The notes beneath the pieces are model-generated. The model did no database searches. It was not told where the DNA came from and saw only the letters and a program-made list of their open reading frames with translations. The translations under genes and the position numbers were made by a program. Source: Acidimicrobiia bacterium (GTDB taxonomy: Bacteria > Actinomycetota > Acidimicrobiia > Acidimicrobiales > JANYDT01). Taken from it: a stretch of DNA of 59,494 nucleotides. The DNA lies in assembly GCA_031418035.1 (NCBI GenBank), contig JANOWU010000306.1:1-59494 (forward strand), written 5' to 3'. Below are positions 1 to 59,494 of this stretch, piece by piece (within the stretch, counting starts at the first letter, position 1; each line of letters begins with the position of its first letter).

Positions 1-48
1 CGAAACCCCGTTTATCTCTCGTTCAGGGTGAGGTTGTGGACGCTTCGA
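1..48 (-). repeat. Palindromic REP-like element family A, copy 1 (truncated by window start)
   Basis: The reverse complement TCGAAGCGTCCACAACCTCACCCTGAA-N17-TTCG matches 10801-10848 (TCGAAGCGTCCACAACCTGACCCCGAA-N17-TTCG). Confidence 0.8.
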
Positions 49-64
49 GTGCGAGTTGTGTACC

Positions 65-802
65 TCAGCGGGCGAGCGCCCGTTCGAGCACGCGGGCCAC
101 TCGCGGCCAGTCGTGTTCGATCTGGTTGGGGGTGAAGCTGCGCCAGACGAATCCGAGTTCGTCGTAGTTCGTTTCGCGTGCGTGGTCCTCCTCGAAGCGC
201 GCCTCGTGGTACTCCCGGCTGTCGATTTCGACCAGTACGCCGTAAGGCGGAAGGAACACCTCGGGCCTCGGCGGAAGGAGACGGCGCTTCGACGGCCGAT
301 ACGGCAGCATGAAGTCGGCCCGGTTCCGGCGGGGCCCGAGAACGGGAACCTGTCGCCAGGGGACGAGCCCGATCGAACGCATACGCTGCACGGCTCGCGT
401 CTCCGCATAGCTGTCCGTCGGAGGTTCCCCCGGCGGACGGCGGGCAAGTACCCGTCGCAGCAACACATCGCCCGGCGCCGCTCCCCCGCCGACGCGAAGT
501 TTCTCGATCGTGACGCCGCCGTCACGCAGTGCATGCTCGACCGCCAGCTCGACGCGTTCGTCCTCGAACAGACGACCGACCGTCCCCATACCGTCGAGGT
601 GTCGCAGCACCACCGACAATGCGGCCACGCGCAGCTCATCGATCACCACCGGTTCCGCCCAGGCCCGAGTTCGGATCACACCGGGGGCGGCCCTCGTCGA
701 TGCGGGCGCACACCAGCGTGGACACCACTCCCGGTCCCGAAAGCCGTCGAGGCCGAGCCGTGCAGCCGCCGCGGGACCCGTCAACGCCACATTGTTCTTC
801 AT
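65..802 (-). CDS. DUF559/Vsr-like PD-(D/E)xK endonuclease-domain protein
   Basis: C-terminal RADF...VLVEIDSREYH...EDHARE...ELGFVWRSFT motif. Start placed at ATG 802 behind a GGAGG RBS. Confidence 0.75.
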   Translation of the reverse strand: MKNNVALTGPAAAARLGLDGFRDREWCPRWCAPASTRAAPGVIRTRAWAEPVVIDELRVAALSVVLRHLDGMGTVGRLFEDERVELAVEHALRDGGVTIEKLRVGGGAAPGDVLLRRVLARRPPGEPPTDSYAETRAVQRMRSIGLVPWRQVPVLGPRRNRADFMLPYRPSKRRLLPPRPEVFLPPYGVLVEIDSREYHEARFEEDHARETNYDELGFVWRSFTPNQIEHDWPRVARVLERALAR

Positions 803-864
803 CCATTCCTCCGCAGGCGCGATTCCACAAGCCGGATTGGAGGAAGGAACCACATGGTACCGCG

Positions 865-915
865 CACAACCTGACCCCGAATAGCTGGATCGGGGCCCTT
901 CGGGGCCGAGTTGTG
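865..915 (+). repeat. Palindromic REP-like element family A, copy 2
   Basis: CACAACCTGACCCCGAA-N17-TTCGGGGCCGAGTTGTG, with arms identical to the copy at 10811-10861. Confidence 0.9.
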
Positions 916-1003
916 TACGTCCCCGCTGCGTTGACACACCCACTGGTTAGGTTGATGACGGCTTCCCCGAGCCTGTGACCAATCAACATCGAAGGAGGTT
1001 GCC

Positions 1004-1480
1004 ATGAGCGGCAACTCTTCCCGTCGAAGCATTGTGCGTCAGAGCGTCGGGGCCAAATTCCGGGTCCTGTCGCCGACCGATGCACTCGACGCCCTCGACC
1101 ATGTTCGCCCAGACGGTTTCGATTCGGGGGTTCTCGTCGTGCTACTCGACTACGAGCGCCGACCTCTTGTGGGTATCGCCGTCGACAACGCCCCGTCGGA
1201 GGAGCTGTGCGCAATCGGCGAGTCCGTCATCGCAAGCGTGTTACGTCGGAAGGCGCGCAGCAGTGCCTCACGCAACCGCATGGTGGTGGCGGTGGTGTTC
1301 GGGCTGGTACGAGACACGAATAGCGAAACGGTTGACGACGGCCCCGCGAGACTCGTGCTCAGCTCAGCCGAACTCCTCGCGTGGCGTGAGTGCCAGCACC
1401 TCTTCGCTGCGCATGGCATCGACCCACTCGATCTGCTCATTCTGGAACCGTGCGGATGGGCGTCGTTTCGGGATCATTGA
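1004..1480 (+). CDS. Hypothetical protein, degenerate RadC/JAB-like domain
   Basis: Strong RBS (GAAGGAGG). The pattern SPTDA...VVLLD...GIDPLDLLIL...WASF resembles the RadC C-terminal domain, but there is no HNHPSG motif. Confidence 0.5.
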   Translation: MSGNSSRRSIVRQSVGAKFRVLSPTDALDALDHVRPDGFDSGVLVVLLDYERRPLVGIAVDNAPSEELCAIGESVIASVLRRKARSSASRNRMVVAVVFGLVRDTNSETVDDGPARLVLSSAELLAWRECQHLFAAHGIDPLDLLILEPCGWASFRDH

Positions 1481-1552
1481 CTTTGTCGTGTTTCGAGAGA
1501 AAGTGTTCGCTTCCTTACTGTTTCCTCTTACTGCCCCTGTAGACGTTCGGGT

Positions 1553-2225
1553 ATGGGATTTCGAGGACAGGACTACGAGCGAGCGATTCTCGAGATGGGG
1601 TCACGTTGGAAGCGTGCGACGGGGGATTTCGGCTCGGACCGCACCTGTGTCCTTGCCCTCCGTACGATCGCGGCAATTGCCGCAATAGCCGATGACACCG
1701 TCGAGTTCGTCTTGGGCGATGTCACCTTGTCGGTCAGGGTGATGAAAAATCCTTCGTTTCGACCGTTTCCCAACCGCATAATGGCTTGTCAACGAGAGCG
1801 CTGAGGTCGGAAGGGAGGTTTTTCAGAACCCTGATAGTCCAATAGACATCAGCGAGTTGATCGATGGCCCCCGGCCGCCGTATCCGCACGTTGCGTCCGG
1901 CGAGTTCCCGGGGCACATCGTGGCCCTACTGGGCCCGCGGGACCGTCAGTACCTGGTGGATCTCACAGCCGGTCAATACTGGTCCGACAGTCCGTTTCGC
2001 CAAGTGTTCGAGGCAGCGACGCGTGCCGTTCATCGCTACGACGCCGAGATCGAGGTTGGGCCGCCGGCGCGAACGATCGGCGTTCACTACCTCAACAACG
2101 GGGTTTATGTAGCCATCCGATCGAGGGACGACCTCCCGGTGATCAATCTCGAACTCGACCCGTCACACATTTCGTTGGCGCTGCGTCTCTTGAGCGACGG
2201 CGATGGGTGGGCACCGCACAGCTAG
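1553..2225 (+). pseudogene. Hypothetical Cys-His-Asp (transglutaminase/papain-like) protein split by a MITE
   Basis: ORFs 1553-1804 and 1857-2225 join in frame if ~100 bp at the MITE is removed. Motifs RTCVLA / GHIVALL / LVDLTAGQY. Confidence 0.5.
1735..1833. mobile_element. ~100-bp MITE-like element family B, copy 1
   Basis: Terminal inverted repeats CAGGGTGATGAAAAA...TTTTTCAGAACCCTG. The reverse complement aligns along its length with 16412-16511. Confidence 0.8.
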
Positions 2226-2237
2226 CATCGACTACCG

Positions 2238-3710
2238 ATGAAACGTTCGCGGTCGGCCAGACGTCTACGCGGCTTCGCCCGGATTCTGGCGGGCGCGTTG
2301 GTGGGCACGGTTCTTCACACGACGCCTTCACCGGCCCAGACCGAACCTGCACCCGTTCCCGTTGTTGTGGTGGCGACGACGTCGGTGCCAACGGTGACAC
2401 CGGTTAGCTCCGTCGCAACCGAATCAACAACCACGTCGCCGCCTCCGACGACAACGGTCACCGACACGAACCCCGCGCCCGCGCCCGCGCCGAGCCCGCA
2501 GCAGTACGTCGCCCATGCCATCACAGCTCTCGAACGGTATGCGTACAAACGAAATACGGTTGACTGGCCCTCCGTCCGGGCAAAGGCCGAAGCAACGACT
2601 GCCACCGCAGCAACGTATGCCGATACGTACCCGGCGATCATCGAGATGGTTCGCTCCCTCAACGACAAACACTCGTCGTTCACCAGGCCCGTTCAGGCGG
2701 CAAAGCAAACGGCCGGCCGGGTCGAAAGCTACGGATTTCTCGCTGGCTGGCCGAGCCGCACCGTCATCACCATCGTGCCGACCGGTCCTGCGGACGGTGC
2801 CGGTTTGCGCGTCGGCGATCGGATCGACAAGATCGACGGGAAGCTGCCGCGGTTCAACGGTTCGGTCATCGCGCTGCAGCGCGACCAGAACGGCCAACTT
2901 CCCGCGGTCATCACCATCACGTGGACCCGCAAGGGTTTGAAGAAGGCCATAACGAAGACCGTTCGTCTCGGAGAGGTTCCGACCATCAGCGTCCCCAAAT
3001 CTGCCGTCGTACCGCAGATTCCGGGTGTGAATGCACAGTCGATCGGAAGACTCGCCTATCTCGATGTGCCCGGTATCGTCGGTGAACCCGAGGCGCTCAC
3101 GGCGTTCGCGACCCAAATCCAATCCCAGATCTCCGAGCTCGAAACGGCAAATTCTCGTTGCGGTTGGATCGTTGACCTTCGCCGAAATCGGGGCGGCTAC
3201 ATCCACGCGATGTTGGCGGGGCTGGGGCCGCTCGCCGAGGGCGGGGCCCCTGATGGAATTATCGGCGGCAAGCTGACCTCGGACGGGAAAGCGGAAAACT
3301 GGCGCTACACGGATGGCATCTCGTTTACCAATGATCGAAAAGAAGTACGTGCACAGATAAGTGTCCGCCTTACGAACCCGGGCGTACCCGTGGCCATCCT
3401 TACAAGCAAGCTCACCGCAAGCGCCGGCGAAGCCGCCGTCATCGCCTTTCGCGGGCGGCCCGAATCGCGATCGTTTGGAGAGGCGACCACCGGCATCCCC
3501 ACATACAACGTACGCGTACGAATGCCCGATGGCGCTTTCCTCGACATCATGCAGGCCGTCGACATCGACCGAACGGGCAAGCCCTACGATGGGCCGATCA
3601 CGCCCGACGAACTCGTGCCGGTCGATTGGAGCAACGTTGGAAATGCCAGCGACCCCGTGCTCGGGAGTGCCGTGCGTTGGTTGTCGCAGAGCAAGGCCTG
3701 CTCGGTCTGA
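2238..3710 (+). CDS. Secreted S41 family (C-terminal processing) peptidase with PDZ domain and Pro/Thr-rich linker
   Basis: Signal peptide, PDZ-like GPADGAGLRVGDRI, and DLRRNRGG, TASAGE and FGEATTG motifs. Confidence 0.9.
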   Translation: MKRSRSARRLRGFARILAGALVGTVLHTTPSPAQTEPAPVPVVVVATTSVPTVTPVSSVATESTTTSPPPTTTVTDTNPAPAPAPSPQQYVAHAITALERYAYKRNTVDWPSVRAKAEATTATAATYADTYPAIIEMVRSLNDKHSSFTRPVQAAKQTAGRVESYGFLAGWPSRTVITIVPTGPADGAGLRVGDRIDKIDGKLPRFNGSVIALQRDQNGQLPAVITITWTRKGLKKAITKTVRLGEVPTISVPKSAVVPQIPGVNAQSIGRLAYLDVPGIVGEPEALTAFATQIQSQISELETANSRCGWIVDLRRNRGGYIHAMLAGLGPLAEGGAPDGIIGGKLTSDGKAENWRYTDGISFTNDRKEVRAQISVRLTNPGVPVAILTSKLTASAGEAAVIAFRGRPESRSFGEATTGIPTYNVRVRMPDGAFLDIMQAVDIDRTGKPYDGPITPDELVPVDWSNVGNASDPVLGSAVRWLSQSKACSV

Positions 3711-3731
3711 GATCGGCTCTGAGATCGGGCC

Positions 3732-3831
3732 CTGAAGCCCAGCGTCGACAACGACGCCCAGCATCGGCACTGAAACCCAGCCTCGCGCTGAAGCCCAGCA
3801 TCGGCAAAAAAGCCCAGCGTCGACAACGACG
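3732..3831. repeat. Degenerate tandem array of five 18-19 nt units
   Basis: CCCAGC core at 3738, 3757, 3776, 3794 and 3813. AAGCCCAGCGTCGACAACGACG occurs twice. Lies between convergent stop codons. Confidence 0.75.
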
Positions 3832-3836
3832 GTGAA

Positions 3837-5684
3837 CTACACCCTCGACGGGTCGACCTCCACGCGAACCCGCTCGGCCGGGCGCTCACATGCTGCCAGG
3901 GCCGTCGCAAGGGCATCAGCCGACGCCGCCCGCACCAGATACGGACCTTCGGGCGGACCCGCGACCTCGACCAGTTGGTCGTGGTGAGCGGGAGGGTTAC
4001 GGAGCGCCTCGACCAACGTTTTCGCACCCGCCCCACTCACTTCGGCGAGCGCTACCGCAGGCGGCAGGTTCAGACTGCGCCGCCGTTCCAGTTCGGGCTC
4101 GGTGAAGCGAGTTGGGTCGCCCAGCACGATCGCCCGCAGTACCTCGTGGTCCGGCACGCGCGTTTGTACGACGACACGACCCTCGCGTTGACCGCGGCGA
4201 ACAGCGGGTGAAACCAGCCGGGCCGCGCGGGCGAGAAGGGCGAGGGCCTGTTCGGCGGCCCGATACCGCGGAGCGAAGAGCTCGGAGTCGATGTCGAGGA
4301 ATATCACCGTGTCGGCGGAGGGTACGCGGTGCAAGGCCGCTTCGGTGCCGACGAAGATCTTCGCGTTCGTCGGACCGTCGGAACCGTCGACGCTCTCAGC
4401 ACTAAGTTCACATACGGGTCGAAGGGCGAGCGCTTCGATCTCTTCACGCGCCCTGGTGATCCCCATGCGCACGTTCTTGAAGGAGGCACGTCCGCACGAC
4501 GAGCACAACACAGGTCGCGTGAGGGAACACCGCTGACACCGGAACACTCGATCTCCTGAGTCAGCGTCGTTGAGGGCAAGCGCGCCATCGCAGCGTTCAC
4601 AGCGTGCCGCCGATGAGCACCCGATACAGACGCAAAGGCTGGAACGTCCCTTTCGGTTCAAGATGCACACGACGACTTCGTCGGATCGAAGGATCGGGGC
4701 GAGTCGATCGCTGAGCAGCCCCTGGCGCCACGGCTCGGCTTCACTGCGATCGATCACCTCCACCAGCGGCCAACGGGAGCGTTCGTAGTTCCGCGACGGC
4801 GCAAAAACGGGGTACTTGTGCACCGAGGCCACCGACACCACCGGCGACACCAAGAGGACGGGGATCTGAAGTCGAGCGCCCCGCTCGACCGCCACGTCGC
4901 GAGCATTCCAGGTCGGCATCTGTTCCTGTGCGTAACCGTCGTCGTGCTCATCGAGCACCACGATCGCTCCGGGGTGGGCAATGGGCGCCCAGGCTCCTGA
5001 ACGCGACCCGATCACGACGCATCCCCCCACCGCCGCCCGCGCCCAATCATCGGGAAGCAGCGCGACACTCACTCCCAAGCGTCGGAGTCGACGTGCATAC
5101 GTCGACGCTTCAGCCAGTGAAGGCACCAGCACCAAAACTCCGCGCTCCGCACCGAAGCGAATCGCTTCGATGAGAACCACGTACGGATCGCTGGCCGGCG
5201 GAAGCCGCACGACACCAGGACCGGGGTGGGCCAGCGCACTTCTCGCAATCGACGACGCTTCGTCGGCGGACGGTGAAGGGAGCAGCCCGTGACCTATGGG
5301 GCGCAGGGCGGGAAGGGCCAGAACCGAGCGCGGAGGCGAAGCGGTTCGCAGCATCGAAGCTGGTCGTCCCCACCATCGATGCGCCGCCCAGCGAGAAAGA
5401 GAAAGGATCTCGCGCGGCGGACCGAACCCCGAGACCTTCGTGATCTCCTTCAGCCGCCCGGTTTCTGCTGCCGACGTCACGTCGAGGCCGGTGACCCAAC
5501 CTCGGAGCTGTCGTCCGTGGAGACCAAACCGCACGATGCTTCCCAAGCGCACCGAGGCCGACCCGGCGAGACGTGCGGGAAGGATGTAGTCGAAGGTCTT
5601 GTTGATCCCCGGCTCGTCGGGAAGCACGCGGATAAGACGTCCCGCCGGTTGTGGCGACGGCGATGATCCGGACGTCTGACTCAT
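3837..5684 (-). CDS. priA: Primosomal protein N' (actinobacterial type, degenerate helicase motifs)
   Basis: N-terminal KTFDY DNA-binding domain, IGSRSGAWAP, DEHD, four CxxC zinc knuckles and VQTRVPDH. Directly downstream of metK. Confidence 0.9.
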   Translation of the reverse strand: MSQTSGSSPSPQPAGRLIRVLPDEPGINKTFDYILPARLAGSASVRLGSIVRFGLHGRQLRGWVTGLDVTSAAETGRLKEITKVSGFGPPREILSLSRWAAHRWWGRPASMLRTASPPRSVLALPALRPIGHGLLPSPSADEASSIARSALAHPGPGVVRLPPASDPYVVLIEAIRFGAERGVLVLVPSLAEASTYARRLRRLGVSVALLPDDWARAAVGGCVVIGSRSGAWAPIAHPGAIVVLDEHDDGYAQEQMPTWNARDVAVERGARLQIPVLLVSPVVSVASVHKYPVFAPSRNYERSRWPLVEVIDRSEAEPWRQGLLSDRLAPILRSDEVVVCILNRKGRSSLCVCIGCSSAARCERCDGALALNDADSGDRVFRCQRCSLTRPVLCSSCGRASFKNVRMGITRAREEIEALALRPVCELSAESVDGSDGPTNAKIFVGTEAALHRVPSADTVIFLDIDSELFAPRYRAAEQALALLARAARLVSPAVRRGQREGRVVVQTRVPDHEVLRAIVLGDPTRFTEPELERRRSLNLPPAVALAEVSGAGAKTLVEALRNPPAHHDQLVEVAGPPEGPYLVRAASADALATALAACERPAERVRVEVDPSRV

Positions 5685-5739
5685 TGCTCACGAGGGTACC
5701 GGCCCGGTACGACACTCCCGGCGAGACCACCCACCAACG

Positions 5740-5776
5740 AAAAACGTCCGGTCCGTACAAACGTACGAACCGGACG
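5740..5776 (-). terminator. Rho-independent terminator after metK
   Basis: Minus strand reads CGTCCGGTTCGTAC-GTTT-GTACGGACCGGACG followed by TTTTT. Confidence 0.75.
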
Positions 5777-5833
5777 AACTCGAATCAGTAGCTCGAATCA
5801 GTGGCGACAACGCGCCACACACCAGGGGCGTTC

Positions 5834-7024
5834 TCAGCCGAGCGCGGCCTTGAACTCTGCGAGACGTGACGTCTGTTCCCAGGTGAAGTCGGCGTCGGGA
5901 CGACCGAAGTGGCCGTAGGCGGCGGTCCGCTGATAGATCGGGCGACGCAGATCAAGATCACGAAGGATCGCGGCCGGGCGGAGATCGAAGGTCGCCTTCA
6001 CGGCCTCTTCGATCTTGGCAGGGTCAACCGTATGTGTACCGAAGGTTTCGACGAGCAGCGAAACGGGGCGTGCAACACCAATTGCGTACGCGACCTGGAC
6101 CTCGCAACGTGTCGCTGCGCCAGAGGCCACGACGTGCTTGGCAACCCAACGAGCGGCGTATGCCGCGGACCGGTCGACCTTGGACGGATCTTTTCCGGAG
6201 AACGCACCGCCACCGTGGCGAGCTGCCCCGCCGTAGGTGTCGACGATGATCTTGCGACCGGTGAGGCCGGTGTCGGCATGGGGTCCGCCCAAGACGAAGT
6301 TGCCGGTCGGGTTGGACAGGAAGCGATAGTCGTTGGCCTGGAATTCAGCGGGGATGACCTGCTTCACGACTTCGTTCAGCAAATCGTTGTGCAACTGGCG
6401 TTCCAGGTTCACCCCGGGAGCGTGTTGCGTCGAGATCAACACGGTGTCGAGACGAACCGGACGACCATCGACGTAATCGAAGGTCACCTGGGTCTTGCCG
6501 TCGGGGCGGAGGTAGGCCAGCGTTCCGTTCTTGCGGACACGGGTGAGCTGCTCGGCCATGCGGTGCGCCAGCCAAATCGGCAGCGGCATCAAGTCGGGAG
6601 TCTCGTCACATGCGTACCCGAACATCATGCCCTGGTCGCCTGCGCCCTGACCATCGAGGTCGGCGTCGATGTCGTGGCTGGTTCGCATTTCGTGAGCCTT
6701 GTCGACGCCCATCGCGATGTCGGGAGACTGCTCGTCGATCGAGGTGATGACGCCACAGGTGTTCCCGTCGAACCCTTTGTCCGCGTGGTCGTAGCCGATG
6801 CCGTTGACCGTCTTGCGAACGAGCTTGGGAATATCGACGTATGCCGTTGTGGTGATTTCACCGGCGACGACGACAAGTCCGGTGGTGAGAAGCGTCTCGC
6901 AGGCCACCCGGGCCATTGGGTCGTCGGTGAGAATAGCGTCGAGGATGGAGTCAGAAACCTGATCTGCCATCTTGTCGGGATGTCCTTCGGTGACTGATTC
7001 CGAGGTAAACGTCCAGTTGGCCAT
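5834..7024 (-). CDS. metK: S-adenosylmethionine synthetase
   Basis: [19 protein letters not shown] and [16 protein letters not shown] signatures. Confidence 0.99.
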
Positions 7025-7162
7025 GAGAAAATGCAACCCCTTTTGGAGAGCCGCTCGGAGAAGGGAACCTCCGGCGGTGGTGATTGGATGTGGCCGGTCG
7101 AACCGTGCACCTCAGTGCATTCAGTACGGTGCTGCCGGTGGCGAAAGCCGGTAAGAACTCTA
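7025..7162 (-). promoter_or_regulatory. metK promoter (-10 TAGAGT) and structured ~125-nt 5' leader
   Basis: TAGAGT at 7162-7157. Nested stems ACCGT..TGCAC-TGAG-GTGCA..ACGGT. CCCTT could pair with the AAGGG RBS. Confidence 0.4.
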
Positions 7163-7370
7163 ACGCGGCGCGTGACCCAGCGAAAGGCTTTGCCCGAAAA
7201 ATGTTCACTCTACGTGGTCAATTGTCGCTCCACGTGAGGAAAACCGTATCGGCTGAACGCCGGTAGATTCGAACCGCTATGAATATGCCCGGGGTCCGTC
7301 ACGCAACGAGTCGTACGCAGGTGCCGATGAGTTCGAAGAGTTCCGATGCGTTCGCGGTGAGATCGGCGCG

Positions 7371-8075
7371 ATGACCCTCTCTCACCACGGCCGGTTCGAA
7401 CGCCACCGCCAACAGCGCATGGGCTGGTTGCGCGCGGCCGTGCTGGGAGCGAACGACGGCCTCATCTCGACGGCCAGCCTGCTCATCGGCATCTCCGCAG
7501 CCGATGCGGATCGGTCGACGATCGTGAAGACCGGGTTTGCTGCGCTTGCCGCCGGGTCGCTGTCCATGGCGTCGGGTGAATACATCTCGGTGTCCGCACA
7601 GGCCGATTCCGAGAACGCGGACATCGCGAAAGAAACGAAAGAGATCGAAGAGCACGAAGAGGCCGAGATCCATGAACTCGCCGCCATCTATCGTGGCCGA
7701 GGCCTCTCTCAGGAATTGGCCGACCAGGTTGCACGAGCCATGCATCAGCACGACGCACTCGGCGCCCATCTCCGTGACGAACTTTCGATGACCGAACGCT
7801 CCAGGGCCAAGCCGGTCCAGGCGTCGTTAGCTTCAGCTGGCGCGTTCGCCGTTGGGGCACTCATCGCCGCCCTTGCCGCGCTCGTTGGATCCGGAAGTTC
7901 GCGCATTGCCAGCATTGCCGTCGCAACGCTCGTTGCCCTCGGCCTGCTGGGGCTGGCCGGAGCACGACTCGGTGATGCCCCGATCGGTCGAGGTGCTCTT
8001 CGAGTGCTCGCCGGTGGAGCGCTCGCCATGGGTGTGACTGCGATCATCGGCCGACTCATCGGCCAAGCGGTATAG
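7371..8075 (+). CDS. VIT1/CCC1 family iron/manganese transporter
   Basis: WLRAAVLGANDGLIS and SMASGEYISV motifs. Confidence 0.95.
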   Translation: MTLSHHGRFERHRQQRMGWLRAAVLGANDGLISTASLLIGISAADADRSTIVKTGFAALAAGSLSMASGEYISVSAQADSENADIAKETKEIEEHEEAEIHELAAIYRGRGLSQELADQVARAMHQHDALGAHLRDELSMTERSRAKPVQASLASAGAFAVGALIAALAALVGSGSSRIASIAVATLVALGLLGLAGARLGDAPIGRGALRVLAGGALAMGVTAIIGRLIGQAV

Positions 8076-8118
8076 CCGGGGACGGGAGAAGCGATGTTGA
8101 GTCTTTGCGAAGTGCACG

Positions 8119-9024
8119 ATGTTTAGCGTCGGTCTCGATATGGGTGGCACGAAGTGCGCCGGTGTCCTTCTCAACGACGACGGTGTCGTGGTGGCTACCA
8201 ATCGCGTCGCCACTCCTGCCGGTGCCGACAATGTGGTTGGTGCGTTCGTCGAGAGCGCCCGGGAACTGATCACGCAGTCCCCGGAGCCCGTGCGTGCCGT
8301 CGGATGTGGCGTTCCCGGCCTGATCACCACCGACGGGGTCTTGCGGTTCGCACCCCACCTGTCAGGCGTCACCGAGCTTCCGCTTCGGTCGCTCCTACAA
8401 GAGGCGCTCGACCTGCCCGTCACGGTGGCCAACGACAACACCTGCGCCGCGTGGGGTGAGTATGCCTTTGATCGCAGCGCAACGACGTTCCTCTACGTCG
8501 GCTTCGGCACCGGCGTCGGTGGAGGTGTCGTCTTGAACGACAAGCTCTTCTACGGTTCCGCCGGTTTCTCCGGCGAGATTGGCCACATGGTGGTCGAGGC
8601 GTCAGGACCGGAGTGCGTGTGCGGACGTCGAGGGTGCTGGGAGATCTATGCCTCGGGTTCGGGGCTGGCGCGGTTGGCACGCGCGTCCGGGCTCGATCTC
8701 GATGGACCGGGCGTGCGGTCTCTTCTCCGCCAAGGGAGCCCCGCCGCCTCGGCGGTCGTGGAGTCCTTTGCCCGCTGGGTTGCCATCGGTCTGACCAACC
8801 TCATTTTCACGCTCGATCCCGACACGATCGTGTTGGGTGGTGGCGCCATCGGCCTTCCTGAGGAAGCGCCCGAGCTCATCGATCCCATTCGTCGCCATCT
8901 TGCGCTCGAGTTCGCCGGATCGCAACATCACCGCGCTATCCCTCCGATCCTCAGCGCCCGGCTCGGCCCCCTTGCCGGAGCCATCGGCGCTGCGCAACTT
9001 GCCCTCGAAGGGCTCTCCCGCTGA
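8119..9024 (+). CDS. ROK family sugar kinase (glucokinase-like)
   Basis: GLDMGGTK, NDNTCAAWGE, GTGVGGG and GEIGH...CVCGRRGCWE motifs. Confidence 0.93.
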   Translation: MFSVGLDMGGTKCAGVLLNDDGVVVATNRVATPAGADNVVGAFVESARELITQSPEPVRAVGCGVPGLITTDGVLRFAPHLSGVTELPLRSLLQEALDLPVTVANDNTCAAWGEYAFDRSATTFLYVGFGTGVGGGVVLNDKLFYGSAGFSGEIGHMVVEASGPECVCGRRGCWEIYASGSGLARLARASGLDLDGPGVRSLLRQGSPAASAVVESFARWVAIGLTNLIFTLDPDTIVLGGGAIGLPEEAPELIDPIRRHLALEFAGSQHHRAIPPILSARLGPLAGAIGAAQLALEGLSR

Positions 9025-9076
9025 GCCAAATTCGTCGGCCTGCCACGCGCAAGCCCGGTAGCCTTTCGCCGATCCC

Positions 9077-10723
9077 ATGAGTGCGACCATTCTCCTACGT
9101 GCACTTACGATTGGCCATGACCCGTTGGTGTTGGCCACCGGCGTCGACCTCACGATTGCGCCCGGTCACGTCATCGGGCTGGTGGGTGCGAATGGTGCCG
9201 GTAAAACGACGCTGCTGCGGATGGTTGCCGGTCTCGTCCCCGTGTCCGTGGGGTCCATCACCTTTGCGCCCCCGCAGGCGCTTGTCGGATATCTCCCCCA
9301 GGAGGTCCAGGGTGCACGCGAAGCGGATGCGAACGAGACGGTGCTCGACTTCGTGGGTCGAAGGACAGGAGTTCGCGATGCCGAACAGGAAATGGACCGT
9401 GCGGCCGACGACCTCGCCCGAGGAACCGCCGGCGCCGACCAACAGTATGCCGACGCACTGGAGCGTTGGTTATCACTCGGCGGCGCCGATCTCGACTCGC
9501 GTTTTGAAGCTGCTCTGTTCGACGTTGGACTGCAAACCGAACCTACCCACCTCGTCAGCGAACTCTCCGGCGGTCAGGCTGCACGTCTCGGACTCGCATG
9601 CCTACTCCTCGCACGGTTCGACGTGTTCTGTCTCGACGAACCGACCAACAACCTCGACGCCGCTGGGCTCGCCATCTTGGAACAGTTCATACGTGCACAG
9701 AGAAATGCTGTCGTGCTCGTAAGCCATGACCGAGCCTTTCTCGAGCGGGTCACCACCGACATCGTGGAGCTCGACCCAATCGAGCGACGCGCCCTGACCT
9801 TCTCCGGAGGATATCGGTCATATCTCGAGGAACGTGAACTCCGTCGACGACATGACCGCGAAGCGTTCGAAGACTACGACGCAACACACGGAGACCTCCT
9901 TGCCAGGGCCAGGACCGTTCGTAACTGGACCTACGAAGGCGTGAAGGCGGCCAAGAAGAAGTCCGACAACGACAAGATCGGAGCGAAGAAGCGCGCGGAG
10001 TCGAGCGAAAAGCAAGCTGCCAAGGCACGGCGACTCGAACGTTCGGCCGAGCGACTTGCCGAGGTTCCCGAGCCCCGGAAGGTGTGGGAGTTGCGCTACG
10101 AGATTGCGGCCGCGGGCCGCAGCGGCGAACTCGTCGCCAGCCTGCGTTCTGCGATCGTCGACCGTGGCGGTTTTCGACTCGGCCCCATCGATTTGGACGT
10201 CCACTGGGCCGACCGCATCGCGATCGCCGGCCCGAACGGCGCAGGCAAGTCCACCCTCCTTGCGTTGTTGCTGGGCGAGCTCGAGCCCACCTCGGGCACC
10301 AGCAAACTCGGGCATTCGGTTGAGATCGGCGTGCTCGATCAGCGTCGCACGCTCTTCGAGACCAACGACTCGTTGATGAAGATCACTGAGCGAGAGCTCC
10401 CAACGATGATGGTTCCCGAACGGCGAACGTTGTTGGCCAAGTTCGGCCTCGGGAGCGACGACGTTGCCCGACCCGCATCGGAGTTGAGTCCGGGTGAACG
10501 GACACGGGCCCAACTTGCGATCTTCCAAGCCCGGGGAGTGAACCTGTTGGTCCTCGACGAGCCGACGAACCACCTCGACCTGCCTGCCATCGAGCAGCTT
10601 GAAGCAGCGCTCGATCGCTACGAAGGAACATTGCTCTTGGTGACACACGATCGTCAGATGCGCGATGCGGTCACGCTCACTCGATTCATCGACGTCGACA
10701 ACGGGCAGGTCAGCGTTCGTTAG
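9077..10723 (+). CDS. ABC-F family ATP-binding protein
   Basis: Two ABC domains (GANGAGKT/LSGGQ/LDEPTNNLD and GPNGAGKS/LSPGE/LDEPTNHLD) with no membrane segments. Confidence 0.93.
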   Translation: MSATILLRALTIGHDPLVLATGVDLTIAPGHVIGLVGANGAGKTTLLRMVAGLVPVSVGSITFAPPQALVGYLPQEVQGAREADANETVLDFVGRRTGVRDAEQEMDRAADDLARGTAGADQQYADALERWLSLGGADLDSRFEAALFDVGLQTEPTHLVSELSGGQAARLGLACLLLARFDVFCLDEPTNNLDAAGLAILEQFIRAQRNAVVLVSHDRAFLERVTTDIVELDPIERRALTFSGGYRSYLEERELRRRHDREAFEDYDATHGDLLARARTVRNWTYEGVKAAKKKSDNDKIGAKKRAESSEKQAAKARRLERSAERLAEVPEPRKVWELRYEIAAAGRSGELVASLRSAIVDRGGFRLGPIDLDVHWADRIAIAGPNGAGKSTLLALLLGELEPTSGTSKLGHSVEIGVLDQRRTLFETNDSLMKITERELPTMMVPERRTLLAKFGLGSDDVARPASELSPGERTRAQLAIFQARGVNLLVLDEPTNHLDLPAIEQLEAALDRYEGTLLLVTHDRQMRDAVTLTRFIDVDNGQVSVR

Positions 10724-10785
10724 CGGTTGCGAACCGTGCACATGGCCGAAACGGCCACGAAACATTGCCGCGGTTACAGTAGTGA

Positions 10786-11568
10786 ATGGCCCCCGTCGCA
10801 TCGAAGCGTCCACAACCTGACCCCGAAGGGCAAGATTCGGTGGTTTCGGGGCCGAGTTGTGTACCGAACGCAGATCTCGTCCAGGCGGCGCAGGCGCGGG
10901 GTTTCGACGCCGACCGGGTCTCGCTCCTCGCAGAGGCTGCCCCGCCGTTGTGGGCCGACGTCTCGATCGAGCAGCAGGTGAGTGACCTTTCGCTGCTCCT
11001 GCGTCCCCTCGGTCCCGCCGAGCTGCGCGTGCGGGTAGAGCCACCCGACGAGGGCTCCTCGGAATGGCAGGTCACGGTCGTTGCCGCCGACCGACTCGGT
11101 TTGCTGGCGATCACCACATCGCTGCTGTCGTCGTTCGACCTCACCGTCACCCGTGCCCGCGTGGGCACCTGGCCCGACGGCCACGCCCTCCAGCATCTTT
11201 GGGTCCTCCCCAATCTGGCCACGTCGGTCGAACCTCAATGGGCGCTTATCGGCCAGTCGCTCCAATACTCGCTGGAGCACGAGGCACTGCGGCCGAGTGG
11301 CGACGTGGTGTTCTCCGCCGACTGGGTCAGTGAGGTTCGACTCCTCAGCTCTTCCGGTGAGGGAACCGCCAAACTCGATCGTTTCCTAGTGGTGTTGAGT
11401 ACCGAGGATCGAAAGGGCGTGCTCTCGGCGATATCCGCACGCTTTGCTGACCTCGGCATGAACGTCATCTCGGCCGAGGTGAAGACCGTCGACGGCGTTG
11501 TTCGTGACGTCTTTGTCGTCGACGTCGCGGGCTCGTCGAGCAACGTCGCCGAACTCCTCGCTGCGTAA
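10786..11568 (+). CDS. Tandem ACT-domain protein (GlnD C-terminal-like)
   Basis: ADRLGLLA and EDRKGVLSAI...VRDVFVV ACT motifs. A TACAGT -10 box 5 nt before the ATG indicates a leaderless start. Confidence 0.75.
   Translation: MAPVASKRPQPDPEGQDSVVSGPSCVPNADLVQAAQARGFDADRVSLLAEAAPPLWADVSIEQQVSDLSLLLRPLGPAELRVRVEPPDEGSSEWQVTVVAADRLGLLAITTSLLSSFDLTVTRARVGTWPDGHALQHLWVLPNLATSVEPQWALIGQSLQYSLEHEALRPSGDVVFSADWVSEVRLLSSSGEGTAKLDRFLVVLSTEDRKGVLSAISARFADLGMNVISAEVKTVDGVVRDVFVVDVAGSSSNVAELLAA
10811..10861 (+). repeat. Palindromic REP-like element family A, copy 3 (inside the ACT gene 5' end)
   Basis: Same 17-17-17 architecture and identical arms as 865-915. Confidence 0.9.
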
Positions 11569-11691
11569 CCAAGGCGCGCCGCTGCGTCAGGACTGCTGCG
11601 CCGAAACGACGTCCAACAGGCGATCCAGTTCGTCGGCCGCACGCCGACCTTTTGGTTTATCAGGACGAGCGTTTCAGACCAGACTGTATTC

Positions 11692-12507
11692 ATGCCCTTC
11701 GTCCTTACCGTTAGCGGAAGTCTTCGCAAGGATTCGTTTCACACGCGGTTGTTGTCGATCAGCGAGGCCGAACTGCAGCGCCTTGGTGTCGACACCCAGC
11801 GGGTCGATCTGCGAGAGCTGCCCCGTTTCGACGAGGACTTCGATACCGACGAGTTCCGCCCCGGTGCGGTCGCGGCGCTCCTGGCAAAGGTTTCGTCGGC
11901 CGACGCCATCCTCATCGCAACGCCGACCTACAACGGATCCCTCCCCAGCGGCGTCAAAGACTTCCTCGACTGGTGCAGTCGACCGCTTGGTTCCGGGGCA
12001 TTGCGAGGACGCAAGTTCGGACTCATTGCCGCATCGCCGGGTCCACGTGGGGGCGCTCCGGGGCTCGAGTACCTCCAACGCATCCTTCCCGCGCTCGGGT
12101 CGACGCTCCTCAAGCCCATCGTCTCCGTGCCTGCAGTACAAAGCGCGTTCGACCCCGAAGGCGTCGTCAGCGCCGAGGTCTCGAGTCAGCTACTCGACAT
12201 TGCGCGATGCGTTGCACTCGCGGCGAAGGGTGCCCAGGTCATCGACGAACCGAGCAGCCAGCGGTACGAACTTCGCCTCGGGCCCGACGGTACCGTCGTC
12301 GGCTTCGCCGACTACCGAATTATCGGTGACTACGTCGAACTGCCGCACACGGTCACCCAGCCCGAGTTCGGTGGCCAGGGCATCGCATCCGCGTTGATTC
12401 GTGATGTGCTCGATCAGATTCGGGCGCAGGACCGCCGCGTGATTCCCTCGTGTGAGTTCGTCGCGCGGTTCATCGAAAAGAACCCCGAATACCAGACGAT
12501 GCTCTGA
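11692..12507 (+). CDS. NADPH-dependent FMN reductase fused to a small GNAT (YjdJ-like) domain
   Basis: SGSLRKDS and ATPTYNGSLPSGVKDFLDW motifs, then HTVTQPEFGGQGIAS...VIPSCEFV. Confidence 0.88.
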   Translation: MPFVLTVSGSLRKDSFHTRLLSISEAELQRLGVDTQRVDLRELPRFDEDFDTDEFRPGAVAALLAKVSSADAILIATPTYNGSLPSGVKDFLDWCSRPLGSGALRGRKFGLIAASPGPRGGAPGLEYLQRILPALGSTLLKPIVSVPAVQSAFDPEGVVSAEVSSQLLDIARCVALAAKGAQVIDEPSSQRYELRLGPDGTVVGFADYRIIGDYVELPHTVTQPEFGGQGIASALIRDVLDQIRAQDRRVIPSCEFVARFIEKNPEYQTML

Positions 12508-12621
12508 CGTCGCAGCATCAGAGCGTCCGGAACAAGGGGGCGCACCATGATCCCGCCGAAGTGCGCTGCCTCTTGGTAGAGCACGTCACCAGATGGGGCG
12601 CTGGCGTCGTACAGTTTCGGT

Positions 12622-13359
12622 ATGGTCACCCCGACGCGAACCATTGATCTCAATGCCGACCTCGGCGAATCGTACGGAAACTGGCGTATGGGCGACGACG
12701 TCGCAATGCTCGAGATCGTTTCCAGCGCCAACATCGCATGCGGATTTCACGCCGGCGATGCGAAGACCATTCGTGAAACCGTGTGCAAGGCGGCCGATCG
12801 CGGGGTAACCATAGGCGCGCATGTGAGTTATCTCGACCTGGCCGGATTCGGGAGGCGCACCATCGACATAGAAGCAGACGCGCTCGAAGCCGACGTGCTG
12901 TATCAACTGGCCGCACTCGACGGAATCTGTCGAAGCGCCGGCACCAAGGTCCGCTACGTCAAAGCGCACGGGGCGCTATATCACCGCATGAACAGCGACC
13001 ATGTTCAAGCGAGTGCGGTGGTACGCGCAGTCCAGTCCTACGACGCAACGCTTCCCTTCCTGGGTGCACCCTCGCTTGCCACGGCCAACGTCGCCGACGC
13101 AGCACGCGCCACCGTTCATGGTGAGGGTTTCGCCGATCGCGTCTACAACGAAGACGGGATGACGCTCATGCCGCGAACCCAACCTGGCTCGGTGCTGCAT
13201 GATCACGACGAAGTTGCAGCGCAGGCGGTGCGACTCGCCGAGAGCGGACGTTTTCGATCGATCTGCTTGCACGGAGACACGCCCGGCGCGGTTGCTCACG
13301 GTCTCGCCACGCGTGAAGCGTTGTGTGCGGCTGGCTTCACGATTCAGCCCTTCGCCTGA
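12622..13359 (+). CDS. pxpA: 5-oxoprolinase subunit A (LamB/YcsF)
   Basis: IDLNADLGES, ANIACGFHAGD, YVKAHGALY and SICLHGDTPGA motifs. Confidence 0.95.
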   Translation: MVTPTRTIDLNADLGESYGNWRMGDDVAMLEIVSSANIACGFHAGDAKTIRETVCKAADRGVTIGAHVSYLDLAGFGRRTIDIEADALEADVLYQLAALDGICRSAGTKVRYVKAHGALYHRMNSDHVQASAVVRAVQSYDATLPFLGAPSLATANVADAARATVHGEGFADRVYNEDGMTLMPRTQPGSVLHDHDEVAAQAVRLAESGRFRSICLHGDTPGAVAHGLATREALCAAGFTIQPFA

Positions 13360-13372
13360 TTCGCTCGTCGTC

Positions 13373-13990
13373 ATGGCACCTTGCAGCTGGCGTCGCTACG
13401 GCGAGATCGGGGTCTTGCTGGAGTTTGCCAAAAGCGAGGAGGTTCTGTCTGCGTATCGCTATCTCCGCGCAGCACCGGCCTTCGACGAGTGTGTCCCCGG
13501 TGCCACAACGATCTACATCGAATCGAATGACCGCTCGATCGCAGAGCTCCTGTCACTTGTCGAATCGGTGTTGAGTTCTCCCGCCGCTCTTCCGTCAACC
13601 AGCAGTGCAATACGTACACATATCATCGACGTACGCTACGACGGAATCGACCTCGACGATGTTGCGACACTCACCGGTATGTCCGTCGACGAGGTGATCG
13701 CCCGCCATAGCGGCGGGCGGTACACCGTTGCCTTTCTGGGCTTCTCGCGCGGCTTTGCCTATCTCGAGGGTCTGGACCCGCAGATCGTCGTGCCTCGCCT
13801 TTCGTCGCCTCGAACGTCGGTGCCCGCGGGCTCCGTGGCGATGGGTGCCGGCTACACGGGGATCTATCCGATGTCGTCGCCGGGCGGGTGGCGACTCCTC
13901 GGCACGACGGAGTTCGAAATGTTCGATCCCACGTTGGACCCGCCCAATGCACTCATGACCGGCGACCAGGTACGGTTCAATGCCCTCTGA
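13373..13990 (+). CDS. pxpB: 5-oxoprolinase subunit B (KipI/allophanate hydrolase 1)
   Basis: YTVAFLGFSRGFAYL, PRTSVPAGSV and GIYPMSSPGGWRLLG motifs. Confidence 0.92.
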   Translation: MAPCSWRRYGEIGVLLEFAKSEEVLSAYRYLRAAPAFDECVPGATTIYIESNDRSIAELLSLVESVLSSPAALPSTSSAIRTHIIDVRYDGIDLDDVATLTGMSVDEVIARHSGGRYTVAFLGFSRGFAYLEGLDPQIVVPRLSSPRTSVPAGSVAMGAGYTGIYPMSSPGGWRLLGTTEFEMFDPTLDPPNALMTGDQVRFNAL

Positions 13991-14885
13991 ACAGCTCAAC
14001 ACCTCCGACGGCGCATCACTTCGGGTTGTGAGATCGGGCCCATTCACGACGGTCCAAGACATCGGCCGCGCCGGACGCGGGAACCAAGGTGTCGCACGTT
14101 CCGGCGCGTTCGACCGGACGTCGTTTCGCCTCGCCAACCGATTGGTCGGAAATCTCGAATCGGCAGCCGTGCTGGAGATTCTCCTCGGGCCAGTCGAGTT
14201 CGAAGCCGTCACCAGCATCGTCATCGCCGCGACCGGCACGAACGCCTCAGTAGATGTGATCGGCATTGATGGGCGCGTGCGACGTGAGCCGACCGACGCT
14301 GCAGTGGCCGTCCGCGCGGGAGACCGAGTGCTCATCGGGCCACCCACGAAAGGACTGCGCACATATCTTTCCTTCCGCGGAGGACTCGAGCACCAATCGA
14401 TGTTGGGAAGTTGCTCGTTCGACTCGTTGGGCAAGATCGGGCCGCGACCGATCGCTGATGGCGACGATCTTCATATCGGACAGAGTGCCCCCACGGAGCC
14501 ATGGTACGAATCGCTTCCGGTTCGACCGATCGGGGAACCAGTTCTCCTGCCGTTACGTCTCGGGCCTCGCGAAGACTGGCTGCTGACCGATGCCCCCGGC
14601 GAAGTCCTCTCGCGTGCCACGTGGACGGTCGACGCCGCGAGCAATAGAACCGGCATCCGGCTCGACGGCACTCCGCTCAACCGTCGCCCGGGAGACTTGG
14701 CCAGCGAGGCCATGATTCCGGGGGCCGTACAGGTTCCACCGAATGGCCTGCCGATCGTTCTTGGTCCCGACGGCGGCACGACAGGCGGATACCCGGTGGT
14801 CGGTGTCGTCACCCGCCGCGGGCTCGACGTCCTCGCCCAGTGTCGACCCGGCCAACACGTGCGGTTTCACATTCTTCGTTCGTGA
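13980..14885 (+). CDS. pxpC: 5-oxoprolinase subunit C (KipA/allophanate hydrolase 2)
   Basis: TTVQDIGR, ANRLVGN, SNRTGIRL and GAVQVPPNG...TTGGYPV motifs. Confidence 0.92.
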   Translation: MPSEQLNTSDGASLRVVRSGPFTTVQDIGRAGRGNQGVARSGAFDRTSFRLANRLVGNLESAAVLEILLGPVEFEAVTSIVIAATGTNASVDVIGIDGRVRREPTDAAVAVRAGDRVLIGPPTKGLRTYLSFRGGLEHQSMLGSCSFDSLGKIGPRPIADGDDLHIGQSAPTEPWYESLPVRPIGEPVLLPLRLGPREDWLLTDAPGEVLSRATWTVDAASNRTGIRLDGTPLNRRPGDLASEAMIPGAVQVPPNGLPIVLGPDGGTTGGYPVVGVVTRRGLDVLAQCRPGQHVRFHILRS

Positions 14886-16411
14886 TTGGTCGTGCGCCAC
14901 TAGCCTTTTCGTGTGATCCGCACACATTGGTCGATTGGACGAAGCAGGACATCGAGGTGATCTCGATCGCACCGTCGACCGACGCCGCGCTGATCCACCA
15001 ACTCGTCCATCGGGCCTGGACCGGAACGGTTGACCCTCGGTCGAGTGGACACCGCTTCAGCCTCGAGGATGCCACAAGCCTCCTGTCGGATGGGGTCGCT
15101 CTCGTCGCGCAGAACCAGAGTGGGGAGCCCGTCGGCTCGGTCGTCCTCGTGCCCGATGCGCACGCGAGCGTTGAGCTCATGAAGCTGGCGGTACCGAGCA
15201 ATCGGGAGCAGGGCGTTGGAACGGCCCTTCTGGATGCGGCAGCGCAGTGGGCGCGCGAGCGCGGAGCCACGGAGATCGTTCTCGCGGTGTCTGCATATGA
15301 GCCCCATCTCACCGGTTACTATGCGCGCAGAGGTTATCGGGTTCAGCCGAACCGTACGTACGGGCACGCTCATCCCTCCTCACCCCAGCCCATCGTCATG
15401 ACACTCGATCTCCTCGCGGAGAAAACAGCGGGCCCGGTGGGCGACGCGGCCCGTGCACTTCAGGCAGGGCACCTGGTCGTGATACCGACGGAAACGGTTT
15501 ACGGACTCGGTGCCCTTGCGTCGGATCCGGTCGCCGTGCGTCGGGTCTTCGCCACCAAAGGCCGCCCGGTGGACCACCCGCTCATTGTTCACGTGTCGAG
15601 CGCCGCCGTCATCGACCGTTGGGCGATCAACATCCCCGACGTGGCCTACGACCTCGCCGCGGCATTCTGGCCCGGGCCACTCACCCTCGTGCTCACCAAA
15701 CACCATGATGTGCCCACGGAGGTCACCGGTGGCCTACCCACGGTCGCGCTGCGGGTTCCGGCCCATCCTGTCGCATTGGCGGTGTTGGGGCTCCTCCCGA
15801 AGGGCTCCGGAATTGCTGCTCCTTCGGCGAACCGATTCGGCAAGGTGAGCCCCACGTCTGCGGCCGACGCCCGTGAACTCCTTCCGTTCATGATCGAAGG
15901 CGATCTTGTTCTCGACGGTGGACCGAGCCGCATCGGCGTCGAGTCGACGATTCTCGATCTCACGTCCGACGTCGCCACCATCTTGCGTCCGGGGGGAATC
16001 TCTGCCGAGCAGATCGAGGCGGTTCTCGGCCACGCCGTAAAACGCATCGCGGACGGGCCTTCACGAGCGCCGGGGATGCTGCCCGCACACTATGCACCGC
16101 AGGCCGGTGTGCGACTCAGCAGTGGCGAACAGGCCGAAGCACTTGCTGTCGAGCTGCACGCGTCCGGGGCACAGGTCGGGCTGCTGGCTCCGCACACCAC
16201 GGTGACACCCGAGGGCGTGACCCGGCTTGCGTCGCCAACCACCTACAACGGCGACGGGCTGGCGCCAATCCTCTACGCGCGCTTACGAGAAGCCGACGCG
16301 CTTGGACTCGATGTTCTCGTTGTCGTGGTTCCGGACGAACTGGGGCTCGGATGGGCCGTAGCGGACCGGCTACGCCGAGCAGCCCATGGGAGCAGCGCGA
16401 AGAACGATTAA
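14882..16411 (+). CDS. sua5: GNAT acetyltransferase fused to Sua5/TsaC threonylcarbamoyl-AMP synthase
   Basis: N-terminal REQGVGTALL...YYARRGY GNAT, then PTETVYGL, KGRP, SANRFG and APGMLPAHYAP. The GTG start overlaps the pxpC stop; exact start uncertain. Confidence 0.88.
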   Translation: MIGRAPLAFSCDPHTLVDWTKQDIEVISIAPSTDAALIHQLVHRAWTGTVDPRSSGHRFSLEDATSLLSDGVALVAQNQSGEPVGSVVLVPDAHASVELMKLAVPSNREQGVGTALLDAAAQWARERGATEIVLAVSAYEPHLTGYYARRGYRVQPNRTYGHAHPSSPQPIVMTLDLLAEKTAGPVGDAARALQAGHLVVIPTETVYGLGALASDPVAVRRVFATKGRPVDHPLIVHVSSAAVIDRWAINIPDVAYDLAAAFWPGPLTLVLTKHHDVPTEVTGGLPTVALRVPAHPVALAVLGLLPKGSGIAAPSANRFGKVSPTSAADARELLPFMIEGDLVLDGGPSRIGVESTILDLTSDVATILRPGGISAEQIEAVLGHAVKRIADGPSRAPGMLPAHYAPQAGVRLSSGEQAEALAVELHASGAQVGLLAPHTTVTPEGVTRLASPTTYNGDGLAPILYARLREADALGLDVLVVVVPDELGLGWAVADRLRRAAHGSSAKND

Positions 16412-16511
16412 CAGGGTTTTCGAAAAACCTCCCTTCCGACCGCCACGCACCTTTTTTGACAAGTCAACATGTGGTTGGCAAACGGTCGCAAAGTTGGATT
16501 TCCATCACCCG
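16412..16511. mobile_element. ~100-bp MITE-like element family B, copy 2
   Basis: CAGGGTTTTCGAAAAACCTCCCTTCCGACC...CATCACCCG fills the whole gap between the sua5 and nusB stop codons. Confidence 0.8.
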
Positions 16512-16919
16512 TTAGCGACCGAGGTGATCGGCGATCGACGTCAACATGCCGTTGACGAACTTGCCTGACTCCTCGGTCGAGAAGGTCTTCGCCAACTCCA
16601 CCGCTTCGTCGATGACGACGGCGCGCGGAGTATCGCGGTGGTGATCGAGTTCCTCGATAGCGATGCACAGCACGAGGCGGTCGATCACGGGCATGCGCTC
16701 CGGTGGCCAATCGGGCCGAGCGAACTGTCGGAGCAGTTCGATGGACTCTTCGTAGTGTTCGTCGACGCCGAGGGCAAGCGCTACGGCAAAAGGATCGGGT
16801 TGCAGAGGAAGCGCGGACAGAATCGTGCTGATCCGCGCCTCCTTGCATTCCGCTTCGTAAATAAGTTCGAGCGCTCGTTCACGAGCGTCGCTGCGAGACG
16901 TCGGTGGAGATTGGCTCAC
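16512..16919 (-). CDS. nusB: Transcription antitermination factor NusB
   Basis: ARERALELIYEAE, VIDEAVELAK and GKFVNGML motifs. Follows efp. Confidence 0.96.
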   Translation of the reverse strand: MSQSPPTSRSDARERALELIYEAECKEARISTILSALPLQPDPFAVALALGVDEHYEESIELLRQFARPDWPPERMPVIDRLVLCIAIEELDHHRDTPRAVVIDEAVELAKTFSTEESGKFVNGMLTSIADHLGR

Positions 16920-17479
16920 ACGCGTGTCAGGTAATCACCCGAGCGGGTGTCTACCTTCACCTTGTCGCCCTGATTGACGAACAACGGCACCTGGATCACG
17001 AGTCCGGTCTCCAGCGTCGCTGGCTTCTTTGCCCCGGAGACGCGGTCACCCTGAATCCCCGGGTCACATTGCGTGATCACAAGTTCAACGGCGGCCGGAA
17101 GTTCCACGCCGACGATTTCGTCGCCGAAGAACTTCATGTTCGCGTTGTCGTTTTCCTTCAGGTAGTTGATGGCATCACCCAATTGGGTAGGCGTCACCTC
17201 GAGCTGCTCATAGGAACTGTTGTCCATGAACACGAAGTCGTCGCCGGACTTGTAGAGGTACTGCATCTCGCGTTGTTCGATGAACGCTTGTTCCATCTTT
17301 TCGCCGGCGTTGTACGTTCGGTCGATCACCGCACCGGTACGAATGTTGCGCATCTTGGTACGAACGAACGCGCCACCCTTTCCTGGCTTGACGTGCTGGA
17401 AATCGATGATCGTCATGAGCCCCTCGGGGATATCGAGGGTGATGCCATTTTTGAAGTCGGACGTGGACACAGGAGGCAT
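16916..17479 (-). CDS. efp: Elongation factor P
   Basis: HVKPGKGGAFVRTK and KPATLETG...VPLFV motifs. Confidence 0.99.
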   Translation of the reverse strand: MPPVSTSDFKNGITLDIPEGLMTIIDFQHVKPGKGGAFVRTKMRNIRTGAVIDRTYNAGEKMEQAFIEQREMQYLYKSGDDFVFMDNSSYEQLEVTPTQLGDAINYLKENDNANMKFFGDEIVGVELPAAVELVITQCDPGIQGDRVSGAKKPATLETGLVIQVPLFVNQGDKVKVDTRSGDYLTRV

Positions 17480-17579
17480 AGAGACCTTGAAACCTTTTCG
17501 TACGCGCCAATGGCTGACACCAACGGCAATTCGAGCCTGGAAAGTCTACCCGCCCGACCGGGCCCTCCTTCAACTGAGT

Positions 17580-18755
17580 TCAGGCGACGAGTTCGTACGG
17601 CAAACGCGTCAGCATGAGCGGGCCGTCCGGGGTCACCACCATCGAGTCCTCGATACGAACTCCGGCAACCCCGGGGATGTAGACGCCGGGCTCCACCGTG
17701 GTGATGTCGCCATCGGCCAAAACGCTCGTCGAGGTCCGGCCGAGAAAGGGCTCCTCGTGAATCTGCAGCCCGCTGCCGTGGCCGAGGCCCGTGGTGAAGT
17801 ACTCATTCCAGCCGAACTCACCGAGCACCTCGCGACACTTTGTGTCGACGTCGACTCCGGCCACGCCAGGGGCAACCATCTTGACGCCCGCAGACTGCGT
17901 TTGGCGCACGGCGTCGAGATGTCGACGCTGGTTGGTCGAGGGTTCCCCGACCGACACGGTGCGGGTGGTGTCGGAGTGGTAGCCATCGACAAGGGCCCCG
18001 AAGTCGCAGATGACCAAGTCACCCTTCTCGATGGTACGGCTGCCGGGTTCGTGGTGCGGCCGACTCCCGTTCGGCCCGCTGGCAATAATCGACGCAAAGC
18101 TCAAACCGTCCGCCCCCAGGTCGCGCATCGTCTGCTCGAGCATGGCCGCGAAGGTTCGCTCCGTCGGCCGCTCACCGAGTCGGGGCCACACTGCCTCGAA
18201 CGCTCGATCAGCAATCACGCTTGCGCGCGCCAGACGCTGTAGCTCCGCAGCCGTCTTGGTTCGCCGGAGGTTTTCGATCACATCCTTCGTGGGCACCAAC
18301 TGCGCTTCGAAGACTTCGTCGTAGCTGCTGAGCTCCGCCCACGTGATGTGCGTGGACTCGAGGCCCAGCCTGACGGTGCCAGCGCCTCGCAACTCTGATG
18401 CGATGAACTCGTTCTGGGCTCGCACCGATAGCTCGACCTGGATCTGGGCGTCGCAATGGGCATCGCGTAACTCGTCGGCAGCACGTTCGCCGTACCGACC
18501 ATCGGTGACCAGGATCATCCGATCGGTAAACAACAACACTTTCGCCGCCGATCCGGCGAAACCCGTAAGCGCACGGATGTTCAACAGATTGGTGACCAGG
18601 AGTGCGTCACAGCCTTCGGGTTTCGCGGCTTCGCCGAGTAGGGCACGACGCGCGGCGACGACCCGTTCGCTCACATCCAGTTGATCGATGGCGACGTCGA
18701 ACGCGTGTCCTTTGGCGACCGCTTCGGCGACCGGCAAAGAAGTAGGCGCGCTCAT
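17580..18755 (-). CDS. pepQ: Xaa-Pro dipeptidase / aminopeptidase P (M24)
   Basis: DFGALVDGYHSDTTRT, GHGSGLQIHE, TVEPGVY and GVRIED motifs. ATG overlaps the aroQ stop. Confidence 0.92.
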   Translation of the reverse strand: MSAPTSLPVAEAVAKGHAFDVAIDQLDVSERVVAARRALLGEAAKPEGCDALLVTNLLNIRALTGFAGSAAKVLLFTDRMILVTDGRYGERAADELRDAHCDAQIQVELSVRAQNEFIASELRGAGTVRLGLESTHITWAELSSYDEVFEAQLVPTKDVIENLRRTKTAAELQRLARASVIADRAFEAVWPRLGERPTERTFAAMLEQTMRDLGADGLSFASIIASGPNGSRPHHEPGSRTIEKGDLVICDFGALVDGYHSDTTRTVSVGEPSTNQRRHLDAVRQTQSAGVKMVAPGVAGVDVDTKCREVLGEFGWNEYFTTGLGHGSGLQIHEEPFLGRTSTSVLADGDITTVEPGVYIPGVAGVRIEDSMVVTPDGPLMLTRLPYELVA

Positions 18756-19207
18756 GATTCTGCGCCTGGCGCCACGCCGAGCAAGCGAGCCGCGGCCTCC
18801 ACGGCCAAGTCGTAACCGTGGCCGCCAAAACCCTGAAGCGAGCCGTGCACGACGGGACCAATGACGCTCGTGTGGCGCCAACTCTCCCGGGCATGCGTGT
18901 TCGACAGGTGAAGCTCGATCTTCACACCGTCGAACGCCGCGAGAGCGTCGTGGAGGGCCCACGAATAGTGGGTCAACGCACCAGCATTGATGACAATCGC
19001 GCCGACCCGGCCGCGAGCCTCGTGCACGGCATTGACGAGTTCACCTTCACTGTTCGATTGTCGATGTTCGAGCGTAAGACCGCGACCCTCCGCGATCGTA
19101 CGTGCTCGTCCGATGTGGTCCTCGAGCGTTGCGGTTCCATAAACCTCCGGTTGACGGGTACCGAGGAGGTTCAGGTTGGGACCCGACACAAACAAGATGA
19201 TCGTCAC
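18752..19207 (-). CDS. aroQ: Type II 3-dehydroquinate dehydratase
   Basis: GPNLNLLGTRQPEVYG, QSNSEG and ELHLSNTHARE motifs. Confidence 0.97.
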   Translation of the reverse strand: MTIILFVSGPNLNLLGTRQPEVYGTATLEDHIGRARTIAEGRGLTLEHRQSNSEGELVNAVHEARGRVGAIVINAGALTHYSWALHDALAAFDGVKIELHLSNTHARESWRHTSVIGPVVHGSLQGFGGHGYDLAVEAAARLLGVAPGAES

Positions 19208-19249
19208 GAGATCAGCCTTTCACGTGCGCGACTCGAGACACGGGCATAA

Positions 19250-20299
19250 TCAGCGAACCGCAGCGAAGGAGTCGAGCAACAGCGCGGGGTCGATACCGGT
19301 GACCTGCTCGACGCCTCTCGGACCATCGAGCACGAAGGTCAACCCATCGAGCGCCTTCTTGTCGCGCCCCATAAGGGCAACGAGTTCCTCGTTCGATGCC
19401 GCGATACTCGCCGGGATTGTCATCGACAGGTCATACCCGGCGACCACGCGTCGATGCTCGTCGACTCGTTCCGACGAAATTCGCCCCAGTCGATGAGCAA
19501 CCTCCGCGACGTACAACAGGCCGATTGCCACCGCCTCGCCGTGCATCACTTCGAACTCGCCGGCAATCTCGAGCGCATGAGCCAGGGTGTGTCCGTAGTT
19601 CAACGTGGCCCGCACACCACCCTCGCGTTCGTCGGCGGCGACGACCTTGGCCTTGATCTCCACGCATCGGGCCACCCGATCCTCCAGCGAAAGATCGCTG
19701 AAGGAGTCGGCGCCCACCGTTGCGTCCAAGAAGTGGTACTTCGCCATCTCCCCCAGACCGCTTCGTCGCTCCCGCGGGGGCATAGTTTCGAGAAACGACA
19801 GATCACACAGGACCGCACTGGGCTGCCAATATGCACCCACCAGGTTCTTGCCCTCGGGCAGGTTCACGCCGGTCTTGCCGCCGATTGCTGCGTCGATCAT
19901 TCCCAGGAGCGTTGTCGAGACGTAGATCACGGAAATCCCGCGGTGGTAACACGATGCTGCGAACCCACCGACATCGGTCACCATTCCGCCGCCCACCGCA
20001 ATGACCACGTCGTTTCGGTTCATACCCCAGGTGGCCCATTCACGGCACAGCATTTCGATGGTGGAGAGGTTCTTTTCCTTCTCGCCCGGGCCGACGAGAA
20101 AGCGCCGGTGTTCGATACCTGGGTCCAACGAACTTACGCTCGGACAGGCGTCCACGATCGACTGCTGGGTCACGACGGCCGCCCGTTTGGCCTTGGGGAC
20201 CACCGTTCTCACGATGTCGGCCAGGGCCTCTCGTGTCCCAACACCGACGTGGACGTCGTACGCCCGCCCCTCCCCCAATTGCACCGAGACCATTTTCAC
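19250..20299 (-). CDS. aroB: 3-dehydroquinate synthase
   Basis: GGGMVTDVGGF, DAAIGGKTGVN, KNLVGAY and LNYGHTLAHALE motifs. Confidence 0.97.
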   Translation of the reverse strand: MKMVSVQLGEGRAYDVHVGVGTREALADIVRTVVPKAKRAAVVTQQSIVDACPSVSSLDPGIEHRRFLVGPGEKEKNLSTIEMLCREWATWGMNRNDVVIAVGGGMVTDVGGFAASCYHRGISVIYVSTTLLGMIDAAIGGKTGVNLPEGKNLVGAYWQPSAVLCDLSFLETMPPRERRSGLGEMAKYHFLDATVGADSFSDLSLEDRVARCVEIKAKVVAADEREGGVRATLNYGHTLAHALEIAGEFEVMHGEAVAIGLLYVAEVAHRLGRISSERVDEHRRVVAGYDLSMTIPASIAASNEELVALMGRDKKALDGLTFVLDGPRGVEQVTGIDPALLLDSFAAVR

Positions 20300-20360
20300 G
20301 TCCCTATTCTGCCTCTCTGTTCCCACTTGGGGCGCGCACAGCGGTACCTTTGACGACGTC

Positions 20361-20888
20361 GTGCTCACCGAACTCGCTTCCCCCGCTGCCCTGCTTGCGG
20401 CGGCCATTTTCCTCGTCGCTGCCTCTGCAAAACTGCGGAGTAGATCGTCTACCCGTGCCGCAGTTGCGGCGTTCGGTCTCCCGACGGTTGTTTCGGTGGT
20501 GCTCGCCCCGGTGGAGATCGCCACCGGCCTGGCAATCCTGGTGACTCCCCGGATCGGGGCGGTCCTCGCCGCAGGTTTGCTGGTGCTGTTCAGCATCGTC
20601 GTGATCCGATCGCTTCGTCGAGGTGTTGCCGTGCGATGCGGGTGCTTCGGCGGCACCGACCAGCGACGCGTCGGCATCGACACCATGATCCGAAATCTGT
20701 TCCTGTTGGTCCTCACCATCGTTGCCGGCACCGCGTCGGGGACGCTTTCGAAACCAACGCTCCCGGCGATGGTGGCAGTCGGATCGGGCGCCATCGCGGC
20801 CATGCTGATCGTCGCCCTCGTACGACTCGGCGACGACGTGGGATCGGTGTTCGGGCAACGTCTTGATGGTTTGGGTGATCGCTCGTGA
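20361..20888 (+). CDS. mauE: MauE/DoxX family membrane protein
   Basis: About five TM segments with AIFLVAASAKL, VEIATG, CGCFG and IRNLFL motifs. GTG start inferred. Confidence 0.85.
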   Translation: MLTELASPAALLAAAIFLVAASAKLRSRSSTRAAVAAFGLPTVVSVVLAPVEIATGLAILVTPRIGAVLAAGLLVLFSIVVIRSLRRGVAVRCGCFGGTDQRRVGIDTMIRNLFLLVLTIVAGTASGTLSKPTLPAMVAVGSGAIAAMLIVALVRLGDDVGSVFGQRLDGLGDRS

Positions 20889-21397
20889 AGAACGGTCTCT
20901 GGACCCTGTCCTACGTCATCTTGTGGATCACGGTTGTGGTTCTCGGTGTCACCGTCGTTGCCCTGCTCCGCCAGATCGGGGTGTTGCATGCGCGCTTAGC
21001 ACCACTCGGGACGCACTTCGCCGGTGAGGGCCCCGAACTGAATTCGATCGCGCCGCCCGTTGGGCTCGAGTGGATGGCCGCTCCACTCACCACTGTCCTC
21101 TTCACCTCGACGACGTGCACCATCTGCCGCGAACTGAAACCGAGCATCGAAGCGCTCAAACGCCAGTACCGCGACCTTCGATTCGAGACGGTGGATGCCC
21201 AGGATCAGGCGGCGACCTTTGCCGCGTTCACGGTTCGATCAACGCCTTACGTTGTCACCGTCGATCGCGATGGCATCGTCCGTGGACGTGGTGTTGCCAA
21301 CAGCGTCGAACAAATCGAACAACTCATCACGGAGTCTCTTGCTACGACAACCGAAATCACCGAACACGCCCACAACGACAATCTAAGGAACGCATGA
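20885..21397 (+). CDS. mauD: MauD-like membrane-anchored thioredoxin-fold protein
   Basis: TM helix followed by LLRQIGVLHARLAP, CTIC (CxxC), STPY cis-Pro loop and GIVRGRGVANS. GTGA overlap with mauE. Confidence 0.87.
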   Translation: MKNGLWTLSYVILWITVVVLGVTVVALLRQIGVLHARLAPLGTHFAGEGPELNSIAPPVGLEWMAAPLTTVLFTSTTCTICRELKPSIEALKRQYRDLRFETVDAQDQAATFAAFTVRSTPYVVTVDRDGIVRGRGVANSVEQIEQLITESLATTTEITEHAHNDNLRNA

Positions 21398-23046
21398 GTA
21401 CCCTCGATCGACTGACGGAGTCGATGGCCCGTTGGACGGCGAAACGAACGACGCGTCGCTCGTTTCTCGCGAACGCTGGCCGCCTTGCGGTTGTCACGGC
21501 CGCCGGAAGCACGATCACCGCAGTATTGGCCAGTCAGGCACAGGCCCGGGTGTGCGGGCAGTCGGGCGTCTCCCCGAAGTGTCCAACGTATGACTGCCAG
21601 ACGCCAGGATTCTGGGGGTACTGCTGGTACGCGTCGCCCGGCTGCTGCGCCAACGGCGGTTTGAAGAAGATCTGCGATTGTTGCCTGACGGGCTGGCCGA
21701 ACGTCCAGGGGTACTGTCCCACCGGATCGTCCGTGTACTGCATCGTCGAGAGCTGTCTCGAAGATCCTCGGGTTCAGTCGGTGCCACTCGACCGATGGGC
21801 GAGCAAGAACCCGGTGTCGGCCGGAGTCGAGCGATCGTTGCTGCGTCCCGCGGCCGATACGGTTGTGGTGGCGAACGCCAGTGAAACGCTGGCGAGCATT
21901 CTCGCAGTGCCGGTGGCTGGCGAGCTCAATGCACCGATTCTTGGGATTACGGCCGACGCCCTCGCCGCCGAGGTAACGGCCGAGATCTCCCGACTCGGGG
22001 CAAAACGGGTTGTGGTCGCTGCGCCCGGCCTGGCTCCGGCAGTTCTCGAAGCAATAGGTGGACTTACGGTTGGTGGAGTCACCGTGGAGAATGTGGCCCC
22101 ATCCTCGGCGCCCGGCGACTTTGCAGGCGCTTCCCTGGAAGTCGCACGATGGCTGTATGCGCGTACTCTGCGCCTCGAGATCGTGGTCATCGGAACCGAT
22201 GGCGAGGCCGCGTCGATCGCACCGGCCGCTGCCGCCTTCGCCCGCGGTTTGCGGGCCCCCGTGCTCGTCGGTGCCGATGCCGCCCGTGCTTTTGCCGCCG
22301 AATTGTCAAGCAAACTTACGATCACGTCAGTCGGCACCTCGTTGCACGGAGTCTTCCCCGAAGCGGCAGCCTTCACCAAGGGCACACCGGCCTTCATCTC
22401 ACGAGCCCTGGCCGACCGAGTCATCGAACGCGACACCGGTGCCTTGAGCCTCGGTATAGCGGCAACCGTCACCGGCGGATTCGGGTACGTCGTTGCTGCG
22501 AACAACATCGTGCTCGTGCACGATACCGGCGTTGTCACCGACGAATTACGTGAATGGATCGGCACCCGACGCCGACGCTTCTCGCGAGGCGAAGTGTGCG
22601 TCGCTGCGCCAGGAGCATTCGACAACGCGAACATCTACCTCCTGCAATCGGCACTGAACGGGTTCGACGCCCAACACCTCGCCGGTGGTGGCGGAGACGG
22701 TCTTCCCGTGTACGCCCAGCCGATCGAGGAGCAGGTGATCGGGAAGGCCCGGGTGTCCGGAGCGCTCCCCCCTCAAATCGGTGCGGGAAAGCCCGTGCGC
22801 CGATCTCGCATCGAGGACCGCTATCCCGTACCGACCGTCGCGATGCCTCCTCCGACCTCGTGGCCCCCCGGCACCACGACCACCACGTTGCCGCCCGCAT
22901 CGGCGACGACCCTCGCTCCGTTGCGCCCGGCGTCGACGGTACCCGGAGCCGCACCGGCAGCCGGAACCACGCCGAACTCCTCGAAACCCCGCCCGAACAC
23001 GACCCCCACAACGACCAAAAAAACGCCACCCACGACAAAGAAATGA
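21394..23046 (+). CDS. Tat-exported protein: 12-Cys MauA (MADH light chain)-like domain + cell-wall-binding-2-like repeats + Pro/Thr tail
   Basis: TRRSFL twin-arginine signal ending AQA; 12 Cys and 3 Trp in ~68 aa including ICDCC; degenerate PILL-type repeats (NAPILG, RAPVLV); ATGA overlaps at both ends. Confidence 0.75.
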   Translation: MSTLDRLTESMARWTAKRTTRRSFLANAGRLAVVTAAGSTITAVLASQAQARVCGQSGVSPKCPTYDCQTPGFWGYCWYASPGCCANGGLKKICDCCLTGWPNVQGYCPTGSSVYCIVESCLEDPRVQSVPLDRWASKNPVSAGVERSLLRPAADTVVVANASETLASILAVPVAGELNAPILGITADALAAEVTAEISRLGAKRVVVAAPGLAPAVLEAIGGLTVGGVTVENVAPSSAPGDFAGASLEVARWLYARTLRLEIVVIGTDGEAASIAPAAAAFARGLRAPVLVGADAARAFAAELSSKLTITSVGTSLHGVFPEAAAFTKGTPAFISRALADRVIERDTGALSLGIAATVTGGFGYVVAANNIVLVHDTGVVTDELREWIGTRRRRFSRGEVCVAAPGAFDNANIYLLQSALNGFDAQHLAGGGGDGLPVYAQPIEEQVIGKARVSGALPPQIGAGKPVRRSRIEDRYPVPTVAMPPPTSWPPGTTTTTLPPASATTLAPLRPASTVPGAAPAAGTTPNSSKPRPNTTPTTTKKTPPTTKK

Positions 23047-23699
23047 GCGCCCTTGCGGCCGTCGCCGTGCTTGCGTCGTTCCTCGCCGGACTGCGCTCGC
23101 TCTGGTCACCTTGAGGCCTCTCGGTCGCCGAGACCGTTCTGCCTTCCGTGCGAGGGCCAGGAAAGTTCCTCACTGCGGTCGTGTTGCTCACCACGCTTAC
23201 TATTCCTGCAGTAGCGCTCAGTGCCGTTCTTGCCCTGGTGATCGAAGCGACGCTGCCCGAATCGCTTCGGCTCGGCACCCAATGGGTCGTTTTGGGTATC
23301 ACCCTGGCCCTCGAAGTGCTCGGCGTGCGGACCTTGGCGATTCATCGCCAGGTTCCCCAGTGGTGGGGGCACCGCTATGGTCCGGTTGCGGCCGCTGCGC
23401 GCTACGGCCTTCGCATGGGCGTTGGACCGGCAACCATTCTGTCCTCCTGGTTTTGGTGGACGGGCGTCGTCCTCGCCGCGATGGCATCGGTGCGATGGAG
23501 CGTCGTGAGCGGCGTCGTGTTCGCCGCATCGAGATTCGCCACCATGTACGCGTTGGCGTGGCGCAATCCCACCGGCGTCGAGATGGCCAACCGTGTTCGC
23601 ACGGTGGAGTCGTGGCGAACTCGCGCACGAATGCTGGCTATCGCCGCAATGGTGATCGCTTCCGGGGCAACAGCTCTGGGTCAGATTGCTGCGCGTTGA
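23043..23699 (+). CDS. MauF/DsbD-like membrane protein with in-frame TGA (candidate selenocysteine) at codon 24
   Basis: ATG overlaps the previous stop. Reads ...RSLWSP-TGA(23112)-GLSV... and stays open to 23699. RQVPQWW and YGLRMGVG..T motifs. Confidence 0.72.
23115..23135 (+). promoter_or_regulatory. Candidate bacterial SECIS hairpin
   Basis: GG-CC-TCTCGG-TCG-CCGAGA-CC begins immediately 3' of the in-frame TGA. Confidence 0.45.
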
Positions 23700-23705
23700 C
23701 CATCG

Positions 23706-25031
23706 CTACGACGCGTCGCTCGCCACTCGAAACAACGTGTCCTCATCGAATGCGCGACCGAGCAGGTCGATGCCGATTTGCGGAAAGCCGTTCGCCAATG
23801 GACCGGGAACGGCCAGCGCGGGGAGACCACTGTTGGCGGACAACCAGCAGTTCCCGGTGATCTGCTTCGCCCCTCGGCGTCCCGGAGAAGCGATCGTGGT
23901 CGGGTAGGCAATTGCGTCGAGGTTCTGCTTGTCGAGAAGCTCGAGAATTCGAGTTCGTAAGCGCGCTTGCGAAGTTAGCCTGGAGGCGTACGCTGCGTTC
24001 TTGGGCAACGTCCACGGAACTTCACCTCGACGCCAGAGCGAACGCGCCCTCTCGAACTCGTCGTCGATGACGGACGCACCAACCAGACCCGTAGATCCGA
24101 TATCCACAACGACGTATCCGTTGGCACGAAGAATGCCGACCGGAGAGCCGGCCCCGCGATCCACCCTGCCGAATCCCCCGAACACACCGATCCGACGACT
24201 TCGCTCGCGCGCAGGAGCTTGCCTTGCCCCAAGAGTCAAAGGATCGAGGGCGTCGGGTTGCGAGATGACGTCGAACAGCAGCTGAAGATCGTCGACGTTG
24301 CGGGCCAACGGTCCCACGACGTCTTGGGTCGGCGAGAGGGGAACGACGCCATGCCGGCTCACCGCGCCTTTCGTCGGCCGCAATCCGAATATGCCATTCG
24401 CCGACGCCGGATAGCGAATCGAACCGCAGGTATCTGTACCAAGTGCGATGTCGACCATCCCCGTCGCAACGGCGACGGCACTCCCCCCGCTCGAACCCAG
24501 CGGAGAACGGTTGGGGTCGAACGCGTTGCCCGTGGAGCCAAACTCGCTGACCGAGCGGGTGCCCCGGGCCCACGAATCCATGTTCGTCGCCCCCACGATG
24601 ATGCCGCCGGCCTCAAGTATCTGACGCACAACGAAAGCATCGACTACCGGACGCGATGGGCTGCGGTTCGTGTGACGCACCCCGGCGCTTGCCGGCAGCG
24701 TCGCAAGGTCGATGTTCGCCTTGATCGCAATCGTCCGTCGATCGAGCACCCCACTCGTGGTTTCGCCGAACTCACCATCGCGTTGTCGAGCGATCGCGAC
24801 TGCGTCTTCGTTTCTGGCGATGAACGCCCCGAAGCGCTGGTCCTCACGCATGATCGTCGCCAGGGCATCACGGGCAATCTGTTCGCGGCTGAGGCCGGGC
24901 GATGTGATCGATGCGGTCGGCTGAGCGACGTTTGCCGTCGCCGAGGCCGAGGCCGAGGCCGAGGCCGACAAGACGGCGACGGCAACGCCAAGCGCGAGAG
25001 CGCCCGAGAAGGCACCCGACCGCACGATCAC
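23706..25031 (-). CDS. Secreted amidase-signature family enzyme
   Basis: AIKANI (Lys), GSSGGSA and GTDTCGSIRYPA. Signal peptide present. GTG overlaps the pbpC stop. Confidence 0.88.
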   Translation of the reverse strand: MIVRSGAFSGALALGVAVAVLSASASASASATANVAQPTASITSPGLSREQIARDALATIMREDQRFGAFIARNEDAVAIARQRDGEFGETTSGVLDRRTIAIKANIDLATLPASAGVRHTNRSPSRPVVDAFVVRQILEAGGIIVGATNMDSWARGTRSVSEFGSTGNAFDPNRSPLGSSGGSAVAVATGMVDIALGTDTCGSIRYPASANGIFGLRPTKGAVSRHGVVPLSPTQDVVGPLARNVDDLQLLFDVISQPDALDPLTLGARQAPARERSRRIGVFGGFGRVDRGAGSPVGILRANGYVVVDIGSTGLVGASVIDDEFERARSLWRRGEVPWTLPKNAAYASRLTSQARLRTRILELLDKQNLDAIAYPTTIASPGRRGAKQITGNCWLSANSGLPALAVPGPLANGFPQIGIDLLGRAFDEDTLFRVASDAS

Positions 25032-27364
25032 CGAACGACGATCCGCGTGCACTGCCGCCGAGCGAACGCATCCGACGCGCACACTTCGAACTCGCCGGCC
25101 TCCAGCGTCCATCGGCTGTCGGGCACCGGTTGCCCTCCGGGAGGCCCATCCAGAGGACGAATGGTGAACCGGTACGGAGCAACGCCGCCGGTCGCTCGAA
25201 ACCGAAGGGCTTGTCGGTCGACGGGGATCGAGGGATCGATGAGGTACTTGGCGCCGCGTTTCGGTTCGGTGAGCGCAAAGGCGATGGCCGGATTCGTCGG
25301 GCGCGATCCGGCCCCACTGCGATCTTGCTCCGTCGCCGCCGATCGAGGTGCGACCCAGCGATAGTCCGTGCGCATAGTATCGCAGGCCGCCGACGCGCAG
25401 ACCTGGTACTCCTCGACCGTTTCCGGTTGTGGCATCACCAGCTCAGGACGATCGACGCTGTCCTTCGGCGTAAGCGAATCATGGGCGGCAAGCATCACGT
25501 CGTGGAAGAGCGGTCCTGCACCGGTGATCCCGCTGGCGTCGCGAAGCGACGTGCGATCAAAGTTGCCGACCCACACGCCGACGGTGAAGTCTTTCGTGAA
25601 CCCGACCACCCAGTTGTCGTGGTAGTTCTGCGATGTCCCCGTTTTCGCAGCGACCGGAAACGGAAAGCGCAGCACGCTGTCGCGTCCGAACGCCGGAGCC
25701 CGTGCTTCGTTGTCGCTCAACACCTCGGCCACGAGAAACGCCGCGCCGGCGGACATGATCCGACCCTGCGTGGATCGCGTGTCGTCGTCCACGGGGTCCC
25801 CAAGGTCACCCAGATCGGCGTCGTCAGAAGATGGTTCATCGGACACTGCGAGCGACGCTGACTCACTGAGGGTCGCCTCCACGGACCGACCTTCCCGGGC
25901 AATGGCCGCATACGAACGGGTGAGGTCGAGCAGGTTCATTTCGCCCGCCCCCAGGGCCAACGACAGACCATGGCGCTCTACGCCCCCGTCGATCTCCACT
26001 CCCCCTGCTGTGAGCGAATCGAGAAGCGCATGCGGACCAACTTCGGCAAGGAGCTTCACCGCCGGCACGTTGATCGACGAGGCAAGTGCCATGCGCAGAG
26101 ACACCAGGCCGCGAAATTTACGGTCATAGTTCTCCGGTCGAAAATCGTCGGCGAATCCCGGTCGAACGAACGGCGCATCATCGATCATGTCGCCGGGCGT
26201 TCGTCCGGCGTCGAAGGCGACTCCGTAGATGAAGGGTTTGATCGTCGATCCCGTTTGTCGTCGTTGCAGCGGGCCGTTGATCATTCCGCCGTTGTCAATG
26301 TCGGTGTAGCCGCCGCTTCCCTCCCATGCCCGAACCGCACCGGTCCTGTTGTCCAAGATGACAACCGATACGTTGCTCACCGAGTTCGACGCGAGCAGTG
26401 CCCGTCGGCGTCGAGCGATGCCCTGCACCCTTCGCTGCAGATCAAGATCGAGAGAAGTCCTCATGAACGCGAACCCATTCGCGTGGTCGACGTGTGTCGC
26501 CCATTTCGGATTGGATCGCAACATGTCCACGACATGCGGCGCCGGTGATGCCCCCGACTCGCGGATCGACACCAAGATCAACTCACGGCGCGCTTTTTCG
26601 TACGTAGGCGTATCAATTGCCCCGCTCGATCGCAATCGTCGGAGAATCCATCGCTGACGATTGAGCGCCGCATTCGGGTCCCGCATGGGGTTAAAACGCG
26701 TGGGCCGCTGAGGCAGCGCCGCAAGGTACGCAGCCTGCGCCCACGACAGCTGCGAAACGGTCGTGTCGAAGTAGACCCGAGCGCCATCTTCGGCGCCGAC
26801 GACCCGCCCACCGTAGGGCGCCTCGGCGAGGAAGGCCGACAGAATCTGTTCCTTGCTCAGCTTGCGGTCGAGCCGGACCGCATACAACGCCTCGCTCGCT
26901 TTTGTTCCAAATCCGCCACTGCGACCCGTTCGGCCCATTCGAAGTTTCACCAACTGCTGTGTGAGCGTCGAGCCGCCCTGCACCATTGACCGGGCCCGAA
27001 CATCAGCGAGCCCGGCGCGGCCGATGGCGACCAGATCGACACCGGGATGGCTGGCGAATCGCTCATCCTCGGCAACGATCGTCGCTCTGGCCAACTTCGA
27101 GCCGCGAGCCACGAGCGACGGGAGCCGTCTGAGCTCCGACGCCGCCCGGCGCGCGTCGCGAGCCACACGAGACGACGTCGGGTCGAGCGGACGATTCCGG
27201 CGATCAAGGAGTACCAGAGTGGTCGACTTCGACGCTGACGCTTCGACCTCGTCCGGGAGAGGACCGAAGTACGCCCACACACAAAACGCAGCGACCGTGA
27301 ACGCGCCGAACAGACAGAGGCGACGCAGCCACGGGAACCGTCTGTCTGTGCGCGGGCGACCCAT
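25028..27364 (-). CDS. pbpC: Penicillin-binding protein 1C (transglycosylase + transpeptidase + C-terminal domain)
   Basis: EDERF..HPGVD, GGSTLTQQL, STIK (SxxK), SIN and KTG motifs. Directly downstream of alpha-2-macroglobulin. Confidence 0.92.
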   Translation of the reverse strand: MGRPRTDRRFPWLRRLCLFGAFTVAAFCVWAYFGPLPDEVEASASKSTTLVLLDRRNRPLDPTSSRVARDARRAASELRRLPSLVARGSKLARATIVAEDERFASHPGVDLVAIGRAGLADVRARSMVQGGSTLTQQLVKLRMGRTGRSGGFGTKASEALYAVRLDRKLSKEQILSAFLAEAPYGGRVVGAEDGARVYFDTTVSQLSWAQAAYLAALPQRPTRFNPMRDPNAALNRQRWILRRLRSSGAIDTPTYEKARRELILVSIRESGASPAPHVVDMLRSNPKWATHVDHANGFAFMRTSLDLDLQRRVQGIARRRRALLASNSVSNVSVVILDNRTGAVRAWEGSGGYTDIDNGGMINGPLQRRQTGSTIKPFIYGVAFDAGRTPGDMIDDAPFVRPGFADDFRPENYDRKFRGLVSLRMALASSINVPAVKLLAEVGPHALLDSLTAGGVEIDGGVERHGLSLALGAGEMNLLDLTRSYAAIAREGRSVEATLSESASLAVSDEPSSDDADLGDLGDPVDDDTRSTQGRIMSAGAAFLVAEVLSDNEARAPAFGRDSVLRFPFPVAAKTGTSQNYHDNWVVGFTKDFTVGVWVGNFDRTSLRDASGITGAGPLFHDVMLAAHDSLTPKDSVDRPELVMPQPETVEEYQVCASAACDTMRTDYRWVAPRSAATEQDRSGAGSRPTNPAIAFALTEPKRGAKYLIDPSIPVDRQALRFRATGGVAPYRFTIRPLDGPPGGQPVPDSRWTLEAGEFEVCASDAFARRQCTRIVVR

Positions 27365-27376
27365 CGGTACTCGACG

Positions 27377-30300
27377 CTACGCCGCCGCCTTTGGCGGGGA
27401 AATCTTGACCGTTGTCGCCTTGGTTCGACCCATGACCTCGCTGCGATACATCTCCTCGACCTGGGCCGGAGGTGCCACGAAGGTACCCGGTGCCGTGGCC
27501 CGGGCGACGTAGGTGTAGACGAACGAACCCGGTTCGAGCCACGTGGCAAACAGCAGCACACGATCGTCGCGAATCTCGGTGTGATCGACGCCAGCCTGCC
27601 ACGGCGACCTCGGAGCCGCGCTGGGCTCACCGTCAGAATCTTCGCCTCGCAACTCTTCCGACGAGGTCGTGGTCAGCTGGGCATTCAACGCCTCGAACCC
27701 GGCAGGCAACAAGTCTTCAATGGCCACGTTCGAACGTTGTTGCGGCGACGACACCCGCAGGGTTACCCGGACAAGATCACCGGCGGCGAAGGACGTCGCC
27801 GATGCCGACGATGCCGACGATCGGCCCGTCGGCTTCTTCACACTCTCGGCGGCACGAGCGGCGACGGGGTCGAACAGCGCGTAGGAGCGTTCGATGGTGA
27901 AGCCCTGATCGATAGCGAGCAGACGTTGAGCCGGAACCGCGTACCGTAAGCGCGCTGACCAGTTCAGCGAACCGGTACCGATCGCTTTCACCACGAAGTC
28001 CTTGCCGGCCGCTGCGGCGTCTTTGATGGGAGTGGAATTCGAACGCACCTCAAGCGATCGCCCGTTGAACGACTGGTCGACCAACGTCTTCGTGCCGAGG
28101 GTGATGACCGTGGCGAGCTTCGGTGCCTGCGCTTCCGTTGTGGACGCAACCTGCACCAGTGCGTCGAGCGCTTCGCCGCTCTCCAGCGTATTCCCCCACG
28201 TGCCGCGGGTCCGAGCCCCAACAAGCCACGTTGCCATCTTCGGGATCAGCGGATGCTTCGCGTCGACTCTGCTCAGCAACGACAGGAGCAGCGACGTGTC
28301 ACGAACCGATCGGCCCGATGTGCTCGAAACCAAATACGACAGACCGGGCGAGCCGTCATAGTCGAGCCCAGATTGTACGAATGCGCGGTCGTTTTCGATA
28401 CGCACCGATGCGAGCAAATCGGAGAACAGCGTGGTGGTCCGGTCGCTGACCTCGCCGGCTTCGAGCATGGCGCGAAGCAGGTACACCTGTTCTTCGAAGG
28501 GCAGCTGGTAGCGGTCCGTATAGAGCGCGTCGACCGAGGCCGTCTCCGGCTTCCCTTCCCGGGCGAGCACGTACGCCACGAGGGCACGAACGGGACCGAG
28601 GTCATACCCTTCCTCGGAAGCGAACTCATCGTCGCTGGCGACGAAGCCGACGCTCGCCTGGAGTGATTTCGTAAGCCCACGAATCATTCCCGCCGGCACG
28701 CTTATCTTTGCCGCTTTCGCATCACGAAGTAGCACAAGCGTACGTGCGCTGAGGTACGGATCCACCGCATCGGTGCCGGGCCAGTACGAAAGGCCCCCAA
28801 CGGACGTCTGGAACGGTCGAAGCAGGCGCAGCTCGCGAGCCACGACCGACTTCAGATTTTTCGGAACGCCGGGAAGAGCGAACTGTTCGTCGAGTTGGGC
28901 CAGCTTCAACAGCACGCGGATCCGCGAGGTCCGCTGCTCCAGACACCCGTACGGATACTCGACAAGATCTCTGATCGAGTTCTGCAACCCGGCAAGACTC
29001 GATGTCGAAACCGAAACATCGAGCCCCCCGAGTCCGGGAAGGGCATCGGGCGGCGTCGAGACTCGTTCGGTCGGAGAAACACTTCCGGCCGAGGTTGCCG
29101 CGACCGTTCCGCTCGTTGCGACAACCGCAAGTCGTTGGGTGACGGTCACGGGGAATGAGCCGGCGACCTTGTCGGAGGTCTCGCCGGACGTCGCTCCGTT
29201 GACGCCGCCGGAGAACACGAGGTTTCCCCGGCCAGTCTTGGTGGCACGGAACGGAAAGCGAACTTCGACCGGTTTGTCGCTCACCGACGCGACCGTGATC
29301 TCGGCTGGACCGCTCAGCGCCAGACTGTCGTCGGAAAGTGCCACTCGCACTGTTACCGGCCCGGTCGTGCCCGTTCGATTGAATACCACGACGCCGGCCT
29401 CGAACGTGTCGCCCACGTTCACGAATCTCGGCAACGCCGGTTGCAGCATCAACGGCTTACGAACTTCGACCGTGGACTTCGCGACGCCGAACTGGTCGAC
29501 ATCGGACGCCGCGACGGCAATGATTCGATAGGCCGTCAGCGACTCCGGGAGCTTCACGTCGACCGACGCTTTTCCGGACGACGGCACGTCGACCGCACCG
29601 GCCCATACGGCCAGGGTACGGAAGTCCTTGCGAATTCCCTCGCCGACTGCTGAGCTTCCCCCACCGCCGCCGTCGACGACATCTCCGCCACTTTCGTCGC
29701 CCTTGTCATCGTCCGATATCGACTGAAGGCGCATACGGGAGTCGGCGGTGTTCACCTGGAGCTGACGCTCCGAATAAAAGGTGCTCAACAGGTCTGGTTC
29801 GGTATAGCCGGTGAGACGTAACACGCCTTCGTCGACCGCCCAAAGCGTCACCTCAGCAGGCGAAGCAACATCCTTCGCATCCTTGATCTCCACATCGACC
29901 TTGGTGCTTTCGCCGGGAAGGAACGACGATTGCGACGTCGATGCCTTGACCTGCAACGTGCGGGTCGTCGGTGGAACCGAGAGAGACTCGGTCACCGATA
30001 AGACCTGTGGCTTGCCGTTTGCGATGGCTCGCTGTTTCGGGTCCTTGGGCAATGCACCGAACAACGTCACCGTCACGTAAATATTCGGTGCCGATGCTTT
30101 GTCGATGGGCACTTCTACGGTGCTCGCCGACGACGGAAGTGAGATGCGCTTGGACGCGACAACTCCTGCGCGCTCGATCGTCAACATGCCCTCGGCCTTC
30201 TCCCAAGGTGACTTGACCAGGATCACTGCGCGATCGCCGGGTTGATATGAGGTCTTATCGGTTACGAGGGACACCGTCGGTTCTTCACCGGCGCCTTCCC

Positions 30301-33300
30301 ATGCCTGATAGCCCGGCCCCGAAGCGTAAAGCGTCGTGCCCGATTCGACCCAGTTTCCACGAGGGTCGGCTCCGTAGACACGAATTTCGTAGTATCCCGA
30401 TTTCGGCGGGAGGAGGTTCACCGAAACAGGTTTCGCTTGGGTCGTGATCGGTTGGGTCGTGATCGTCTTCACCTCGCGAGTACCGATCTCGGAAACGGAA
30501 CCGTCTTCGTTTTGACGATTGACGTACTTCCATTCCCAGAGGATGAGTTCGACGGTTGCCTTCTTGCCGACGACCGGCGTACCGTCGGGCTTCACCGACA
30601 CGATGTCGACCTTCATTGGCTTGTTCGCCTCGGCCACACCTTTAGTGCGAACCCCGAAGTAGTACTCCCCCGGGTGCACCGTAATGCTTGTCCGGTCGGA
30701 GAAGGCCTGACGGCTGACGTCCTTCACCGTGGACTCGACCTCGATTTCATATGCGCGCGAACGAGCCTTGCTGATCGGGACCTGCTTCGAAATCGACACG
30801 TGTCCGACGTTGTCGAGTGTGGAATCGTTGGTGACGAACACTTCCCCGGAAAGATTCTCTCCGCAGGGAGACAACTCACTGTCGACGCACACGAAATCGA
30901 AGGTGAAGTCCGATAGTTCGCGCTGTGTGATTCGCGGACCGGTGCCGTACGTCCAGCGAGCGGTCAACGACGCGTCGGCACCGGCCATGGGCGCACCGAA
31001 CAGGTATCGGCCATCGGCGTCGGCACGCAGTCGATCACCGCGCACGACCTCCGGCGTCGTCGGCGTCACGTCGACGACGAAGTCCGGTTTGCGATAGGCC
31101 GCCACCAGCATCGACGTTGAGGCGGGTCCCGCGGTGACGTAGTAAGTACCCTGCGCGCCCGACAGAGGAATCTTCACGGTCGTTTCGAACGAGCCCCGAT
31201 CGCTGAGCTCCACGTTCTTCTTCGCGATCATGAGGCCCTGCGGATCGGTCACCTGCAACTCCAACGTGGCACCCTTCGCAGGAAACGCGAGGCCCGCCGG
31301 TGTCTCCGTGCGCATGACCCCTTTGAGGTGGGCCTCCTCTCCTAACTTGTACACGCCCCGCTCGGCGAACAGCGACCCGTTGCGCAGTTCGCCACGTTCG
31401 ATCGGCCATTCGCGATCTAACGGTGTCTTCTTCACGACATCTGCGTTGTCGTCCTCGTAGTACGGCGCATCGTCGCCCCACGAACGCCACCGCGACTGGG
31501 CATAGGCCAGGTCTCCCTTGGTTTCGACCACCGCGACCACCTCACAGACCTCGCAGTCCTTCAAGGTTTTACCGGGAGCGGTCACGAAGCCGTCGGCGGA
31601 CGTCTTCCCAACGAAGAACGCCTTGCTACTTGCACCGGCGTAGAGCCGGACGGTTGCCCCCGAAACGGCGCGACCCGAGTCAAGTGCGGTCACGGCGACG
31701 AACACGTTGGCCGGCGACGACTTCAGCGTGATTCCGAGGTTCGTTCGTTGCACGAGCGCGCTCCCCCACCCGAACCCGTCGACACCGGTACCTTCGCCTG
31801 CCTTCGTGGCTGCCACGCTTCGCCGATTCAACTCGGCGGAGTCTGCTTTCGTCCACGGCTCACCGTCACGGTTGAAGCGGCTGTTGACGCGGTAGGTGCG
31901 TGGACGCGCCGCGACCAGATACACGCCGGTCTCACCCTTCTTTCCTGCGGGCAGGACCTGGTTCACGTCGGTATCGGCGGCCCCATTCAGTTTCGTGACG
32001 ATTGCGGCTTCCTTGTTCAGGTCCAACGGCTTCGCCTTCGGAAAGCCGGCGTAGGAACGAACGACGTCGACGATGTCGTCGGCGGTGAGCTTGCGCTCCA
32101 CGCGATCGACCTCCATCACGTTGCGCGATCGAAGCCGCACGCCCGCCGAATCGATGGCAAGGATTCGCTCGCCCGACCGAACGTTGGCATAGCCGTCGAA
32201 TCGCCCGAACGACACCGTCGTGATCGACTTGTACCCGAGCGCGAGTCCTGAACTCGAATCGATCACATCGGGATCGATTTCGATTTGATAGGTATGCATA
32301 GGTTCGAGGGATGCCCATCGAAGTTCGAGCGGTGACTCCCATGAGGATGAAATGGTTCCTCCGTCGAGATTTTCGAAAGGCGCATATATTTGAACGGGTT
32401 TCGTGACACCCGCCGTGATGTCTTTTACTCGGACCTTGCCGTCCGCCGAATCGGGCCTGGGACTGAACCCGATGCTCACCAGGCTCCATGACTGAGAAGG
32501 GTTGCAGCCGACCCGACAACCGCGGGTCACGATCAACGGCGTGCGAAACGTCGGGAGTCGCCCAGAGCGTTGTGCCTTGGAAAGCACGGAGCCTTCGTTG
32601 CTCTTGATCCCTGCACCGAATTCGAGGCGGGCCACACCGTCGAGCGGGGTTTGCGTGACGGACAACCGGTAGCAGAGATCGACGGAGCTGTCGGAACACG
32701 GTGTGGGATTGGGGGACAGCAGCCTCGGCGAAATCGACGCGAGAACCTCTGGTCGAGCGGATGCGCTGGCAAGGTACTTCGTGAGTGTGGCAACTCCTGT
32801 TGCGTTCGCCGCACGCATCAGGCCGAGGTCGTTCGTGCTCGGTTCGTAGCGTTTCGCGGAAACGTTGACCCTGCGAACCACGACCTTCGTCATCGACGCC
32901 ATCGACGCAGCATCGATGGGTTGGTCGCAGTACACGAGAAAGTTCGGACCTTCCATTCCTCGCGACTCACACGAAACGGTGGGCGTCGTGAAAGCCAACA
33001 CGTGCGGGCTGGTCATCGTCGTGCCATCGAGCGCCTTCAACCCGGCGAGTGTCGCTTGGATCTTCGTCGAACGGGGCAACGCCCTCAACGGCGTGAAGAT
33101 CAACATGCGTGTCGAGGCCCACCGAAACGATCCGGCCACGGGCGGTTGAATCGAAACGTACGACGCCGGATCGAGGCCCCGATCTTCGGCTGTCAGGTCG
33201 ACGACGGGCCGATCGAAAAGCCATCTCAGCTCGGTGGAATCGCCGAGCGTACGCAACTCTCCCGTCGGCGACGCAAAGACCACGGTCAGCGCCGCGTTCT

Positions 33301-33463
33301 GTTTGGGCGCAGCGAGGCGCTCATAGCTCGCCGACGGACGCGTTGTCACGGGAGCCTTCCCCGTCGTCGACGTGGCCCGAGCCGTCGGATTGGAAAACGG
33401 CAGGAGCACCCATGCGGTCAACAGCGCGGGGCCAACAACACAAACAGACTTCCAACGACGCAT
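27377..33463 (-). CDS. Bacterial alpha-2-macroglobulin (MG2 domain protein)
   Basis: 2028 aa with ERGVYKLGE, AVDEGVL, Gly-rich bait region then IRKDF, YPYGCLEQ thioester motif, WGNTLES, DLLPAGFE and EEMY. Confidence 0.95.
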   Translation of the reverse strand: MRRWKSVCVVGPALLTAWVLLPFSNPTARATSTTGKAPVTTRPSASYERLAAPKQNAALTVVFASPTGELRTLGDSTELRWLFDRPVVDLTAEDRGLDPASYVSIQPPVAGSFRWASTRMLIFTPLRALPRSTKIQATLAGLKALDGTTMTSPHVLAFTTPTVSCESRGMEGPNFLVYCDQPIDAASMASMTKVVVRRVNVSAKRYEPSTNDLGLMRAANATGVATLTKYLASASARPEVLASISPRLLSPNPTPCSDSSVDLCYRLSVTQTPLDGVARLEFGAGIKSNEGSVLSKAQRSGRLPTFRTPLIVTRGCRVGCNPSQSWSLVSIGFSPRPDSADGKVRVKDITAGVTKPVQIYAPFENLDGGTISSSWESPLELRWASLEPMHTYQIEIDPDVIDSSSGLALGYKSITTVSFGRFDGYANVRSGERILAIDSAGVRLRSRNVMEVDRVERKLTADDIVDVVRSYAGFPKAKPLDLNKEAAIVTKLNGAADTDVNQVLPAGKKGETGVYLVAARPRTYRVNSRFNRDGEPWTKADSAELNRRSVAATKAGEGTGVDGFGWGSALVQRTNLGITLKSSPANVFVAVTALDSGRAVSGATVRLYAGASSKAFFVGKTSADGFVTAPGKTLKDCEVCEVVAVVETKGDLAYAQSRWRSWGDDAPYYEDDNADVVKKTPLDREWPIERGELRNGSLFAERGVYKLGEEAHLKGVMRTETPAGLAFPAKGATLELQVTDPQGLMIAKKNVELSDRGSFETTVKIPLSGAQGTYYVTAGPASTSMLVAAYRKPDFVVDVTPTTPEVVRGDRLRADADGRYLFGAPMAGADASLTARWTYGTGPRITQRELSDFTFDFVCVDSELSPCGENLSGEVFVTNDSTLDNVGHVSISKQVPISKARSRAYEIEVESTVKDVSRQAFSDRTSITVHPGEYYFGVRTKGVAEANKPMKVDIVSVKPDGTPVVGKKATVELILWEWKYVNRQNEDGSVSEIGTREVKTITTQPITTQAKPVSVNLLPPKSGYYEIRVYGADPRGNWVESGTTLYASGPGYQAWEGAGEEPTVSLVTDKTSYQPGDRAVILVKSPWEKAEGMLTIERAGVVASKRISLPSSASTVEVPIDKASAPNIYVTVTLFGALPKDPKQRAIANGKPQVLSVTESLSVPPTTRTLQVKASTSQSSFLPGESTKVDVEIKDAKDVASPAEVTLWAVDEGVLRLTGYTEPDLLSTFYSERQLQVNTADSRMRLQSISDDDKGDESGGDVVDGGGGGSSAVGEGIRKDFRTLAVWAGAVDVPSSGKASVDVKLPESLTAYRIIAVAASDVDQFGVAKSTVEVRKPLMLQPALPRFVNVGDTFEAGVVVFNRTGTTGPVTVRVALSDDSLALSGPAEITVASVSDKPVEVRFPFRATKTGRGNLVFSGGVNGATSGETSDKVAGSFPVTVTQRLAVVATSGTVAATSAGSVSPTERVSTPPDALPGLGGLDVSVSTSSLAGLQNSIRDLVEYPYGCLEQRTSRIRVLLKLAQLDEQFALPGVPKNLKSVVARELRLLRPFQTSVGGLSYWPGTDAVDPYLSARTLVLLRDAKAAKISVPAGMIRGLTKSLQASVGFVASDDEFASEEGYDLGPVRALVAYVLAREGKPETASVDALYTDRYQLPFEEQVYLLRAMLEAGEVSDRTTTLFSDLLASVRIENDRAFVQSGLDYDGSPGLSYLVSSTSGRSVRDTSLLLSLLSRVDAKHPLIPKMATWLVGARTRGTWGNTLESGEALDALVQVASTTEAQAPKLATVITLGTKTLVDQSFNGRSLEVRSNSTPIKDAAAAGKDFVVKAIGTGSLNWSARLRYAVPAQRLLAIDQGFTIERSYALFDPVAARAAESVKKPTGRSSASSASATSFAAGDLVRVTLRVSSPQQRSNVAIEDLLPAGFEALNAQLTTTSSEELRGEDSDGEPSAAPRSPWQAGVDHTEIRDDRVLLFATWLEPGSFVYTYVARATAPGTFVAPPAQVEEMYRSEVMGRTKATTVKISPPKAAA

Positions 33464-33497
33464 GATTTCTCCTCGGCCCTGAGCGTTTCTCTCAGGC

Positions 33498-33525
33498 CTG
33501 AGGATTTTGTCAGGAAGTTGTGAGG
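33498..33525 (-). promoter_or_regulatory. Three direct repeats at 11-bp period (OmpR/MprA-like box) upstream of the A2M operon
   Basis: Minus strand reads CCTCAC-AACTT-CCTGAC-AAAAT-CCTCAG. Confidence 0.45.
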
Positions 33526-33565
33526 CTTTCGGTGCATCCCGTGTTCGCGGCGCGCAGAATTCGGC

Positions 33566-34189
33566 TCAGCTGGCCCAGTGGGTCGGCAAAAGTGAGCGCA
33601 CCGCGGCACGAACGCATTCGACCGTTTGTGGGACCGAGAGTTCATCGACGTCGATGACGATATCTGCGGCCTCGGCGTAGAGATTTGCCCGTTCGAGGAC
33701 CAGAGTCTTGATTCGAGCGGCGGGATCGCCGGCCAGCATCGGTCTCCCGGCCCCGGTTCCATTGCGCGCCACAAGCGTCTCAACACTCGCCCGGAGCCAT
33801 ACGACGATCGAGTGTTCGCGCAGCAGGCGGCGGTTCTCGGCCCGAAGCACTATGCCACCGCCGGCCGAAATCACTTCACCCGACGTTGCGCCGAGAACGG
33901 CTTCCAGCACCGATGACTCGGCATCACGAAACCAAAGTTCGCCGTTTGCGTTGAACATGTCCGAAATGGACATTGCATGGGTCGACACCAATCGTGCATC
34001 GAGATCGACGACGGAGCGATCGAGCTGCGACGCCAAAAGTCGGCCTACGGTGGTCTTCCCGCAACCCATCATGCCGATGAGTGCAACATGGCGTTCCATG
34101 CCGCCATGCGTTTCATCGCGGGGTGCGCAGGGGCTCGCTCGATCGACCGCATGCGCCACGTCGTCGTCTGCGGCGCGAGTGTCGCTCAC
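33566..34189 (-). CDS. aroK: Shikimate kinase (alternative start at 34099)
   Basis: LIGMMGCGKTTVG, GELWFRDAE, SAGGG and RPML motifs. Confidence 0.95.
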   Translation of the reverse strand: MSDTRAADDDVAHAVDRASPCAPRDETHGGMERHVALIGMMGCGKTTVGRLLASQLDRSVVDLDARLVSTHAMSISDMFNANGELWFRDAESSVLEAVLGATSGEVISAGGGIVLRAENRRLLREHSIVVWLRASVETLVARNGTGAGRPMLAGDPAARIKTLVLERANLYAEAADIVIDVDELSVPQTVECVRAAVRSLLPTHWAS

Positions 34190-35340
34190 GTCAGGGAGGC
34201 GTTAAACGCGGCAAAATTCCGCACGAACTCGGCGACGGAATCACCGCCGAACTTGCGGGTGGCCTCGTTGGCCAGCACCAACGCCGTCATTGTCTCGGCA
34301 ACAACACCGAGAGCTGGCACGGCAGTGACGTCGGTTCGCTCTTTGAACGACACCGTCGCTTCCTTCGTTGCCATGTCGACCGTGGCCAGCGTCGGCCGGT
34401 TCAGGGTGGCAAGAGGCTTCATGGCGACGCGGGCCACCAAGAGCTCACCGGTCGACATACCACCCTCGGTTCCGCCGGCCAAGGTGGTTTCGCGACGATA
34501 TTCGTTGGTGGTTGCGTCCCACAGAATCGGATCGTGCGCAGCGCTGCCTCGGCGACCGGCAACTTCGAAACCATCGCCGATCTCGACACCCTTGACCGCC
34601 TGGATGCTCATCAGCGACGCCGCCAGCAGCGCATCGAGCTTGCGGTCCCAGTGCACGTGACTTCCCAACCCGATCGGCACGCCATAGCCGAGCACTTCGA
34701 CAATTCCGCCGAGTGAGTCGCCGTCTTTGGCCGCGGCTTTGATCTCTTCGATCATTTCCGCTTCGGCCGCCGCGTCGAAGCACCGGACATCAGAGCCATC
34801 CACACGGTCCAGATCTGCCGGGGTCGGACGCGCCAACGATTTCGAACGCGCCGGGCCCATCTGAATCACGTGGGAAATGATCTGCGTTCCAATGGTCGCC
34901 AGCAGCGACTTGGCGAGCGTTCCCGCGGCACACCGCGCTGCGGTTTCACGAGCGCTTGCGCGCTCCAACACGTCGCGAGCGTCGACGAAACCGTACTTCT
35001 GCATACCCGTCAGATCGGCGTGACCGGGCCGAGGTTGGGTGAGCGGTTTCTCCGTTTGACCGGGAGCCGGGCTCATCTCCTGGGTCCACTTCGGCCATTC
35101 CGTGTTCGCAATGTGGATGCTCACGGGAGAGCCGAGCGTGCGGCCATGACGCACCCCACCCATCAGCGTTACCTCGTCTTGTTCGAAGCGCATCCGGGGG
35201 CCACGGCCGAACCCGAGTCGCCGACGTCCAAGCTCCGCTTGAATCTCTTCGACGGTAACGGCGAGGCCTGCGGGGAGCCCTTCGACGATGACGGTCAGGG
35301 CCTGTCCGTGGGATTCGCCGGCGGTGAGGTAGCGCAACAC
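34186..35340 (-). CDS. aroC: Chorismate synthase
   Basis: TAGESHG, PRPGHAD, ERASARETA and AMKPLATL motifs. Confidence 0.99.
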   Translation of the reverse strand: MLRYLTAGESHGQALTVIVEGLPAGLAVTVEEIQAELGRRRLGFGRGPRMRFEQDEVTLMGGVRHGRTLGSPVSIHIANTEWPKWTQEMSPAPGQTEKPLTQPRPGHADLTGMQKYGFVDARDVLERASARETAARCAAGTLAKSLLATIGTQIISHVIQMGPARSKSLARPTPADLDRVDGSDVRCFDAAAEAEMIEEIKAAAKDGDSLGGIVEVLGYGVPIGLGSHVHWDRKLDALLAASLMSIQAVKGVEIGDGFEVAGRRGSAAHDPILWDATTNEYRRETTLAGGTEGGMSTGELLVARVAMKPLATLNRPTLATVDMATKEATVSFKERTDVTAVPALGVVAETMTALVLANEATRKFGGDSVAEFVRNFAAFNASLT

Positions 35341-35356
35341 GACGAGGAGTCTACGC

Positions 35357-36139
35357 CTAGCGAGGTACGAATCCGTTCGCCAGCGACGGCCAAAGGGACA
35401 CGAGAAGCGTTCCTACGGCGAGATAGGGCCCAAACGCGATTGCCGTCTTGAGGCCCGCTTTGCGAAGAGCCATGAACACGAGCCCACCCAGGGAGCCGAG
35501 GGCAAACCCGGCGAACATGCCGATCACGAGCTGACGCCAACCGAGCCAGCCGAGGAACATACCGAGAAAGAGGCTGAGGCGGGCATCGCCCTGACCCATC
35601 CCCTGGGGGGAAATGAGATGCAGAATCCAGATGAACGCGAACGCGCCGAGGCCCCCGATCAACATCCACTGAAATCGATCGAGTTGCCCCTCCATGACCG
35701 CAATGACCGCAAATACGCACAATGCGGCACCAGCCGCGGGATACACCAACTTGGTCGAAATGAGGTGCAGACGAGCGTCGACCAGAACGACCGCCACCGT
35801 GATGAACCCCAGGAGCAGATACGCCGGCAGCCACAGCGGCTTTTCGACGCGCCAGCCCACCACGAACCCCATGGCCACGGTGGCCAGCTCCGACCAGGCT
35901 GCCCACGCAGGCACCGGATGCTTGCAGGAGGGGCAGGTGCCACGAAGCACCGATCGGTTCACGAACAGTCCGATGCGCGTCGGACGAAGACGCCGGTGAC
36001 ACGTCCGACACGCCGCGAGCAGCTCCGACTCGTCGAACGGTTCGAGAAGTCGCGGCGCACGGACCTCCTGCGCAATGAACGAACACACGACAGCGCCGAC
36101 ACCCGCTCCGACCAGAGCTCGAAGAAAAGCAAGAACCAC
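35357..36139 (-). CDS. A24 family prepilin peptidase
   Basis: Two CxxC motifs, VLVD, GMGQGD and IAFGPYL; multi-TM. Confidence 0.9.
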   Translation of the reverse strand: MVLAFLRALVGAGVGAVVCSFIAQEVRAPRLLEPFDESELLAACRTCHRRLRPTRIGLFVNRSVLRGTCPSCKHPVPAWAAWSELATVAMGFVVGWRVEKPLWLPAYLLLGFITVAVVLVDARLHLISTKLVYPAAGAALCVFAVIAVMEGQLDRFQWMLIGGLGAFAFIWILHLISPQGMGQGDARLSLFLGMFLGWLGWRQLVIGMFAGFALGSLGGLVFMALRKAGLKTAIAFGPYLAVGTLLVSLWPSLANGFVPR

Positions 36140-36146
36140 GAACGAA

Positions 36147-37013
36147 CTACCCCTCGGGATTCGTCGGGAGCACCGCCGCGCGTCGGTCAAGCTCAGCATT
36201 CGCAGCATCACGCATGACCGCGATAGGCGCCACCTCGCCCGTCCACAGCAGAATTTGCTGTGCCGCTTGATGAATCAACATCCCGAGACCATCGACCGGA
36301 ATCGCGCCCGCCTGAAGAGCCGCTCGCAGAAGGGGGGTTTCCATCGGGTTGTAGATCAAGTCGTTGACGAATTGTCCTTTGCGAAGGCGTGTTGGATCGA
36401 GCGGCAAAGACGCATCGTTTCCCATTCCCTGCGACGTCGCGTTGATAACCAGGTCCATGTCACTCACGGCGTCGAGCACGCCGATCGACGCGTTCGCGCC
36501 ACCCAACGCCACCGCATGTTCGCCACGTTGTCGAGTCCGGTTCACCACCACCACTCGCGCGCCGGCCCGACACAGGGCAAGAACGACACCGCGGCCCGCG
36601 CCGCCCGCGCCGATCACCATGCACTTCTTCCCGACGGGGTCGAACCCCGCCTCGTGAAGCGCGTTGACGCAACCGATGCCGTCGGTGGACTCCGCTCTGA
36701 TCCGGCCGCCGTTGTTGATGAGGGTATTGGCCGCGCCGAGCAGGTGCGCATCCTCGGAGCATTCGTCGGCCGCCTTCAGCACCGCCTCTTTGTGCGGCAT
36801 CGTCACCGACAACCCGCGAAGCCCCAGTGCGCGACACGACGCCACCGCGAGGTCACCGCTCCCCGTCGCCACCGGGAAGGCCACGTACACCGCGTCCAGA
36901 CCAATCGCCTCATAGGCCGCGTTGTGGATCGCCGGGGAAAGCGAATGGCGTACTGGATCACCGATTACCCCAACCACTGTCGTTGCGCCAGTGATTGCCC
37001 GTGTCGAGGTCAC
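36147..37013 (-). CDS. aroE: Shikimate dehydrogenase
   Basis: HSLSPAIHN, SVTMPHK, GAGGAG, NATSQGM and GLGMLIHQA motifs. Confidence 0.97.
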   Translation of the reverse strand: MTSTRAITGATTVVGVIGDPVRHSLSPAIHNAAYEAIGLDAVYVAFPVATGSGDLAVASCRALGLRGLSVTMPHKEAVLKAADECSEDAHLLGAANTLINNGGRIRAESTDGIGCVNALHEAGFDPVGKKCMVIGAGGAGRGVVLALCRAGARVVVVNRTRQRGEHAVALGGANASIGVLDAVSDMDLVINATSQGMGNDASLPLDPTRLRKGQFVNDLIYNPMETPLLRAALQAGAIPVDGLGMLIHQAAQQILLWTGEVAPIAVMRDAANAELDRRAAVLPTNPEG

Positions 37014-38434
37014 CGAACGCCTCGCTCCTTTGCCAGTGCGATGTTGCGCCTGTGCTCCTTGAAGCTGGTGGCAAAGGAGTGGGCCCCGTCTGCCGAGGTC
37101 ACGACGTAATACAGCCAGTCGCCCGGCTCGGGGTTGAGTGCGGCCTCCAGCGATGCTCGTCCCGGATTCGCGATCGGGCCAGGCGGGAGCCCCTTGTTCG
37201 TGTACGAGTTGTACGGGGTGTCCAGCTTGAGGTCTTCGAGCAGCAGCCGGGTGGTGTTGTCGTTCATGGCATAGAGGATGGTGGCGTCGATCTGGAGATA
37301 CATCTTCGCCTTGAGGCGGTTGTAGATCACACGCGAGATTTTGGCCCGGTCCGAGTCGAGTTTGGCTTCACGTTCGATGAGCGACGCCACAATCAGCGTT
37401 TCGTACGAGGTCAGCTCCACCTTGTCCTGGGAGGAACCGAGGCCCAAGCTGTCCCCGACCTGGTCGAAGTTCTCGACCATCCGCGTCGCAATGAGGTCTT
37501 CGTTTTCTTCCAGGCCGACCACGTAGGTGTCAGGGAACAGGAACCCTTCGAGGTTCGTCACCTCGACAGGTTGGTACGCCGAGCGAATCTTGTTTGCTTT
37601 CACGACCGCCAAGAACTTGTCGCCCGAGCGCCCCGGAAGCTTCTCGGCAATCCGGGCCGCGATCTGCTCGACCCGAAAACCTTCCGGAATCGTGACCTTC
37701 TGCTGTTCCGGAACACTTGGACCGTTCTGGAGCACGTCGAGCGTCGCGGCGAACGACGAGTTCTGCCGAAACACGTACTTTCCAGCCTCGAACCCACCCT
37801 TGCCCTGCACCTGTGTCCAGTAGCGGAACACCTTCGCGTTGCTCACGACCTTGTTCGTGTGGAGCAACTTCGCGATTCCCGACGTTGACGTGTTCGACGG
37901 GATCACCACGGAAACCTCGGGTCCGGGTACTCCCAGTGGATCAACTTGACGCTGATACCACTTGACCCCGTAGAGGACACCACCGGCAATGAGCGCGAGG
38001 GTGAGCAGAAACCCGAGGAAGGCCCGGCCGCGCCGGGGTGGCGGGAAGTCTTCCTCAACCCAGCGATCTCTCGCCCGGCGGTCTCGACGACGCGACCGAG
38101 GACCATTTCGGTTCGGTCCCGAAGTCGATTCCTCTTCGACGTCATCGAACTCCGATCCAGAAGACCGAGGGTCCATGTCGACAGCGCGATCCTCAATTGG
38201 TGCCGCGGCGCGAGCCTGTTGAACCGGCGGAGGGGGTGACGGTCGGCTCGATCGAGCAACGGCATCGTCGACGTCGGGGCGGACACCGACCGGCGCGGAG
38301 CCCGGCGTCGTGCCCGGAAGCGGAGCCCACGAACCGGTGATGTCCCAGTCGTCGGTTGCAGAAACGGCGCCCGTATCGTCATCCTCGGCGAACGGTCCCG
38401 CTGGTGAACGATCCTTCGGTACGTCTGTACTCAT
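37010..38434 (-). CDS. mltG: Endolytic transglycosylase MltG with a long acidic N-terminal cytoplasmic extension
   Basis: TIPEG, EGFLFPDTY, IASLIERE-like, LQIDAT and YNSY..GLPPGPI motifs. Confidence 0.96.
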   Translation of the reverse strand: MSTDVPKDRSPAGPFAEDDDTGAVSATDDWDITGSWAPLPGTTPGSAPVGVRPDVDDAVARSSRPSPPPPVQQARAAAPIEDRAVDMDPRSSGSEFDDVEEESTSGPNRNGPRSRRRDRRARDRWVEEDFPPPRRGRAFLGFLLTLALIAGGVLYGVKWYQRQVDPLGVPGPEVSVVIPSNTSTSGIAKLLHTNKVVSNAKVFRYWTQVQGKGGFEAGKYVFRQNSSFAATLDVLQNGPSVPEQQKVTIPEGFRVEQIAARIAEKLPGRSGDKFLAVVKANKIRSAYQPVEVTNLEGFLFPDTYVVGLEENEDLIATRMVENFDQVGDSLGLGSSQDKVELTSYETLIVASLIEREAKLDSDRAKISRVIYNRLKAKMYLQIDATILYAMNDNTTRLLLEDLKLDTPYNSYTNKGLPPGPIANPGRASLEAALNPEPGDWLYYVVTSADGAHSFATSFKEHRRNIALAKERGVR

Positions 38435-38868
38435 GAGTTTCGCCCTTTCTCTCCGTCGAGCCAGCTTTGAAGCAAGACCGCTGCCGCCACCTTATCTACG
38501 ATGTTGCGTCGTTTCGCGGCGTTCAAGTTTCGTTCCTTCAAATTGGCGTGCGCGGTCGTCGTCGTGAATCGCTCATCGTGCACCACGACCGAAACCCCTT
38601 TGGGTTCGAACAGGGCTTGCAACTGCACGAACTCCGTCCGAATGAGTTTCGCAGCCTTTCCTTCCGAACCGTTCAAACTGAGTGGAAGCCCCACCACGAT
38701 CGTGTCGGCTTCGTACTCGTCGACGATGTCGGCAATCGCCTTGTGATCCTCAGCCACGGCACCACGACGGAGGAGCACGACAACAGGACTCGCCAACGTT
38801 CGTGTCGTGTCGCTAGACGCAACGCCGATCCGTTTGCTCCCGAGATCGAGTGCTAGTACTCGGACCAT
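38431..38868 (-). CDS. ruvX: Holliday junction resolvase RuvX / YqgF
   Basis: LALDLGSKRIGVA, VVGLP, DERFTT and DKVAA motifs. Confidence 0.96.
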   Translation of the reverse strand: MVRVLALDLGSKRIGVASSDTTRTLASPVVVLLRRGAVAEDHKAIADIVDEYEADTIVVGLPLSLNGSEGKAAKLIRTEFVQLQALFEPKGVSVVVHDERFTTTTAHANLKERNLNAAKRRNIVDKVAAAVLLQSWLDGEKGRNS

Positions 38869-38892
38869 AGAGCCACCATCAGATATGCACGC

Positions 38893-41502
38893 TTATTGAT
38901 ATGACTTCACCCGCAGCGCGGCCAACGCGTCGTCGAGCATCTCGGGGCGTTTCCCACCGGCAATAGCGATGTCGGCGCTCTTGCCGCCGCCACCACCGAC
39001 AGTCTTCGCAGCATCGGCGATCAGATCGCTCGCCGTGGTCCCGTATTCGGGCGTGACCACCGAGACCAGCGTGACGCCACCGGTAACCGGCGCGCTGCCG
39101 AGAACAACGGCGCGAATTCCCGGCTGATCGCGGATCGCGATGGCGAGGTCTTTCAAACCATCTCGATCGAGGTCGTCGATGCGGGCGATAACCACGCCAT
39201 TGAATGCATTCCCGATGAACTCATTCACCCGACTTCCCGCGGCCAATCGTTTCAGCTCTACGATCTGGCGTTCTAGGTCCTTGCGCTCTTCCAGAAGCTT
39301 TTCGACGCGGCTCGGAAGGTCGTCGGGCTTGACCCGAAGCGTCGCCGCTGCGGCGTCGAGGAGCTCTTCATCGTGGCGAAGCTTGGCGATGGTCTGCATT
39401 CCGGTTGTTGCTTCGATGCGCCGGACGTTGGACCCGATCGATCCTTCGCTGACGATCTTGACCGCACCGATCTCGCCAACGTTGCGCACGTGGGTTCCAC
39501 CGCAGAACTCGAGGCTCGGGCCGGCGAGCAGGATCCGAACTCGGTCACCGTACTTGTCGCCGAAGAACGCAATGGCGCCCATCTCTTCAGCCTCGGCCTT
39601 GGTTTTTTCCTCGTTCATCGCTGCTTGTCCTGTGAGGACGATGCCGTTCACGATGTCTTCGATCTGTGCCGTTTGCGCGTCGGTCAGAGGATCGAAATGA
39701 AAGAAGTCGAAACGGAGACGATCCGGTCCGACCAACGAACCCTGCTGCTTGACGTGGTCGCCGAGAACCTCGCGCAACGCATGGTGGATCAGGTGGGTGG
39801 CGGTGTGGTTCTTACGGGTGGCGTCGCGATGACTCACATTGATATGTGCACGTGCTTTTGTATTCGGCTCGATCGAACCGCTCACAATTCGGGCACTGTG
39901 CCGGACCAGACCCGGAATCGCGTAGGTCGTGTCTTCCACCGTGGCCTCGCCATCGGAGGTGGAGATCGTTCCGGTGTCGCCGACCTGTCCACCAGACTCC
40001 GCGTAGAACGGCGTGCGGTCGAGGAAGATCTCCACGATTCCGTTCTCATCGGCCTCGACGACAGCCAGCACCGTGGCATCGTTGGCTTCGGTTTCCGCGT
40101 ACCCGGTGAAGGTGGTCGTCCCATTGGCTTCCATCACCGACCGGTATTGATCGGCCAGAGCCTCGGGCGTCTTGGCATTCTTTCGGGCAGCCTGGGCCAT
40201 GGCCACCTGATTCGCCATCGCGGCGTCGAAGCCCGCCTGGTCGATGGCGAGCCCGCGCTCTTCCGCGATCTCCTTGGTGAGCTCCAGCGGAAAACCGTAC
40301 GTGTCGTGAAGCTTGAACGCGATTGCGCCGCTCAATGGCTCCTGTGCAGCAAGGGCCTTGAACTCCTCCTCGATCATCGAGTTTCCTGTTTTCAGCGTCT
40401 GGCGGAACTTGAACTCCTCACGCTCGACGATGTCGATGATGCGATCTCGCTTGGCTACGACGTCGGGGTACGCCTCCCCCATGACGCCGATGGCCACGTC
40501 GACCATCTGGCCCATGATGTTCTTCTCGGTTCCCAAGCGGTACGCGTGCCGGATGGCGCGGCGCAGGATGCGGCGCAACACGTACCCGCGGCCTTCATTG
40601 CTCGGGAACACGCCATCGCCCACCAACATCGCCCCCGAACGAGCGTGCTCGGCAAGGATGCGCATGCTGAGGTCGTCGGCGGATTCGTAGCTCTTGGTGT
40701 ACGTGCGGCCCGTGAGGCTCGAGGCCTTTTCGATGAGCGGAATCATCAAGTCCGTGTCCCATACGGCATCGACGCCGCGCAGGATCGACAGTGTGCGCTC
40801 CAACCCCATCCCGGTGTCGATGCTGGGCTTCGGGAGACGCTCCCGCGACCCGTCGGCCGACTGGTTGTACTGCATGAACACGAGGTTCCAGAACTCCAGG
40901 AAACGGTGCTCTGCGTCGGGGTTCAGTGGGCCACCATCAGGCCCGAACGATGGACCCTTGTCGATGAAGATCTCCGAACACGGACCGCAGGGCCCGGTTT
41001 CGCCCATCTGCCAGAAATTGTCCTTGTCGCCAAGACGCTGAATACGGGACTTGGGTAGGCCGCTGATGTCGAGCCACATCTCCTCGGCTTCATCGTCGGA
41101 TTCATGAACGGTCACCCAGAGCTTGTCGGGATCAAAGCCCAGCCATTCCGTGACGTACTCCCATGCGAACGGGATCGCATCCGCCTTGAAATAGTCACCG
41201 AAGCTGAAATTGCCCAGCATCTCGAAAAACACCAGGTGACGCATGGTGCGGCCGACATCGTCGAGGTCGTTGTGCTTGCCTCCCGCCCGCGCACACTTTT
41301 GACTCGTGACGGCTCGACCGTACGGCGCCGTCTCGTCGCCGGTGAAATACGGCTTGAACGGCACCATCCCAGCCACGGTGAACAGCACCGTGGGGTCGTG
41401 AGGGATCAAGGACGCCGAGGCAACCTCGGTATGCCCCTTCGAGACGAAGAAATCAAGATAGGAGCGGCGCAGCTCGTTGGCAGTTTCGGGACGTTTCGGC
41501 AT
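38893..41502 (-). CDS. alaS: Alanine--tRNA ligase
   Basis: AGMVPFK, FFEMLGNFSFGDYFK, IDTGMGLER, NHTATH and CGGTH motifs. Confidence 0.99.
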   Translation of the reverse strand: MPKRPETANELRRSYLDFFVSKGHTEVASASLIPHDPTVLFTVAGMVPFKPYFTGDETAPYGRAVTSQKCARAGGKHNDLDDVGRTMRHLVFFEMLGNFSFGDYFKADAIPFAWEYVTEWLGFDPDKLWVTVHESDDEAEEMWLDISGLPKSRIQRLGDKDNFWQMGETGPCGPCSEIFIDKGPSFGPDGGPLNPDAEHRFLEFWNLVFMQYNQSADGSRERLPKPSIDTGMGLERTLSILRGVDAVWDTDLMIPLIEKASSLTGRTYTKSYESADDLSMRILAEHARSGAMLVGDGVFPSNEGRGYVLRRILRRAIRHAYRLGTEKNIMGQMVDVAIGVMGEAYPDVVAKRDRIIDIVEREEFKFRQTLKTGNSMIEEEFKALAAQEPLSGAIAFKLHDTYGFPLELTKEIAEERGLAIDQAGFDAAMANQVAMAQAARKNAKTPEALADQYRSVMEANGTTTFTGYAETEANDATVLAVVEADENGIVEIFLDRTPFYAESGGQVGDTGTISTSDGEATVEDTTYAIPGLVRHSARIVSGSIEPNTKARAHINVSHRDATRKNHTATHLIHHALREVLGDHVKQQGSLVGPDRLRFDFFHFDPLTDAQTAQIEDIVNGIVLTGQAAMNEEKTKAEAEEMGAIAFFGDKYGDRVRILLAGPSLEFCGGTHVRNVGEIGAVKIVSEGSIGSNVRRIEATTGMQTIAKLRHDEELLDAAAATLRVKPDDLPSRVEKLLEERKDLERQIVELKRLAAGSRVNEFIGNAFNGVVIARIDDLDRDGLKDLAIAIRDQPGIRAVVLGSAPVTGGVTLVSVVTPEYGTTASDLIADAAKTVGGGGGKSADIAIAGGKRPEMLDDALAALRVKSYQ

Positions 41503-41606
41503 GACCGCCCTAGCTTAGGGGCCGGGACTCGCTGACTCGACGTGCGTTTCGACAAACCCGGGGCCCCGGTTCGCCAAACCGACACTCGGGCTGCAACACT
41601 CGAACC

Positions 41607-42869
41607 GTGACCTCCGCTCCCGCCCGTAGACCGTTTTACGGGTGGGTGATCGTTGCCACCACGTGCTTCCAACTCACCTTCTCCGCCGGACTCGGCTTCT
41701 ACGGCCTGCCCGTGTACCTGCGGAGCCTCCACAACGAGCGAGGGTTTTCGGTGAGCTGGTTGTCGGGAGCGACGTCCGCGTTCTGGGTTGCCTCCGGCGT
41801 CGCCGGACTCCTCATAGCGAAACTGTTGAGCCGCTTCGACCCTCGGGTGTTCATTGCGGTCGGCGCAGCTCTAGGTGCACTTAGCATCGCGTCGCTTGGT
41901 CATGTGACCGACCTGTGGCAGGTCTTTCTTGCCTACATCGTCTTCGGGGTCGGATTCAGCCTGACGGCAGTCGTCGTGGCCAACACCGTAATCATGCGTT
42001 GGTTCCATCGGCGACGTTCGGTCGCGCTTTCCATCGCCACAACCGGTCTCTCACTCGGCGGGGTCATCCTCACACCGATCGCTACCTCGTTGCTCACCCA
42101 CCGCAGCCTTTCCTCGGCGTTCGCCATCATTGCTGTGGTGTTCTTCTTCGGTGTCTTGGTCGTACCCATGATTTTTCTCCGCCCCGATCCGGAGTCGAAA
42201 GGGACGTATCCCGACGGACTGGTACCGACCGACGCCAACGCCGACCCGAACCTCAAGGCCCCGGGCGTCCCGTACGAACAGGCAGTCCACACGACCGCGT
42301 TCTACGCGATCACTGCCGCATTCGCCTTCGCGCTCCTCGCGCAACTGGGCGGCATATCCCAGCTCGTCAACCTCGCCACAGAACGAGCGGGAAAAGGGGT
42401 GGGCGACCGCATCGTGATCGTCCTCGCAACGTGCAGCGTCATGGGGCGTCTCCTCGGTGGTGCGTTCGTACAACGTTGGTCAACCCGTAAGTTCGCCATT
42501 TCAGTACTGACACTGCAAGTCATCGGGATTGTCGCGTTGAGCTCGGCGCAGAACGCCACGACGGTGTACATCTCGGCGATCGCGTTCGGCTTCGCCGTAG
42601 GAAACGTGCTGCTGCTCCACCCTTTGCTCATCGCCGAAGTGTTCGGCGTTCGCGACTACGGGCGCATCTATGGTCGATCACAACTCTTCGTCTCCATGGG
42701 AAATGCGAGCGGACCCGTCCTAGCCGGCTGGCTTCGTGATCATGCGGGCGGATACCAGACCTCGTTTCTGGTCACGGCCGGCATCAGCGTCCTCGGACTG
42801 ACGGTCTATACGCTTCGCGGCAAGATCTCCGACGAACTGTCGGCCGCCTCGAATGTCTCGGTGGCGTAA
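41607..42869 (+). CDS. MFS transporter (OFA/MCT-like)
   Basis: About 12 TM segments with FYGWVIV, WFHRRRSVA and FGVRDYGRIYG. Confidence 0.9.
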   Translation: MTSAPARRPFYGWVIVATTCFQLTFSAGLGFYGLPVYLRSLHNERGFSVSWLSGATSAFWVASGVAGLLIAKLLSRFDPRVFIAVGAALGALSIASLGHVTDLWQVFLAYIVFGVGFSLTAVVVANTVIMRWFHRRRSVALSIATTGLSLGGVILTPIATSLLTHRSLSSAFAIIAVVFFFGVLVVPMIFLRPDPESKGTYPDGLVPTDANADPNLKAPGVPYEQAVHTTAFYAITAAFAFALLAQLGGISQLVNLATERAGKGVGDRIVIVLATCSVMGRLLGGAFVQRWSTRKFAISVLTLQVIGIVALSSAQNATTVYISAIAFGFAVGNVLLLHPLLIAEVFGVRDYGRIYGRSQLFVSMGNASGPVLAGWLRDHAGGYQTSFLVTAGISVLGLTVYTLRGKISDELSAASNVSVA

Positions 42870-42875
42870 GCGCGC

Positions 42876-43247
42876 TTAGAAGCTGACGCTGGCGGCAGTT
42901 TGCTCGCCAGACGTCATGAACTCGACGAGACCGGCACCGCCCCCGAGCACTGCGCCGGGAACGAGGGGGTTTTGGTCGAGACCGCGAACCTTCGCGCACG
43001 GTGTGCAGGTGAGGATCTTGCCGCCACCGGCGCCGAAGGTGGCGATGAGCTCGGCGAGGGGCGCGAATCCCTCTGCGTGCATATCTTTCGCACCGTCGAC
43101 GAAGCCGAAGCGAACTGCCTCAATCGTGACGAACACAAGTACGTCTTTGCCGCTCGCCAACGCCGCGTTGGCGACCACGAAGCCGACGGTTGCTTTGTCC
43201 ACGTTTTCAGGACCGGTGGTCAGGTTTACGCAGAATCGTTCGGTCAT
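42876..43247 (-). CDS. DsrE family protein
   Basis: ATVGFVVANAA, VFVTIEAV and CTPCAKVRG motifs. Confidence 0.85.
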   Translation of the reverse strand: MTERFCVNLTTGPENVDKATVGFVVANAALASGKDVLVFVTIEAVRFGFVDGAKDMHAEGFAPLAELIATFGAGGGKILTCTPCAKVRGLDQNPLVPGAVLGGGAGLVEFMTSGEQTAASVSF

Positions 43248-43477
43248 TGTGGCTCTCCAGATGGGTGAAGGGTGAGTAGGTAACGATCCGTGAAACCCGG
43301 GACCGGTCCATCAAATCGGTGACGGGTCATTCGACACCATGCTGGCAGTTCCGTCGGGGCACCGGCATCGTCGGTCCATAGAACTATCTCAGCATCCGGC
43401 TCGGTCGTCGTTCGGGCCAGCGCCGCGAGTCGGATCAAGACGTCGGCACACCCTGCACCGCGAAGGTCGATCAGCAT
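43244..43477 (-). CDS. TusA/SirA-like sulfur carrier
   Basis: IDLRGAGC...TDDAGA..ELPAWCRMTRH. Coupled to dsrE by an ATGA overlap. Confidence 0.75.
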   Translation of the reverse strand: MLIDLRGAGCADVLIRLAALARTTTEPDAEIVLWTDDAGAPTELPAWCRMTRHRFDGPVPGFTDRYLLTLHPSGEPQ

Positions 43478-43752
43478 CAGCGAAGCGCTCGCTGCGGGTT
43501 GGTCTCCCCCGACCGAATCGACTCAAGCTGTATCTTGAGCGCCCGCTCCCGGTCCTCCGCGGCCCATTTTCCGGCCTGCACGGCTCGCGATACCCGACTT
43601 TTGGCGGCGTCGGCGACAACGCCCGGCTGAATCGCAATCCTTGCGTCGTCGAGGGCGACCTGCACCGCGCGTTTCACTTTGCGCTTCGCCCACCACGACC
43701 CTCCCGCGCCCATCAGCGCGCCGGTCGACCACCAAATCAAGCGCTTGAACAT
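43477..43752 (-). CDS. Small membrane protein typical upstream of alaS in Actinobacteria (DUF6167-like)
   Basis: MFKRLIWWSTGALMGAGGSWWA N-terminus plus synteny. Confidence 0.65.
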   Translation of the reverse strand: MFKRLIWWSTGALMGAGGSWWAKRKVKRAVQVALDDARIAIQPGVVADAAKSRVSRAVQAGKWAAEDRERALKIQLESIRSGETNPQRALR

Positions 43753-43810
43753 GACTCAAGTGTGGACCAAACGAACGCCCAACATGTGCCGCCCTCCTTC
43801 AGCCCGCCAA

Positions 43811-43969
43811 CATTCGATGGCGAGTTGCCGGGTCGGTAGCAAGTCGGAGCCCGCTCGACACTCGACGGCGAGTTGCAGCCGTGCCCCCACTCGACGGCGA
43901 GTTGCAGGGTCGACGGCAAGTTATCTCCCCCAACAACTTGCCGTCGACCCTGCAACTCGCCGTTGAATG
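43811..43969. repeat. REP/BIME-like cluster, family C (three direct copies and one inverted copy)
   Basis: Perfect 29-bp inverted repeat at 43894-43922/43935-43963, with further copies at 43811-43844 and 43859-43878. Confidence 0.9.
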
Positions 43970-44586
43970 GAATGGATGGGATGATCCGCTCCGTCCTTGC
44001 CGATCTGGGGAGGGCGTTCCGCGAGTCGTGCACGGTGCGTCATCGACTGCTCCCTCCTCCCCCGAAACCGTTGAGCCGAACACGGAGAGACGAACTCGTC
44101 ACTCCAACGTGACAAACCCAAATCGAGGTCGGTTCCGTGCACTTCGGCTTCCGTGAGACGCAGAAGTGCAAGGTTCGCCAACGGGAGCGCCCCGAGATCC
44201 CCGTTGTCGCTGGGCTCGCGAATCGTGCGCTGCCAATCGGTCTCGTCCATGTGGGTCCATCGTCGGTCGAGTGCCATGTTCGCGTTGACGAACGACTCCA
44301 CGACATCCTTCGCGGTTTCCTGTGGTGCCGGGACGAGTGTGGAGGGGCCTTGCTCGGATCGTCCGAATGGATAGTACGAAGTCGGCTGGTCGCTGAGTGT
44401 GTCGTCGGTCATTCGAACGTTGGCGAGCGCGCCGTAGCGAAGGTGGCACAGGATCGTGAGCCGACTCCACCCCAGCAGTAATGAAGGACCGCGCCACTGC
44501 GCGTCCGAGGTCTCGCGAGCAATTCTTGCAAGCTCACCGTGGCGTGTCTTGACTGCATGAGCGATCCGCGACGACGAAACAATCAC
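43921..44586 (-). pseudogene. Mycothiol-dependent maleylpyruvate isomerase N-terminal (DinB-like) protein, apparently 3'-truncated
   Basis: PSLLLGWSRLTILCHL and RLTEAEVHGTDL motifs. After WSDEFV the frame runs into the repeat cluster. Confidence 0.6.
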
Positions 44587-44945
44587 ACCATCAGTGTCGC
44601 CGATGAGCGGACGCTCCGTCCGGCGCCTACCGACCGCCGGAGCCCCAATAGAAGGGTCCGGGGGTCCCGGTAACCGACATATCCCAACCCATCGATCGAA
44701 GGCGAGTCTCGAGTTGCGCCGGCTCGTACGGGATTTTGATCACCCGGAACTGTTGCCCAACCAATTGCCCCGAGGCCGACTCATTGAGGGCGGACTCTCA
44801 TAAGCGCGCAGAATGTTCATTCCACCGCATTCAGTGTGCCCTCCAAAGCGGTTGGCACCACAGCGCCAGGTTTGTCGCTGTGACACCGTCTTCGGCGCCA
44901 ATCTGGCACGGTAGCACCAACCTTCAGTGGCGGCGCAAGTCATTA

Positions 44946-45959
44946 TCAACGAGTCCGTTTGGATGTTCGGGTCGTTCGCCCGAGGGCACGCAAGGTTGAG
45001 CTTCGACGGGTGAGGTGTGCAGCGAGCGCCGGTGAGGTGATGGTGACGGGAACGTCGAATCTGAAGATCATCAGCATCGCCCAGTCAAGATCGTCGACGG
45101 ACATCACCACGCGGGTGCGCTGCGCCGACACACGTGTTACTTCGGCGGGTCCATGGATCTCGCGTCGTACATCGCTTTCCGGAGCATCGACTACGAACTC
45201 CACCTCATGGAGCTGACGCAGATCTCGGATCCGACCGGCCACATAGGCCGCGAGATCGGCGGCGGGCAGCGGCCGGGGGGTGAACGTGTTGCGAGTCGGA
45301 CTCGGATCGCTCATCCGGTCCACGCGAAAGGTGCGCCAGTCGGTGCGGTCCAGGTCGAAGGCAACCATGTACCAACGGCGTCCTCGGGTGATCAGTCGGT
45401 ACGGCTCGACGTAACGGACCGACACGGGAGCAGAGGCCCCGTCGACGTCGGCGCGCCCGTCGGCCACCGGAGCGCGGTACTCGAATCTGAGTCGGACTTC
45501 GTCTTGGCACGCCTGCGCGACCACGCCCAGCACGTGCGCCGCCGGTTGCTCGGTCGTGCGCCTGTAGTCCGCTGCTTCGGTGACGTGATCCATCAGTTCG
45601 ACCTGGCGGCGTACCGCAGCTGGGAGGGTCGTGACCAACTTGGCGAGGGCCCGCAATGACGCCTCTGCGGTGGTTGGGTCGGTTCCGTTGGCGACGGCCC
45701 GCAAGCCGACCGCCAACGCGACCGCCTCGTCGTGGGTGAAGGTCATGGGGGCGAGGGCGACCCCGACGCCCATCTGGTATCCGCCGTCGACGCCGCGCAC
45801 GGACTCGATCGGATACCCGAGACCGCGGAGACGGTCGATGTCTCGCCGCAGGGTTCGCAGCGAGATATCGAGCCGTTCCGCCAACTCCGGGCCGTGCCAA
45901 TACCGGTGAAGCTGCAACAGAGAGAGCAGCTGCAGCATGCGGCTGCTCGTGTCTGCCAT
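44946..45959 (-). CDS. HTH-WYL domain transcriptional regulator (YafY-like)
   Basis: SLRTLRRDIDRLRGLGYP HTH and VEPYRL...RWYMVAFD...WRTFRVDR. Confidence 0.95.
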   Translation of the reverse strand: MADTSSRMLQLLSLLQLHRYWHGPELAERLDISLRTLRRDIDRLRGLGYPIESVRGVDGGYQMGVGVALAPMTFTHDEAVALAVGLRAVANGTDPTTAEASLRALAKLVTTLPAAVRRQVELMDHVTEAADYRRTTEQPAAHVLGVVAQACQDEVRLRFEYRAPVADGRADVDGASAPVSVRYVEPYRLITRGRRWYMVAFDLDRTDWRTFRVDRMSDPSPTRNTFTPRPLPAADLAAYVAGRIRDLRQLHEVEFVVDAPESDVRREIHGPAEVTRVSAQRTRVVMSVDDLDWAMLMIFRFDVPVTITSPALAAHLTRRSSTLRALGRTTRTSKRTR

Positions 45960-45968
45960 GTGCCGTCC

Positions 45969-46724
45969 TCAGTCGTAGTTGTTGACCATACGAACCGAGA
46001 GCGCCATCATCGCGGCACCGGCCACGGCGATGACAAGGAAGCCTTTGCCCAGGATCTCCCAGTCGAAGCCCCCGAGGATGAGCGACCGGGTCGCCTCCAT
46101 CACATACGTCACGGGATTGAGTGTTGCGGCAATCTCCATCGGCCGCGTGAGCATGTTGCGGGGCACGAAGTTCGGCGTGACGAACAGCAACGGAAAGAAC
46201 ACCATGCTGGCGCCTTGAGTGGCCGCGGCCGATCGAGTTTTGAGCGACACGAGTTGCATGAATCCAGAAAACACGACGGCCCACAACGAGCACAGCACGA
46301 GCAGCATCACAAAGCCCGGGATACCGCTCTTGACCCGAACACCAAACAGCATTGCGATCACGATCATCACGGTCGTGAGCACTGCGGTTTTCGCAACCTC
46401 CGCATACAGGCGACCCAGGATCAGCGAAACCCGGCTGATCGGCGTCGCCCGGAGCTTGTCGAAGTACCCGCCCTCGATCTCCTCGGTCAGATACAGCGCG
46501 GCTGCACCGAACGACGCCGACAGCAGCAACGATGCCGGCAATTGAAACGCCGCATACGTCTGTCCATTGAGGAACGGTGTGCCTCCGGACGGGAACACTC
46601 GGCCGGCCTGTCCGATGTTCACGACGAGGAAGAACAGTGGGATGAAGATGGTGGGGAGCAGCGAGTCGGGCGTGCGCATGGCTTCACGGATCGCGCGGCC
46701 GCCGAGGATGAATGATTCCTTCAT
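45969..46724 (-). CDS. ABC-2 type exporter permease (DrrB-like)
   Basis: About six TM segments with GYFDKLRATP and LNPVTY. Confidence 0.9.
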   Translation of the reverse strand: MKESFILGGRAIREAMRTPDSLLPTIFIPLFFLVVNIGQAGRVFPSGGTPFLNGQTYAAFQLPASLLLSASFGAAALYLTEEIEGGYFDKLRATPISRVSLILGRLYAEVAKTAVLTTVMIVIAMLFGVRVKSGIPGFVMLLVLCSLWAVVFSGFMQLVSLKTRSAAATQGASMVFFPLLFVTPNFVPRNMLTRPMEIAATLNPVTYVMEATRSLILGGFDWEILGKGFLVIAVAGAAMMALSVRMVNNYD

Positions 46725-46725
46725 G

Positions 46726-47523
46726 TCAGCCGACCTCCTGCACCGATCCTGCGACACGGTCGCGGCTGCGCCCGGTTGCATCGAGGAACACCTCGTCGAG
46801 GGAGGGATCCCGGTCGAGCCCGACCCGCTGTCGGAGATCGGACTTCAACTCGACCGGCGTACCTTCGCGCACGATCCGCCCGGCGTCGATGATGGCCAGC
46901 CGATCACACAGGGCGTCGGCCTCCTCGAGGTACTGCGTTGTGAGGAACACGGTGGTGCCCTGGTCGTTGATGCGGCGCACTTCGTCCCACACGGTCAGAC
47001 GTGACGCCGGATCGAGGCCCGTGGTGGGTTCGTCGAGAAACAGCACCTCGGGCTGGTGCGCGAGCGCCGTCGCAAGGTCGAGCCGACGCTTCATGCCGCC
47101 GGAATATCCTTTGACGTTGCGGTCGGCGGCCTCGGTCAGCTCCACCAGTTCGAGTAGCTCGTTGGTGCGTGCCACAGCGGTCGGTTTATCCATCCCGAAG
47201 AGGCGGCATTGCAACACGAGAATTTCGCGCCCGGTCTGGCGTGGATCGAGGCCCGCCTCCTGCAGTGCGACGCCGATCTTGCGGCGCGCTGCGTTCGGAT
47301 CCGTCGCGATGTCAATTCCGGCGACACGCGCTGACCCGGAGCTGATCGTCATCAACGTGGTGAGCATGCGGACCGTGGTCGATTTCCCAGCGCCATTCGG
47401 CCCGAGGAATCCGAACACCTCGCCCTGTTCGACGCTGAGGTCAACTCCCCGTACGGCATCGACATCACCGTCTTTGCCTCGAAAGGTCTTCGCCAGACCC
47501 ACCGCCTCTATCGCCATACTCAT
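46726..47523 (-). CDS. ABC exporter ATP-binding protein (DrrA-like)
   Basis: GPNGAGKS, YSGGMKRRLDLA, LDEPTTGLDP and LTTQYLEEAD motifs. Confidence 0.95.
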   Translation of the reverse strand: MSMAIEAVGLAKTFRGKDGDVDAVRGVDLSVEQGEVFGFLGPNGAGKSTTVRMLTTLMTISSGSARVAGIDIATDPNAARRKIGVALQEAGLDPRQTGREILVLQCRLFGMDKPTAVARTNELLELVELTEAADRNVKGYSGGMKRRLDLATALAHQPEVLFLDEPTTGLDPASRLTVWDEVRRINDQGTTVFLTTQYLEEADALCDRLAIIDAGRIVREGTPVELKSDLRQRVGLDRDPSLDEVFLDATGRSRDRVAGSVQEVG

Positions 47524-47568
47524 GAACGCTCCTCTCGTCGTATTTCGAACGAGGTAGACGTTATCGAC

Positions 47569-47595
47569 AATAACGGCCAGTTTCTGTCCGCTATT
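47569..47595. promoter_or_regulatory. Palindromic operator upstream of the ABC-WYL operon
   Basis: AATAACGGCCAG-TTT-CTGTCCGCTATT, with 10 of 12 arm positions complementary. Confidence 0.65.
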
Positions 47596-47697
47596 ACCAT
47601 CTCCACGTGGGACGGCTTTCGCGGTCGCCGCCCTCCCTCAAACGCACCAGGTCGAAAGAGTGAAGGACTCCAGGCGCAAGGTCGGCGATGATGGGGC

Positions 47698-48243
47698 GTG
47701 CACGTGGACGACCTTGTCGAGGACATCCGAAAACGCCCGGGACCCGTTCGGCTCGTCGCTATCGACGGACCGGGGGGATCGGGCAAGTCGACGTTCGCCG
47801 CTCTGCTTTCTGGGGCAGCGGGCGGCGCGCCGATCATCCACACCGACGACTTTGCATCGGCGGACAATCCGATCGACTGGTGGCCTCGCCTGCTCGCACA
47901 AGTCATCGAGCCGCTCGCGGACGGACGCTCTGCGCAGTACCAACGTTACGATTGGCCGACCGAATCGCTGATGGAATGGAAGACCGTTGCTCCAGCTCCG
48001 ATCATCATCATCGAAGGGGTGACTTCGGCACGGCGGGAGTGGTCTCGCCATCTCAGCTACGTGATCTGGATCGCAACCAATCGCGAGCTTCGCCTGCAAC
48101 GCGCGGTGGAACGCGACGGTGAGGACGCACTCGATGATTGGGAGTTCTGGATGGCCGAAGAGGACGCGCACTACGACCGTGATCCGACTCGCCAGCGAGC
48201 CGACACCGTCATCGACGGCGAAACCGGAAAAAACATTTCATAA
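47698..48243 (+). CDS. Uridine kinase-like P-loop protein
   Basis: AIDGPGGSGKST, IHTDDF, YQRYDW and IIEGV motifs. Confidence 0.85.
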   Translation: MHVDDLVEDIRKRPGPVRLVAIDGPGGSGKSTFAALLSGAAGGAPIIHTDDFASADNPIDWWPRLLAQVIEPLADGRSAQYQRYDWPTESLMEWKTVAPAPIIIIEGVTSARREWSRHLSYVIWIATNRELRLQRAVERDGEDALDDWEFWMAEEDAHYDRDPTRQRADTVIDGETGKNIS

Positions 48244-48646
48244 GCGCGCCTATTATCTACGGTCGCCTGGGTTCGGTGGTCTCAGGTCAGGCTCACCAAC
48301 GAAGCGATTCGTGCCGGCGCGCTGTATCTCTTCCTATTTCGACACGGCGTCGGCCTGGGCTCGCATTCGTCCGATTACCGGGTCGTTCATCGTCGCCACG
48401 ACGTCGTATCCGTCCGAAGGCCCTCTGTTGAGATGCCAAACGAGATAATCGAGATCGTCATCGCCGGACTCCAGCGATCGGCGCGCTCGAACCCGGCATC
48501 CACACAATCGTCGAAACCGGCACCTACGGCAAAACAACCGTCCGCCGAACGGTGACCGTCAACGTCAAGTAGCAATTGTTCGCGCACCGCCGACTCGACG
48601 CGCCGGTGTCCCTGCCGTGGGCGGAAGCGTCACTGCCACGGTCTCG

Positions 48647-49251
48647 TCAGTGTTCGTTGGCGGAACGACTTCGAACCGCGTATTCGGCGACAACGATCCC
48701 TGTCGAAGACACGATCGCCGTCGACACGTCCATCTCCGCAGGAGTGTCGCCGAACAATCTCGTTCCCTTGCCCAACACGACTGGAATGATCGTGAGCAGG
48801 TACCGGTCAATCATGTCGGCCGCCGCGAGTTCACGCACGAGTGCGCCGCTGCCGAGGATCACGAGATCACCGTCAGTCGAATTCTTCAACTCGGCCACCG
48901 CAGCGATTGCATCGCCCTTCAGCAATGTCGAGTTTGGGTACTGAAGCGGTTCCGTGAGTCCTCGTGACGCGACGAACTTCGGGTCTTCGTCAGAATCTCG
49001 GCGAACGGGTTGGGCTCGTCCATCGACAACCAGTACCCGACAAGATCGATGTAGGTGCGCCGCCCAAACACAAGTGCGTGGGTACTCGACGGATCACCCA
49101 TCGACGCCTTGGCCGCGTCGGGGTCCTTCTGGAGACGCTCCGACGCCCAACCCCCACGCACAAAACCTCTCCGCGTGTCTTCGTCCGGCCGACCTGGCGC
49201 CTGCATGACTCCATCCAACGAGATGCACTCGACGGCGATGAGGTTGCTCAT
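48647..49251 (-). pseudogene. Dihydrofolate reductase-like (RibD C-terminal) protein, frameshifted near 48982
   Basis: ISLDGVMQAPG...FGRRTY in one frame and KFVASR...GSGALV...PVVLGKG in the next. One extra base at ACCCG restores T-P-K-F-V-A-S. Confidence 0.8.
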
Positions 49252-49334
49252 GAGTTACTCCCTTGTCAGTTTCACCGAAAGAGGTGCCCATCGCCGGGGA
49301 CCTTCAAACAACCGAAATCGAAGCACCGGGACCT

Positions 49335-49841
49335 TCACGGCCACGTCGTTTCTCCGCCGTCTTCTGCGATGATCTCGTCACAGAGGTCCAGGCACTCCGC
49401 GCAGACGGCGACGGCGTCAAGGCCACATACCAAAAGTTCAGGACTTGAGACCTTGCCGCAGAAACTGCATTTGACCTGTGGACTGAATCCGTCACGTGCT
49501 TCGTCGACGCATTCGTCGCAGATGTAGACGTTCGGACCAGCGATCAGTTTGCGAGCGTCCTGTTGCTCCTTGTCGCAGAAGCTGCACGTGAGCGAGTCCG
49601 GCGATCGTCCCTTGCGCTTCCACCCTCGTCCGTCATCGACGGCGCCAATCATTTGCTGGATCCGTTGGTGCGAGTATCCAAGGGCTTTGGCGATCTCGCG
49701 TACCGAGCCGCCGGCTAGTTGCAGTCGGCGAATGGCGAGTTGCTCATTGGCCTTCGCCGTACTGAGCGAGGCCTCAGCTTCCGCGCGACGTAGGGCCGCT
49801 TCGCGAGCGGCAGCAAGGAGTGGGTCGTCCAGAGGTGCCAT
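49335..49841 (-). CDS. HTH protein with two ClpX C4-type zinc fingers
   Basis: [22 protein letters not shown], then [17 protein letters not shown] and CSFC...VCAEC. Confidence 0.85.
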
Positions 49842-49875
49842 ACTGTCTACTGTACATAGACAGTAGACAGTATGG
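49838..49875. promoter_or_regulatory. Perfect 16-bp inverted repeat over the start of the HTH-ClpX-finger gene
   Basis: CCATACTGTCTACTGT-ACATAG-ACAGTAGACAGTATGG. Confidence 0.75.
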
Positions 49876-49902
49876 ACACCTTACGGTCATAGATCCGAGT
49901 TC

Positions 49903-49919
49903 GTATACACCCGTATACT
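49903..49919 (+). promoter_or_regulatory. TetR-type operator overlapping a leaderless -10 box
   Basis: GTATAC-ACCC-GTATAC, with TATACT 6 nt before the GTG start. Confidence 0.55.
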
Positions 49920-49925
49920 TCAGCT

Positions 49926-50537
49926 GTGGGTCTCTCAGCGGACGCGATCATCGACGCAGGCGTGGCGGTAGTGGCTGACCACGGATGGTCGGCTCTGAGC
50001 ACACGTGGCGTCGCGGGTCGTCTCGGTGTCACGCCGATGGCCCTGTATCGACACGTTGCAAACAGCGACGTTCTCGCCGGGCTGGTTCTCGACCGGATCG
50101 TGACTGCTTCGGCCCGAGTGCAACCGTGCGACGGTATCGATGTTGCGTTGACGAGCTGGGCCCGCAGCACCCGTGCACACCTCGCCAAACACCCCGGTGT
50201 CGCAGGTCGACTCATCACGCACTGGTTCGAGTGTGGGCCGATGCTGGACCGTATCGACAAGCTCCTCGAAGCCTGCGACCAACATGGCATCGTTGGATTT
50301 CCAGCGGTCGCTCTGGTCAACGCGGTGTTCATGCACGTGCTGATGCGAGTTGAGGCCGAGGGGCGCGTTCTCGCCGCCGGAGTCGCGCGACGGCAGCTGA
50401 ACTTGGCGTCCGCCGAACGGCCGCTACGCCACCTGCGCGCGCTCCTCGCGCACTACACAACAGCACAACTCGACGCCCACTTCGAGTACGGGCTCTCGGC
50501 TCTGCTCGCCGACGCCAAAGCGACCGTGCGCGCATGA
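49926..50537 (+). CDS. TetR/AcrR family regulator
   Basis: LSTRGVAGRLGVTPMALYRHV HTH and FEYGL C-terminus. Confidence 0.92.
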   Translation: MGLSADAIIDAGVAVVADHGWSALSTRGVAGRLGVTPMALYRHVANSDVLAGLVLDRIVTASARVQPCDGIDVALTSWARSTRAHLAKHPGVAGRLITHWFECGPMLDRIDKLLEACDQHGIVGFPAVALVNAVFMHVLMRVEAEGRVLAAGVARRQLNLASAERPLRHLRALLAHYTTAQLDAHFEYGLSALLADAKATVRA

Positions 50538-51007
50538 TCGTGATCCGTGACGCGACAAGTAGCGACATGCCAGCAGTGCGCCGTACCTACAACGCGCTCA
50601 TCCCACACACGACCGGCACTTGGACCGAGGAACTACAGACCCTGCCGCAGCGTCACGCCTGGTTTCGCCGACAAACGCACGCTGGACATCCCGTTCTCGT
50701 CGCCGTCGATGCCGAAGTCGTGATTGGGTTCGCGTCCTATGGGAGCTTCAGAGGTTCGGGCAAGTGGCCGGGTTATTGCTACACGGTCGAGCACACGGTG
50801 CACGTGGCCGAGACTCACTGGGGGCGCGGCGTCGGCAGGTCACTCATGGAGACGCTCATCGAACGCGCCCGAAGCGCCGACGTTCATGTCATGGTCGGAG
50901 CAATCGACTCGGCCAACACAGAATCGCAGCGATTTCATGAACGGCCGTCGGCTGCGGCTGGCGCCCATTCGAGGGTCTCCCTTGTTTGCGTCGACGGTGG
51001 CAGATAG
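50534..51007 (+). pseudogene. YncA/phosphinothricin-type GNAT acetyltransferase, C-terminally truncated
   Basis: GFASYGSFR, YTVEHTVHV, GRGVGRSL and SQRFHER, after which the expected LGF...GRWLD tail is absent. Confidence 0.65.
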
Positions 51008-51080
51008 TTGACCGCCACCCAGGCGTATTGACGTCGTGTGAATTCCTGATCGTTTGTCGAGGATTGTTGCTCGGCCACAA

Positions 51081-51500
51081 TCAATCGTAGGTGTGCACGA
51101 CATACACGTCGCACGGCGCATCTTTGGCTACGTCGCCCGCAATTGACCCCAGCACACGGCCCATGCCCTTGACCCGCTTGTTGCCGACCACAATCACCGA
51201 TGCGTTGACCCGCTCCGCCTCTGCGCACAGTGCTTCAGAAGGGCTCGCTTTCACGACGCACGTCGAGACGACGACCGTGTGTCCAAACTCTTCGGCGATC
51301 GCATTCAGGCTGCTTTCGACCAAGTCACGATCGTCAATGACGGTGCGATCCGACCCGATCCCGAACTCGTAGGTCTCGTTCTTCGAAATGGCGGTCACGA
51401 TACGCAACTCGGCCCCAATCGCCTTCGCCAACGCTGCTGCACGTCGGGCGGCCACAAGGGCCTGGGGAGAGTTGTCGACTCCGACGACGATGGTGCTCAT
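51081..51500 (-). CDS. Universal stress protein
   Basis: IVVGVDNS and IVVGNKR...VLGSIA...APCDVYVV motifs. Confidence 0.93.
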   Translation of the reverse strand: MSTIVVGVDNSPQALVAARRAAALAKAIGAELRIVTAISKNETYEFGIGSDRTVIDDRDLVESSLNAIAEEFGHTVVVSTCVVKASPSEALCAEAERVNASVIVVGNKRVKGMGRVLGSIAGDVAKDAPCDVYVVHTYD

Positions 51501-51653
51501 ATCCGTACCTCATTCTTCTGCGTAGTGGACCCTCAGTAGAACATCGCCATCGCAATCTGACTGTGATCGCGATCACACTCGGAACGGACTTCTGACACAC
51601 CCATGGCGTAGTCAGCACCGTTGCCGCCACTGCGGTGGTCGGTATGTCGGTTC

Positions 51654-51705
51654 GCGGCGTTCAACCCACTGTCGTCGTTGGCTCCGTGATCGTGATGTCG
51701 AATTG
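51654..51705. repeat. Direct repeat, left copy (duplicate of the kinase gene 3' region)
   Basis: Identical to 53673-53723 except for one extra C. Confidence 0.9.
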
Positions 51706-51822
51706 GCGACGCGGCCGATTGTATGGTGGCGGTGAAAATCAGATCCGGGTGTCATCTGGCTGGGATCGGGGCCCGCCCGGTACAGTGGACCGCACTTCGA
51801 CACTTCGACAAAGGGGGTTTCC

Positions 51823-52398
51823 ATGACCGATCTCGCATCACATGCCACGCCGCTTGAGCGCGCCAAGTTCCGCTCATTTGAGGAGTCGACGGCCGAGGAC
51901 TGGATGATCATCGCCAACAACGCGGCAGAGACCCAGCGTCGAGTTGCCGACCACACGCTCATGTTGTTGCGTCTGCTTGAGAGCGACCACGGCGGGTTCC
52001 CGGTAAACCGACTCGAGCACAGTCTTCAGACGGCGGCCCGCGCGGAGAACGGTGGTGAAAGCGAGGAATACGTGATGTGTGCCCTCCTGCACGACATCGG
52101 CGACACCATCGCGCCGCGGCACCACCCAATCATTGCTGCCGACATGCTGAAGGGCATTGTGTCGGAAGGGCATCACTGGATGGTCGAACACCACGGGATC
52201 TTTCAGGGGTACTACTTCTGGCACCACCTCGGCGGAGACCGCAACACGCGTGACAGGTACCGCGACTCGCCGTACTACGACCTGACTGATGAGTTCACAT
52301 ACAAATACGACCAGCCGGCGTTCGATCCGGACTTCGTCTCGCCGTCGCTTCATTACTACGAGCCGATGATCCGCAGGCTCTTCGACCCGAAGCCATGA
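51823..52398 (+). CDS. HD-domain protein (PhnZ-like phosphohydrolase/diiron family)
   Basis: LEHSLQTA, ALLHDIGD, RHH, VEHHG and YDQ motifs. Confidence 0.85.
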   Translation: MTDLASHATPLERAKFRSFEESTAEDWMIIANNAAETQRRVADHTLMLLRLLESDHGGFPVNRLEHSLQTAARAENGGESEEYVMCALLHDIGDTIAPRHHPIIAADMLKGIVSEGHHWMVEHHGIFQGYYFWHHLGGDRNTRDRYRDSPYYDLTDEFTYKYDQPAFDPDFVSPSLHYYEPMIRRLFDPKP

Positions 52399-52491
52399 GT
52401 GGTACCCGGTCAATGCAGTCCATCCGGAATGCTTTGTGATTCACAGGATCGTCTGAATACGTTCTTCATGAGACTGTGAACGCGTAAATCC

Positions 52492-53631
52492 ATGACCGAG
52501 CATCCGCGACCTCAGAGCCTCGACGAATTCCGCTTCAACGCCGCAGCGTTTCTCGACGATGCAGTTTCATCGGGCATTGCGTGCCCTGCTTTCGGGTCAA
52601 TCATGCCGCCCGCACTGTACGAACGCGCCCGCCCCTGGCAAAAGCACATGTTTGCGAACGGGTTCGCTGGCGTCTCATGGCCGGTGGAATACGGCGGGCA
52701 AGGGTATGGTCCTGAGTTTCGCCTCGCGTGGAGCGAGGAGTGCGCTCGCCGATCGGTTACTCCGTACATGAACTTTCAGGGTTTCGTGTTAGCCGGCGGC
52801 GCGATCTTGAAATATGGAACCGAAGATCAAAAGCGCACATATCTTCGGGCGACGCTGGCGGCAGACATCTTGTGGTGCCAGTTGTTCAGCGAACCCGATA
52901 GTGGTTCGGACCTGGTCAGTTTGAAGACGCGGGCCGAACGTGACGGTGACCGCTGGATCGTGACGGGTCGGAAAGTCTGGTCGTCGACTGCCCAACTCGC
53001 TGACCATGGAATCTTGCTTGCCCGCACTGATCCCGATGAGCGTGGCCACAGTGGTATCTCGTTCTTCCTGTTCAATATGCGCGGACCGGGCGTCGAGGTG
53101 CGGCCACTCAAGCAGATGACCGGTGATCACGAGTTCTGCGAAGTGTTTCTCGAACAGGCGGAGGTTCGCAGCACCGACCTGTTGGGCCCACTCCACGGCG
53201 GCTGGGCGGTGGCAACTTCGGTTCTCGGTGACGAACGAGCCGAAGTCGGAGCCGCGGGCCTTGCGCTTGAGCGCAGCACCCAACAACTGCTCGCCACGAT
53301 CAACGCAGACACCGACGTCGTGCGACGCGATCGACTTATGAGTTTGGTGGTCAACTCGGGTGCATTGCGCCAACTGCTCGATCGCAGTGGCGGCGACCCT
53401 CGGCTCGGGCCGCTGGTCAAGCTCGCCAGCACCGAGTTCGCGACCGATCGAACGAGAGCGGCCCTTGACGGCCTCGGCGTCGCGGCAACTGCCAACTCCG
53501 TTCCTGATGTCATCGAGGAATTCCTTTACGCGCCTGGTATGCGTGTCGCCGGTGGGACAAGTGAGATTCAGCGCAACCTGATCGGGGAGCGATTGTTGGG
53601 CTTGCCACGGGAACCAAAAGCAAAAGCCTGA
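52492..53631 (+). CDS. Acyl-CoA dehydrogenase family protein
   Basis: WCQLFSEPDSGSDL, GRKVWSS, EFCEVF and GGTSEIQRNLIGER motifs. Confidence 0.95.
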   Translation: MTEHPRPQSLDEFRFNAAAFLDDAVSSGIACPAFGSIMPPALYERARPWQKHMFANGFAGVSWPVEYGGQGYGPEFRLAWSEECARRSVTPYMNFQGFVLAGGAILKYGTEDQKRTYLRATLAADILWCQLFSEPDSGSDLVSLKTRAERDGDRWIVTGRKVWSSTAQLADHGILLARTDPDERGHSGISFFLFNMRGPGVEVRPLKQMTGDHEFCEVFLEQAEVRSTDLLGPLHGGWAVATSVLGDERAEVGAAGLALERSTQQLLATINADTDVVRRDRLMSLVVNSGALRQLLDRSGGDPRLGPLVKLASTEFATDRTRAALDGLGVAATANSVPDVIEEFLYAPGMRVAGGTSEIQRNLIGERLLGLPREPKAKA

Positions 53632-53651
53632 TCCGCCTGACGGAGCAGCTG

Positions 53652-55028
53652 CTACTGGCTTGTGCTCCGCAGGCGGCGTTCAACCACTGTCGTCGTTGGC
53701 TCCGTGATCGTGATGTCGAATTGAGTCTGGGTCGTGTCGGCGAGGCGGATCGTGCCACCGTGTTGTTCGACGATGCCTCGCGCGATAGCGAGCCCCAGCC
53801 CGGTGCCGCCCCGATGTCGAGTGCGGGCGTCATCGAGTCTCGCGAATCGTTCGAAGACGAGCTCGCGGTGCTGGGGAGCGATGCCGGGGCCGTCGTCGGC
53901 GATCTGGATTCGTGTGGTGCCATCTTGTTGGTCGACGGTGATGGTGACGGTTGTTGTTGCGTGGCGTTCGGCGTTGTCGAGGACGTTGCGGATCGCACGG
54001 GTCAGCAGCCGTGGGTCGGCCGTGATGGGCGCCGGAAGCACGTGGGACGTGTCGACGCGCACACGTCCTCGTTCGGTCAGGCGACGTGCTTCACGTCGCA
54101 CGAGTTCGTCGAGATCGATGGGTCGCAACTCGAGCGGATGGGTGTTGGCATCGGCGCGGGCCAGTTGGAGGAGGTCTTCCACGATGTGTTCGAGTTCGAT
54201 GGCGTCGTTCAGGACGTTTCGTTCAGTCTCGAAAGGTTGCGCGTGCGCAGGATGTGTCAGGTCCACTTCGAGGTTGGCGCGTATACGGGCGAGGGGGCTT
54301 CGTAACTCGTGTGAGGCGTCGGCCACGAACTGCTGTTGGCGGCTGACGGCGGAGTGCAGCCGGGCGAGGGTGTCGTTCATCGTGCGCGAGAGCCGGTCGA
54401 TCTCGTCGCCGGTGCCGGGCTCGGGAATGCGTCTCGACGGATCGGACGCGGTGATCTGGGCGAGTTCGGTGCGCATGTTTTCGACGGGCCGCAGCGTTCG
54501 TCCGGTAACCCACCAGGTCACGATCCCGAGCGCGACGAGCACGCCCGGAACAGTAAGCGCGAGTATGGGTCGGAGGATGGCGAGTGCATCGGTGACGTCG
54601 TCCACGTTCGTGCCAACGAGCAGCCACGGCGATGTCGGCGTCGAGTCGAGACGCTGCGTGAAGACACGAAACGATTCTTTGCGGTTGGGCACGTGCACGG
54701 TTCGAAACCCAGGTTCGAGTTGGCTAATGGGCGCCACGCCGCTGAGGTTCTGCGAGGACATGAGCACACGGCGGTCCTCTGCCACGATCTGGATGAGGAG
54801 GTCCTCGTCCACGGACAGCTCACCTGGCGGCGCTGGCTGTCGGAGTGCTCGTCCGGCGACGGCACCGATCGTCTCGGCGCGGTTCTGCAGGCTTTCGTCG
54901 AGGTTGTCGAGGAGCTGGGCTCGAAACATCGTGAGCAGAACGACCGACACGACGCTCAGCATGACTGCGACGATCACCACGGCGGCCGCGGTGATACGTG
55001 CACGTATGGTTCTCGGCATGTCCGTCAT
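53652..55028 (-). CDS. HAMP-domain sensor histidine kinase
   Basis: Two TM segments, DASHELRSPL, NVLDNA, DDGPGI and GGTGLGL. Confidence 0.96.
   Translation of the reverse strand: MTDMPRTIRARITAAAVVIVAVMLSVVSVVLLTMFRAQLLDNLDESLQNRAETIGAVAGRALRQPAPPGELSVDEDLLIQIVAEDRRVLMSSQNLSGVAPISQLEPGFRTVHVPNRKESFRVFTQRLDSTPTSPWLLVGTNVDDVTDALAILRPILALTVPGVLVALGIVTWWVTGRTLRPVENMRTELAQITASDPSRRIPEPGTGDEIDRLSRTMNDTLARLHSAVSRQQQFVADASHELRSPLARIRANLEVDLTHPAHAQPFETERNVLNDAIELEHIVEDLLQLARADANTHPLELRPIDLDELVRREARRLTERGRVRVDTSHVLPAPITADPRLLTRAIRNVLDNAERHATTTVTITVDQQDGTTRIQIADDGPGIAPQHRELVFERFARLDDARTRHRGGTGLGLAIARGIVEQHGGTIRLADTTQTQFDITITEPTTTVVERRLRSTSQ
53673..53723. repeat. Direct repeat, right copy (within the kinase 3' end)
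   Basis: GCGGCGTTCAACCACTGTCGTCGTTGGCTCCGTGATCGTGATGTCGAATTG. Confidence 0.9.
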
Positions 55029-55705
55029 CCCCCGTTGGGATCGAGGCGGTACCCAGCGCCTCGCACCGTCTCGATGGCGTTACGGTCGAACGGCAGATCC
55101 ACGGTGAGGCGAAGCCGTCGGATGTAGACCTCGACGATGTTGGGGTCTCCGTCGAAGTCGTTGGGCCACACGCCATCGAGGAGTTCGCGTTTGGAGATGA
55201 CGTCACCGGCGTGGCGAATCAGGTACTCGAGCACGTCGTACTGGCGCGAGGTAAGCACAAGGAGATGTTCGCCTCGCCAGGCGCGTCGGCTGGCCGGGTC
55301 GACGTGAAGATCGCCAGCGATGGTGTTGGCCATAGTCGAGCGCGACGCATGGCGTCGGGTCAGCGCCCGGATACGGGCCACAAGGACGACGAAGGAAAAC
55401 GGTTTCGTGAGGTAATCGTCGGCACCGGTGTCGAGCGCCTCGGCCTCATCGAGTTCGCCGTCTTTCGCCGTGAGCATCAAGATCGGTGTGCAGTTTCCGG
55501 CGCGTCGCAACTCGGCGCAGACCTGGAAGCCGTTGCCGTTGCCCATCATGATGTCCAAGACGATCACGTCGAAGGACCCGTTCGTTGCAGCCCACAGGCC
55601 GTCGGCTCCGTCGTAGGCGACGTCGACGGTGAACCCCTCGGCGCTTAGCCCGCGTTGCAACGCCGTGAGGAGCTGTTGGTCATCGTCGACGAGGAGGACC
55701 TTCAT
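55025..55705 (-). CDS. OmpR family response regulator
   Basis: MKVLLVDDD, VLDIMM, GADDYLTKPF, VEVYIRRLR and TVRGAGY motifs. Confidence 0.96.
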   Translation of the reverse strand: MKVLLVDDDQQLLTALQRGLSAEGFTVDVAYDGADGLWAATNGSFDVIVLDIMMGNGNGFQVCAELRRAGNCTPILMLTAKDGELDEAEALDTGADDYLTKPFSFVVLVARIRALTRRHASRSTMANTIAGDLHVDPASRRAWRGEHLLVLTSRQYDVLEYLIRHAGDVISKRELLDGVWPNDFDGDPNIVEVYIRRLRLTVDLPFDRNAIETVRGAGYRLDPNGG

Positions 55706-55730
55706 GTCATCACCTCTTGGGTTGGGCTCG

Positions 55731-56978
55731 TCATGTGCCTGCTCGAAGAGCATCGACGGGAACGAGCCGACCTGCACGCAGCGCCGGGTAGGACCCCGAG
55801 ATAAGACCCGTGGCAGCACCGAGGATTGGCGCGAAGAGGGGAACCAGCGGGTCGTGTACGGGTGTCCAGGACTGCAGTGCGGAAACGGCCACAACGACAA
55901 GTGTGCCGCAGCTCGCGCCGATGATGCCGCCAACGAAGCCGAGCGTGGTGCTTTCGGCGAGAAACTGTGCGGTGATGTGCGAGCGCGTTGCGCCCAACGC
56001 ACGCCGCAATCCGATCTCGCCGGTTCGTTCCATGACCGACACGAGCGTAACGTTCGCGATCCCGATGCTTCCCACGAGCAACGACACCGCGCCAAGGATG
56101 AGGAACAGAAGGTTGAGGTCGCTGTTCACGCCGTCTCGGACCCGTTGCGGCTCCGGTGGGGCTTGAACGCGGAGGGCTCGGGGATTGTCGGGCCGCAACG
56201 CAATCGGGATCTGTCGGTTGAGCAGTGGTGCGGCGCCGATCTCGCAGTCCACGACGACGAACCCGGGGTGGTTGAGGCGATACAGCGGTGCTGCGGTGCC
56301 TTCAGGGATGATGACGGCGCCAAGGAGGTCGGGTTGCCGCGCGACCGTTTCCAGGATCGCAATGACGAGGTAGACATCGTCGCCGATCGTGATCGCCGGC
56401 TGCAGATCAAGGCGGTTGATGCGCAGACGCCGGGCCGCGTTCGGACCGAGCACGGCGACACGGTCGCCACGAATCGAATGCCCTTGATCGAACAGTCGGC
56501 CGACTCGCAGGTCGGCGCGCACCGCAGCGAAGGCGCCGGGTGAGGCCGCGGTCACCGTGAGCTTGAACCTGGTCGGATTGGTGGGGTCGCTACGCGGAGA
56601 GGCAGCGACGAGTCGCGTGCCGACGTCGAGAACGCTGAGGTTTCCGGCGGCCGCGACGCCGTTGAGGCGGCCGAGGCGACTGGGTGCGTCCCAGGGTATC
56701 GCGCTGACTGCAGACCCGGCCGTGGTTGCTCCGACACGCGGTCGTACGACGATCTCCGTGGCGGCAAGTGCATCGAATCGCCCCACAATTTGGTTGCCGG
56801 CCGTACGTGACAGACCAAGGGTGGCCACGAGCGCGCCGAGACCGATCACCGTACCTGCCATGGTGAGTGCCATTCGTCCGGGGCGGCTGAACAACCCGGC
56901 GAACGCCTCGCTTCCCAAATCGCGCGCCCGCATACGCGAAAACTCCGAAGGCGGGGTTCGCTCCGATCGTTGTCTCAT
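55731..56978 (-). CDS. MacB/FtsX-type ABC transporter permease
   Basis: LLVGSIGIANVTLVSVMERTGEIGLRRALGA motif. Confidence 0.93.
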   Translation of the reverse strand: MRQRSERTPPSEFSRMRARDLGSEAFAGLFSRPGRMALTMAGTVIGLGALVATLGLSRTAGNQIVGRFDALAATEIVVRPRVGATTAGSAVSAIPWDAPSRLGRLNGVAAAGNLSVLDVGTRLVAASPRSDPTNPTRFKLTVTAASPGAFAAVRADLRVGRLFDQGHSIRGDRVAVLGPNAARRLRINRLDLQPAITIGDDVYLVIAILETVARQPDLLGAVIIPEGTAAPLYRLNHPGFVVVDCEIGAAPLLNRQIPIALRPDNPRALRVQAPPEPQRVRDGVNSDLNLLFLILGAVSLLVGSIGIANVTLVSVMERTGEIGLRRALGATRSHITAQFLAESTTLGFVGGIIGASCGTLVVVAVSALQSWTPVHDPLVPLFAPILGAATGLISGSYPALRAGRLVPVDALRAGT

Positions 56979-57670
56979 TGGCCTGATCGAGCAATCATCT
57001 GTTCGCGTAGTTGTCCGTCGGTGATGGTGAGAACGCGCTGCGCTCGCGCCGCCACCTGATGATCGTGCGTGATCATCACGATCGTCATGGCATCACGATG
57101 GAGTTCCTCGAGCAGCCCGAGCACACTCTCGGTTGTCGCCGAGTCGAGGTTTCCCGTCGGCTCGTCACACAGGAGGAGACCCGGCTCACCCAGCAGTGCG
57201 CGAGCGATCGCGACTCGCTGTCGTTCACCGCCCGACAGTTGCGTGGGCAGATAGTCGCAACGGTGTGCCATCCCGACGCGTGTAAGGGCGGCGAGCGCTC
57301 GATCTCGTCGGTCCCCGACCGCGCCGTGACGGTACACGTCGGCGAGCATGACGTTCTCGGCGACACTTCGGTATGCAAGCAGATGAAAGGCTTGGAACAC
57401 GAACCCGACTCGCCGACTCCGCACACCGGCGCGACGTCGATCCGACATCGCTGCAACGTCGTCGCCTTCGAACCAGTACGACCCTGTCGTCGCGGTGTCG
57501 AGAAGTCCGATGATGTGCAGCAGCGTCGATTTTCCCGAGCCCGAAGGGCCGTTGATCGCAACCCATTCACCGGCGCGTATCGACACGTTCACATCATGGA
57601 GTGCCACCACCGGAACGCCCGTACCAAAACGCTTTTCGAGCGCTTCGATCCGGATCACCTCAGCACTCAT
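56975..57670 (-). CDS. LolD/MacB-type ABC transporter ATP-binding protein
   Basis: GPSGSGKS, GFVFQAFHL, LSGGERQR and CDEPTGNLD motifs. Confidence 0.96.
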   Translation of the reverse strand: MSAEVIRIEALEKRFGTGVPVVALHDVNVSIRAGEWVAINGPSGSGKSTLLHIIGLLDTATTGSYWFEGDDVAAMSDRRRAGVRSRRVGFVFQAFHLLAYRSVAENVMLADVYRHGAVGDRRDRALAALTRVGMAHRCDYLPTQLSGGERQRVAIARALLGEPGLLLCDEPTGNLDSATTESVLGLLEELHRDAMTIVMITHDHQVAARAQRVLTITDGQLREQMIARSGQ

Positions 57671-59493
57671 CGACCCGGCCCGATGTCCGCCGAAGGTCGC
57701 AACACCCGCACGCGATTGGTGTTGTTGGGGCCCGAACCACTCGTGGCGCTCGCCGTGCTCGACGCTGAAGTTTCCGCGGAGCCGGACGCGTTTTCGAAAC
57801 CAACCATGACGAGATCACCGGCTCGCAACGCCGAGTCGTTCCGAGTGTCGATAGGCGTGATCGCAACGTACCCACCCGCGGCGAGCCCCGGTCGAACCGC
57901 AACCGATTCCAACACCGTGCCACGTTGGCGTTGCACACGCGAACTGCCATCGGGAGAAAGGCTCAGCGCACTCACCGGTACGGCAAGCACACGGTTCCCC
58001 GTCGATCGGACGGGAATGTTCAGGCGCACGGACGCACCCACCAGCACCGCGGGCGGATCCGCGACGTCGAGTTCGAAGTACACATGGAAACCGTCGACCC
58101 CATTCGTCCCGGGACCGCTGGCGACAGACGTGACCAAACCCACCGCGGAGATCCCGAGGTCGGGCTCCGTTATCTTGACGGTCATGCCAGGGCGCACGAG
58201 CGATGCGTCCTTCACCGGGAGTCCACCATCGACGCGAACGCGAGTGTCGGTCACGAGCATCAACGCACCAGACTTGGCGTCGCCGGGACCAACAACAAGC
58301 TTTGCGACCCGCACCGGTGACTCGGCAACGAACACGACCTCGTCGGCCGGAACCTGTACACCGGCACGACGATTCGAGTCATCCAGAGCCCTCGACGCAG
58401 TAGCCGTCATGGCGGAACGCAACTGCCTCGCCCGCTCCGAGTTCACAACCGCTTGTTCGGCGAACGTGACGCCTCCTCGTTTGGTAGCCACATCGCGCAT
58501 GGCTTCCGTGGTCGCAGTCTTTGCCTCCGCGCGGAGTCGTTCGCCCTGGCGATCCGCAGCGTCTCTCGCGGCAATCGCAACGATCAGTTCGCGCTCGGCT
58601 GCAGCGACCTCTGATAACGACGCCCCAAGTGCTGCGGGTGGTAAGGCCAGCGCGTCGAGGGCGGCCAGCTTTGCTGCGACGTCGCGTTCGGCAGCTGCGT
58701 CGGCTGCCGCAGCCTGAGCTCGTGTCCTGTCGGCCAGATCGGGTGAGCTGACGAGCACCACTCGAGCATCAGCGATCGCTTGCTCGCCGACGGTTCTCAC
58801 GTTCTCGGCGTTGGCTCGTGCGGTTGCGAGGTCGGCTTCTGCCGCGCTGATCTTGGCTTGGAGGCCGGCCACGTCGATCACTTGACCGTCAACCGAGGGC
58901 AGCGGCATTCGGGCCGACACGAGCGCCGCTTGTTTGGCCGCGATGTCGCTCTGTGCGACGGCGTTGGCCGCGATGGCGGCGCGCTCGGCCGCAGCGAGGC
59001 GTTCGGGTGCGCGATCTCGCACGAGGTCGGCGTCGGTCACCGCTCGCGCTCCGGCCGCACGGGTGGCGGCCTGGTTGGACCGGGCCGCGGCGAGGTCCGC
59101 CTCTGCGACGGCGATCTGCGCTGGCGACGCGGGCCGCGGCGCCATCGGGGTGCGTACAGCGTCCAACATGGCCCCACGAGCCAACACATCGCGCTCCGCT
59201 GCCGCCAATGCAGCATCGGTCTCAGTTCGCACCCGCGATAACGACGCTTCCAGCGTGTTCGCCCTTTCCACTGCTGTATGCAGCGCGGCACGAGCGGAGA
59301 CCGACAAGCCCCGAGCCAAGGCCAGCGAGTCCGCGGCCATGATCGCGTCGATGCGCGCCGTATCAAGGGCGGCCTCACGCGTGCGAATGGCCGCGATCTG
59401 TTCGGCGGTCGACGTTGTCGGGTTGAACCCTTTCGACCGATACCAGTCCGCCACCGCCGCCTCCGTCACGGAATCAAACACGCCGTCCACGGC
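57667..59493 (-). CDS. Membrane-fusion-protein-like adaptor with long Ala-rich coiled coil and probable peptidoglycan-binding domain (5' partial)
   Basis: DGVFDSVTEAAV..WY (end of a PG-binding-1-like domain), long coiled coil, and VLAVPVSAL...V.PGL..GYVAI. Directly upstream of the ABC ATPase. Confidence 0.75.
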   Translation of the reverse strand, partial: AVDGVFDSVTEAAVADWYRSKGFNPTTSTAEQIAAIRTREAALDTARIDAIMAADSLALARGLSVSARAALHTAVERANTLEASLSRVRTETDAALAAAERDVLARGAMLDAVRTPMAPRPASPAQIAVAEADLAAARSNQAATRAAGARAVTDADLVRDRAPERLAAAERAAIAANAVAQSDIAAKQAALVSARMPLPSVDGQVIDVAGLQAKISAAEADLATARANAENVRTVGEQAIADARVVLVSSPDLADRTRAQAAAADAAAERDVAAKLAALDALALPPAALGASLSEVAAAERELIVAIAARDAADRQGERLRAEAKTATTEAMRDVATKRGGVTFAEQAVVNSERARQLRSAMTATASRALDDSNRRAGVQVPADEVVFVAESPVRVAKLVVGPGDAKSGALMLVTDTRVRVDGGLPVKDASLVRPGMTVKITEPDLGISAVGLVTSVASGPGTNGVDGFHVYFELDVADPPAVLVGASVRLNIPVRSTGNRVLAVPVSALSLSPDGSSRVQRQRGTVLESVAVRPGLAAGGYVAITPIDTRNDSALRAGDLVMVGFENASGSAETSASSTASATSGSGPNNTNRVRVLRPSADIGPGR

Positions 59494-59494
59494 G

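What the first reader, a model, noticed from the sequence alone, without database searches (positions are those of the whole stretch)
20361..23699. Orphan Mau-like operon: MauE + MauD + surface-tethered 12-Cys MauA-like protein + MauF-like membrane protein
Seen: four genes chained by GTGA/ATGA stop-start overlaps (20885, 21394, 23043), so they form one unit. Known: MauD (CxxC thioredoxin fold) and MauE (CGCFG) are needed to mature the disulfide-rich, Tat-exported small subunit of methylamine dehydrogenase, which also needs the MauB large subunit and the diheme MauG for its TTQ cofactor. No mauB, mauG, cytochrome or cupredoxin gene is in the window, and the cargo is fused to cell-wall-binding repeats. 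Inference: the Mau maturation machinery has been repurposed in a monoderm actinobacterium to fold or redox-service a wall-displayed Cys-rich domain, for example for metal binding, redox sensing or an unknown quinoprotein activity. This is the best candidate for an undescribed system in the window.
Basis: partly seen in the sequence, partly recalled or inferred. Interest (0 to 1): 0.9.

Follow-up and report, generated by a model that had tools for sequence, protein, structure and literature searches.

The report
Mau-like cassette with hidden selenoprotein
A conserved four-gene unit related to the helper genes of methylamine dehydrogenase appears to mature a cell-wall-anchored protein with twelve cysteines, and its fourth gene looks like a previously overlooked selenocysteine-containing membrane protein.

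Summary
The four genes and their GTGA/ATGA overlaps are real.

- **Gene 1** is a MauE with the CGC motif.
- **Gene 2** is a MauD-type anchored thioredoxin.
- **Gene 3** carries a MauA-type twin-arginine leader. It is followed by a 70-residue domain with 12 invariant Cys and no detectable relative, then a triple CWB2 wall anchor recognised by fold.
- **Gene 4** is a remote homologue of MauF.

The genome (93.8% complete) has no mauB or mauG. All four genes co-occur in 59 of 61 loci with enough flank, and all 59 share the same order.

New here: gene 4 (23043-23699) contains an in-frame TGA at 23112-23114.
- The codon is TGA in 75 of 75 related loci.
- Peptide sequence is conserved on both sides of it.
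- It aligns with the invariant Cys of MauF ("WSPCG").
- Other Actinomycetota have TGC/TGT at the same position.
- Conserved hairpins follow it.
- The genome has selA, selB, selD and tRNA-Sec.

So gene 4 is very probably a selenoprotein. Public gene calls truncate it.

MauF-like genes matched in 78 of 401 Actinomycetota genomes; 68 of the 82 matches contain TGA.

Function is inferred, not shown: a leader-guided, selenium-dependent oxidative-folding module.

The parts
20361..20888 (+). mauE-like membrane protein, 175 aa, with CGC motif at residues 93-95 (about 20637-20645)
   Evidence: Pfam PF07291 MauE, E 5.9e-21, 75.6 bits against a cut-off of 27. BLASTP to P. denitrificans MauE gives 29% identity, E 9e-5, with CGCF aligned. 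GTG start at 20361.
20885..21397 (+). mauD-like thioredoxin-fold protein, 170 aa, with an N-terminal membrane anchor and CTIC (C78-C81)
   Evidence: Pfam Thioredoxin, E 1.4e-8. TIGR02661 MauD, E 5.2e-17, but 61.9 bits is below the 188.6 cut-off. BLASTP to P. denitrificans MauD gives 27% identity over 175 residues, E 2e-22. Hydrophobic segment at residues 3-36.
21394..21546 (+). Cargo leader, residues 1-51. MauA-type twin-arginine leader with invariant R21 R22; the A49-x-A51 / R52 cleavage site is inferred.
   Evidence: hhalign of cargo leaders against 9 MauA leaders: 97.0%, E 1.2e-10, with 10 shuffles at E 0.024-0.65. The pre-RR part alone: 91.5%, E 8.6e-7. TIGR02659 is matched by 31 of 41 N-terminal members, but not by the window's own.
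21547..21771 (+). Cargo Cys-rich domain, residues 52-126, with 12 invariant Cys and the motifs WGxCWYA and GLKKICDCC
   Evidence: Invariant columns in A1. A2 (74 sequences) has mean column identity of 80%. No Pfam, NCBIfam or PDB sequence match. AF2 pLDDT 68.6 with no Foldseek hit at E <= 0.001. Only 57 hits among 1.84 billion representatives.
21781..22728 (+). Cargo triple CWB2-like wall-binding domain, residues about 130-445
   Evidence: AF2 pLDDT above 90 over residues 130-440. All 11 Foldseek PDB hits with E <= 0.001 are C. difficile SlpA HMW, Cwp6 or Cwp8; the best is E 2.7e-11. PF04122 is precomputed on 1 of the 120 listed homologues.
22729..23046 (+). Cargo C-terminal Pro/Thr-rich tail, low complexity and variable, ending at stop TGA
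   Evidence: pLDDT below 50 from residue 469. Length and sequence are not conserved in A1.
23043..23699 (+). mauF-like membrane selenoprotein, 218 aa, with Sec at codon 24
   Evidence: hhalign of 68 full-length family members (X at the stop) against 6 MauF: 96.5%, E 1e-9, 179 columns. The X falls on the Cys of MauF 'STWSPCGYSS'. Public databases hold only forms called from after the TGA.
23112..23114 (+). In-frame TGA read as selenocysteine (inferred)
   Evidence: TGA in 75 of 75 loci that hold the region. Peptide context ...LWSP*G[LR]SVAET... is conserved on both sides. TGC/TGT occupies the same position in 4 Cys-form homologues. selA, selB, selD and tRNA-Sec are present in the genome. Contigs from three other runs show the same letters.
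23122..23136 (+). Hairpin 1, starting 7 nt after the UGA (11th nt from its U); SECIS candidate
   Evidence: Columns 11-15 pair with 21-25 of A4: 80% of cells paired; pair 12-24 is GC in 51 and CG in 10. In other subfamilies a 6-bp hairpin at the same distance occurs in 9 of 9 Sec forms and 0 of 4 Cys forms.
23141..23157 (+). Hairpin 2, with invariant G and U in the apical loop; SECIS candidate
   Evidence: Columns 30-35 pair with 41-46 of A4: 95.3% paired, and 3 pairs have changes on both sides. Covariation for the whole structure (both hairpins) is 0.277 against 0.096 for shuffles (0 of 500 reach it) and at most 0.092 when slid.

Best explanation
This is a four-gene operon-like cassette, descended from the same stock as the MauF/MauE/MauD/MauA part of methylamine dehydrogenase clusters. 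It works without a dehydrogenase.

The cargo is made with a MauA-type twin-arginine leader, exported, and held in the cell wall by a triple CWB2 domain. It displays a 70-residue domain whose 12 invariant Cys most likely form six disulfides.

Proposed pathway:
- The membrane-anchored thioredoxin MauD (CxxC) is proposed to introduce the disulfides.
- MauE (CGC) is proposed to re-oxidise MauD, as a DsbB-like quinone-linked oxidase.
- The MauF-like membrane protein carries one selenocysteine where MauF has its invariant Cys. It is proposed as the third redox component, resolving or shuffling wrong or mixed disulfides through a selenenyl-sulfide.

Shown here: gene content, homologies, synteny, the conserved UGA with Cys homologues, the hairpins, and the Sec machinery.

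Inferred: every biochemical step, the topology of the Sec, and the role of the displayed domain. I take that role to be a disulfide-knotted binding or structural module rather than a quinone enzyme.
For: **Homology of each part**
- MauE.
- MauD.
- Leader.
- MauF: with shuffled and reversed controls at E >= 0.34.

**Gene order**
- mauE-mauD-mauA order in P. denitrificans.
- A mauD/redoxin gene lies directly upstream of the light-chain gene in 8 of 8 further loci.

**Cassette conservation**
- All four genes in 59 of 61 loci; same order in 59 of 59.
- The same cassette, with a stand-alone Cys-rich Tat protein, is found in 5 of 5 loci from other actinobacterial families.

**No dehydrogenase**
- No MauB or MauG in the genome.
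- No MauA over cut-off in 401 Actinomycetota genomes.

**MauE function**
- MauE replaces DsbB in E. coli and needs its CXC motif. This is from preprint 10.64898/2026.03.05.709764, Results sections read.

**Selenocysteine**
- TGA in 75 of 75 loci.
- Sec/Cys pairs at one position.
- Hairpins with compensatory changes.
- selA, selB, selD and tRNA-Sec present.
- TGA is the ordinary stop of all four genes.
- All 7 cassette-bearing genomes of the class sample have selA.

**Wall anchor**
-.
Against: - There is no experiment of any kind, and no RNA holder was listed.
- The mature Cys domain has no detectable likeness to MauA. The window's own leader does not reach TIGR02659.
- MauD is far below the equivalog cut-off and could be a reductant rather than an oxidant.
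- My count of hydrophobic segments and charges (by eye) would place the Sec loop on the cytoplasmic side or inside the membrane. Direct contact with exported Cys is therefore not established.
- The MauF-like protein has one redox residue only, unlike the two-Cys DsbD/CcdA proteins.
- selA occurs in 274 of 400 class genomes, so its presence in all 7 carriers is weak support.
- The AF2 model of the Cys domain is only moderately confident, so six disulfides are assumed, not seen.
- Only 7 of 400 sampled genomes of the class hold the cassette.
Confidence: 0.6

Rival explanations
1. The cargo domain is a true quinoprotein small subunit with a Trp- or Cys-derived cofactor (TTQ- or CTQ-like). The cassette would then be a minimal amine or other dehydrogenase displayed on the wall.
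For: - MauA-type leader.
- E-D-cargo order as in mau clusters.
- 12 Cys. My recall, not a call, is that mature MauA also has 12 Cys.
- Invariant W78 and nearly invariant W74 beside Cys.
- A weak local match 'ICDCC...CPTGS...C' to MauA 'ICDCS...CPPGT...C' (E 0.009, probability 4.5%).
Against: - No MauG (PF03150) and no MauB (PF06433) in a genome 93.8% complete.
- No PF02975 hit.
- The domain is about 70 residues against 131 for mature MauA.
- In the weak alignment, the stretch holding the MauA Trp is gapped in the cargo.
- No fold match to the PDB, which holds methylamine dehydrogenase light chains such as 3c75_L.
Confidence: 0.1
2. The system is reductive. MauD and the Sec protein would keep the 12 Cys reduced so that the wall-displayed domain binds metal, as a metallothionein-like store or sensor.
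For: - The MauF-like family shows faint likeness to DsbD/CcdA reductant transporters. The Atlas lead is a cluster with DsbD_2 on 16% of members. NCBIfam DsbD scores E 0.12 for one relative.
- A related MauF-like subfamily has weak thioredoxin (MauD-query) hits within about 1.5 kb, without MauE, in 4 of 10 loci.
- Per the preprint's text, an earlier study suggested MauE might be a reductase.
Against: - MauE was shown to act as an oxidant replacing DsbB.
- An extracytoplasmic 12-Cys domain in an aerobic wall would oxidise.
- No metal-handling gene is conserved in the 80 loci.
Confidence: 0.15
3. The TGA at 23112 is a plain stop. On this reading a 23-codon membrane peptide gene and a separate 183-aa gene starting at GTG 23148 lie side by side.
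For: - A mechanical ORF call gives exactly this.
- All public gene calls start after the TGA.
- Several relatives have a GTG at 'VAET' or 'VRG' just after the stop.
Against: - TGA is found in 75 of 75 loci, never TAA or TAG.
- The peptide after the stop (GLSVAET) is conserved, yet the window has no start codon before 23148.
- Homologues with TGC/TGT read straight through.
- The position equals the invariant Cys of MauF.
- Sec-form-specific hairpins follow the codon.
Confidence: 0.05
4. MauE and MauD here are the cell's general disulfide-forming pair and merely happen to lie next to a Cys-rich gene.
For: The preprint argues that MauE is a generalist found mostly without MauA: only 10.2% of MauE species have MauA.
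Against: - All four genes co-occur in 59 of 61 loci, with overlapping stops and starts.
- The genome has a second MauE (86.3 bits) lying between a UbiA-family prenyltransferase gene and an AMP-binding ligase gene. That copy fits a housekeeping role better.
- Only 7 of 400 class genomes carry the cargo.
Confidence: 0.1

Closest known systems
mau cluster of Paracoccus denitrificans (mauR / mauF-B-E-D-A-amicyanin-J-G-napG-napH; NC_008688.1)
   Same: MauE, MauD and MauF homologues, and a MauA-type leader. The order E-D-(leader protein) matches. The redox residue of MauF sits at the same position.
   Different: No large subunit (MauB), MauG, amicyanin or MauJ. The mature cargo is not MauA-like and is fused to a wall anchor. 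The MauF-like gene follows the cargo instead of leading the cluster, lacks the first 60 or so residues of MauF, and has Sec for Cys.
MauE as a DsbB-like disulfide-forming protein (bioRxiv 10.64898/2026.03.05.709764)
   Same: Four-helix membrane protein with the CXC-F-G motif (here RCGCFG). Often found without MauA, and proposed to work through a thioredoxin-fold partner such as MauD.
   Different: The preprint treats MauE as a generalist. In the sections I read it does not describe a dedicated cassette, a MauF-like partner or selenium.
Clostridioides difficile CWB2 proteins (SlpA HMW subunit, Cwp6, Cwp8; PDB 9f8e, 5j72, 5j6q)
   Same: Triple CWB2 fold as wall anchor, joined to a variable functional domain.
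   Different: 13-19% sequence identity, and no Pfam hit. The functional domain here is a 70-residue Cys knot at the N-terminus. The protein is exported with a Tat-type leader, and the host is an actinobacterium.
DsbD/CcdA membrane thiol-disulfide transporters
   Same: Polytopic membrane protein with a redox residue in a 'P-C/U-G' context in the first hydrophobic segment. Some relatives lie beside thioredoxin-like genes.
   Different: Only faint, non-significant sequence likeness. One redox residue instead of two. Not a member by any curated model.
Catalogued prokaryotic selenoprotein families (review PMC13188914, 2026)
   Same: A redox-type selenoprotein with Cys homologues and a UGA followed by a hairpin.
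   Different: Keyword look-ups in that review (methylamine, Mau, CcdA, transmembrane, PUG, SPU) found nothing corresponding. I saw passages only, not the whole table, and supplements are closed. No NCBIfam model matches.

Membership tests
MauE (Pfam PF07291) | Score over the gathering cut-off | tested here: met
   75.6 bits against a cut-off of 27, E 5.9e-21.
MauE (Pfam PF07291) | CXC active-site motif followed by F-G (per the preprint) | tested here: met
   R-C93-G-C95-F-G, aligned with CGCF of P. denitrificans MauE.
MauD (NCBIfam TIGR02661, equivalog) | Score over the curated cut-off | tested here: not met
   61.9 bits against a cut-off of 188.6. It is a MauD-like relative, not an equivalog.
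MauD (NCBIfam TIGR02661, equivalog) | N-terminal membrane anchor with the 'RQ[IV]G.LH.R' motif, plus a CxxC thioredoxin fold | tested here: met
   BLASTP to P. denitrificans MauD, E 2e-22, covering the anchor and CxxC. Pfam Thioredoxin, E 1.4e-8.
Methylamine/aralkylamine dehydrogenase light chain (PF02975, TIGR02659) | Profile match over the cut-off | tested here: not met
   No PF02975 hit. The best TIGR02659 match among family members is E 8.9e-8, far below 196.85 bits, and the window's own protein has none.
Methylamine/aralkylamine dehydrogenase light chain (PF02975, TIGR02659) | Long leader with a conserved stretch before the twin arginines | tested here: met
   hhalign 97.0%, E 1.2e-10. 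The pre-RR part alone gives 91.5%, E 8.6e-7.
Methylamine/aralkylamine dehydrogenase light chain (PF02975, TIGR02659) | Mature domain fold and the two TTQ tryptophans | tested here: not met
   hhalign mature against mature gives 4.5%. No Foldseek PDB hit at E <= 0.001 with a model of pLDDT 68.6.
Methylamine/aralkylamine dehydrogenase light chain (PF02975, TIGR02659) | Partner large subunit (MauB) and MauG in the genome | tested here: not met
   PF06433 and PF03150 each gave 0 matches at E <= 1 in G000, which is 93.81% complete in 319 contigs.
MauF | Curated profile | not testable with these tools
   P. denitrificans MauF itself matches no Pfam or NCBIfam model.
MauF | Profile-profile likeness to annotated MauF proteins, including the 'WSPCG' residue | tested here: met
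   hhalign 96.5%, E 1e-9, 179 columns. The stop falls on the Cys that is invariant in 6 of 6 MauF. Controls gave E >= 0.34.
CW_binding_2 (PF04122) | Pfam match | tested here: not met
   No family at E <= 10 for residues 136-435.
CW_binding_2 (PF04122) | Triple CWB2 fold | tested here: met
   Foldseek E 2.7e-11 to 6.2e-8 against 11 C. difficile SlpA/Cwp chains, probability 1.00.
Bacterial selenoprotein | Conserved in-frame UGA with conserved coding sequence on both sides | tested here: met
   75 of 75 loci have TGA.
Bacterial selenoprotein | Homologues with Cys at the same position | tested here: met
   MauF, P0186 and P0187, and TGC/TGT in L129, L130, L131 and L138.
Bacterial selenoprotein | SECIS hairpin just downstream of the UGA | tested here: inconclusive
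   Two conserved hairpins with compensatory changes follow the codon. One type is specific to Sec forms, 9 of 9 against 0 of 4. Which one binds SelB is open, and there is no Rfam match.
Bacterial selenoprotein | selA, selB, selD and tRNA-Sec in the genome | tested here: met
   All four are over their cut-offs. ARAGORN finds tRNA-SeC with anticodon tca.
Bacterial selenoprotein | Selenium in the protein | not testable with these tools
   Needs 75Se labelling or mass spectrometry.

The most novel reading that the evidence does not exclude
MauF-type proteins are membrane selenol/thiol oxidoreductases. Together with MauE and MauD they form a three-part, leader-guided machine that folds and proofreads disulfide-dense Tat-type proteins. 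This would be a further bacterial disulfide system, with selenocysteine as the preferred catalytic residue in Actinomycetota. The same chemistry would explain the long-unknown role of MauF in methylamine dehydrogenase maturation.
Probability: 0.35. Interest if true: 0.9.

Novelty: new variant of a known kind. Interest (0 to 1): 0.8.

Why it matters
- **MauF function.** From my own knowledge, no biochemical role has been assigned to MauF since the mau clusters were described. Nature puts selenocysteine exactly at its invariant Cys in 68 of 82 actinobacterial matches. That marks the residue as catalytic and redox-active, and makes the question testable.
- **An uncatalogued selenoprotein family.** The family is widespread and membrane-bound. 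Public gene calls truncate it, so selenoproteome counts for Actinomycetota are too low.
- **A transferable export and folding module.** The Mau helper genes and the MauA-type leader appear to form a module used for cargo other than a dehydrogenase. Here the cargo is a wall-anchored 12-Cys domain. That domain is 63-90% identical to the window's own across homologues whose full-length proteins are 38-80% identical, which points to an important and unknown function.

Tried and rejected
**Searches on the cargo that found nothing**
- Pfam and NCBIfam on the cargo and its three pieces: nothing useful.
- PDB sequence profile search with the Cys domain: best E 1.3.
- Foldseek with the Cys-domain model: best E 2.1.
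- Protein Atlas on the Cys domain: no usable hit.

**Other searches that found nothing**
- P0168 has no relatives in the word-indexed search.
- Its PDB match to a methylamine dehydrogenase light chain is not significant, E 3.9.
- tblastn of the window's MauD against plasmids: no match.
- BLASTP of the 183-aa form of gene 4 against MauF: nothing, E 56. Only profile comparison found the link.
- Pfam on the long forms of gene 4: nothing.
- Pfam on MauF and nine gene-4 forms: nothing significant.
- Rfam on 22950-23300: no family.

**Expression**
- No RNA holder was listed, so nothing can be said about expression.
- Complex prediction was not used. The Sec protein cannot be given under code 11, and I claim no binding as shown.

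**Readings I considered and dropped**
- A 23-codon conserved small gene (see rivals).
- Global TGA recoding. This is rejected because all four genes end in TGA.
- An assembly error at the TGA. This is rejected because contigs of X3, X4 and X6, from two studies, show no difference there.

**Literature**
- Paper searches for MauF or 'methylamine utilization' together with selenocysteine or selenoprotein gave no relevant paper.
- For the review PMC13188914 and for deep-Sep (PMC12013277) I saw only keyword passages.
- Supplements are closed and may list families I could not see.

**Unpublished genomes**
- The tallies include genomes flagged unpublished:
  - G174, G226.
  - G582, G645, G758, G624.
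  - G268, G226, G018, G239, G001, G120, G174, G391, G048.
- Without the flagged genomes, one search gives 72 matches in 69 genomes: 58 with TGA, 13 without a stop, and 1 with TAG.
- L134 comes from G268. Without it, the Sec-form hairpin count is 8 of 8.

Full report
**Observation**

The region holds four co-directional genes.
- **mauE-like, 20361-20888.** It starts at a GTG and ends with TGA.
- **mauD-like, 20885-21397.** Its GTG overlaps the first stop as GTGA.
- **Cargo, 21394-23046.** Its ATG overlaps the second stop as ATGA. The N-terminus 'MSTLDRLTE…' agrees with homologues.
- **Fourth gene.** An ATG at 23043 overlaps the cargo stop as ATGA.

It then has no ATG, GTG or TTG until GTG 23148.

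The flanks are unrelated housekeeping genes.
- 3-dehydroquinate synthase lies on the other strand upstream.
- An amidase and a class A penicillin-binding protein lie on the other strand downstream.

**Genes 1 and 2**

Gene 1 is a MauE.
- Pfam gives 75.6 bits against a cut-off of 27.
- It has R-C-G-C-F-G, which aligns with CGCF of P. denitrificans MauE.

Gene 2 has a thioredoxin fold with CTIC and an N-terminal anchor.
- It scores 61.9 bits on the MauD equivalog model, far below the 188.6 cut-off.
- It aligns with P. denitrificans MauD over 175 residues at E 2e-22, including the anchor motif.

A 2026 preprint (10.64898/2026.03.05.709764; abstract and Results read) bears on function.
- Two MauE proteins replace DsbB in E. 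coli and need the CXC motif.
- Only 10.2% of MauE-bearing species have MauA.
- An 'orphan' MauE is therefore not unusual in itself.

**Gene 3, the cargo**

No Pfam or NCBIfam family matches the protein or its pieces.

Homologues:
- At least 413 were found, and every source name among the 120 listed is 'hypothetical protein'.
- The 80 genomic loci kept come from MAGs. Most are labelled Acidimicrobiia or Acidimicrobiales, some Actinomycetes or Actinomycetota, and one Acidobacteria.
- In 34 aligned homologues the twin arginines and 12 Cys (residues 54-121) are invariant.
- The Cys domain is 63-90% identical to the window's own across 73 relatives, with mean column identity of 80%. Full-length proteins are 38-80% identical.

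Wall anchor:
- AlphaFold2 models residues 130-440 with pLDDT above 90.
- All 11 Foldseek PDB hits with E <= 0.001 are C. difficile SlpA HMW, Cwp6 or Cwp8, with a best E of 2.7e-11.
- The wall-binding triple CWB2 reading therefore holds by fold, not by Pfam.

Cys domain:
- Modelled alone it reaches pLDDT 68.6 and has no fold match; the best E is 2.1.
- A profile search of 1.84 billion representatives found only 57 proteins at E <= 0.001. Of these, 36 are at E <= 1e-30, mostly 440-540 aa proteins with the domain near the N-terminus; five are shorter (111-367 aa).
- That search also found a few short stand-alone relatives of 124-158 aa.

**Is the cargo MauA-like?**

I fetched the P. denitrificans mau cluster and eight more light-chain genes.

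| Comparison | Probability | E-value | Notes |
|---|---|---|---|
| Cargo leaders vs MauA leaders | 97.0% | 1.2e-10 | 10 shuffles at E 0.024-0.65 |
| Stretch before the RR motif only | 91.5% | 8.6e-7 | not just the Tat consensus |
| Mature domain vs mature MauA | 4.5% | 0.009 | no likeness |

Further points:
- Of 41 N-terminal sequences scanned singly, 31 match TIGR02659, the best at E 8.9e-8. Other Tat-bearing families are matched by at most one member, and the window's own sequence does not reach TIGR02659.
- mauE-mauD-mauA is the order in P. denitrificans.
- A mauD/redoxin gene lies directly upstream of the light-chain gene in 8 of 8 further loci.
- The genome (93.81% complete, 319 contigs) has no MauB or MauG match.
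- None of 401 Actinomycetota genomes has a MauA over the cut-off.

So the leader and the gene order are Mau-like. The mature domain is something else, or has diverged beyond recognition.

**Gene 4 and the selenocysteine**

Relatives show the same odd geometry as the window. Translating the gap between cargo and gene 4 showed a conserved peptide on both sides of one stop: …AGLRSLWSP * G[LR]SVAETVxPSVRG…. This was seen in the window and in 33 of 34 loci printed; the 34th row began after the stop.

Evidence that the stop is selenocysteine:
- The stop is TGA in 75 of 75 loci that contain the region. Six of 81 loci end before it.
- With X at the stop, 68 full-length family members align to six annotated MauF proteins over 179 columns (96.5%, E 1e-9). 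The X falls on the Cys of 'STWSPCGYSS', which is invariant in 6 of 6 MauF.
- The part after the stop alone gives 94.2%, E 1.1e-7, against E >= 0.34 for one reversed and ten shuffled controls.
- Full-length Cys homologues exist: P0186 and P0187 with 'RSTWSPCG'.
- At this codon, thirteen loci from other Actinomycetota have TGA (9) or TGC/TGT (4).
- The genome has selB (256.5 bits), selA (407.1 bits), selD (346.2 bits, itself with an in-frame TGA) and tRNA-Sec (63.6 bits; ARAGORN anticodon tca).
- TGA is the normal stop of all four genes.
- Contigs of three other runs from two studies show no difference at the codon.

Hairpins after the UGA, on a gapless alignment of 74 sequences:
- Hairpin 2 (23141-23157) is paired in 95.3% of cells. 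Three of its pairs show compensatory changes, and its loop has an invariant G and U.
- Hairpin 1 (23122-23136) is paired in 80% of cells.
- Covariation is 0.277, against 0.096 for shuffles (0 of 500 reach it) and at most 0.092 for slid partners.
- In other subfamilies a 6-bp hairpin 11 nt after the UGA is present in 9 of 9 Sec forms and 0 of 4 Cys forms. Without the unpublished G268 the count is 8 of 8.

I conclude, at about 0.9, that gene 4 is 23043-23699 with Sec at codon 24.

Annotation status:
- The 16 close homologues in the 5.8-billion-protein collection are 141-191 aa, that is, called from after the TGA.
- No Pfam or NCBIfam model matches the full-length form.

**Spread**

- The cargo domain was found in 7 of 400 sampled genomes of the class, all in the window's order. 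All seven have selA, but so do 274 of 400.
- A Cys-form MauF-like query matched 78 of 401 Actinomycetota genomes, with 82 matches:

| Matches | TGA inside | No stop | TAG only |
|---|---|---|---|
| All 82 | 68 | 13 | 1 |
| 72, without flagged unpublished genomes | 58 | 13 | 1 |

- In seven unflagged genomes (G033, G161, G014, G354, G106, G170, G376) a weak MauA-leader hit lies 0.40-0.49 kb upstream of the MauF-like match on the same strand.
- Five loci from those genomes that I inspected all hold MauE, MauD, a stand-alone Tat protein with a related Cys domain, and the MauF-like gene.
- Ten loci of another MauF-like subfamily have no leader protein or MauE within 1.5 kb.

**Mechanism**

What is shown is the parts list, their ancestry and the recoded UGA. 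I infer the following pathway.
- The leader directs the cargo to export.
- MauD introduces the disulfides.
- MauE re-oxidises MauD through the quinone pool.
- The single-Sec MauF-like protein acts as a nucleophile that resolves wrong or mixed disulfides. Twelve Cys can pair in 10,395 ways.

Weak points:
- The side of the membrane on which the Sec lies is unresolved.
- MauD might instead reduce.
- The role of the displayed domain is unknown.

**Novelty**

The Mau helper set is a known kind. This is a new variant of it.
- It is free of any dehydrogenase.
- It is wall-directed.
- It carries a selenoprotein family that I could not find in print (searches; keyword passages of PMC13188914 and PMC12013277; supplements closed).
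- It is not in Pfam or NCBIfam.

Noticed in passing
L002 1501-1899 (G000:C190:7388-7774): A second MauE (Pfam 86.3 bits, motif C-H-C) lies between a UbiA-family prenyltransferase gene on the other strand and an AMP-binding ligase gene. This might be a menaquinone-linked housekeeping copy. The 'men' reading is my guess.
   Followed up: partly
L120 (G000:C151:10585-11526): The selD gene of this genome has one in-frame TGA inside the match, so SelD itself may be a selenoprotein here.
   Followed up: no
L031 7568-9097, L052 7473-8972 and 47 other loci: In 49 of 68 full-length family members the MauF-like gene is long (260 aa or more, up to about 510). It has an extra C-terminal domain after a last membrane helix and a Ser/Thr/Pro linker. 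The motif is conserved ('ETRGF..GW.R.F…VY.F…Y..DG') and has no Pfam family. The window's clade lacks this domain.
   Followed up: partly
L068 3966-4832 and 34 other loci: A protein of about 289 aa with DUF4214 (E 3.9e-23) lies just upstream of mauE, on the same strand, in 35 of 80 loci. It is not present in the window.
   Followed up: partly
L090 2091-3086, L092 2-1012: In one actinobacterial family (G014, G354, G170) the MauF-like match and a MauE match lie in one long open frame of 583 or 487 aa. This suggests a MauF-MauE fusion.
   Followed up: no
L129-L138: A second MauF-like subfamily ('RS.WSP[C/U]G.SML') has no MauE or leader protein within 1.5 kb. Weak thioredoxin hits lie beside 4 of 10 loci. 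Both Sec and Cys forms occur.
   Followed up: partly
L085 1-405: In one relative, the gene before mauE ends with a sequence that looks like further CWB2-type repeats. I judged this by eye only.
   Followed up: no
window 27594-27761 (+): The only PF02975 (light chain) hit in the genome is a weak one here: 18.8 bits, E 0.0069, below the cut-off of 25. The same search also gives sub-cut-off matches in 5 of 14 control genomes, so I take it as noise.
   Followed up: no
window 20300-23750: Near-identical DNA is held by eight runs of freshwater or other sediment metagenomes from two studies, with a small share in a ninth run.
   Followed up: partly

Follow-up and report, generated by a model that had tools for sequence, protein, structure and literature searches.

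In DsbD and CcdA, the transmembrane thiol-disulfide transporters, two conserved redox cysteines, located in helices 1 and 4 respectively, define the family, and the solved fold is built of two three-helix repeats. Not all DsbD_2 proteins are disulfide reductases, and other membrane proteins of the DsbD_2/LysE superfamily act as carriers or channels for soft metals or chalcogens. In mau clusters, the membrane protein MauF is encoded together with mauE- and mauD-type genes. Bacterial SECIS elements of the fdhF/selD type are stem-loops within the coding sequence, situated soon after the UGA and carrying a G/U-containing apical loop. Passages of a preprint (bioRxiv 10.64898/2026.03.05.709764) describe MauE as a DsbB-like disulfide oxidase and MauE/MauD as a general oxidative-folding route that has only just been recognised. 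Among selenoproteins, TsoB (NF045694, motif UxxxxU) is given in Table 1 of PMC13188914 as rhodanese/DsbD fusion-like.

Here we consider a four-gene operon in a 59,494-nt stretch of DNA from an Acidimicrobiia bacterium (the window). Our reading, to which we assign a probability of about 0.85, is that its last gene encodes a DsbD/CcdA-like membrane selenoprotein with a SECIS-directed selenocysteine (Sec) at residue 24, this single Sec exchanging with a MauD-like thioredoxin; within this reading the Sec assignment is strong, and the function is our proposal. The features are as follows.

20001..20888, + strand: mauE-like membrane protein gene (ORF from 20001, true start not fixed), with a C-G-C motif
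20885..21397, + strand: MauD-like thioredoxin gene; N-terminal membrane helix, C-T-I-C (CxxC) motif
21394..23046, + strand: gene for a Tat-signal, Cys-rich wall protein; Cys-rich domain, three CWB2-type cell-wall-binding repeats, Pro/Thr-rich tail
23043..23699, + strand: candidate selenoprotein gene; 218 residues, Sec at residue 24, multi-helix membrane protein
23112..23114, + strand: UGA codon for the predicted Sec24, in the invariant W-S-P-U-G motif; column conserved as TGA/TGT in homologs
23122..23136, + strand: weaker proximal hairpin CGGUC-GCCGA-GACCG, from pairing across homologs
23141..23157, + strand: SECIS-like stem-loop GCCUUC-CGUGC-GAGGGC, from covariation and RNAalifold

From ATG 23043, the frame reads MSALAAVAVLASFLAGLRSLWSP, followed by TGA 23112-23114, 194 sense codons and a final TGA at 23697-23699. 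The ATG (23043-23045) overlaps the stop codon of the upstream gene (TGA 23044-23046) as ATGA, and the translated read-through protein is free of Cys. Gene callers report only ~23148-23699 and thus cut the gene short, and protein databases hold the family as "hypothetical proteins" of ~180 aa that begin just past the TGA. The original prediction had described the overlapping start codon, the in-frame TGA with 194 sense codons behind it and the absence of any other Cys, and it had called the gene a selenoprotein missed by ORF callers; reading and translating the sequence bears out the first three of these, and the database entries, together with a column conserved as TGA or Cys, support the last.

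The prediction had also asked what homologs carry at the position of the TGA. A homolog is present in 30 of 40 related genomes, with TGA inside W-S-P-U-G in 28 and Cys (TGT) in the other two. Of 301 genomes sampled from the phylum, 52 have the TGA form (44 without the unpublished G306, G040, G212, G264, G277, G158, G087 and G057) and 8 the Cys form. Several of the G genomes consist of one to a few contigs and resemble isolates, for instance G202, G091, G198 and G337. Sequences were retrieved for 32 of the phylum TGA forms, none of them from an unpublished genome, and in all 32 the TGA occupies one and the same P-U-G column; with the 28 of 30 homologs in relatives, this is far beyond chance. 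The TGA is kept across families of the phylum at protein identities of 21-50%. The residues flanking the codon on either side are conserved as well. Where a genome-derived form lacks the TGA, the replacement is Cys (TGT or TGC) in 10 of 10 cases. Database proteins behave likewise: 152 matches examined for a WSP-type pattern include 60 full-length WSPCG proteins, all with Cys at the column, and the variant motifs WSPCS, WSPCA, YSPCG and FSPCG each retain it. Alignment A1 leaves out L037 and L045, both cut by contig ends, and the tree leaves out L045 (<150 aa) and L054.

The machinery for Sec insertion, whose presence the prediction had made a point to check, is found: selA, selB, selD and tRNA-Sec are all in the genome, each above its curated cut-off, and the genome's selD itself has a TGA. 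Among the relatives, selA accompanies 27 of 28 TGA forms versus neither of the two Cys forms. In the phylum sample it is found in 48 of 52 TGA-form genomes, a tally that reads presence or absence per genome from the search table and includes the unpublished G186 and G126. The four exceptions, one of them the unpublished G212, have a selB match above the family cut-off and/or tRNA-Sec. Half of the Cys-form genomes in this sample (4/8) also have selA; Cys forms are therefore not confined to genomes without Sec.

A stem-loop just 3' of the UGA is the other expected feature, and here the original prediction was right about the kind of element and wrong about its location. The hairpin it named, TCTCGG-TCG-CCGAGA, does exist at 23119-23133, but in 28 homologs it is kept no better than chance (67.9% paired versus 67.5% in shuffles); the longer pairing of 23115-23120 with 23153-23158 is likewise possible in the window and equally unremarkable (56.5% versus 55.9% in the same homologs). 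We reject both as the SECIS. The stem that does covary lies at 23141-23157, with the weaker hairpin at 23122-23136 ahead of it. It begins 27 nt past the UGA (26 nt between), and G is nearly invariant at position 2 of its loop. Pairing holds in 94.6% of cells for 28 sequences. For 59 sequences the figure is 88.7%, compared to 64.8% in shuffles; changes on both sides are seen in all six pairs, and the covariation score is 0.650, a value reached by none of 500 shuffles, versus 0.218, with slid partners at or below 0.178. RNAalifold recovers the stem independently. For the proximal hairpin, 82.9% of cells are paired, three of five pairs show changes on both sides, and the register differs in other subfamilies (the shift is seen in A5). 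L054 was left out of the 59-sequence covariation, of the register comparison and of the Sec/Cys folding-energy comparison.

One caveat here is that the distal stem overlaps the P-x-x-R-G coding sequence, so some of its complementarity is expected from the coding by itself. Cys forms pair this stem at 2.9 of 6 positions on average, two of them at 5 of 6. Mean folding energies of the region are alike in Sec and Cys forms (–12.4 versus –12.2 kcal/mol). In the genome's own selD, a 7-bp stem capped by a GUU loop starts equally far from the UGA of that gene. Like fdhF/selD-type elements, the window's stem-loop lies in coding sequence soon after the UGA with a G/U-containing apical loop; unlike them, its stem is short (6 bp) and a second hairpin precedes it, and SelB binding is putative. 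Taken together, the comparisons indicate that the in-frame TGA is very probably a genuine selenocysteine codon of a small membrane protein.

The four genes of the operon are joined by 4-nt overlaps. The mauE-like gene is supported by a PF07291 (MauE) match at 20385-20726 (76.6 bits, cut-off 27), and its stop codon (TGA 20886-20888) overlaps the GTG start of the thioredoxin gene. Homologs of the MauD-like protein match PF00085/PF13098 and are named thiol-disulfide isomerase/thioredoxin, with one source naming one of them MauD; its C78 and C81 are invariant in 32 sequences. The stop of this gene overlaps the next ATG as ATGA. The third gene product has an RRSF Tat motif and a Cys-rich stretch with 12 invariant Cys in 30 homologs. 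Its residues ~130-430 are modelled mostly at pLDDT ≥85, and Foldseek matches it to the CWB2 domains of C. difficile Cwp8, Cwp6 and SlpA (E 1.5e-11 to 4.3e-8); AF2 pLDDT in the Cys-rich domain is below 50-60. The Sec gene comes last. Scanning 20200-24000 gave no promoter-like sites and no excess of terminator-like sites over shuffles. Among the sequencing runs listed as containing the stretch, none is an RNA run.

The arrangement extends to related bacteria. In 23 of 29 loci from relatives, the gene immediately before the Sec gene is a homolog of the Tat Cys-rich gene. Over 40 phylum loci, a MauD-like thioredoxin gene adjoins the Sec gene in 38, a MauE-like gene in 21 and a Tat Cys-rich gene in 21; these three counts were made separately, the clustering having merged thioredoxin-like, Cys-rich and some MauE ORFs via long fused ORFs. 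Two loci, L080 and L087, contain natural fusions of the Sec domain to a MauE domain (PF07291, E 1e-18 and 1e-20). By these comparisons, the same hidden, predicted selenoprotein is one that recurs in many related bacteria, beside disulfide-bond-making genes.

The mau-type context is thus real, with mauE-like and MauD-like genes in the same operon as the Sec gene, and a Tat-exported Cys-rich protein occupies the place of mauA. The original prediction had called the gene MauF-like; the likeness to MauF described here is one of gene context, and homology between the two proteins is putative. Unlike in mau clusters, no MADH light chain can be recognised in the Cys-rich partner. As a candidate MauA it scores E 0.0038 to 0.81 on TIGR02659, at ≤17.1 bits versus a cut-off of 196.85 and mostly over the signal peptide, and the window's own Cys-rich domain has no match to this model; with matches so far below the cut-off, we do not call the protein MauA. 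No mauB or mauG was seen in the window operon. Relative to the MauE/MauD pathway, the operon has both a MauE with a CXC motif and a MauD-like thioredoxin, and the two fused loci tie the Sec domain to MauE; what differs is the Sec protein, which would extend the pathway by a component not yet described. In the searched passages of bioRxiv 10.64898/2026.03.05.709764, the word "selenocysteine" is absent and "DsbD" occurs once.

What kind of protein carries the Sec? No Pfam or NCBIfam model covers the family, and at E≤1 the window protein matches none apart from a 9.8-bit NIPA match that we judge to be noise. Some relatives reach DsbD models weakly to borderline. L046 scores 26.8 bits on DsbD_2 (PF13386; cut-off 24.9) and is the only relative above a DsbD-family cut-off; L044 (20.9 bits), L063 (20.9) and P0136 (23.2) fall short, as do L081 (22.5 bits over residues 9-193) and L089 (18.0) on DsbD_TM (PF02683). 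Positions 172-258 of the NF001419 DsbD model align to L081 residues 11-94, and in a protein atlas DsbD_2 clusters rank next after the family's own. The window gene was missed by a PF13386 search of the bacterium's own genome, which encodes a canonical DsbD_TM protein elsewhere, on contig C152. The AF2 model of the Sec protein is confident (pLDDT 93.8, pTM 0.90). Foldseek against the PDB gave no fold match for it (best E 0.29, TM ≤0.34), a PDB sequence search with the family profile gave no match at E≤10, and hhalign of residues 1-98 against 99-218 found no 3+3 internal repeat (probability 0.1).

The protein resembles CcdA/DsbD (PF02683, PF13386) in being a small multi-helix inner-membrane protein whose redox residue comes right after a Pro in the first helix and whose partner would be a membrane-anchored or periplasmic thioredoxin-fold CxxC protein. 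It differs in matching none of the models, in having no PDB fold match, in carrying Sec for Cys, and in lacking a second redox Cys in the fourth helix, which rules out an intramolecular disulfide relay. Across 28 sequences there is no second conserved Cys, and the window protein has none at all; the Sec/Cys column alone is invariant. With the canonical second Cys missing, the Sec would be the only redox residue, as the original prediction had held for a Sec after the Pro at the end of helix 1, and the textbook DsbD/CcdA mechanism cannot apply as such. TsoB also combines Sec with a DsbD-like membrane part, but it carries a pair of Sec residues, is fused to a rhodanese and has a different motif, and among 36 family members scanned no NCBIfam model, NF045694 included, gave a match. 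The best reading of these comparisons is that the family is a large, unnamed, distant relative of the DsbD/CcdA transmembrane thiol-disulfide transporters.

We propose the following course of events. Translation would start at ATG 23043, coupled to the upstream gene by the ATGA overlap, and yield a 218-residue inner-membrane selenoprotein. The stem-loop at 23141-23157 would recruit SelB with Sec-tRNA(Sec) and so direct decoding of UGA 23112-23114 as Sec. The resulting Sec24 would come right after a Pro where the first helix breaks, at the position of the first redox Cys of DsbD/CcdA. It may join the CxxC of the membrane-anchored MauD-like thioredoxin in short-lived selenenylsulfide bonds, and through them the protein may feed electrons to, or drain them from, the machinery for disulfide formation and shuffling in exported Cys-rich proteins; either direction is compatible with this scheme. 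We also put forward, tentatively and as an idea more apt to prove wrong than right, that this phylum-wide, as yet unannotated membrane selenoprotein family is a one-residue transmembrane redox relay, in which a single Sec in a DsbD/CcdA-like scaffold replaces the Cys pair. MauD-type thioredoxins would find in such a protein their missing membrane partner, which would pass electrons between cytoplasmic and extracytoplasmic thiols through successive selenenylsulfide exchanges.

Several other readings bear on the codon itself. If the TGA were an ordinary stop, a 23-residue upstream peptide would be followed by a separate protein of ~183 residues from GTG 23148. Public protein sets do contain such a short form (16 of 18 database matches to the read-through protein are truncated, covering 46-84% of the query, the remaining two being weak at E ~2e-4; many matches of a further search are truncated too), and TGA terminates both the Sec gene and the gene upstream. 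Yet conservation is among the highest in the protein over the 11 codons that separate the TGA from GTG 23148 (GLSVAETVLPS), as it is over the residues before the TGA; Cys forms are a single continuous ORF; truncated entries start at varying points, and most homologs lack a start codon at a fixed place past the TGA; and the column is fixed over more than 59 genomes. We therefore consider an ordinary stop very improbable. Stop-codon read-through exists in bacteria, and the case for Sec is one of sequence comparison, so the UGA might instead be read through without Sec, by near-cognate insertion of Trp or Cys or by local recoding. Against this stand the identity of the alternative residue, always Cys in the genome-derived forms and in all 60 full-length database forms, the company of Sec machinery and the hairpin spacing shared with selD, and it seems to us fainter still. 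The last explanation, a nonsense mutation in a pseudogene or a TGC/TGT misread or misassembled as TGA, has only the stop codon itself in its favour. Two studies provide three other runs (X3, X5 and X6) whose contigs cover the site with the TGA unchanged, the sole listed difference being A>G at 23037; these independent contigs exclude an assembly error (the original prediction had named a sequencing error as a possibility), and with the conservation of the TGA in relatives and across families of the phylum they already refute this explanation, the least credible of all.

With Sec accepted, the protein could still be a carrier or channel for soft metals or chalcogens (Cu, Ni, Hg, Se, S), with Sec as a ligand. 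Its nearest Pfam family, DsbD_2, is mixed in function, the protein has only one redox-capable residue, the Tat-exported Cys-rich partner could bind metal, and metal-transporter-annotated membrane selenoproteins (MerT-like, SO_0444 family) are listed in Table 1 of PMC13188914. We nevertheless think a carrier unlikely, though less so than any of the codon-level alternatives: the constant neighbour, in 38 of the 40 loci, is a CxxC thioredoxin; MauE, characterised as a disulfide oxidase in the passages of bioRxiv 10.64898/2026.03.05.709764, is adjacent or fused; and no metal-handling gene was recognised in the window operon or among the named conserved neighbour clusters, several clusters being unnamed.

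Turning back to the DsbD/CcdA-like selenoprotein reading, neither the 119 selenoprotein families in Table 1 of a 2026 review (PMC13188914) nor NCBIfam 20.0 includes this family. Our literature search found no report of a membrane selenoprotein associated with DsbD, CcdA or MauE; the deep-Sep/BSepDB supplements could contain the family. If the reading is true, thousands of database entries are truncated "hypothetical proteins" that lack the first helix and the active residue. The known selenoproteins would gain a membrane-embedded member frequent in one phylum (52 of the 301 genomes sampled), and the MauE/MauD disulfide pathway would gain a fourth component. With only one Sec, a DsbD-like protein also raises the question of how one chalcogen atom carries two electrons across a membrane, a question that the Cys-form relatives and cultured carriers make testable.

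In an operon of four genes, each overlapping the next by 4 nt, the last gene carries an in-frame TGA (23112-23114) that we read as a selenocysteine (Sec) codon, with a probability of about 0.93-0.95. The original prediction had described a frame with an ATG overlapping the upstream stop, an internal TGA, 194 codons beyond it and no other Cys. Re-reading of the sequence reproduced this layout, including the shared ATGA, and the 218-residue read-through translation contains no cysteine. The features discussed here are as follows.

Features of the operon and of the RNA downstream of the UGA (A2, alignment of 28 relatives)
20385-20726 (+): PF07291 match of the mauE-like gene (76.6 bits); C-G-C motif
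20885-21397 (+): MauD-like membrane-anchored thioredoxin; invariant C78-x-x-C81
21394-23046 (+): Tat-signal protein; domain with 12 invariant Cys, CWB2 cell-wall-binding domain
23043-23699 (+): Sec gene; ATG, 22 more sense codons (23 in total, ending SLWSP), TGA at 23112-23114, 194 sense codons, terminal TGA
23122-23126 with 23132-23136 (+): helix 1; 82.9% paired in A2
23141-23146 with 23152-23157 (+): helix 2; 94.6% paired in A2, both-side changes at 4/6 pairs

A sequencing error had been raised as a possible source of the TGA. Contigs of three other sequencing runs from two studies (X3, X5 and X6) span the codon and list no difference there, so a miscall or assembly error is excluded; the only mismatch recorded is A>G at 23037. 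A 35-nt core around the TGA (23103-23137) is also matched, with 2-4 differences and divergence beyond, by short contigs of X3 and of a further run, X2. These are evidently homologs from other organisms of the same sediments, and hence the nucleotides flanking the Sec codon are unusually conserved.

A six-frame search detected a homolog in 30 of 40 related genomes; 28 of these have an in-frame TGA and two have none. Identity of these relatives to the window protein is only 21-47%. The motif was located in all 30; the codon is TGA within W-S-P-U-G in 28 and TGT in L047 and L048, the two most distant homologs. Residues W21, S22, P23, U24, G25 and S27 are invariant among relatives, and those flanking the TGA on both sides are among the best conserved of the protein. 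In an even sample of 301 genomes across the phylum, a profile search recovered the family in 65, comprising 52 TGA forms (a count that takes in eight genomes flagged unpublished), eight continuous forms without a stop and five partial matches only. We fetched 40 phylum loci, leaving out unpublished genomes. The P-U-G column holds TGA in 32/32 TGA forms (variants WSPUG, FSPUG, F/YGPUG and FDPUG) and TGC or TGT in 8/8 non-TGA forms. The homologs, to which the original prediction had looked for support, thus carry a conserved TGA or a Cys codon at this column. A quick maximum-likelihood tree (68 rows, Sec column masked) requires at least three Sec/Cys changes; its Cys clades fall among Sec rows, and it places the window in a clade of 26 rows, every one of them Sec.

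The Cys forms L075-L079 (genomes G141, G248, G196, G313 and G274) have a long C-terminal extension, with 254-490 residues after the Cys compared to ∼195 elsewhere. Five loci of genus g2 (L022, L024, L026, L028 and L035) have GTAA ∼20 codons upstream of the TGA, where others have ATGA or GTGA, and no suitably spaced ATG, GTG or TTG precedes the Sec codon. Translation of the Sec gene may here initiate at a non-canonical GTA, or through termination-reinitiation.

To assess RNA structure, we built ungapped, codon-register alignments of the 75 nt around the TGA for the 28 relatives (A2) and for 59 Sec forms across the phylum (A5). RNAalifold predicted helices 1 and 2 in A2. In A5, helix 2 is 88.7% paired, compared to 64.8% when shuffled, with compensatory changes at 6/6 pairs. 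Its covariation score is 0.650, versus 0.218 for shuffles (0/500 attain 0.650) and at most 0.178 with slid partners. In several compensations, a synonymous third position pairs with a first position in a different codon, such as the third base of a Pro codon with the first of a Gly/Arg codon. Helix 2 sits in codons for P-x-x-R-G, which yield some built-in complementarity; of its six pairs, Cys forms retain a mean of 2.9 (n = 10) versus 5.32 for Sec forms. Mean folding energy of the region is equal in the two groups, and the hairpin is offset by a few bases in five Sec forms. The stem starts 27 nt past the last base of the UGA, and the second loop base is a near-invariant G. In selD of the same genome, a 7-bp stem with a GUU loop starts at an equal distance from its own UGA. 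This gene (L001, contig C151:10585-11526 of the window's genome, G000) itself encodes a selenoprotein (HGAGU...), with two hairpins after its TGA, the second at 27 nt. Two other pairings had originally been proposed as the Sec-insertion signal. Both exist in the window sequence, but neither has a conservation signal in homologs (67.9% versus 67.5% and 56.5% versus 55.9% pairing), and we reject them in that role.

The Sec machinery, on which the original prediction also depended, is present in the genome, with all components over curated cut-offs: selA (407 bits), selB (256.5 bits, or 282.4 with its neighbor in frame), selD (346 bits, with its own in-frame TGA) and tRNA-Sec (63.6 bits). Two tRNA-Sec matches of equal score, each near a contig end (C84:38099-38190 and C124:12699-12790), may be a single gene that was assembled twice, or a true duplication. 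Among the 40 related genomes, selA is present in 27/28 with the TGA form (the exception, G021, is 77% complete), in 0/2 with the Cys form (92% and 98% complete) and in 4/10 lacking the family. Across the phylum sample, 207/301 genomes have selA, as do 48/52 of those with TGA forms. Of the four exceptions, three have selB over the cut-off (G273, G212 and G144), in G144 together with tRNA-Sec (80.7 bits), and G276 has tRNA-Sec (80.2 bits) and a selB-like match under the cut-off (205.6 bits). Phylum Cys forms are evenly split, with selA present in 4/8 and absent in 4/8.

Databases hold the family largely in truncated form. Searching 5.8 billion proteins yielded 18 matches, of which the 16 stronger (E <= 3.5e-27) are truncated, covering 46-84% of the query; the named ones among these are called 'hypothetical protein'. 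Against 1.84 billion representatives, the family profile had 3510 matches at E <= 0.001, of which 1183 reached E <= 1e-10 and 147 reached E <= 1e-30. We examined 152 proteins, namely the best 150 of these plus P0019 and P0020 from the larger search. Sixty of them are WSPCG proteins at full length (about 190-430 aa), and most others start no more than some 25 residues past the Sec column (e.g. VAET..., MLAS..., VRR...).

The window protein has no match in Pfam or NCBIfam, and no NCBIfam 20.0 model matches any of 36 family members scanned. Across all family scans, DsbD_2 is touched by L046 (26.8 bits, cut-off 24.9), L044, L063 and P0136, and DsbD_TM by L081 (22.5 bits, residues 9-193 of 223) and L089; the other members scanned have no DsbD-family match. 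In addition, positions 172-258 of the NCBIfam DsbD model align with residues 11-94 of L081 (E 0.0035). In a protein atlas, a natural Cys form groups with unnamed Actinomycetota clusters; DsbD_2 clusters come after these. The Sec protein probably works like the DsbD/CcdA superfamily and is probably a distant branch of it, although it lacks the two cysteines that serve as that superfamily's criterion. The AF2 model is confident (pLDDT 93.8) and all-helical (residues 3-21, 23-31, 39-70, 73-93, 106-126, 137-148, 150-172, 178-190 and 192-217), with Sec24 at the break after the first helix. Neither Foldseek with this model nor sequence searching found a PDB match, and the two halves of the protein have no detectable likeness. 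Positive charges in loops 1-2, 3-4 and 5-6 suggest an N-terminus-out topology, in which case Sec would lie in the membrane's cytoplasmic half.

A MauD-like thioredoxin adjoins the family gene in 38/40 phylum loci, making linkage to a CxxC thioredoxin constant. Linkage to MauE is frequent (adjacent in 21/40), and L080:2486-3697 and L087:2486-3700 are natural fusions of an N-terminal Sec (P-U-G) membrane domain to a C-terminal MauE domain with the CGC motif (PF07291 E 1e-18 and 1e-20). MauE was recently reported to substitute for DsbB, and MauD was proposed to act as its DsbA-like partner (bioRxiv 10.64898/2026.03.05.709764). A Tat Cys-rich protein is adjacent in 21/40 loci, usually as a small ∼175-aa form with 10 Cys. 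In the window, a Tat-exported Cys-rich domain is fused to a CWB2 triple repeat of the C. difficile S-layer type, in a high-G+C genome that is probably acidimicrobial; the repeat resembles those of Cwp8 and SlpA (E 1.5e-11), and only 1 of the 120 homologs listed for this protein bears the Pfam label CW_binding_2. The WSPUGESML subfamily (L052, L054-L067 and L073) has no Tat Cys-rich gene nearby; instead, a conserved ∼165-190-aa ORF, assigned to no family, comes immediately after the Sec gene (16 loci), and another conserved ORF is found past the thioredoxin. The operon is flanked by housekeeping genes (aroB, aroQ, an amidase and a class A PBP). A mechanically called 579-aa ORF at 19250-20989 (-) runs antisense across the mauE-like gene; its 3-dehydroquinate synthase matches begin at residue ∼247, and aroB must in fact start well within this ORF. 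A 2028-aa ORF (27377-33463, -) lies a few kb downstream of the Sec gene.

Selenium combines good nucleophilicity with good leaving-group ability, properties that would let one atom do the job of the Cys pair in DsbD/CcdA. We envisage that SelB reads the hairpin at 23141-23157 and Sec24 is inserted. As the sole redox residue, Sec24 would form transient selenenylsulfide bonds with the thioredoxin CxxC, and possibly also with a cytoplasmic thiol donor or MauE. Electrons could flow in either direction, and the outcome would be oxidative folding or isomerization of exported Cys-rich proteins. The main functional rival is that the protein carries a metal or chalcogen. The redox-relay account taken whole is our best explanation and is likely correct, function being its weak part. 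The family is absent among the 119 selenoprotein families in Table 1 of a 2026 review (PMC13188914), in which the nearest entry, TsoB, is a two-Sec rhodanese/DsbD fusion, unlike the single-Sec family described here. A literature search, with supplementary lists outside its scope, likewise found nothing on it. We rate this as a new selenoprotein family with Cys homologs, a DsbD-like scaffold and an unusual single-Sec design.
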